From Chloroflexota bacterium (lineage in GTDB: Bacteria; Chloroflexota; Dehalococcoidia; GIF9; UBA5629), in the NCBI GenBank assembly GCA_016875975.1, contig VGOF01000001.1:1-27128 (forward strand): DNA of 27,128 bases, in the 5' to 3' direction. This document shows, one piece after another, positions 1-27,128 of the stretch. The notes below the pieces were generated by a model. It was given only the letters and a program-made list of their open reading frames with translations, did no database searches and was not told the origin of the DNA. How positions within the stretch are numbered: the stretch's first letter is position 1; the number at the start of each line of letters is the position of its first letter. The translations under genes were made by a program, and so were the position numbers.

Positions 1-312
1 CCCAAGAACATCGAACTCGTCGAACCATTGGACTTTCTCGCTTTCCTCCAGCTCGAGAGCAATGCCCGACTGCTCCTCACAGACTCCGGAGGAGTTCAAG
101 AAGAAGCTTGCATCCTGAAAGTTCCCTGTGTTACCTTAAGAGACAATACCGAAAGACCTGAAACCATAAACGTTGGCGCCAATGTCCTGGCAGGAGCAAC
201 ACCCAACAAAATATTGGAATGCACTAGGCTTATGCTCCAGCGTAGCACCAAGTGGAAGAATCCCTTCGGTGACGGCAAGGCTGGCCAGAGGATTGTTGAA
301 ATAGTGACTTGA
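1..312 (+). CDS. wecB: UDP-N-acetylglucosamine 2-epimerase (non-hydrolysing), C-terminal part; 5' truncated by window edge
   Basis: Frame is open from base 1 (PKNIELVEPLDFLAFLQLE...). Contains the hallmark TDSGGVQEEA...VPCVTLRDNTERPE and NPFGDGKA motifs. Confidence 0.93.
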   Translation, partial: PKNIELVEPLDFLAFLQLESNARLLLTDSGGVQEEACILKVPCVTLRDNTERPETINVGANVLAGATPNKILECTRLMLQRSTKWKNPFGDGKAGQRIVEIVT

Positions 313-322
313 ACGTTGAACG
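309..322 (+). repeat. Heptamer array A (2 units)
   Basis: ttgaacg ttgaacg. Contains the wecB stop TGA at 310-312. Short, so supported mainly by similarity to the other arrays. Confidence 0.55.
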
Positions 323-337
323 CACAAGGAGAACAGT

Positions 338-1261
338 ATGCCTAAAATCTTGGTAACCGGAGGCAAAGGATTCATCGGTTCCAACCTTGTTCCCGAACTC
401 CGAAACAGAGGCCACGAAGTATGGGTATGCGACCTGGGCCAATCTGAAGGCCCGAACTATATCCGCTGCGACGTCAGCAAGTACCGGCAACTCGAGCGTA
501 TCTTCGAGCAACACAAGTTCAACTACGTCTACCACCTGGCAGCAGAATATGGCCGTTGGAACGGTGAAGACTATTACGAGAACCTCTGGCTGACAAACGT
601 GGTAGGCACCAAAAACTTGATCCGCATCCAGGAACAGAAGAAATTCCGCATGATTTTCTTCTCCAGCGCTGAGGTCTACGGCGACTATGATGGCGCAATG
701 AGCGAAGACACCATGGACAAGATACCCATCAAACAGATGAACGACTACGCCATGACTAAGTGGGTCGGCGAGCTTCAAGTTTTAAACTCAGCAGCCATGG
801 TTGGTACCGAGGCTGTCAGAGTGAGGCCAGTCAATGCCTATGGCCCACATGAACATTACAGCCCCTACCGCGGCGTGATACCAGCTTTCATCTACAAAGC
901 ACTGCATAATGAACCCTACACCGTCTATCTGGGACACAAGCGCATCTTCGATTACGTTGAGGACACCTGCTGCACCTTCGCCAACATCATTGATAACTTC
1001 AAGCCCGGCGAAGTATACAACATAGGCGGCAAAGAGGAATGGGAACACGATATAAAGTATGTCTCGGATCTGATATTAAAGAACCTGGGTAAATCAGACG
1101 CCAAGGTGACCTATAAGGAAGCTGAGCCTTTCACTACCCGCTTCAAGCACATGGACTTCTCCAAATCCAGAAGAGACCTGAAGCACGACCCGAAGATTCC
1201 GTTGGAGGAAGGAATCCCCAAAACTATTGAGTGGATGCGCAAAACCTACGGGTTTAAGTAG
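338..1261 (+). CDS. NAD-dependent epimerase/dehydratase (extended SDR)
   Basis: GGKGFIG Rossmann motif, SSAEVYG, catalytic YAMTK (YxxxK), NAYGP. SD aaggag upstream. Confidence 0.92.
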   Translation: MPKILVTGGKGFIGSNLVPELRNRGHEVWVCDLGQSEGPNYIRCDVSKYRQLERIFEQHKFNYVYHLAAEYGRWNGEDYYENLWLTNVVGTKNLIRIQEQKKFRMIFFSSAEVYGDYDGAMSEDTMDKIPIKQMNDYAMTKWVGELQVLNSAAMVGTEAVRVRPVNAYGPHEHYSPYRGVIPAFIYKALHNEPYTVYLGHKRIFDYVEDTCCTFANIIDNFKPGEVYNIGGKEEWEHDIKYVSDLILKNLGKSDAKVTYKEAEPFTTRFKHMDFSKSRRDLKHDPKIPLEEGIPKTIEWMRKTYGFK

Positions 1262-1267
1262 CCCAAG

Positions 1268-1302
1268 CCAAACCCCGAACTTCAAACTCTGAACTTCGAA
1301 CT
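1268..1302 (+). repeat. Heptamer array B (5 units)
   Basis: ccaaacc ccgaact tcaaact ctgaact tcgaact, strict 7-bp period, filling most of the intergenic gap. Confidence 0.85.
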
Positions 1303-1305
1303 CTT

Positions 1306-2505
1306 ATGAGAATTCTTATCGTCCAAGAGAGCGATTGGCTCAAACGGGGACCCCATCAGCAACATCAATTGGCGGACCGCCTTTCACTCAAAGGACACCA
1401 GATTCGGGTAATCGATTATGAAATTCTATGGCGGGAGCAGACCAAAAAAGAGCTATTCTCCAGACGGCAGGTATTCCAGGATATAGGGAAAATCAATCCC
1501 CAGGCGAAGGTGACTGTCATTCGCCCAGGCATTATCAAAATACCCATTCTAGACTACGTCTCGCTCGTTTTCACCCACCAGCGAGAAATCGCACGTCAAA
1601 TTGCCGAGTTCCAGCCTGATGTCGTAGTTAGCTTTGGCATATTGAACAATTACCTGGCGCTGAGGGCAGCAAAGAAACACAAAATCCCCTTTATTTACTA
1701 CTGGATAGATGTGCTACACCATCTCATTCCCATAAAACCCCTACAATTCATCGGGCAGTCCCTGGAAAGCAGGGCACTAAGACAGGCAGATAGAGTGCTG
1801 ACCATCAACGACAAGCTCAGAGACTATGTCCTATCTGCAGGAGCAACAGATAAAAAAACACGCGTAATCAGAGCAGGAATTGACATAGAGCAATTCAAGC
1901 CTTCAGGCAAATCCAGTGAAATCAGACAAACGTACAGGCTCAGAGAAAACGATGTCGTCTTGTTCTTCATGGGCTGGCTCTATCACTTCTCCGGCTTGAA
2001 AGAGGTGGCTCTTGAGCTGGCCAAGACGGATGACCCAAGATTGAAATTGCTCATCGTGGGCGAAGGCGATGCCTTTGAAGACCTGAAAAGGATACAGGAG
2101 AAACACAACCTTCAAGACCGGGTTATCCTCACCGGGCAGAAGCCCTACACAGAGATGCCTGCCTTTATCGAAGCTTCAGATATATGCCTCCTGCCAGCCT
2201 ATCCACAGGAGAAGGTAATGCAAGACATCGTGCCCATAAAACTGTACGAATACCTGGCTATGGAGAAACCGGTCATAGCTACCAGACTTCCCGGCATTAT
2301 GCAAGAGTTCGGCGAAGATAACGGTGTGGTCTACATCAATGAACCTGAAGATACCATCGTTAAAGCCAAAAGCTTGGCTGAAAGTGATAAAATGGGGGAA
2401 TTCGGCATCAAGGCCAGGAAATTTGTCGAGAAATACAGTTGGAATAAACTAACCGCCGAATTCGAAGAAATTCTAAGAGAGGCCACAGGCAGTTCGAAGT
2501 TCTAG
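1306..2505 (+). CDS. Glycosyltransferase family 4 (GT-B)
   Basis: C-terminal GT4 signatures (LLIVGEG, PIKLYEYLAMEKPVIAT, YSWNKLT) and N-terminal MRILIV. Confidence 0.92.
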   Translation: MRILIVQESDWLKRGPHQQHQLADRLSLKGHQIRVIDYEILWREQTKKELFSRRQVFQDIGKINPQAKVTVIRPGIIKIPILDYVSLVFTHQREIARQIAEFQPDVVVSFGILNNYLALRAAKKHKIPFIYYWIDVLHHLIPIKPLQFIGQSLESRALRQADRVLTINDKLRDYVLSAGATDKKTRVIRAGIDIEQFKPSGKSSEIRQTYRLRENDVVLFFMGWLYHFSGLKEVALELAKTDDPRLKLLIVGEGDAFEDLKRIQEKHNLQDRVILTGQKPYTEMPAFIEASDICLLPAYPQEKVMQDIVPIKLYEYLAMEKPVIATRLPGIMQEFGEDNGVVYINEPEDTIVKAKSLAESDKMGEFGIKARKFVEKYSWNKLTAEFEEILREATGSSKF

Positions 2506-2527
2506 ATTCAAGGTTATAAAAGTTCAA
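2491..2527 (-). repeat. Heptamer array C, inverted orientation (4 in-phase units plus 1)
   Basis: + strand agttcga agttcta gattcaa ggttata aa agttcaa. The reverse complement of 2491-2518 is tataacc ttgaatc tagaact tcgaact. Contains the GT4 stop TAG at 2503-2505. Confidence 0.85.
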
Positions 2528-2547
2528 TACATATTTGTTATCGCATA

Positions 2548-2937
2548 ATGAAAATCGACAGGTTTGAAGACATCGAGGCTTGGAAAGAAGCGCGAAATTT
2601 GGTCAACACGATTTACAACATTTCAAATGAAGGGCTATTTCCAAAAGATTTCAGTCTGAAGAATCAAATCCGTGGGGCTTCGGTTTCCGTAATGTCCAAC
2701 ATCGCCGAGGGATTTGACAGAGGAACAAATAGGGAATTCACACAATTCCTTATAGTAGCTAGAGCTTCCGCTTCCGAAGTAAAAAGCCAATTATATATAG
2801 CCTTGGATCGCAATTATATAGATAAAAACGAGTTTGACACAGTATACCAACAAGCAACGAAAGTCATCAGCATTATCGATGGATTCATCCGTTATTTGAA
2901 AAAACCCAGAACCTGTAACGTAGAACATAGAACGTAG
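2548..2937 (+). CDS. Four helix bundle protein (23S rRNA intervening-sequence protein / S23 / Avd-like family)
   Basis: 129 aa with the family pattern FEDIEAWKEA...FPKDFSLKNQIRGASVSVMSNIAEGFDR...FLIVARASASEVKSQLYIALDRNYI. The last ~10 codons are encoded by array D. Confidence 0.92.
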   Translation: MKIDRFEDIEAWKEARNLVNTIYNISNEGLFPKDFSLKNQIRGASVSVMSNIAEGFDRGTNREFTQFLIVARASASEVKSQLYIALDRNYIDKNEFDTVYQQATKVISIIDGFIRYLKKPRTCNVEHRT

Positions 2938-2955
2938 AACTTCTGACTTTGAACA
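2907..2955 (+). repeat. Heptamer array D (7 units)
   Basis: cagaacc tgtaacg tagaaca tagaacg tagaact tctgact ttgaaca. Overlaps the 3' end and stop of the four-helix-bundle gene. Confidence 0.9.
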
Positions 2956-2967
2956 GAAAGGAGTAAC

Positions 2968-3966
2968 ATGGAACAATATATGAGAGAGTATAAGGGGAAG
3001 AATGTCCTGATCACCGGCGGCGCAGGTTGCATTGGCAGCAACCTGACCAAAGCCCTCATCAAGGCTGAAACCGGGAAGGTAATCGTCCTTGATGACCTGT
3101 CGGCGGCGGAGAAATGGAATGTTCCGGTTGACCCATCCGTCCTTTTCGTAGAGGGCAGCGTGGTAGATGATGAGGTATTAAAAAGGGTCTTTGCCATCAA
3201 GCTGGACTATGTCTTCCACCTGGCCGCTCATTTTGCCAACCAGAATTCCGTGGATAACCCGGAGACAGACCTCGAAGTCAACGGTCTGGGCACATTGAGA
3301 GTGCTGGAATATGCCAATCTGACCAAGGTGAAAAGGTTTGTCTTCGCCTCATCAGGATGTTCAGTGTACGGCAGCCAGGCACCACTGCCACTCAAAGAAG
3401 ATTTCGTCTCCCTGCACCTTGATACCCCCTACCAGATAACAAAACTCCTGGGCGAGCTGTATTGCAATTTCTACCAGAACTATTATGGCCTCCCCGTAGC
3501 TATTGCTCGCTACTTCAACGTCTACGGCCCAGGGGAAATACCCGGCGCTTACCGCAATGTCATCCCCAACTTCATGTACTGGGCATTGCACCAGATGCCG
3601 CTTCCCATCACCGGCACTGGTGAAGAGACCAGGGACTTCACCTTTGTCGAAGATATAGTTGACGGCACGCTTCGTTGCGGTGTGGTTCCAGAAGCTGTTG
3701 GACAGGCGTTCAACCTGGCATCAGAGACAGAAACAAAGGTAGTAGACATCGCCAGTATGGTGAACGAACTCACTGGCAACCTTGGCGGAGTAAAATTCCT
3801 GGCACGCCGCGACTGGGACAAGATCACCAAGAGAAGAGCTTCCATTCAAAAGGCACACAAGGTTTTAGGATATCAGCCAAAAACAAAAATGAAGGATGGG
3901 ATTAATAAGGTATACAATTGGATTGTGGAAAACCGCGAGAAAATAGAGGCATGCGCCAAGTTCTAA
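2968..3966 (+). CDS. NAD-dependent epimerase/dehydratase (extended SDR)
   Basis: TGGAGCIG, FASSGCSVYG, PYQITK (YxxxK), RYFNVYGPGE, TRDFTFV. SD aaggag upstream. Confidence 0.92.
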   Translation: MEQYMREYKGKNVLITGGAGCIGSNLTKALIKAETGKVIVLDDLSAAEKWNVPVDPSVLFVEGSVVDDEVLKRVFAIKLDYVFHLAAHFANQNSVDNPETDLEVNGLGTLRVLEYANLTKVKRFVFASSGCSVYGSQAPLPLKEDFVSLHLDTPYQITKLLGELYCNFYQNYYGLPVAIARYFNVYGPGEIPGAYRNVIPNFMYWALHQMPLPITGTGEETRDFTFVEDIVDGTLRCGVVPEAVGQAFNLASETETKVVDIASMVNELTGNLGGVKFLARRDWDKITKRRASIQKAHKVLGYQPKTKMKDGINKVYNWIVENREKIEACAKF

Positions 3967-3983
3967 TTACCGGCAGGGAAACA

Positions 3984-4046
3984 CTGGACGCAGAACTTAG
4001 AACGCAGAAAATAGAACTTAGAATCTTGAACATAGAACTTCGAACT
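3984..4046 (+). repeat. Heptamer array E (9 units)
   Basis: ctggacg cagaact tagaacg cagaaaa tagaact tagaatc ttgaaca tagaact tcgaact, strict 7-bp period. Confidence 0.92.
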
Positions 4047-4077
4047 CTCATGCCCCAGATTTTAGCTTGTTAGGAGA

Positions 4078-5160
4078 ATGATGTCATCTAAACTTAATGT
4101 TGCCATAGTGGGGTGTGGTGCTGTAGCTGATAAACGCCATATCCCCAGTTTTGCCAGATTGAAAGACAAGGTCGCTGTGCGGGCTGTATGTGACAAAAAT
4201 GAGGAACTGGCAAAACTGGTCGCCTTGAGACATGGAATTCCTAGGGTCTTTGTTAGCCAGGCAGAGATGCTCAAGGCTGAAGAAATTGACATAGTTGACG
4301 TCTGCACCCCACCTCAGATACACGCTCCCATAGCGGTCGAGGCGCTTGAAGCTGGCTGCCATGTGCTGATGGAAAAACCCATGGCGCTTACTACTGCTGA
4401 TTGTGACAAGATGATAGAGGCGGCGATAAAGAACAATCGTAAGCTCTGTATTGTTCACAACGTGCTCTTTCATCCCCCGCTTATCAAAGCCAGAGAGATG
4501 GTCAAAGCGGGAGCCATAGGCGACTTCAGAGGCATGAGAATCCTGTTATCAGACCCCAAGGATGAAATGATAATGCGCCAGGACTACTGGATACACAAGC
4601 TGCCCGGTGGATTGATTGGTGAAACTGGTCCTCATCCTGTCTATATCTCCCTGGCTTTTCTGGATAAGGTTAATAACGTAGAAGTATTTGCTAAAAATTA
4701 TCTGGTGCATCCCTGGGCACCATTTGATGAGTTCAGGCTCGAACTCGATGCTGATAACGGAATGAGTTCGGTGGCTATCTCTTATTCCGGTGAGCGGTAT
4801 GCTGCAGAGGTAGAGATATTCGGCTCAGAAGGTGCTCTATACATAGACCTCCAGAGCATGCTGCTGGTGAGACACGGTGTAAAGAAAACTCTAAACTCTG
4901 CTAAGTTGGTCTCAACATCTCTCGGCACTGTAACGCAGATTATCGGCGGCCTCATAGCCAACGGATTTAAGACAATCACCGGCCAGTTCAGAGTGGGACA
5001 TGAAAAAATAGTGGAGCTATTTGTCGATAGCATTATTCAAGATACCACTCCGCCTGTTACAGGTGAAGAAGGACGGGAGGTTATAAGGCTAATGGAGATG
5101 ATAGTTGACAGGCTTTATAACAAATACGGTCGACCTCCAGCATCTGAACCTGGAACTTAG
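4078..5160 (+). CDS. Gfo/Idh/MocA family oxidoreductase
   Basis: VAIVGCGAVA N-terminus, HVLMEKPMA motif, DIVDVCTPPQIH. SD aggag upstream. Confidence 0.92.
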   Translation: MMSSKLNVAIVGCGAVADKRHIPSFARLKDKVAVRAVCDKNEELAKLVALRHGIPRVFVSQAEMLKAEEIDIVDVCTPPQIHAPIAVEALEAGCHVLMEKPMALTTADCDKMIEAAIKNNRKLCIVHNVLFHPPLIKAREMVKAGAIGDFRGMRILLSDPKDEMIMRQDYWIHKLPGGLIGETGPHPVYISLAFLDKVNNVEVFAKNYLVHPWAPFDEFRLELDADNGMSSVAISYSGERYAAEVEIFGSEGALYIDLQSMLLVRHGVKKTLNSAKLVSTSLGTVTQIIGGLIANGFKTITGQFRVGHEKIVELFVDSIIQDTTPPVTGEEGREVIRLMEMIVDRLYNKYGRPPASEPGT

Positions 5161-5171
5161 AACGTAGCACT
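5144..5171 (+). repeat. Heptamer array F (4 units)
   Basis: ctgaacc tggaact tagaacg tagcact. Contains the oxidoreductase stop TAG at 5158-5160 and abuts the next GTG start. Confidence 0.8.
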
Positions 5172-5999
5172 GTGAAACAGATGCCACAAAAAGAAAAGGA
5201 ATCGGTCCGGCAGTTCTGGGACGCAGTCCCCTGTGGCACCGGCGATGTTAGCATAAAGCCTGGGACACTTGAATACTTTGAGGCTATTTCGGAAAGACGT
5301 AACAAGCTGGAGCCCTTTATCGCTGACTATGCCCGATTTGAAAAATGGGTGGGTAAAAGGGTGCTGGAGGTGGGATGTGGTGCCGGTAGCGACCTGTTGC
5401 GCTTTGCCAGAGCAGGTGCCCGTGTCGCCGGTATGGACTTATCGCCGCGCTCGGCTGCGCTGGCAAAGAGCAGGCTGTGCCTTTATAACTGCCAGGGCGG
5501 TGTGCTCATAGCCGATGCCGAACAATTGCCCTTTAAAAATCGTTCGTTTGACCTCGTTTACTCCTGGGGAGTCCTGCACCATACGCCCGATACTGAACAA
5601 GCCATTAAAGAAATATACCGTGTTACCAGTCCGGGTGGTGAGATTTGTATTATGCTCTACCACAGGCACTCTCTGGTTTCTCTACAAATGTACCTGCGCT
5701 ATGGTCTCTTCGTTTTCAAGCCCCTGAGGAGCTTGAAAGATATACTTGCCAGTCACCATGAGAGCCCGGGCACAAAAGCATATACCGTAACCGAGGCTCG
5801 GCAGATGTTCTCGGCATTTAGAGACGTGAAAATTAAGGTTTGCCTTACTCCTTATGACCTCCGCTACCGGAGAGACGGCTACCTTCCGTCATGGGTTGGC
5901 AACTTCATCCCGAAGCGTCTTGGCTGGTTCATAATCATCATGGGGCGGAAGTCCTCGCAGGAGGTTAAAGTAAAATGCCTGGAATATGCGGCGCTGTAG
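5172..5999 (+). CDS. Class I SAM-dependent methyltransferase (start may be ATG 5181)
   Basis: VLEVGCGAG motif I and FDLVYSWGVLHHTPD...EIYRV..PGG. Confidence 0.9.
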   Translation: MKQMPQKEKESVRQFWDAVPCGTGDVSIKPGTLEYFEAISERRNKLEPFIADYARFEKWVGKRVLEVGCGAGSDLLRFARAGARVAGMDLSPRSAALAKSRLCLYNCQGGVLIADAEQLPFKNRSFDLVYSWGVLHHTPDTEQAIKEIYRVTSPGGEICIMLYHRHSLVSLQMYLRYGLFVFKPLRSLKDILASHHESPGTKAYTVTEARQMFSAFRDVKIKVCLTPYDLRYRRDGYLPSWVGNFIPKRLGWFIIIMGRKSSQEVKVKCLEYAAL

Positions 6000-7837
6000 G
6001 AATCAAGAACGAGGGACTATTAAAGAGAATGGCGTCGCTCATGGAGCACAGGGGGGAGATAATCGAGGTCTCCGCCAATAATGGCGCCACGGTTGCGGTA
6101 ATCCGCCGCACCCATGAACCCGGACTGCATAACCGGGGAGCCACGTCTATCGCCCTCGACCATGATATTTATGCCATGGGCAGCCGGCTGGTTGAAGACG
6201 ATTCACAGATTTACCCGCACCTCGAAACCGTCGCTTCAATTAAAGAGGCTGTAAAAGCCCTCAGGGGGAGCTTCGCTCTCGCCATTGTCAACGCGGGCAG
6301 CCGGCAGGCAAAGCTGACTTTAGCCCGTGACATATACGGCGCCCGGTCCATGTATTATCTGCAGACCCGCCAGGCGCTCTTCTTTGCTTCTGAGATGAAA
6401 TGTTTCCTGGCTCTTGAGGAATTTAAGCCGGAAATCAATCCCGAAGCGCTGTATCACTATCTGAGTTGCGGTTTTATATCTGATAAGCGGACTTTGCTCA
6501 AGCATGTTTACAAGGTTCTGCCGGGAGAGCTGGTGGAGTTTGAAGATGGAGAAGTTAGACGCTGTAAATACTGGCACCCGATGCCCTGTCAGCAGACGCC
6601 ATTAGATATAGACCACTGGATTCAGTCCACCTGGGATAACCTCAAAGACGCCGCCACCACCCAATTGCCCGGGAAAGAAGGTAAGATAGGGGTGGCGCTT
6701 AGCGGGGGGCTGGACTCATCTTTGATCGCCGCTACTCTAAAACACGTCAGCCGTGACTCCAAAATCATAAACTTCTCCCTGGACTACGGTGATGGTGATA
6801 GTGCCGAGCTGGACATGGCGATGAAGATATCCGGATACCTGGATATGGATTGCCGCATCGTCAAACTGCATGCAGAGAAAATCGTAGCCGACCTGGAGCG
6901 ACTGCAATGGCTCTATGATGAACCTCTGATAAAGTTCACCTTCATACCCACCTATTATCTTATGAACGCCGCCAGCGAGGAGGTGAAGACACTGTTCACC
7001 GGCGATGGCGGAGACGAGCTATTTATCGGCTACAGAAATGACTACTGGCAAGACCCTCTGATAATCAGCTTCTTCTCGAAGCTGGGAGCAATCAGGAAGC
7101 CAGCCCTGAAAGCGGGCAAGTGCCTGGCTACGCCACTGGCTAACTGGACTGGCTCAAAAACTCTATCGTTAGCCACAGAATTTTTCACCAGGGAGCATGC
7201 CAGCCATCCGGAATGGCAATACAGGATCGCCTCTCGGGTTTTTCATCCCTATTTCCCGGAGGAGGACCTGCCGAGATTGCTCAATAACAGCAGTTCACAG
7301 GGAATAACCGATACCACCGTCGAAGCCATCAACACATCAAAAGCCCACAGTAACATCGAGAAAATATCTTATGTCATGGTTAGCGGTGAACTCCCCAACG
7401 ACCTGCTCAGATTGGACAAATCTGCGGCGGCTACCGGACTGAAAATAAGGTCGCCGCTCCTCGACCCGCATATGACGAATTTTGCCCTGAGTATCCCCAT
7501 ATCACTTAGGCACCGTCATGGAACAACCAAGCACTTGCTCAGGCAATTAATCAAAAACTATGACTTGCTCCCGCCGGAGGTAGCTGCCGGTAAGCAGAAG
7601 GCAGGGTTAACTGCACCCATACATCAGTGGCTGACCGAGAGCCCATCGCGGGACTACTTCGATGCCCTGCTAAAGTCCAACACCAGCATTCCCAACCTGA
7701 ATATGTCCTACGTACATAAGTTCTACCCCCCAAAAACATACACCCAGACCTTGAAAGCCTGGGCTTTAATAGGCGTGCTTTTGTGGCTGAAAACTCTCAC
7801 TGCCAAATCCGGAAGGCATTTTCATGACACCGACTAA
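5975..7837 (+). CDS. asnB: Asparagine synthase-like (AsnB family) amidoligase, probably glycan-modifying
   Basis: LARDIYGARSMYY, FASEMK, ATP-binding LSGGLDSS, FTGDGGDELFIGY, RSPLLD. The N-terminus is MPGICG rather than MCG. Confidence 0.85.
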   Translation: MPGICGAVGIKNEGLLKRMASLMEHRGEIIEVSANNGATVAVIRRTHEPGLHNRGATSIALDHDIYAMGSRLVEDDSQIYPHLETVASIKEAVKALRGSFALAIVNAGSRQAKLTLARDIYGARSMYYLQTRQALFFASEMKCFLALEEFKPEINPEALYHYLSCGFISDKRTLLKHVYKVLPGELVEFEDGEVRRCKYWHPMPCQQTPLDIDHWIQSTWDNLKDAATTQLPGKEGKIGVALSGGLDSSLIAATLKHVSRDSKIINFSLDYGDGDSAELDMAMKISGYLDMDCRIVKLHAEKIVADLERLQWLYDEPLIKFTFIPTYYLMNAASEEVKTLFTGDGGDELFIGYRNDYWQDPLIISFFSKLGAIRKPALKAGKCLATPLANWTGSKTLSLATEFFTREHASHPEWQYRIASRVFHPYFPEEDLPRLLNNSSSQGITDTTVEAINTSKAHSNIEKISYVMVSGELPNDLLRLDKSAAATGLKIRSPLLDPHMTNFALSIPISLRHRHGTTKHLLRQLIKNYDLLPPEVAAGKQKAGLTAPIHQWLTESPSRDYFDALLKSNTSIPNLNMSYVHKFYPPKTYTQTLKAWALIGVLLWLKTLTAKSGRHFHDTD

Positions 7838-7851
7838 CGATTGGCCAATCG
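7838..7851. other. Perfect 14-bp palindrome at the convergent junction
   Basis: cgattggccaatcg begins immediately after the asnB-like stop. Function unknown. Confidence 0.4.
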
Positions 7852-7946
7852 GGAAGCCACCGGCACTTATTACAAATTAATATGCTATGAACTGAAATTC
7901 TACTATCGCGGCAGGTTAGCCACAGATTTCTATACCCACTGCCTCA

Positions 7947-9302
7947 TCAACTTGGAGGCGTAGCAAATTCGGCAGCCTCGCTGTTAGCGCCTCTTATTCG
8001 CCTGTAGATATAATCCAGAGCAATGGCACTGAAAATGATGTACCCTAGGCTTCCTGGCACTATGCTTTTGTACGACGCAGCAAAGATAAACATGTGAACT
8101 ACGGAAAAATATGCTGGCACTGTCGCCACCAAAATCAATGGTCTCCAATCCCTCCTCATAGCCCAGATGGCAACTATGCCAAGTAATATGGGCACAATAG
8201 CGACCAGTATTCCAAGCCATCTGCAAAATGTGGCGCTGAGACTACTCCCTGTAAGCGGAGAAATAAAGTCAGAAAGATACCGTCCAAGATGGCTAGAGTA
8301 ACCCAGTGTGTTAGGAAAGCGCCTGACCAAAACGCTCAGCCACCATCCAGGATATTCCCTGATAGTATTCAACACCTCTCCCCGAAAATATGCCTCTGTT
8401 TCCGGCGACCATGGTTTGATATCCTCACCCAGCGCCTCCCTTGCCAGATTGGTAGCATGTGCATCGGAAAGTACCGCCCCTACAGGGTTCTCGAATTCGC
8501 CAAAGCCTTCCCAAATGCCCTGCCACAAGGTGGAACGCATAAAAACAAGCGCGCCGGTAACATGATAGTTTCTTACCATCCAGGGAGATACAACCAGCAC
8601 CAGCATTGCCATCATAACAGCAGTTACCTTGGCAACATTCAGTACACATTCCCTGAAATTTGTCTTCCGAAGGCTATATATGAACAAACCCAGGCCAAAC
8701 ATCAAGGGCAAGAGCAGTATAGTCGGCTGAAAATAACAACCTACACCAGCAAAGAGACCCGATAGGATATAGAACTTCATTGCCCCCGTTCGCGCCGCCT
8801 TTACAAAGAAGTATAGGGAACTCAACGTGATTAATGGCATCAAAGCATCGTGAAGTGGCCATATAGATAGGTATGCGATGGGGAGCCAAATCGCGTATAG
8901 GAAGGCTGCAATTAAACCAGTTCTCCTGCTAAATAACTCTTTTCCAATCAAAAACATCAGCAGACAGCCAAAAGAATCGATGACTGCTTGAATCACTCGG
9001 AGATAAATATCGTTGTATTCACCAAACGCCCAGTATGTCCCAGCCAACAATATGCTGGTCCCCGGGGGAAGATCATAAAATGGTTCACCATCCCCAGTAA
9101 CAAATCCTCGCTTTTCACACAGGTTTCTTGCCACCTCATCAAACTGACTTGTCATCCCACTATAAGGCGTCAACATGAAATGACTCATCATACCGGTATC
9201 AAGATTGGGAATGCAGGTATAACTTAGCATACCCACCCTAAGACTAAGAGCTAGGATAAGAACAAGTATCAAAAATTTATGTGATTTGATTCTGCGAATC
9301 AT
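7947..9302 (-). CDS. GT-C membrane glycosyltransferase (PMT_2/ArnT-like, family 39-like)
   Basis: Many hydrophobic helices. Family-like segments FDEVARNL, DLPPG, RVIQAV, LIAAFLYA, PWMVRNY. SD gaggag upstream. Confidence 0.8.
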   Translation of the reverse strand: MIRRIKSHKFLILVLILALSLRVGMLSYTCIPNLDTGMMSHFMLTPYSGMTSQFDEVARNLCEKRGFVTGDGEPFYDLPPGTSILLAGTYWAFGEYNDIYLRVIQAVIDSFGCLLMFLIGKELFSRRTGLIAAFLYAIWLPIAYLSIWPLHDALMPLITLSSLYFFVKAARTGAMKFYILSGLFAGVGCYFQPTILLLPLMFGLGLFIYSLRKTNFRECVLNVAKVTAVMMAMLVLVVSPWMVRNYHVTGALVFMRSTLWQGIWEGFGEFENPVGAVLSDAHATNLAREALGEDIKPWSPETEAYFRGEVLNTIREYPGWWLSVLVRRFPNTLGYSSHLGRYLSDFISPLTGSSLSATFCRWLGILVAIVPILLGIVAIWAMRRDWRPLILVATVPAYFSVVHMFIFAASYKSIVPGSLGYIIFSAIALDYIYRRIRGANSEAAEFATPPS

Positions 9303-9398
9303 GTCTTCATCTCCTCGCCAGCACTACGGGAAGTCCGAAACTCCTTTTGCAAAAACACCGCAAGACCTGCTGAATTATCGGATGAAGGCCCAGTCAAT

Positions 9399-10670
9399 TT
9401 AATCACGCACAATCATTGGTGTTGGCAATGGAATAATAAAACCGCCGCGGAACCCTTTATTCCGAAGTTTGGGCATTAATTCGTCTGCAATATGCCAGGA
9501 AAGTAGGAGCGCATACTCAGGTTGGTCGGCAAAGAGGCAGGACTCCTCCACAACTGGTATCAGTGTGCCAGGTATATATTTCCCAATTTTGTGCGACCCC
9601 TTGACTTCCAGCACATAGTCAAGCATCCCATCATCCAGGCCAACGTAATTGATAAGCGTGCTGGCACGCGATGGTGCACTGATACCATAGATGTGTTGTC
9701 CCTTTTCCTTGATAGCCAGAAGCAGAGAGTGCAACTGCAATTTAGAGACAACTACGCACTCTTTGAATTTGAGCAAATTATCCTTGCTCAACACAAACGG
9801 AGCTTCTCCCTCCAGAAGGTCCGCTACTGTCGGTTGGACAGCGTAATCCCCTGCCCTTGCGGCATAGACACGGATAGAACCCCCATGAGTAGGAATCCGC
9901 TTGGCATAGAAAATCTCCAACCCATGCTTTTCCAAAAGATACTTCAGGCTATGTAAAGAATAGTACCGCAAATGCTCGTGGTAAATTGTGTCATACTGCA
10001 AGGTCTCAAGTAACGGTAGCAAATAGTGCGACTCAGAAACAAACACACCGCCCGGTTTAAGTAACTGCATAATCAATGCCACCACGCCATTGACATCTTC
10101 GATGTGCGCGAACACATTGGTTGCAGTAACCAGCTTTGCCTGCCCATATTGTGCAATAACCGTGGAAACAACTTCTGGGGTGAAATAGTCAATTATCGTT
10201 GGAATGCCACGCTCTATTGCGATTTTACCGATTTCCTCGGGAGTAATCCCTAAAACTCGATGATTGTCTTTGAAATTACTTAACAGATTCCCATCGTTAG
10301 AACCGATGTCCACAGCCAAGTCTTGCGGCCCCAAATCCATCGTTGCTCTGACTTCGCGATAGAGTTCTGCAAAGTTCTCGCAAAGAATCTTTGTGGTGCT
10401 GCTAGTGTAGGGATATTCTGGAGGAAAGATAACCTTTGGGTCAACCACCAAGCCTAGTTGCACCAGATGGCATTGGGAACAGTAAAGCAATTGTGCAGGA
10501 TAGCTAGGTTGTTCACGTGGCTTCTCACCGATAGGATTCATCCGATTGACCGGCGGAAGGTAGCCCAAGAAAAGTATTGGCTCAAGATCAGCATTGCGGC
10601 ACACCTGACAGAATTCAATGACAACACTGGAGCCAGTCCCAGCTGCTAGTTCGGGTAGATTTGACATCAC
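9399..10670 (-). CDS. NDP-sugar C-methyltransferase family (Zn-binding N-domain, class I MTase, C-methyltransferase C-domain)
   Basis: CQVC and CSQC Zn ligands, YPYTS, VDIGSNDG, TNVFAH, DTIYHEHLRYYS, THGGSIR, KIGKYIPGT. Confidence 0.88.
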   Translation of the reverse strand: MMSNLPELAAGTGSSVVIEFCQVCRNADLEPILFLGYLPPVNRMNPIGEKPREQPSYPAQLLYCSQCHLVQLGLVVDPKVIFPPEYPYTSSTTKILCENFAELYREVRATMDLGPQDLAVDIGSNDGNLLSNFKDNHRVLGITPEEIGKIAIERGIPTIIDYFTPEVVSTVIAQYGQAKLVTATNVFAHIEDVNGVVALIMQLLKPGGVFVSESHYLLPLLETLQYDTIYHEHLRYYSLHSLKYLLEKHGLEIFYAKRIPTHGGSIRVYAARAGDYAVQPTVADLLEGEAPFVLSKDNLLKFKECVVVSKLQLHSLLLAIKEKGQHIYGISAPSRASTLINYVGLDDGMLDYVLEVKGSHKIGKYIPGTLIPVVEESCLFADQPEYALLLSWHIADELMPKLRNKGFRGGFIIPLPTPMIVRD

Positions 10671-10719
10671 TGCGCCTCCTCGCTATTTGTTGTTCTCCGC
10701 CGGTATATACTCAAAGAAC

Positions 10720-11700
10720 CTATTCAGCCGGATTGAGATAGGCATTCTCATCATACCAACGTAGCGCAATCGGTAATCCTCTATGTAAATTATACTGCGG
10801 CCCATATCCCAGCTTGACCAATTTGGCGATATCTGGGCAGCGCCGTGGCGTACCGCCACCTGCCGGTTCACCCGGTACAACCTCTACCTTCCGACCAAAG
10901 TAATCACCCACGAGATGCGCTAGTTTCTCTATGGTTACTTCTTCCATCGTGCCGATATGATAAATGCCTAAATGTTCGCCGTGCTCTAAGATTAAACCCA
11001 ACCCAGCGATAAAGTCTTCAATGAAGACAAAGGCACGTGTCTCCTTGCCGCTACCCTGGACTGGGAAACGAACAGTGTCTCCCGCCGTCTGACATAGTTG
11101 TTTCATGCGTAGCGCAAACTGCGGAATGACATGCTCCCAACCCATATCAGGGCCATAAACATTGTGTGGGCGAAAGACAACCACACGTTGAAAATGCCTC
11201 CGCCCATAGTTAAGCGCCATCGCCTCACCGATGATTTTGCCAGCCGCATAGGAATAACGTGGATTTAGAATATCAGGAATGCACAATGGCGCTGCTTCAT
11301 CTGTCGGCACAGTCGGTGGAGTCTGATATACCTCAGAACTGGAAGCCAGGATTAACTCGCCAACTCCATGTTTCATACAAGCGTCAATAACGTTTACTAT
11401 GCCTTTGACTCCCACGTCCAGGACAAGCTCGGGCTGGGTATAAAAGAACTTGGTGCCGTTCACAAATGCCAGGTGACAGACGCTATCCACACCTTTACAT
11501 GCCTCCTCGACCTCACATTTGTTTCTTATATCGCCTTCGACAAATTCAACGTCATCTATAACAGCCTGAATTCGTCTGCGACTTCCCCTCGAGTTGTTGT
11601 CAAAAATGCGGACAGCATTTCCTTTTCTAACCAATTCTCGAACTAGGGCACTACCTATGAAGCCGGAGCCACCTGTAACAAGATATTTTTTGCCTTGCAT
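10720..11700 (-). CDS. NAD-dependent epimerase/dehydratase (UDP-glucuronate decarboxylase-like SDR)
   Basis: TGGSGFIG, ASSSEVY, NPRYSYAAGK, FRPHNVYGP, TRAFVFI. The subfamily assignment is tentative. Confidence 0.85.
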   Translation of the reverse strand: MQGKKYLVTGGSGFIGSALVRELVRKGNAVRIFDNNSRGSRRRIQAVIDDVEFVEGDIRNKCEVEEACKGVDSVCHLAFVNGTKFFYTQPELVLDVGVKGIVNVIDACMKHGVGELILASSSEVYQTPPTVPTDEAAPLCIPDILNPRYSYAAGKIIGEAMALNYGRRHFQRVVVFRPHNVYGPDMGWEHVIPQFALRMKQLCQTAGDTVRFPVQGSGKETRAFVFIEDFIAGLGLILEHGEHLGIYHIGTMEEVTIEKLAHLVGDYFGRKVEVVPGEPAGGGTPRRCPDIAKLVKLGYGPQYNLHRGLPIALRWYDENAYLNPAE

Positions 11701-11776
11701 CCCAGAAACGCCCTTTGCCTGCTTATTTTTGTATAAGTAACCACAAGTGAACCATATCTGTTACGCAAAAAGAATA

Positions 11777-12559
11777 TCAAAAAACCTTTCCGCAAAGTCG
11801 CAAGTCCCTCTTGATTTTGACAGTCTCCGGTTTTCTGCGAAGCCACTTTGTAGCCAAACCATATACATACCACTTGAGATAATGGGGTAACCACCGAACT
11901 ACACGAAAGCGACTCTTTCCTTTAACTCGTTCAAGCCAACGGCATGGGATTTCACCAATTTTCCAACCTAGCCTCTCACATTTGACCAACAGTTCCAGTG
12001 AATAGGTAAACCCCACTCTTGATTCAATAAGAACCGAATCCAGAAGCCTGCGCGAGAACAGCCGAAAACCGTTAGTGGCATCACGAACTGGAACACCCGA
12101 CAGTCTAAAAAGGGTGAATGAAGCTAAACGTGTCAAAACTGATTTTAACCAGGGGCATCCCTCCATTGACCCACCTTTCATAAATCGACTTGCGACTACA
12201 ACATCGCAACCATCCTTGAATTCCCTGTACATCTTATCCAAAATATGCTGGTTATATGTATCATCGGCTGCAAAAACAACTACACAGTCAGCATCGCTCA
12301 TCTCAAAGCCAGTAACAATTGCTCCATGAACTCCCTGTCCACGATTTTTAACCCTCACTATTTCATAACGCACTTTGCAATCATCCAGGGCAGGCAATGT
12401 GTTGTCTTCATCAAAATCATAGCAGATAAGCAATCGAAAAGGTGTCTTGACCTTCTCGTCTAACAATTTGAGCACCTCACTGATATTATCACCTTCATTA
12501 TACACAGGAATAATAATATCTAGAGGGAAAGGGTTTCGTGGCATCGGACTCGCGTTCAT
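11777..12559 (-). CDS. Glycosyltransferase family 2, DPM1/ArnC/GtrB-like polyprenol-phosphate glycosyltransferase (start revised to ATG 12559)
   Basis: IIIPVYNEG, FAADD, VVVASRF, DATNGFRLFSR, GWKIGEIP. ATG 12559 overlaps the upstream gene's TGA (ATGA coupling). Confidence 0.88.
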   Translation of the reverse strand: MNASPMPRNPFPLDIIIPVYNEGDNISEVLKLLDEKVKTPFRLLICYDFDEDNTLPALDDCKVRYEIVRVKNRGQGVHGAIVTGFEMSDADCVVVFAADDTYNQHILDKMYREFKDGCDVVVASRFMKGGSMEGCPWLKSVLTRLASFTLFRLSGVPVRDATNGFRLFSRRLLDSVLIESRVGFTYSLELLVKCERLGWKIGEIPCRWLERVKGKSRFRVVRWLPHYLKWYVYGLATKWLRRKPETVKIKRDLRLCGKVF

Positions 12560-13308
12560 CGCTGCAATGATAGGCCTTCCCACAAACTACAGTCCATTGA
12601 TGAGTCCCATGGAATCTCAAAAGGCAAGCACTTAGCAATATCCTCACGGGTACAAGGCTTTAAGCTTGGTTTATATGCTCTATATCTATCATAATCAGAA
12701 AGGCGAGGATTCCCAATGTTCACTGTCCCAACAAAATCTATCGCGAGAATTCTCTGGATTGCTTTTACCAAATCATCTAGCGGCATGCCAGAAGTAAAAA
12801 TGTCTGTAGCAGATTCCTCGAATTCAATTTGGTTGGGATCAAAAAACCTCGTACGAATTATGCAATGATTTGAGAGCGCATTCACAGCAGCTTCAGCTCC
12901 AAGCTTGGTCCAGCCATATACATTATAGGGAATCGTTTCGTCCTTTTCAGAATAGTTACCTCTCACACCAGGATAGACACCGTCTGTCGAAATATGAATG
13001 AACCTAATTTTTTTGTCATATCTCTTTTCAGTTTCAATAAGCTGTTTTACTAGATTGCTTGTGCCGACAATATTGATGGCTATAGCTCTGCAGGGTTCAG
13101 CTTCGCAAATTCTCATCCGTGCCAAAGCAGCGCAGTGTATCACAACACTAATCTGTTCACGTTCAAAGAAATTTTTGACAGAAGTTGGTTCCGTGATATC
13201 TAAAACATCTTTCGGAGGATGGAGTATATTTTGAATCAATCCGGAATTAATAATATGCCTTCCAAGCTTGCCCGAGCCGCCAGTCAAAAGAATGTTACTG
13301 GAAGTCAT
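12556..13308 (-). CDS. RmlD-like (dTDP-4-dehydrorhamnose reductase family) SDR (start revised to ATG 13308)
   Basis: ILLTGGSGKLG, VIHCAA, IHISTDGVY, PYNVYGWTKLGAE, IIRT. Confidence 0.85.
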   Translation of the reverse strand: MTSSNILLTGGSGKLGRHIINSGLIQNILHPPKDVLDITEPTSVKNFFEREQISVVIHCAALARMRICEAEPCRAIAINIVGTSNLVKQLIETEKRYDKKIRFIHISTDGVYPGVRGNYSEKDETIPYNVYGWTKLGAEAAVNALSNHCIIRTRFFDPNQIEFEESATDIFTSGMPLDDLVKAIQRILAIDFVGTVNIGNPRLSDYDRYRAYKPSLKPCTREDIAKCLPFEIPWDSSMDCSLWEGLSLQR

Positions 13309-13494
13309 CGTAACCACCCATTTGGAACAGAAAGTTGCCCCCTCTGGCTACCTGCAACCTTAAGCGACACGCGAACAAGTACCGCTTCACACCCGTGTGG
13401 AGAAGTAACAGTAATCATCAAAAATGGCATCCCCCACAACCGCAAGAAATCCAGGATACCAAATTATAGAATTGTCTGGACCTGTGGGTTTCAC
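13295..13494 (-). pseudogene. Degraded, truncated acyltransferase-like gene (probable hexapeptide-repeat family N-terminus)
   Basis: GTG 13494 overlaps the dehydrogenase TGA (GTGA coupling). Reads VKPTGPDNSIIWYPGFLAVVGDAIFDDYCYFSTRV*SGTCSRVA*GC, then after a frameshift VARGGNFLFQMGGY. Family assignment is from recalled similarity only. Confidence 0.5.
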
Positions 13495-14684
13495 GATTTC
13501 GCCTCAGACGGGATTACATTCCATAAATCCACTACCTCGACTCCCTGGGGCATACTAAGCTGCCGATATGCCGAATGCGGAACACCAACAATCACCACAT
13601 CGCTTGATGCCACTAGCTCTTCTTTGCTAACGAACGTCGGATTTTTCGCAAACTCGTCAGAGTAAAGAACGTGTGCACCATAAAAACGCAATATCTTACC
13701 CAGTTTATACGAGAGCGAATCACGGGTGTCATCAATATCCGCCTTGAATGCCATGCCCAAGATACCTACTCTCGTACGGGTAAGGTCATACTTCTGTCGC
13801 AAATTCTCGACAATAAACCCCGGCAAACCCTCATTGATAGTCATAGCGGCTTGCCCCAGCGGGAAACTGGTGTTACCCAGTGCAAGGAGTTGCATCGTAT
13901 CCTTGAGTAAGCATGGGCCTGCGGCAAAACCAGCAGCAGCCAGACCGGTAGCTCGTTCATATCCATCCATCATCGCCTGCCGCACGCGGTCAAAATCCAC
14001 TCCAAAATTGCATGCAACCATGTAGAATTGATTAGCAGCGGCAAACTGGATATAGCGCCAGGCGTTAGCGAACAATTTTGCCAATTCGGCCTCGCCAACT
14101 GTCACCTGAATGATATGGGGGGTGATAACCGAGAACAGCTCTTCAGCATCCCTGACCGCCCTCTCGCTCAGGCCAGACACCAACTGAGGTAATCTCTGCA
14201 GCTCCCGGACGGCGTACCCCTGTACGATTCGTTCCGGACAATAAGCAATATGCCACGGGCCACCACCCATCTTCTCCAATAACCGCAATACCTGCTGGCA
14301 CGTCCGTGGAAAAACCGTGCTTCGTATGATGATTGTCTGATGACTACTTAAATAGGGATGCAATTCTGCAAACAAATCGAGCAACGCACGCAGCTTTGGA
14401 TTGAGATATTCATCAACAGGTGTGCCAATTGCTACAATAATAAAACGTGCCGAAGATAGTGATTTAACATCTTCTGACAAAAAGAGAGTCTCATCGATCA
14501 CTTTGTTCAAAAGAGGCTCAGCCTCATACTCAATGAACGGCATCTGCCCTTGTTGTATCAATTCCATAGCCTGTTTATTCACGTCATACAAGATAACGCG
14601 CTGGCCTTTAGAGGCAAAAACCAGACCCAATGGCAGCCCAACATGCCCCGCACCACCAACGATGCCGATATCAAAATCGTACAT
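13491..14684 (-). CDS. UDP-glucose/GDP-mannose dehydrogenase family protein (ATG 14684 preferred over GTG 14687)
   Basis: GGAGHVGLP, IGTP, IIIRSTV, YCPERI, ELAKLFANAWR, GPCLLKD (catalytic Cys), LGMAFKADIDDTRDS. Confidence 0.92.
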   Translation of the reverse strand: MYDFDIGIVGGAGHVGLPLGLVFASKGQRVILYDVNKQAMELIQQGQMPFIEYEAEPLLNKVIDETLFLSEDVKSLSSARFIIVAIGTPVDEYLNPKLRALLDLFAELHPYLSSHQTIIIRSTVFPRTCQQVLRLLEKMGGGPWHIAYCPERIVQGYAVRELQRLPQLVSGLSERAVRDAEELFSVITPHIIQVTVGEAELAKLFANAWRYIQFAAANQFYMVACNFGVDFDRVRQAMMDGYERATGLAAAGFAAGPCLLKDTMQLLALGNTSFPLGQAAMTINEGLPGFIVENLRQKYDLTRTRVGILGMAFKADIDDTRDSLSYKLGKILRFYGAHVLYSDEFAKNPTFVSKEELVASSDVVIVGVPHSAYRQLSMPQGVEVVDLWNVIPSEAKS

Positions 14685-14688
14685 CACT

Positions 14689-15153
14689 CTACTCCCTCTT
14701 CCTGAAAATCATGGTGTCATAAGCAACAAAATTGAACGCAGCAACTAATACCATCCCGATAGCCGCATTTATGATATAAAACACACCCAGAAACTGCAAA
14801 GCGGCAAATAAAACCAACCGCGTAACAATACTTATGCCTAATGCAAGGTGAAATTTAAGCATTTGAACAACTAAGCTACCTCCACTTTCTTTATGTCTGT
14901 CACGCCAGGTAATAGCCCGACTCATGAAGAAGTTATATATGATACTCAGTTCCATACTGATGGCGTTAGCTACATTTTCCCCCAGTTTTGTATCGAATCC
15001 CAAATAATTCACCAATATGAATAACGTTAGCAGGCATAGTATTACAGCAGAACCCCCAACAACCAGGAACTTAATGATTGTAAATCTTCTCTGGACGATA
15101 TAAGAAACTATCCTCCATTTCTCTACTCGTTCAAATACGCTGGCAAATCCCAT
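14689..15153 (-). CDS. GtrA family flippase-like membrane protein
   Basis: 154 aa with about four hydrophobic helices. IKFLVVGG, NFFMSRAITWRD, LKFH, FNFV pattern typical of GtrA. Confidence 0.85.
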   Translation of the reverse strand: MGFASVFERVEKWRIVSYIVQRRFTIIKFLVVGGSAVILCLLTLFILVNYLGFDTKLGENVANAISMELSIIYNFFMSRAITWRDRHKESGGSLVVQMLKFHLALGISIVTRLVLFAALQFLGVFYIINAAIGMVLVAAFNFVAYDTMIFRKRE

Positions 15154-15158
15154 AGTAG

Positions 15159-15187
15159 TTGCGCGTTATACGACAGTATATTATCAT
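15159..15187 (+). promoter_or_regulatory. Candidate sigma70-type promoter P2 toward DUF2206
   Basis: TTGCGC-N17-TATCAT in the divergent intergenic region. Motif match only. Confidence 0.3.
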
Positions 15188-15295
15188 ATTCTAGTAACCA
15201 TCACTATAGGACTCATCAACCCATAGCCAAGTTGAAATTGAAGGAGCATTCCTCTGGAACCAGTCGCATGCAGTTTATCGTCCTGGTCACAACAC

Positions 15296-15323
15296 TTGAC
15301 TTGGGCAATAGAACGAGTATGAT
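15296..15323 (+). promoter_or_regulatory. Candidate sigma70-type promoter P1 for the DUF2206-pse block
   Basis: TTGACT-N16-TATGAT (5/6 and 5/6 consensus) about 135 bp upstream of the DUF2206 ORF. Confidence 0.5.
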
Positions 15324-15457
15324 TTTCATGGCACACAAGAGCCTGTCCTGTTACGATGTGGCAACAGAGACTGGCAAAGCGGCCAGGTGACACTCACTAT
15401 CACAAATGCGGAGACGGATACAATACCACACCCACGATGGCGCCGTGTTTCTGAAGC

Positions 15458-17971
15458 ATGGATATACACCAATCCCTCAGGGCAATAGGGCAACGAATCC
15501 AAATGAAATCGCCTAACAATTGGGAAATAAGAGACTGCATAGCCTTATGCAGCAGCGTATTATTAACGGCTCTGGCAATAATGGGGTTGTCCGCTCTGGG
15601 TTTTGATATCCCAGTCCTCAGGCAAGTCGCTGGCTTCTTTTTCCTGACCTTCATTCCCGGCATCCTCATCCTCAGAATCCTCAGGATTCACAATATCCAC
15701 ATAATAGAAAGCCTGCTCTATTCGGTAGGACTGAGCCTGGCATTTGTCATTATAATGGGCGTAGTGGCTAACTTTGCCCTGCCACCTCTGGGCATCTCAA
15801 AACCTATTTCGCTGTTACCACTGTTACTGGTAATCACCCCCGCTTTCCTGCTGCTTTGTCTATTCGCCTATATACGGGATAAAGGCTTCCGCCCATCCAG
15901 CCAGAGCGATAAACAGGCTTCGGAATCAACCTGGCAAAATTTCCGTGCTGCTAACCCTGCTCCCTACCTGCTGGCTGCCCTGCTGCCTCTCCTCGCTATC
16001 CTGGGAGCCATCCTGATAAACGCCTACTATAACAATGCTCCGATATTCGCTCTCATATTCGTCATTGCCATCGTAATAGGACTGGCTGCCTTCAACAAAT
16101 TCATTCATCCCCGGGTTTATCCCATCATGATATTCATGATGGCACTGGCACTCCTGTATCAGACCACATTTATCTCCGACTATCTGGTAGGCAGCGACAT
16201 TCACATCGAACATTACGTCAGCAATCTAGTAGTAGAAGATGGCCACTGGCATGTTGACATTCCCGGAACTGGCGCTGTGAATTCATGTCTAAGCATCGTC
16301 ATATTGGCACCTATCTACTCGCTCATGCTGAATGTGGACATAGTCTGGCTATTCAAGATAATCTATCCCCTTTTCTTTTCCCTGGTACCTCTGGCACTCT
16401 TTCGTACCTTCAGCCTCCAAATGAAATCCCAGCATGCCTTTCTGGCTGTCGCCTTCTTCATCACCATGCCCATGTTTTTTATGGACATGCCACAGTTGGT
16501 CAGACAGCAAATATCTGAACTCTTCTTCGTCCTGGTGATACTGCTGATGATAGACCGTAAATTAACTTTGATACAGAGGACTACTTTGGTCCTTATCTTC
16601 GGCTGTGGTATAGTCGTCTCCTACTACGGATTAGGTACTGCCTATCCTATCGGTTATCTGGCTTTTGGTTCACTGGTGCTTATCGTTATTAAAAGCCGCC
16701 CCGGTCGAGCTCTGTGGCAATGGCTGATCGGAAAACATAACAGCCTACCCACTGACTTAACCTCAGCCGGAGCATTTAACAAAAAAGCCCTGGTCATCAC
16801 TGTTGTCGTCAGTCTAATTTTTATGTTTGCTTACTTCAGAGTCACCTCCGCAGGCTTAATGGGCCCCAGGATTTTTGGCGAGGTCGTGCATAGTGCAGCC
16901 GAACAAACAATTCAGGGTATTACTACACCAGCTACCACTACACCAGCTACCACTACACCAGCTACCACTACACCAGCTACCACTACACCAGCTACCACTA
17001 CACCAGCTACCACTACACCAGCTACCACTACACCAGCTACCACTACACCAACCCCACAAATTCCCGCCTTCGTTCAGAAGATAACTGCCATGTTTCCCTT
17101 TCTCAACCCCTTATCCAAAGAACCTTTATCTCAAACAGCCCTGGGCATTGATTTTTCCATAGCATCACCAGGAGGGAAAGCATGGCGAGTGTTCCAATAC
17201 CTCGTCGAGCTTTGCCTTATCATCGGCTTCTTCAGGCTCGTTTTCCGCCCCGGGACACTTGGTGAATTCAAGGCCGAATATCTATCACTGACCATAGTAA
17301 GCACCCTGATTTTACTCGGCATCTATATCCTCCCAACTACAGGTTGGGGCTTGGGCTCCGTCCGAATATGGCAAATCACCTTACTCCTAATGTCACCGCT
17401 ATTTATATTCGGTGGTGAAACCATCGCTCTCGGGATAGCCAAATTAACCAGCATATCCCGAAAGAGCTTGGCATCTTCCAAAATGAGATTTGATACTCGA
17501 AGTCTCACGTGGTGCCCAATAGTCTTTATATTAATACCCTACTTTATCTTCAACAGTGGAGCCATCTTCGAACTTAGCCGTAACCAGACTACCCGTTTTA
17601 TCGATATGCCCTATTCTATTGCGTTATCCAGCTACAGGCTGGACTTAAACACCGTTTTTACCAGGCAAGATACTACCGCCGCCGACTGGCTCTCCACTGT
17701 AGGCAGCCGCCCTCTCCGTACCGACATCCACGGCTGCCAGCTATTTTATAATTACAGAGCGGCTCAAAATGCTGGAGAGCTAGCCTCGTCCAGCTATATT
17801 TATTTAAGAACTTGGAATGCACGGACAAAGACGTGGACTGTCGGTACCGCTTATGCAGCGCGGCAAAGCGTCAGCTTCGATGATTTGGATAATCCCTGGC
17901 TTACACAAGCACTGGAAAGAGGTGACAAAATCTACAATAACGACGGGGCACAAATACTGTTACAGGAGTAA
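15458..17971 (+). CDS. DUF2206-family polytopic membrane protein (start may be ATG 15503)
   Basis: NWEI..., [28 protein letters not shown]...[65 protein letters not shown], all matching recalled DUF2206 patterns. Confidence 0.82.
16922..17050 (+). repeat. Perfect 15-bp tandem repeat, 8 full copies plus 9 bp, encoding (PATTT)x8
   Basis: The unit actacaccagctacc is repeated without mismatch, in frame within DUF2206. Confidence 0.98.
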
Positions 17972-17972
17972 A

Positions 17973-19052
17973 ATGAAAATAGCTCTGCTCGGCCCCTATC
18001 CACCACCTTACGGGGGAATTTCCATCCATGTCCAGAGACTCAAAGAGAATCTTGAGAAAAGGGGAGTACCTTGCACCGTCTATGACTACAGTGGCACATA
18101 CAAAAGTGAAAACGGCGTAGTGATGATTAAGAACAAAGCAACATGGCTTTTGAGTCAGCTCTTTCACAATACAGACAGTACCATCCACTGCTGTGGCTAT
18201 AGCCCAATGGCGCTCATTGCGCTATCTCTGCTCGCAACCATCAAGAAAAGAAGAATAATCATCGCACCGGGTGGCTTCCTTTTTAGTGATAGGCCAGGGA
18301 TTGGCCACAGACTAGCTTTCCTGCTAGCCAAGCATTCTGGAATCTACTTTATCGCGGAAAGCTTTAGGTCAAAGGACATAATGGTGTCTCTGGGTATCAA
18401 GCCTGAAAACGTGAATGGCGAGATTATTCCCTGCTTCATTCCTCCTCGTGTAAGAGCAGACGACGTTACTAAGCTCCCTCGTGAGATACAGAGTTTTGTC
18501 AATAGCCATAGACCCATCATTACAGCCAACGCCTTTCGAATAAGCTTCTACAACAATGAAGACTTGTATGGCATTGATTTGTGCATAGACTCATGTGCTA
18601 AACTAAAACAGACTCACCCGGATATTGGCTTCGTCTTCTGCCTGCCAACTATTGGGGATTATGATTACTTCAACGAAATGATGCGGTGGGTTAAAGAAAA
18701 AAACATAGAAGGAAACTTTTTGTTTATAACCGAACCTTGCCAGTATCTTGCTATTCTCACAAGGAGCGATGTATTCGTCAGGGCAACAAACACAGATGGA
18801 GATTCCGTTTCCCTCAGGGAAGCACTATACTTTAAGATACCATCACTAGCAAGCGATGCTGTACCAAGACCTGCTGGAACCGTTCTATTCAAGAACCGAA
18901 ACGCCGACGATTTGACCTCAAAGGTTAAACAGGTACTTGCCAATCATGTTTTCTACAAAGACAAGCTGAAAGCACTGAAGATCGAAGATAACTCTGAGAA
19001 GATATTAAGAGTATATCGTAGGTTAGAGAATAGCAAGAGGAGAACACAATGA
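17973..19052 (+). CDS. Glycosyltransferase family 4 (start revised from 17817 to ATG 17973)
   Basis: MKIALLGPYPPPYGGISIHV N-terminus directly after the DUF2206 stop, with aggag upstream. C-terminal SDVFVRATNTDGDSVSLREAL. Confidence 0.87.
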   Translation: MKIALLGPYPPPYGGISIHVQRLKENLEKRGVPCTVYDYSGTYKSENGVVMIKNKATWLLSQLFHNTDSTIHCCGYSPMALIALSLLATIKKRRIIIAPGGFLFSDRPGIGHRLAFLLAKHSGIYFIAESFRSKDIMVSLGIKPENVNGEIIPCFIPPRVRADDVTKLPREIQSFVNSHRPIITANAFRISFYNNEDLYGIDLCIDSCAKLKQTHPDIGFVFCLPTIGDYDYFNEMMRWVKEKNIEGNFLFITEPCQYLAILTRSDVFVRATNTDGDSVSLREALYFKIPSLASDAVPRPAGTVLFKNRNADDLTSKVKQVLANHVFYKDKLKALKIEDNSEKILRVYRRLENSKRRTQ

Positions 19053-20023
19053 AGGTCTTGATAACCGGTGCTGGCGGTTTCATTGGAAGCCATCTTGCAG
19101 AACGCCTCGTAGAGCTTGGTAGCAAAGTCAAGGTCATTGTAAGATATAACTCGAGAAGTGACTGGGGACTACTCGAAATGCTACCCAAGGAAAGGCTTGG
19201 TGAAATTGAAGTAATCATGGGTGATTTGCGCGATGGTGATGCAGTTCGCAGCGCGGCCAAAGATATAGATATTATTTTTCATTTGGGTTCTTTAATTGCC
19301 ATACCTTACTCCTATATCCATCCCAGGGAAACCATAGAAACAAATATAATGGGGACGCTCAATATCTTAACGGCAGCGAGGGAAAACGGCGTAGAAAAGA
19401 TTATTCACGTGTCCACAAGTGAAGTATACGGGACTGCACAGTATGTTCCTATCGACGAGAAACATCCATTGCAAGGGCAATCCCCGTACTCTGCAAGCAA
19501 GATCGGAGCTGATATGATAGCAGAAAGCTTTTGCCGCTCGTTTGAACTTCCGCTGGCAATTATAAGACCATTTAATGCTTTTGGCCCCAGGCAATCAGCA
19601 AGAGCAGTAATCCCCGCCATCATCTCACAAGCATTAACCCAAGAGTACATCTATCTAGGGGCGCTGCTTCCGACAAGAGATTATACATATATAGACGATG
19701 TCGTAGAGGCATTCATCAAGGTAACAAAGTCCCCGAACTCCATGGGAGAGGTCATCAATATCGGCTCTAATTTCGAGATATCGATAGGCGACATTGCCAA
19801 GAAGGTAATCGCCATAATAGGCAAAGATAAGGAAGTCCTAGCGGATCCAAAACGCATTAGACCACAAAAGAGCGAGGTCCTAAGGTTATGGTGCGACAAC
19901 ACGAAAGCAAAAAACCTACTTGGGTGGGAGCCAAAGATAGGCTTTGACGATGGCCTAAAAATGACGGTGGCATGGATATCAGATAACATTAGCTTATATA
20001 AACCTAAATTTTATAATGTATAG
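19049..20023 (+). CDS. NAD-dependent 4,6-dehydratase, LegB-like SDR
   Basis: TGAGGFIGSHL, RYNSR..WGLL, FHLGSLIAIPYSY, STSEVYGTAQYVPIDEKHPLQGQSPYSASK, RPFNAFGPRQSARAVIP. Confidence 0.88.
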   Translation: MKVLITGAGGFIGSHLAERLVELGSKVKVIVRYNSRSDWGLLEMLPKERLGEIEVIMGDLRDGDAVRSAAKDIDIIFHLGSLIAIPYSYIHPRETIETNIMGTLNILTAARENGVEKIIHVSTSEVYGTAQYVPIDEKHPLQGQSPYSASKIGADMIAESFCRSFELPLAIIRPFNAFGPRQSARAVIPAIISQALTQEYIYLGALLPTRDYTYIDDVVEAFIKVTKSPNSMGEVINIGSNFEISIGDIAKKVIAIIGKDKEVLADPKRIRPQKSEVLRLWCDNTKAKNLLGWEPKIGFDDGLKMTVAWISDNISLYKPKFYNV

Positions 20024-20033
20024 GAGATTTTGA

Positions 20034-20741
20034 ATGAAGGCGGTGATTCTCGCCGGAGGCAAAGGAACAAGATTAAAACCATATACGGCTATTTTCCCCA
20101 AACCCCTGATGCCAATCGGCGATAAGCCAATTTTGGAAATAATTGTTTCCCAGCTAAAATCTCACGCCCTGCCAGATATAATTATTACAACAGGACATCT
20201 GAGCGAGTTAATCATAGCCTTCTTCGGGGATGGAAGCCAGTTAGGAGTAAATATCAAATATTCTAAAGAAGATAAACCACTGGGAACAGCAGGAGGTCTT
20301 GGATTATTAAAAGAAGAGCTGAAAGACACCTTCCTTATGATAAACGGGGATACGTTGACCACCTTGGATTTCTCCGAACTCATCAACTGCCACAAAACTA
20401 GCGGGGCCATAGCTACTATAGCTTTGAAAAAAAGGGGGGTTTACATCGATTTCGGCATAGTTGAACTAGATAGTAGCAATGTCATCAGAGGATATACTGA
20501 AAAACCCACAATCCACCATCTCGTCAGCATGGGTGTCTATGTTTTCGAGTCCAGAGTTTTGGAATACATCAAACCGGATGAAAGATTGGATTTCCCTGAC
20601 CTTGTCAAGACTTTACTATCAAAAAACGAAAAGATAAACGGTTTTGTTTTCGATGGCTACTGGCTGGATATAGGTAGGCCAGAAGATTATGAAAAGGCAA
20701 ACGAGGAAATAGAGGAACTAAATAGGATTTTAAAACTCTAG
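20034..20741 (+). CDS. Sugar-phosphate nucleotidyltransferase (NTP_transferase), single domain
   Basis: ILAGGKGTRLKPYT..FPKPLMPI, EDKPLGTAG, INGD, EKP, WLDIGRPEDY. Confidence 0.92.
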   Translation: MKAVILAGGKGTRLKPYTAIFPKPLMPIGDKPILEIIVSQLKSHALPDIIITTGHLSELIIAFFGDGSQLGVNIKYSKEDKPLGTAGGLGLLKEELKDTFLMINGDTLTTLDFSELINCHKTSGAIATIALKKRGVYIDFGIVELDSSNVIRGYTEKPTIHHLVSMGVYVFESRVLEYIKPDERLDFPDLVKTLLSKNEKINGFVFDGYWLDIGRPEDYEKANEEIEELNRILKL

Positions 20742-20828
20742 CATGGCAATGAGCGGCGCTTAAATGACGGTAAGCAGCCGAAAGTACCAGAGCTTACTAG
20801 AAAAACTCTGGGGAGGAACAGGATAAAT

Positions 20829-21737
20829 ATGAATCTCAGGGGAAAAAGAATCGTCGTCACCGGAAGTGATGGCTTTGTGGGTTCTCATCTTGTTCCCAGG
20901 CTAAGACAGGAAGAGGCTGAGGTAATACCTGTAGACATAAGTAAAGGCACTGATGTCGCCAATTGGGAGCAGGTTAAACATTACAAGGACATAGACATTA
21001 TTTATCACCTGGCAGCTAAAACCTGTGTGCCGGCCACTGTTGAAGACCCCAGAGAAACTTACCTAATCAACTTTGTAGGGACACTTAATATGCTTGAATT
21101 GGGAAGAAGAAGTAAAATCAAGAATTTTGTTTTTGCAAGTTCGTACGTGTATGGGCACCCTGAGTATATACCTATTGACGAATGCCATCCTATAAAGCCT
21201 AACAACCCATATTCCAGAAGTAAGGCCATTAGCGAAGATATCTGCCGTGCTTATAATCAAGATTATGGGCTGAGGTGCATAATATTAAGGGCGTTCAATG
21301 TATATGGTGAAAGACAGAGAGACAGCTTCTTAATCCCATCCATCCTGAAGCAAATTCACAACGAGGAAATCGAACTCGAAGATCCTGAGCCTAGAAGAGA
21401 CTTTTTCTACGTTAAGGACTTGGTGGAAGCCTATGTCAGAGCCGCAGAATATTCTGGCTCAGACTTCGAAATTCTTAATATTGGCTCCGGTGTAAGCTAC
21501 AGCGTTGATGAAATTGTGAAAACAATACTCAATCTCTCAGGGAAAAGGGCAAGGGTAAGATACCGCCGCAAGCGAAGAGAGAACGAAGTCATGAACACAG
21601 TTGCTGACATCACAAAGGCTAAGAAAACACTGGGATGGGTGCCCACAACTCCCCTCAATCAAGGGCTTAAAACATATATCAAGTGGCACCAAGATAAGGC
21701 AAGTGAAAAGCAAGCAAAAAAAATGTCTACTCTGTGA
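20829..21737 (+). CDS. NAD-dependent epimerase/dehydratase (extended SDR)
   Basis: TGSDGFVG, FASSYVYG, NNPYSRSK, RAFNVYG, RDFFYV. Confidence 0.9.
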   Translation: MNLRGKRIVVTGSDGFVGSHLVPRLRQEEAEVIPVDISKGTDVANWEQVKHYKDIDIIYHLAAKTCVPATVEDPRETYLINFVGTLNMLELGRRSKIKNFVFASSYVYGHPEYIPIDECHPIKPNNPYSRSKAISEDICRAYNQDYGLRCIILRAFNVYGERQRDSFLIPSILKQIHNEEIELEDPEPRRDFFYVKDLVEAYVRAAEYSGSDFEILNIGSGVSYSVDEIVKTILNLSGKRARVRYRRKRRENEVMNTVADITKAKKTLGWVPTTPLNQGLKTYIKWHQDKASEKQAKKMSTL

Positions 21738-22551
21738 CAGTAGCCAGATACAAACTGCCATTGATGTGACTACTGAAATGGGGGGTAATAGGACCATCTA
21801 TGAATGTAGAAATTGCTCTCTTAGATTTATCGACCCGGTACCGTCTCAGAAGGAACTCCGGATAATTTATGACAAATACTACATTAAATCTAATAACCGC
21901 GCCAGCACTTTGCACAATCGCTCATATGGGTGGCTTACATTCAGAAGGCAATGGCAAATTATAAGCAGGCTTGTACCCAAAAAGGGAGGAAGGATACTAG
22001 ATTATGGGTGTGGTGGAGGACATTTCCTCGATAACATAAGCCACAGGTGGGAAAGGTTTGGTATAGAGCTTTCCGACGATGCGAGAGAAGTCGCTACTGA
22101 AAAAGGAATAAATACATTTGCCACACTAGAGGAAGCGGCTTTTCCTAACGAGTTCTTCGATATAATAGTTATGTTTGCCACAATAGAGCATTTGCCCAAC
22201 CCAAGAGATACGGTTAAAAAGCTTAGGGACATCTTAAAAACTGGTGCCCTTTTTGTGGTTATGACAGGTGATGTAGCAAGCCACAAAGCCAGGAAAAGAG
22301 CCAAGAGGTGGCACATGTATCGCCAACCAGAGCACATTTATTTTTTCTCGGCTCAGTCTCTAGATTTCCTTATGCATTCTTTAGGCTTTAAGAAAATCAA
22401 AACTTTGTATACAGATGGTGGGATGGCGCAGGTCTCCTTTTGGCCCTTAAACATCGCTCTAAGGATGAGTTTAATACTTTATGAGACAATGCCTGTATTG
22501 AATAGTCTGCCTCTCTTTGACCACTACTACGGTTATTACCAGAAGAGATGA
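21703..22551 (+). CDS. Class I SAM-dependent methyltransferase with N-terminal Cys motif (start revised to GTG 21703)
   Basis: CLLC and CRNC pairs, ILDYGCGGG, FDIIVMFATIEHL, HIYFFS. Upstream ataagg is a plausible SD. Confidence 0.85.
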   Translation: MKSKQKKCLLCDSSQIQTAIDVTTEMGGNRTIYECRNCSLRFIDPVPSQKELRIIYDKYYIKSNNRASTLHNRSYGWLTFRRQWQIISRLVPKKGGRILDYGCGGGHFLDNISHRWERFGIELSDDAREVATEKGINTFATLEEAAFPNEFFDIIVMFATIEHLPNPRDTVKKLRDILKTGALFVVMTGDVASHKARKRAKRWHMYRQPEHIYFFSAQSLDFLMHSLGFKKIKTLYTDGGMAQVSFWPLNIALRMSLILYETMPVLNSLPLFDHYYGYYQKR

Positions 22552-23837
22552 ACACTTGCGAAGAGATTCATTTACAGAACCCAACTATGAAAGTAATCTT
22601 CATGGTGAATATTACCCCCAACATTGAAATGTTCGCTCCCATCGTAAAAGAGCTCCCCAACAACTCCGATGTCCTGTTCATTAACACGGACAAGTGGCAG
22701 AGAAGAGCAGAAATAGAACAAAAGTTACAGGGGCTTAGCTTGAAATATCAAACTTTCGGTAGTCGGAGCTACCGAAACATAAATAGAATACTTGACGAAT
22801 TCAGGCCAGACGCGCTTGTGCTCTGTGGCGATGCAATAAGCCCTTTATATCAAATGAGTATAAGTTGCGCCAACTCTAAGAACATTCCAACACTGTCAAT
22901 TCTACACGCCATTATGGCACTTGAGGCAAAGAGAAACCCAAAGGCTATTGCCACGTATGCCTGGATAAGCTACCTCAAGAACCTCTGGCTTGGGATACAT
23001 ACAATGGTACAACCTGACCGTTTCTCGTGGCACCGTCTATTCGAAACCGGCTGGTTCTGGATGAGGTATGGCTTTAGATACAGACCGAAGCTTGAGGGGC
23101 ATGGCGGCTGCTCAAAAATAGCTGTTTTTGGCAATGCTGACAAACAATTGCTCGTCTCGGAAGGAATCGCACCGGAGCGCATTGCGGTAACTGGAAACCC
23201 CAAATTTGACTATATTGCCTCTGCTAACAAAAACGATTGCAAATCTAAGGTATGCCGAAGGTTCGGTATTTCTGCAGACACGAAAATTATCCTGTTGTTG
23301 ACCGATTGGTTTGTTGAGTATGGGATATGGACAGTAAGACAGAGAGAACAATTTGTTAAAGCTGTTTGCAGAGCAGCATCAAAACTGCCTCGTTGCAAGA
23401 TTGTAATCAAACTTCATCCGCTAATGGAGAAACAGACAGACTATGAAGAGATAGTCAAGGACTTCTCTGAGCCACCTATAATCTGTCAAAATGTTCCCCT
23501 GTGGGAACTGGTGCATGCTTGCAGTCTGGCAATCACCGTATCATCAACGGCAGGTATAGAAGCAATGGCAGCAGACAAGCCATTAATCATATTTAACCTT
23601 TTCAATGAGCCGAGTATATTTGATGAAAAGAGTGGAGTCGTTATCGTACGCACTGAAGCTGACTTGCTGCCAGCACTAGAAGCAATCCTTTACCAGGGCC
23701 TAAGCAAAGAAACAAAAGAAGCTGCCAGCAAGTTTGTACATCGACATGCCTATGTACAGGATGGCAAAGCCGCTAGGAGAATTGCCGATTTGATTGTTAA
23801 AATGGTTACAGAAAATCAAGATAGGAGCCTCGCATGA
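22548..23837 (+). CDS. GT-B fold surface-carbohydrate protein (epimerase-/glycerophosphotransferase-like), possible nonulosonate transferase
   Basis: VTGNPKFD, IKLHP, ITVSSTAGIEAM..KP, DGKAARRI motifs. Lies directly upstream of pseB. Exact activity unknown. Confidence 0.6.
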   Translation: MNTCEEIHLQNPTMKVIFMVNITPNIEMFAPIVKELPNNSDVLFINTDKWQRRAEIEQKLQGLSLKYQTFGSRSYRNINRILDEFRPDALVLCGDAISPLYQMSISCANSKNIPTLSILHAIMALEAKRNPKAIATYAWISYLKNLWLGIHTMVQPDRFSWHRLFETGWFWMRYGFRYRPKLEGHGGCSKIAVFGNADKQLLVSEGIAPERIAVTGNPKFDYIASANKNDCKSKVCRRFGISADTKIILLLTDWFVEYGIWTVRQREQFVKAVCRAASKLPRCKIVIKLHPLMEKQTDYEEIVKDFSEPPIICQNVPLWELVHACSLAITVSSTAGIEAMAADKPLIIFNLFNEPSIFDEKSGVVIVRTEADLLPALEAILYQGLSKETKEAASKFVHRHAYVQDGKAARRIADLIVKMVTENQDRSLA

Positions 23838-24814
23838 ATCTAAAAGGTAAAGTAATTCTCATAACCGGAGGTACAGGTTCTTTCGGTCAAAAGTTCACTG
23901 AGATAGCTTTGAAACAACATAACCCAAAGGCGATCCGAATTTTCTCCCGTGGAGAACTGCTGCAACAAGAAATGTCTCAAAAATTCAACAACGATGAGAG
24001 GCTGCGCTTCTTTATCGGTGATGTAAGGGATAGGGAGAGAGTCTATCGAGCCATGGGCGGTGTTGATATTGTCGTTCATGCCGCTGCTCTTAAGCAGGTA
24101 CCAACCGCTGAATATAACCCCATTGAAGCGGTAAGGACGAATATTGACGGAGCCGTCAATGTTGTTGACGCTGCCATAGACAATGGAGTTGAAAAGGCGA
24201 TAGCTATAAGTACCGATAAAGCCGTCCAGCCGGTCAACCTTTACGGGGCAACTAAATTGGTCATGGAGCGGCTCTTTGTTCAAGCCAATGTTTATACCGG
24301 GCAGCAAAAGCCACGTTTTAGCTGCGTACGATATGGCAATGTCGTTGGCAGCCGAGGCAGTGTTGTTCCGCTTTTCCTTGAGCAGAAGAAAAACAACATC
24401 ATTACTATTACCGATGAACGGATGACCAGGTTCTGGATTACCTTAGAGCAGGGTGTCCACTTTGTCATCGATTGCATCGGCAGGATGCATGGCGGTGAAA
24501 CCTTCATCCCCAAAATCCCCAGCATGAAAGTTACCGACTTGGCAGATGTTATCGCTCCAAAAGCCGAAAGAGAAGTCATAGGAATACGCCCCGGAGAAAA
24601 GGTGAACGAAATTCTTTTGACAGAGGAGGAAGCCAGGCATGCACGGGAGTTTGATGACTACTTTGCCATCGAACCTGAGCATCCCTTCTGGGGAAAGGAT
24701 AATCTTAAGGGCGGCAAATCTCTCCCCGATGGCTTCAAATATGCCAGCGATAACAATAGCTGGTGGTTGACTGGAGAGGAACTGCAAAGAATGGTTGGTG
24801 AATTATCTGAATGA
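23834..24814 (+). CDS. pseB: UDP-N-acetylglucosamine 4,6-dehydratase (inverting)
   Basis: TGGTGSFG, FFIGDVRD, HAAALKQVPTAEYNPIEAVRTN, ISTDKAVQPVNLYGATK, VRYGNVVGSRGSVVP, MTRFWITL, GIRPGEK. Confidence 0.93.
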   Translation: MNLKGKVILITGGTGSFGQKFTEIALKQHNPKAIRIFSRGELLQQEMSQKFNNDERLRFFIGDVRDRERVYRAMGGVDIVVHAAALKQVPTAEYNPIEAVRTNIDGAVNVVDAAIDNGVEKAIAISTDKAVQPVNLYGATKLVMERLFVQANVYTGQQKPRFSCVRYGNVVGSRGSVVPLFLEQKKNNIITITDERMTRFWITLEQGVHFVIDCIGRMHGGETFIPKIPSMKVTDLADVIAPKAEREVIGIRPGEKVNEILLTEEEARHAREFDDYFAIEPEHPFWGKDNLKGGKSLPDGFKYASDNNSWWLTGEELQRMVGELSE

Positions 24815-25998
24815 AGCGATTGGCAATCGAAGGCGGGGTGCCTGTACGAAGCACACTCCTTCCTTACGGACATCATTGGATTGATGACGGCGACATTGCT
24901 GCTGCTGTCGAAGTGTTAAGGAGTGACTGGATTACTCAAGGTCCCAAAGTTGACGAGTTCGAAAGGAAAGTTGCCAACTACTGTGGTGTTAAATACGCCG
25001 TCGCGGTATCTAGCGGTACTGCCGCCCTCCACGCTGCCTGTGCTGTAGCTGGCATTTCAACTGGCGACGAAGCCATTACTACCCCTATCACCTTCGCTGC
25101 GACAGCAAACGCTGTAGTATATTGTGGCGCCAAGCCAGTCTTCGCTGATATACAAGAAGATACGTTAAACATTGACCCACGTGAAATCGAGAGAAAGCTG
25201 ACATCCAGGACAAAGGCTATTCTGCCGGTGGACTTTGCCGGACATCCTGCCGACCTAGAGGAGATAATGGCCATAGCCCGCTCCAGAAAAATCGTCGTAA
25301 TCGAGGATGCCTCGCATGCGCTGGGTGCTGAATATGAGGGACGTAAAATAGGCAGTTTGGCTGACATGACCATCCTTAGCTTCCACCCAGTAAAGCACAT
25401 TACCACCGGTGAAGGTGGCATGATTCTGACCGACAATGAGGAGTTCTGCGAAAAACTCAAGATCTTCAGACATCATGGCATAGTAAGGGAAAAGTCAGAT
25501 AATGGCTCTTGGTATTATAAGATATACAACCCGGGATACAACTTTAGAATTACAGATTTCCAATGCGCCCTCGGTATCAGCCAACTCAACAAATTAAACC
25601 GCTTCATAGAGAGAAGAAGAGAAATAGCGACAAAGTATAATGCAGAGCTTGCTGAGATGGATGAGATTTTGATTCCCGTAGAGGACAAAAGGGTCAAAGC
25701 AGTATATCATATCTATACAATACAGCTAAAAACCGAGTTGCTAACAACGGGGAGAAAAGAGATATTTAAAGCTTTAAGAGCTGAAAATATAGGAGTTAGT
25801 GTTCACTATATGCCTATACATTTACACCCATTTTATCAACAGAAATTTGGCTATAAGAAAGGCGATTATCCCACGGCAGAGGAATACTATGAACGGGCAA
25901 TCACTCTGCCTCTTTTCCCGAGTATGAGCGATGAAGACGTGAAGGATGTAATTAAGGCAGTCAAAAAAGTAGTGCGACGGTACCGAGAGCAAATCTAA
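24811..25998 (+). CDS. pseC: UDP-4-amino-4,6-dideoxy-N-acetyl-beta-L-altrosamine transaminase (DegT/DnrJ family)
   Basis: LPYG.HWI, SDWITQGP, SSGTAALH, EDASHALG, SFHPVKHITTGEGG, GYNFRITD, VHYMPIHLHPFY. Follows pseB. Confidence 0.9.
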   Translation: MKRLAIEGGVPVRSTLLPYGHHWIDDGDIAAAVEVLRSDWITQGPKVDEFERKVANYCGVKYAVAVSSGTAALHAACAVAGISTGDEAITTPITFAATANAVVYCGAKPVFADIQEDTLNIDPREIERKLTSRTKAILPVDFAGHPADLEEIMAIARSRKIVVIEDASHALGAEYEGRKIGSLADMTILSFHPVKHITTGEGGMILTDNEEFCEKLKIFRHHGIVREKSDNGSWYYKIYNPGYNFRITDFQCALGISQLNKLNRFIERRREIATKYNAELAEMDEILIPVEDKRVKAVYHIYTIQLKTELLTTGRKEIFKALRAENIGVSVHYMPIHLHPFYQQKFGYKKGDYPTAEEYYERAITLPLFPSMSDEDVKDVIKAVKKVVRRYREQI

Positions 25999-26000
25999 CC

Positions 26001-26759
26001 ATGAAAATCGTGGCAATTATCCAGGCACGGATGGGCTCAACCAGGTTGCCGGGGAAGGTCTTAAAAGATATTTGCGGAAGACCCATGCTCTGGCACATAC
26101 ATAATCGGCTGAGATACGCCAAGTTGGTAGGCCAAGCTGTCATAGCTACTTCAAACAAAACAAGTGATTGCCCCATTACCAAATTTGCCGAACAAAGCAA
26201 CATACCTTATTACGCCGGGAGTGAGCTCGACCTTCTAGACAGGTGGTACCAAACAGCCAAGAGGTTTCAAGCTGACGCTGTTGTAAGGATTACTGCTGAT
26301 TGCCCCTTGGTAGACCCTGTTATTGTTGATGAAGTAGTAAAGTACTACCTAGAGAAAGGCCCTCTTGATTATGTGAGCAACTCAAGACCCAAAGCCACTT
26401 ATCCTCAGGGATTGGACGTTGAAATATACTCTTGCGAAGCCCTAAAAGAGGTATGGAACGAAATACAAGATCCTTTCTTAAGGGAATGGGGCTCGGCGAA
26501 TTTCTTTGAGCACCCGGAAAGATATCGCCTTGCCAATTTAGAGAATTCTGAGGATCTGTCCCATATGCGCTGGACAGTAGACTATCAGGATGACCTGGAT
26601 TTCGTCAGGGAAATATATCAAAGGCTATATAGAGAAGATAGCGTCTTTTTGATGCCGGATATCTTGAAACTACTAAAGGAACATCCGGAACTCATGAAGA
26701 TAAATAGAAGCCACGTGGGAAAAGATACCTACAAAGAAGCTTTAAGTAGGAGGGATTAG
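26001..26759 (+). CDS. spsF: SpsF-type cytidylyltransferase (probable CMP-nonulosonate synthetase, PseF role)
   Basis: IIQARMGSTRLPGKVL, GSELDLLDR, VVRITADCPLVDP, YPQGLDVE, RWTVDYQDDL. Confidence 0.87.
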   Translation: MKIVAIIQARMGSTRLPGKVLKDICGRPMLWHIHNRLRYAKLVGQAVIATSNKTSDCPITKFAEQSNIPYYAGSELDLLDRWYQTAKRFQADAVVRITADCPLVDPVIVDEVVKYYLEKGPLDYVSNSRPKATYPQGLDVEIYSCEALKEVWNEIQDPFLREWGSANFFEHPERYRLANLENSEDLSHMRWTVDYQDDLDFVREIYQRLYREDSVFLMPDILKLLKEHPELMKINRSHVGKDTYKEALSRRD

Positions 26760-26763
26760 ACCC

Positions 26764-27128
26764 ATGTATCATCCTTTCATTCTAGGCGACAAAGTCTATC
26801 TCAGAGGGCTACAGAAAAACGATTTGACAGGCAATATGTTCCAATGGGCCAACGATTCGGATGTGACGCACCACATGTTCATGGGCGCTATGCCAAATAC
26901 TATCGAGGGGTTGGAAGAAGAATATGCGCAACTCATCAAAAGTAAGAACGATGTGGTATTAGCAATCATAGACAAGAAGACTGACATCCACTTGGGGAAC
27001 GTGGGGTTATATCTGATAAACTGGATAAGCAGGTCAGCAGAACTCAGAATCATCATCGGTGAGAAGAAATATTGGAACAAGGGTTACGGAACTGAAGCAA
27101 CTGAACTAACAGTAACATACGGCTTTGA
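26764..27128 (+). CDS. GNAT N-acetyltransferase (RimJ/RimL type, possible PseH role); 3' truncated by window edge and absent from the ORF track
   Basis: Manual translation from ATG 26764: MYHPFILGDKVYLRGLQKNDL...HLGNVGLYLINWISRSAELRIIIGEKKYWNKGYGTEA..., open to the window end. Confidence 0.85.
   Translation, partial: MYHPFILGDKVYLRGLQKNDLTGNMFQWANDSDVTHHMFMGAMPNTIEGLEEEYAQLIKSKNDVVLAIIDKKTDIHLGNVGLYLINWISRSAELRIIIGEKKYWNKGYGTEATELTVTYGF

Follow-up and report, generated by a model that had tools for sequence, protein, structure and literature searches.

The window analysed here (the whole stretch of 27,128 nucleotides, from contig VGOF01000001.1 of a Chloroflexota bacterium) begins within a surface-glycan operon whose genes lie on the plus strand. 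These are, in order: (i) the 3' end of a UDP-GlcNAc 2-epimerase gene (1..312; Pfam PF02350, E 3.5e-34), which continues on contig C55, whose overlap with window positions 1-127 is exact; (ii) an NAD-dependent epimerase/dehydratase gene (338..1261; PF01370, E 7e-46), here operon context; (iii) a GT4-family glycosyltransferase gene (1306..2505; PF00534/PF13439); (iv) a PF05635 gene (2548..2937); (v) an NAD-dependent epimerase gene (2968..3966; PF01370, E 2e-52), with amino acid identities of 75% to the related genome G016 and 80% to L113, a locus carrying an orthologous cassette; (vi) a GFO/IDH/MocA oxidoreductase gene (4078..5160; PF01408, E 2.7e-28); and (vii) a class I SAM methyltransferase gene (5172..5999; PF08241), again operon context.

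The PF05635 gene encodes a 129-residue protein of the 23S rRNA IVP/S23p/Avd-like four-helix-bundle type, as the earlier note had proposed. The profile search gives 111.9 bits (cut-off 33.8; E 2.2e-32) over profile positions 1-105 of 106, and residues 7-117 match PDB entry 2GSC (XCC0516; E 2.4e-13), a solved homopentameric member with five chains; the pentamer is known for that protein and predicted here from sequence homology. With a dN/dS of 0.16 against its L113 ortholog, the IVP gene is, as judged from the two sequences, intact and under purifying selection. The earlier note had also remarked that neither an rRNA gene nor a reverse transcriptase is present: the gene sits between the GT4 and epimerase genes, RVT_1 is unmatched in the 81%-complete genome, and no RT-family match was obtained among ten ORFs scanned at 1-10670, which include all neighbours of the cassette.

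Six heptamer arrays, at 309-322, 1268-1302, 2491-2527, 2907-2955, 3984-4046 and 5144-5171, were found where the earlier note had placed them. It had described all six as one kind (about TAGAACT); this is correct for five, while the array at 2491-2527 has the opposite orientation, its GTTC units being the reverse complement of the others, a feature that had gone unremarked. The pattern GAACNNNGAACNNNGAAC (GAAC-N3 x3), allowing at most one mismatch, matches the window 14 times against 0.05 expected from shuffles, and all 14 matches fall within 1277-5170. TRF reports periods of 7, 14 or 21 at 1269-1304, 2917-2940 and 3992-4046. The window beyond the methyltransferase gene is without arrays, in agreement with the earlier note, since nine later intergenic gaps in the remaining ~22 kb give no lag-7 signal.

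Two of the arrays flank the IVP gene and are its arms. The 5' arm (2491..2527, found by a minus-strand pattern match) has about five GTTCNAR units, is richer in G than in C, and contains the final codons and stop of the GT4 gene. The 3' arm (2907..2955, TRF and pattern search) has about seven YNGAACN units, is richer in C than in G, and contains the final codons and stop of the IVP gene itself. The other four are solo arrays on the plus strand. A1 (309..322) is minimal, with only two units (TTGAACG x2) that span the 2-epimerase stop codon, and is weak taken alone. A2 (1268..1302, TRF and pattern search) comprises about five NNGAACT-type units and extends as far as the ATG of the GT4 gene, a start codon with no Shine-Dalgarno sequence. 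A5 (3984..4046, TRF and pattern search) is the longest, at about nine units, and A6 (5144..5171, pattern search) has about four, stretching from the oxidoreductase stop to the methyltransferase start and containing the final codons and stop of the oxidoreductase gene. A2 and A5 both carry GAACTTCGAACTCT-Y-ATG, and an identical 17-nt string in the two runs on to an ATG. A 14-nt string, TAGAACTTCGAACT, is common to A2, A5 and the 5' arm, with one mismatch in A2. As these shared strings cross unit boundaries, they show that the arrays arose by copying and not by independent slippage.

Together the arms (2491-2527 and 2907-2955) form a palindrome around the IVP gene. In both the MFE and centroid folds 2491-2527 pairs with 2907-2950, and the arm-to-arm duplex alone is significant (dG -29.7, z -5.4); taken over the whole 90-nt flanks, it scores weakly (z -1.0). 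The 5' arm is also complementary to the solo arrays: its best complement is A5 (dG -38.4, z -8.3), followed by A2 (dG -24.3, z -5.1), A6 (z -4.4) and A1, with which pairing is weak (z -2.1).

Related genomes indicate what the operon looked like without these sequences. G016 and G011 share the gene order; at the three junctions they cover, the genes overlap or nearly abut (0-32 nt), and neither arrays nor an IVP gene is present. In G019, too, this operon is free of the repeats. The GT4 gene directly overlaps the epimerase gene in G016 and G011, which constitutes an empty site for the cassette. At the A1 junction the genes overlap with no spacer in G016 and G019, at the A2 junction relatives show an overlap or 4 nt, and in G016 the A5 and A6 junctions are 15 and 32 nt without repeats. 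The empty sites are too diverged for a target-site duplication to be read, and the same-genus genome G001 has no match to the locus. In the C55 part of the 2-epimerase gene, a GAAC-type array forms a 10-residue in-frame insertion relative to the G016 and G019 orthologs, located in one surface loop. The array-free relatives and this in-gene insertion indicate that the arrays entered recently, as DNA, and are related to one another by copying.

The orthologous cassette at L113 has the same unit flavour and the same downstream epimerase gene, with a different upstream gene. Compared with the window, its 3' arm differs by a 28-nt (4-unit) indel and its 5' arm by about 33 extra nt, and no array is present at the next junction after the cassette. 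That the same junction is kept despite flanking-gene divergence (80% amino acid identity) argues that the cassette is not highly mobile. In four lake metagenomes the unitig graph has a branch and loose end at 4023, inside A5, where depth falls from 35 to 17.7; neither the alternative continuation at 4023 nor a second locus sharing 2908-2941 is in this MAG. The contigs of these metagenomes, which cannot show absence, yielded no array-length polymorphism and no IVP-less variant.

Heptamer arrays are abundant across the genome. Period 7 is its commonest TRF tandem period (148 rows), and lag-7 arrays number 118, against 10 at lag 8. They fall into about 56 unit flavours, and 76 of the 118 are mostly intergenic in a genome that is 11% non-coding. 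The lag-7 detector, set at 15/21, misses degenerate arms, so that an absence by this detector is weak evidence. The GAAC flavour is nearly confined to this locus, with five of the eight genome-wide clusters lying here and a sixth on contig C55, abutting the window start. Of about 100 further heptamer arrays, 91% have no recognised IVP gene within 3 kb. Array density is 8.3-fold higher at distances of up to 3 kb from IVP genes (P 2e-6). IVP-arm units occur in 26 of 115 arrays elsewhere in the genome (5.8 expected), and 77% of heptamer arrays have units unseen in the four assembled cassettes.

These cassettes correspond to the four PF05635 genes of the genome, all of which have inverted arms, each built from a different 7-mer. 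Ranked by alignment scores of flanking inverted repeats, they stand 1, 3, 11 and 14 among 1316 ORFs, the window's gene being the one at 14. Stem significance was assessed by shuffle z-scores; raw RNAduplex energies of all ORF flanks were dropped, as G+C content dominated them. In the C92 cassette, likewise, a 55-nt composite 3' arm recurs twice downstream.

The build of gene plus arms extends well beyond this genome: across many phyla, 59 of 76 genome loci and 40 of 67 metagenome loci have it. In the 100 nt next to the PF05635 ORF, a heptamer array is present at 32 of 78 loci on the 5' side and 35 of 78 on the 3' side; of the remaining 100-nt bins as far as 3 kb, nearly all hold 0-3 loci, with 5 in the next bin downstream, and metagenome contigs gave the same confinement. 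The units of the two arms are reverse complements of each other, with at most two mismatches, at 31 of 33 loci (18 of 21 in the replicate set). Polarity is consistent: the 5' arm has more G than C at 36 loci versus 3 (replicate, 22 versus 3), and the 3' arm more C than G at 40 versus 9 (replicate, 27 versus 2). In other genomes, 14 of 53 distal arrays in the neighbourhood of IVP genes have a unit that matches the arm (1.3 expected), as do 7 of 38 in a second set (1.5 expected). A bias of solo arrays towards the 3'-arm orientation (12:2) was not replicated (3:4) and is not claimed. This clustering within 100 nt, across many phyla and replicated, upholds the proposal of the earlier note that protein and arrays belong together. 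Of the checks it had suggested, the comparison of repeat consensus with protein phylogeny gave a weak covariation of arm unit with protein identity (Spearman -0.21, permutation p 0.0005), which may be confounded by genome G+C content.

On balance, we somewhat favour reading 2491-2955 as an IVS-type selfish cassette outside rRNA, from which arm copies have spread locally. The IVP gene, enclosed by the palindrome of inverted tandem-heptamer arms, would have been inserted together with them as DNA between the GT4 and epimerase genes, which in relatives overlap. The remaining five GAAC arrays would be paralogous copies or relics of the 3' arm, landed at four further junctions and in one surface loop of the 2-epimerase; they would be recent arrivals at junctions that were once tight and translationally coupled, and not regulatory sites inherited from an ancestor. 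The arms may serve as cis sites of the element, and a ring-forming IVP protein as the trans factor that binds these periodic sequences and helps to maintain or copy them. The stem of paired arms in the operon transcript could, by comparison with the IVS of Coxiella, be an RNase III site as a side effect. The remote position of 91% of arrays, the foreign units in 77% and the low mobility count against this reading. A broader version, which we put forward tentatively, is that PF05635 rings are flavour-specific readers of tandem heptamers that maintain and locally copy their own arms, so that IVP cassettes would be the source of bacterial heptamer SSRs (STRR, GGGAATC, TAACTGA) and this operon would display the process under way.

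Alternatively, the palindrome could work mainly as RNA, with RNase III cutting the stem, freeing the IVP mRNA and separating the flanking glycan mRNAs, and with solo arrays acting as alternative partners. RNase III does cut the Coxiella IVS at the first tandem heptamer 5' of the S23p ORF (PMC4990558), two RNase III genes are present in this genome, the predicted folds pair the arms, each of the arrays can pair with the 5' arm (A5 most strongly), and flank duplexes have a median z of -2.2 at 77 loci versus -0.12 in controls. However, arm mismatches on the sense strand at 59 loci comprise 75 G-U and 79 A-C, with no excess of the former and the same outcome at three stringencies, so that arm symmetry looks to be maintained in DNA. 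The in-gene array and the gene-less arrays genome-wide favour an origin at the DNA level, and pairing over 1.5 kb of translated mRNA is improbable; we consider this account unlikely.

Slightly less likely again is that the arrays are ordinary slippage-prone heptamer SSRs (STRR-like), into which IVP genes insert or beside which they survive, with no functional link. Such a view fits the genome-wide over-representation of period 7, the distance of most arrays from IVP genes, the change of arms by whole units, and the heptamer SSR excess in Xanthomonas, Nostoc, Geobacter and Beggiatoaceae, where IVP is unmentioned (PMC4692102; PMC2700814; PMC4679880). It fits poorly with reverse-complement arrays of fixed polarity on both sides of the gene in phyla otherwise without intergenic arrays, with empty sites that lack the gene and both arms together, and with strings shared across unit boundaries, which denote copying.

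It is quite improbable that the direct-oriented arrays are recombination sites for swapping glycan genes as cassettes between strains, a form of the gene shuffling raised in the earlier note. Two hints agree with it, namely the branch at 4023 with its alternative continuation and drop in depth, and the different gene upstream of the otherwise matching L113 cassette and epimerase, and nothing more. The breakpoint is single, and a de Bruijn graph is in any case prone to break at repeats; the arrays, at only 14-63 nt, are short as well as degenerate, and contigs of the four metagenomes have no joints skipping whole genes between arrays. Finally, the regulatory model of the earlier note, in which an IVP ring reads heptamers in the operon mRNA as TRAP does and tunes translation or processing of glycan genes for the host, draws on the location of arrays at stop/start junctions, the abutment of A2 on an ATG without a Shine-Dalgarno sequence and the conservation of the protein, but is very improbable given relatives that have the same operon without arrays and gene, an array inside coding sequence, the bare next junction of L113, IVP paralogues that each carry their own arms wherever placed, the missing G-U excess and the many remote arrays.

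To our knowledge, no function has been established for the S23p/IVP family in some 30 years, and we know of no explanation for the heptamer repeat excess of bacterial genomes either. The locus ties the two together testably, as it offers a conserved protein, its own defined arms, and empty sites and an orthologous cassette for comparison, with arm copies that have colonised formerly overlapping junctions and a coding loop, all in one operon. Within this surface-glycan operon the insertions break translational coupling, add stop codons and shift Shine-Dalgarno sites out of place, and so bear on annotation and expression; the arrays also fragment metagenome assemblies.

Among known systems, MITEs and REP/BIME elements are similarly small palindromic intergenic insertions whose gene-less copies outnumber gene-carrying ones. 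Unlike them, the cassettes of one genome differ in arm sequence, the arms are internally periodic, and no transposase or RAYT is encoded. TRAP offers the parallel of an oligomeric ring that reads short repeats at regular spacing. Its fold is unrelated, and its sites are (G/U)AG triplets in a 5' leader of a fixed regulon, whereas the cassette arrays are apparently recent insertions travelling with the gene, and G016, G011 and G019 have the same operon without them. Avd of diversity-generating retroelements is a basic pentamer that binds nucleic acid, and Pfam groups it with the IVP protein in one superfamily of four-helix bundles.

Heptamer SSRs offer a closer parallel. Cyanobacterial STRR sequences were reportedly described by Mazel et al. 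in 1990. Intergenic heptamer SSRs include GGGAATC in Xanthomonas and GGGGA(C/T)T in Nostoc (PMC4692102), TAACTGA in Beggiatoaceae (PMC4679880) and the heptanucleotide elements of Geobacter (PMC2700814). Like these, the arrays described here consist of tandem 7-nt units in a genome with a period-7 excess, are mostly intergenic and near ORF ends, include some inverted pairs and some copies inside genes, and vary in length between relatives. The reports cited tie the repeats to no protein gene and describe one flavour, whereas in this genome there are dozens, and inverted pairs bracket PF05635 genes here and at the other loci compared.

The closest relatives are the ORF-bearing 23S rRNA IVSs of Coxiella burnetii and Leptospira, which encode the S23p protein; the Coxiella IVS has 2-3 tandem heptamers (GACAGAT) immediately 5' of its ORF, in a copy number that varies between strains (PMC4990558). 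Beyond these heptamers, the general cassette is undescribed in the papers found. IVS and cassette have in common the protein family and an ORF enclosed in the loop of terminal inverted repeats. However, the rRNA IVS occupies helix 25 or 45 of 23S rRNA and the cassette lies between protein-coding genes of a glycan operon, each of its arms is an array of several heptamer units, one arm has copies spread across adjacent junctions, and, while the Coxiella IVS ORF is decaying, that of the cassette appears to be held by purifying selection.

The glycan operon spans window positions 1-7837 on the plus strand and encodes, in order, the end of a UDP-GlcNAc 2-epimerase, an NAD-epimerase, a GT4 glycosyltransferase, a 129-aa PF05635 (IVP) protein, a second NAD-epimerase, a GFO/IDH/MocA oxidoreductase, a methyltransferase, and an AsnB-like amidotransferase. 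The earlier note had described six heptamer arrays around the IVP gene, all of which were found in the sequence (309-322, which consists of two units only, 1268-1302, 2491-2527, 2907-2955, 3984-4046, and 5144-5171). The pattern GAAC-N3-GAAC-N3-GAAC, with one mismatch allowed, has 14 matches against 0.05 expected, every one inside 1277-5170, and nine later intergenic gaps are without 7-nt periodicity, in line with the claim that the rest of the window is free of arrays. Overlooked in that account was the orientation of array 2491-2527, which is reverse-complementary to the remaining five arrays and matches the GAAC pattern on the minus strand. A perfect tandem repeat of another period (15 nt x 8.6, TRF score 258) is seen at 16922-17050, within an 837-aa ORF (15458-17971).

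The PF05635 ORF (2548-2937) is bracketed by the inverted array 2491-2527 (5' arm) and by array 2907-2955 (3' arm). The stop codon of the GT4 gene falls within the former and that of the IVP gene within the latter. When 2470-2975 is folded as RNA, the arms pair in the MFE and centroid structures alike, and the duplex of the arms alone has a free energy of -29.7 kcal/mol (z -5.4 vs shuffles). All GAAC arrays are complementary to the single 5' arm, most strongly the one at 3984-4046 (dG -38.4, z -8.3); this general complementarity carries little functional weight.

The source of the window is a lake-water MAG (1.75 Mb, 313 contigs, 81% complete) holding four good PF05635 genes, each of which is flanked by inverted heptamer arrays whose unit differs from gene to gene: GTTC/GAAC in the window (contig C1), AGGCAAC/GTTGCCT in contig C92, GAGACT/AGTCTC in C55, and CCCAAAT/ATTTGGG in C144. 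When all ORFs of the MAG were scored for 5'/3' flank complementarity, the four IVP genes ranked 1, 3, 11, and 14 of 1316. Two small stand-alone GIY-YIG genes (C28:10166-10453 and C61:4388-4777) and a third small ORF (C92:5252-5539) also come out towards the top for inverted or direct flanks and for duplexes, at ranks 5 to about 25 of 1316; their flanks include a dispersed REP-like element that is common in the MAG (core about GTCATTGCGAGG ... GGCAATCTC). C55 and the window start overlap by 127 identical bases, indicating that the glycan locus continues upstream of the window. The reverse-strand C55 cassette is a second PF05635 cassette of the same glycan locus, about 1.6-2.0 kb upstream of where the window begins, with a gene whose product ends in ...KSVTVK on one side and a GT2-like gene on the other.

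This architecture is not peculiar to one genome. Among 80 homologous PF05635 loci taken from species-representative genomes (Chloroflexota, Acidobacteriota, Nitrospirota, Bacteroidota, Planctomycetota, Verrucomicrobiota, Cyanobacteria, CPR, and one archaeon), the inverted-flank score reaches 12 or more in 59 of the 76 loci that could be scored, the 95th percentile of the background measured in the window's MAG being 11.5. Beside the PF05635 genes, 7-bp periodicity is present as lag-7 arrays in the first 100 nt upstream in 32/78 loci and downstream in 35/78, while almost all other 100-nt bins out to 3 kb from the ORFs contain arrays in 0-3 loci (5 in the next downstream bin); a minority of loci have 8-nt units instead of heptamers. 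In 31 of the 33 loci with two detected arms, the 5' and 3' units are reverse complements of each other (at most 2 mismatches), and the flank duplex z has a median of -2.2 vs -0.12 in displaced control windows. The arms also have a polarity, with G>C in the 5' arm of 36 loci vs 3 and C>G in the 3' arm of 40 vs 9. In an independent replicate set of 80 metagenome contigs, the architecture recurs in 40/67 loci, with reverse-complementary arm pairs in 18/21 and the same polarity (22:3 for the 5' arm and 27:2 for the 3' arm). Arm units covary with the protein: the closer two proteins are in sequence, the more alike are their units (Spearman -0.21, permutation p 0.0005), subject to possible G+C confounding.

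The link between protein and arrays has limits, since heptamer arrays are a genome-wide feature of the MAG, in which 7 is the commonest TRF period and lag-7 arrays number 118 vs 10 for lag 8, in about 56 flavours (heptamer unit sequences). Up to 3 kb from an IVP gene, array density is 8.3-fold higher (P 2e-6), yet 91% of arrays lie elsewhere. Of the 115 arrays elsewhere in the MAG, 26 share a unit with an arm of the four cassettes, where 5.8 were expected, and 19 of these match the C92 cassette. Outside this MAG, arrays at a distance of over 150 nt from an IVP gene match its arm unit in 14/53 cases (1.3 expected), and in 7/38 (1.5 expected) in the replicate set; some of these distal arrays are inverted pairs without a gene. 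In the MAG, thioredoxin and PEBP genes also occur as near-duplicates whose flanks are almost identical (C4:19255-19587 vs C178:1414-1746; C44:3922-4494 vs C180:321-893), and there are two RNase III genes (C20 and C80). The MAG may thus be a mixture of two strains, in agreement with its estimated contamination of 6%.

Comparison with relatives shows the heptamer arrays of the glycan operon to be recent insertions. Two family-level relatives (genomes G016 and G011) have the same gene order, and their GT4 and epimerase genes overlap, so that the cassette site is empty there; their remaining junctions either overlap or consist of 15-32 nt without repeats. A third relative, G019, has a different insert at the GT4/epimerase site. 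On contig C24 of this relative, which belongs to the same order (L105:3933-4320, L111:2481-3049), inserts of 390-570 nt stand at both junctions of the epimerase-332 gene in place of the IVP cassette; each contains a small ORF, and they have a palindromic repeat in common. In C55, the 2-epimerase gene itself contains a GAAC-type array, which corresponds to 10 inserted residues when the G016 and G019 orthologs are compared. The reverse-strand GT2-like gene upstream of the 2-epimerase gene has five tandem 9-nt units (about CAACAAACT), which encode a Q/T/P-rich stretch in frame and may be another tolerated repeat insertion. The GAAC arrays are also related by copying. The string TAGAACTTCGAACT is common to the arrays at 1268-1302 (with one mismatch) and 3984-4046 and to the 5' arm, and the same two arrays have an identical 17-nt string followed by one variable base and ATG; in C92, the 55-nt composite 3' arm of the cassette is found twice more downstream in direct orientation.

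An orthologous cassette on a metagenome contig (L113) has the same epimerase gene downstream, at 80% aa identity, and a different gene upstream. Its arms retain the GTTC/GAAC flavour, the 3' arm being shorter than that of the window by exactly four units (28 nt) and the 5' arm having about 33 extra nt. The IVP ORF (L113:1588-1956) has an in-frame TAG at codon 12, where the window has TGG; apart from this stop, its dN/dS of 0.16 against the window indicates that selection has acted on the protein. At synonymous sites, the IVP gene differs less from the window (pS 0.50) than the neighbouring epimerase gene does (0.79, saturated). An array was looked for at the junction after the L113 epimerase and none was found, which fits solo arrays in the window that would be younger than the cassette.

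In four lake metagenomes, the assembly graph (unitig) branches exactly at window position 4023, inside the array at 3984-4046, where depth drops from about 35 to about 18 and the alternative continuation is a different downstream sequence that is absent from the MAG. The branch would fit either structural variation among strains with its boundary at the array or a graph break caused by the repeat. Unit-number polymorphism was not seen in the contigs of these metagenomes. A separate metagenome contig shares 2908-2941 (34 nt of the 3' arm) with different flanks, one of which resembles the 5' half of a tRNA gene, placing the GAAC flavour at another locus outside this MAG's bin.

Were arm complementarity preserved through a stem in the sense-strand RNA, arm mismatches should be G-U more often than A-C. 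No such excess was found in 59 loci (75 vs 79), nor at other stringencies, and arm symmetry therefore looks maintained at the DNA level. An arm-arm stem would nonetheless be possible in the operon transcript, and RNase III is encoded by the window's MAG.

The proposal that the IVP gene and the arrays belong together is supported, and extends beyond this locus. The locus is best read as a cassette of the IVS type that lies outside rRNA and has seeded copies of its arms across the operon. The structural and evolutionary parts of this reading are observed; we infer that the IVP protein is a putative factor acting on the arms of its own cassette. A TRAP-like ring reading the operon mRNA to tune the glycan genes, as the earlier note had suggested, finds no support, and a DGR role of the IVP gene is excluded, within the limits of an 81%-complete genome, because no reverse transcriptase was found in the MAG. 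Published reports of heptamer SSRs in Xanthomonas/Nostoc (PMC4692102), Geobacter (PMC2700814), and Beggiatoaceae (PMC4679880) leave the PF05635 family unmentioned, and no paper was found in the literature that extends the heptamers of the Coxiella IVS to a general cassette. The experimentally studied Coxiella IVS, in which two or three tandem heptamers lie directly 5' of the S23p ORF and RNase III cleaves at the first of them, is the nearest published precedent for a heptamer-armed IVP gene (PMC4990558).
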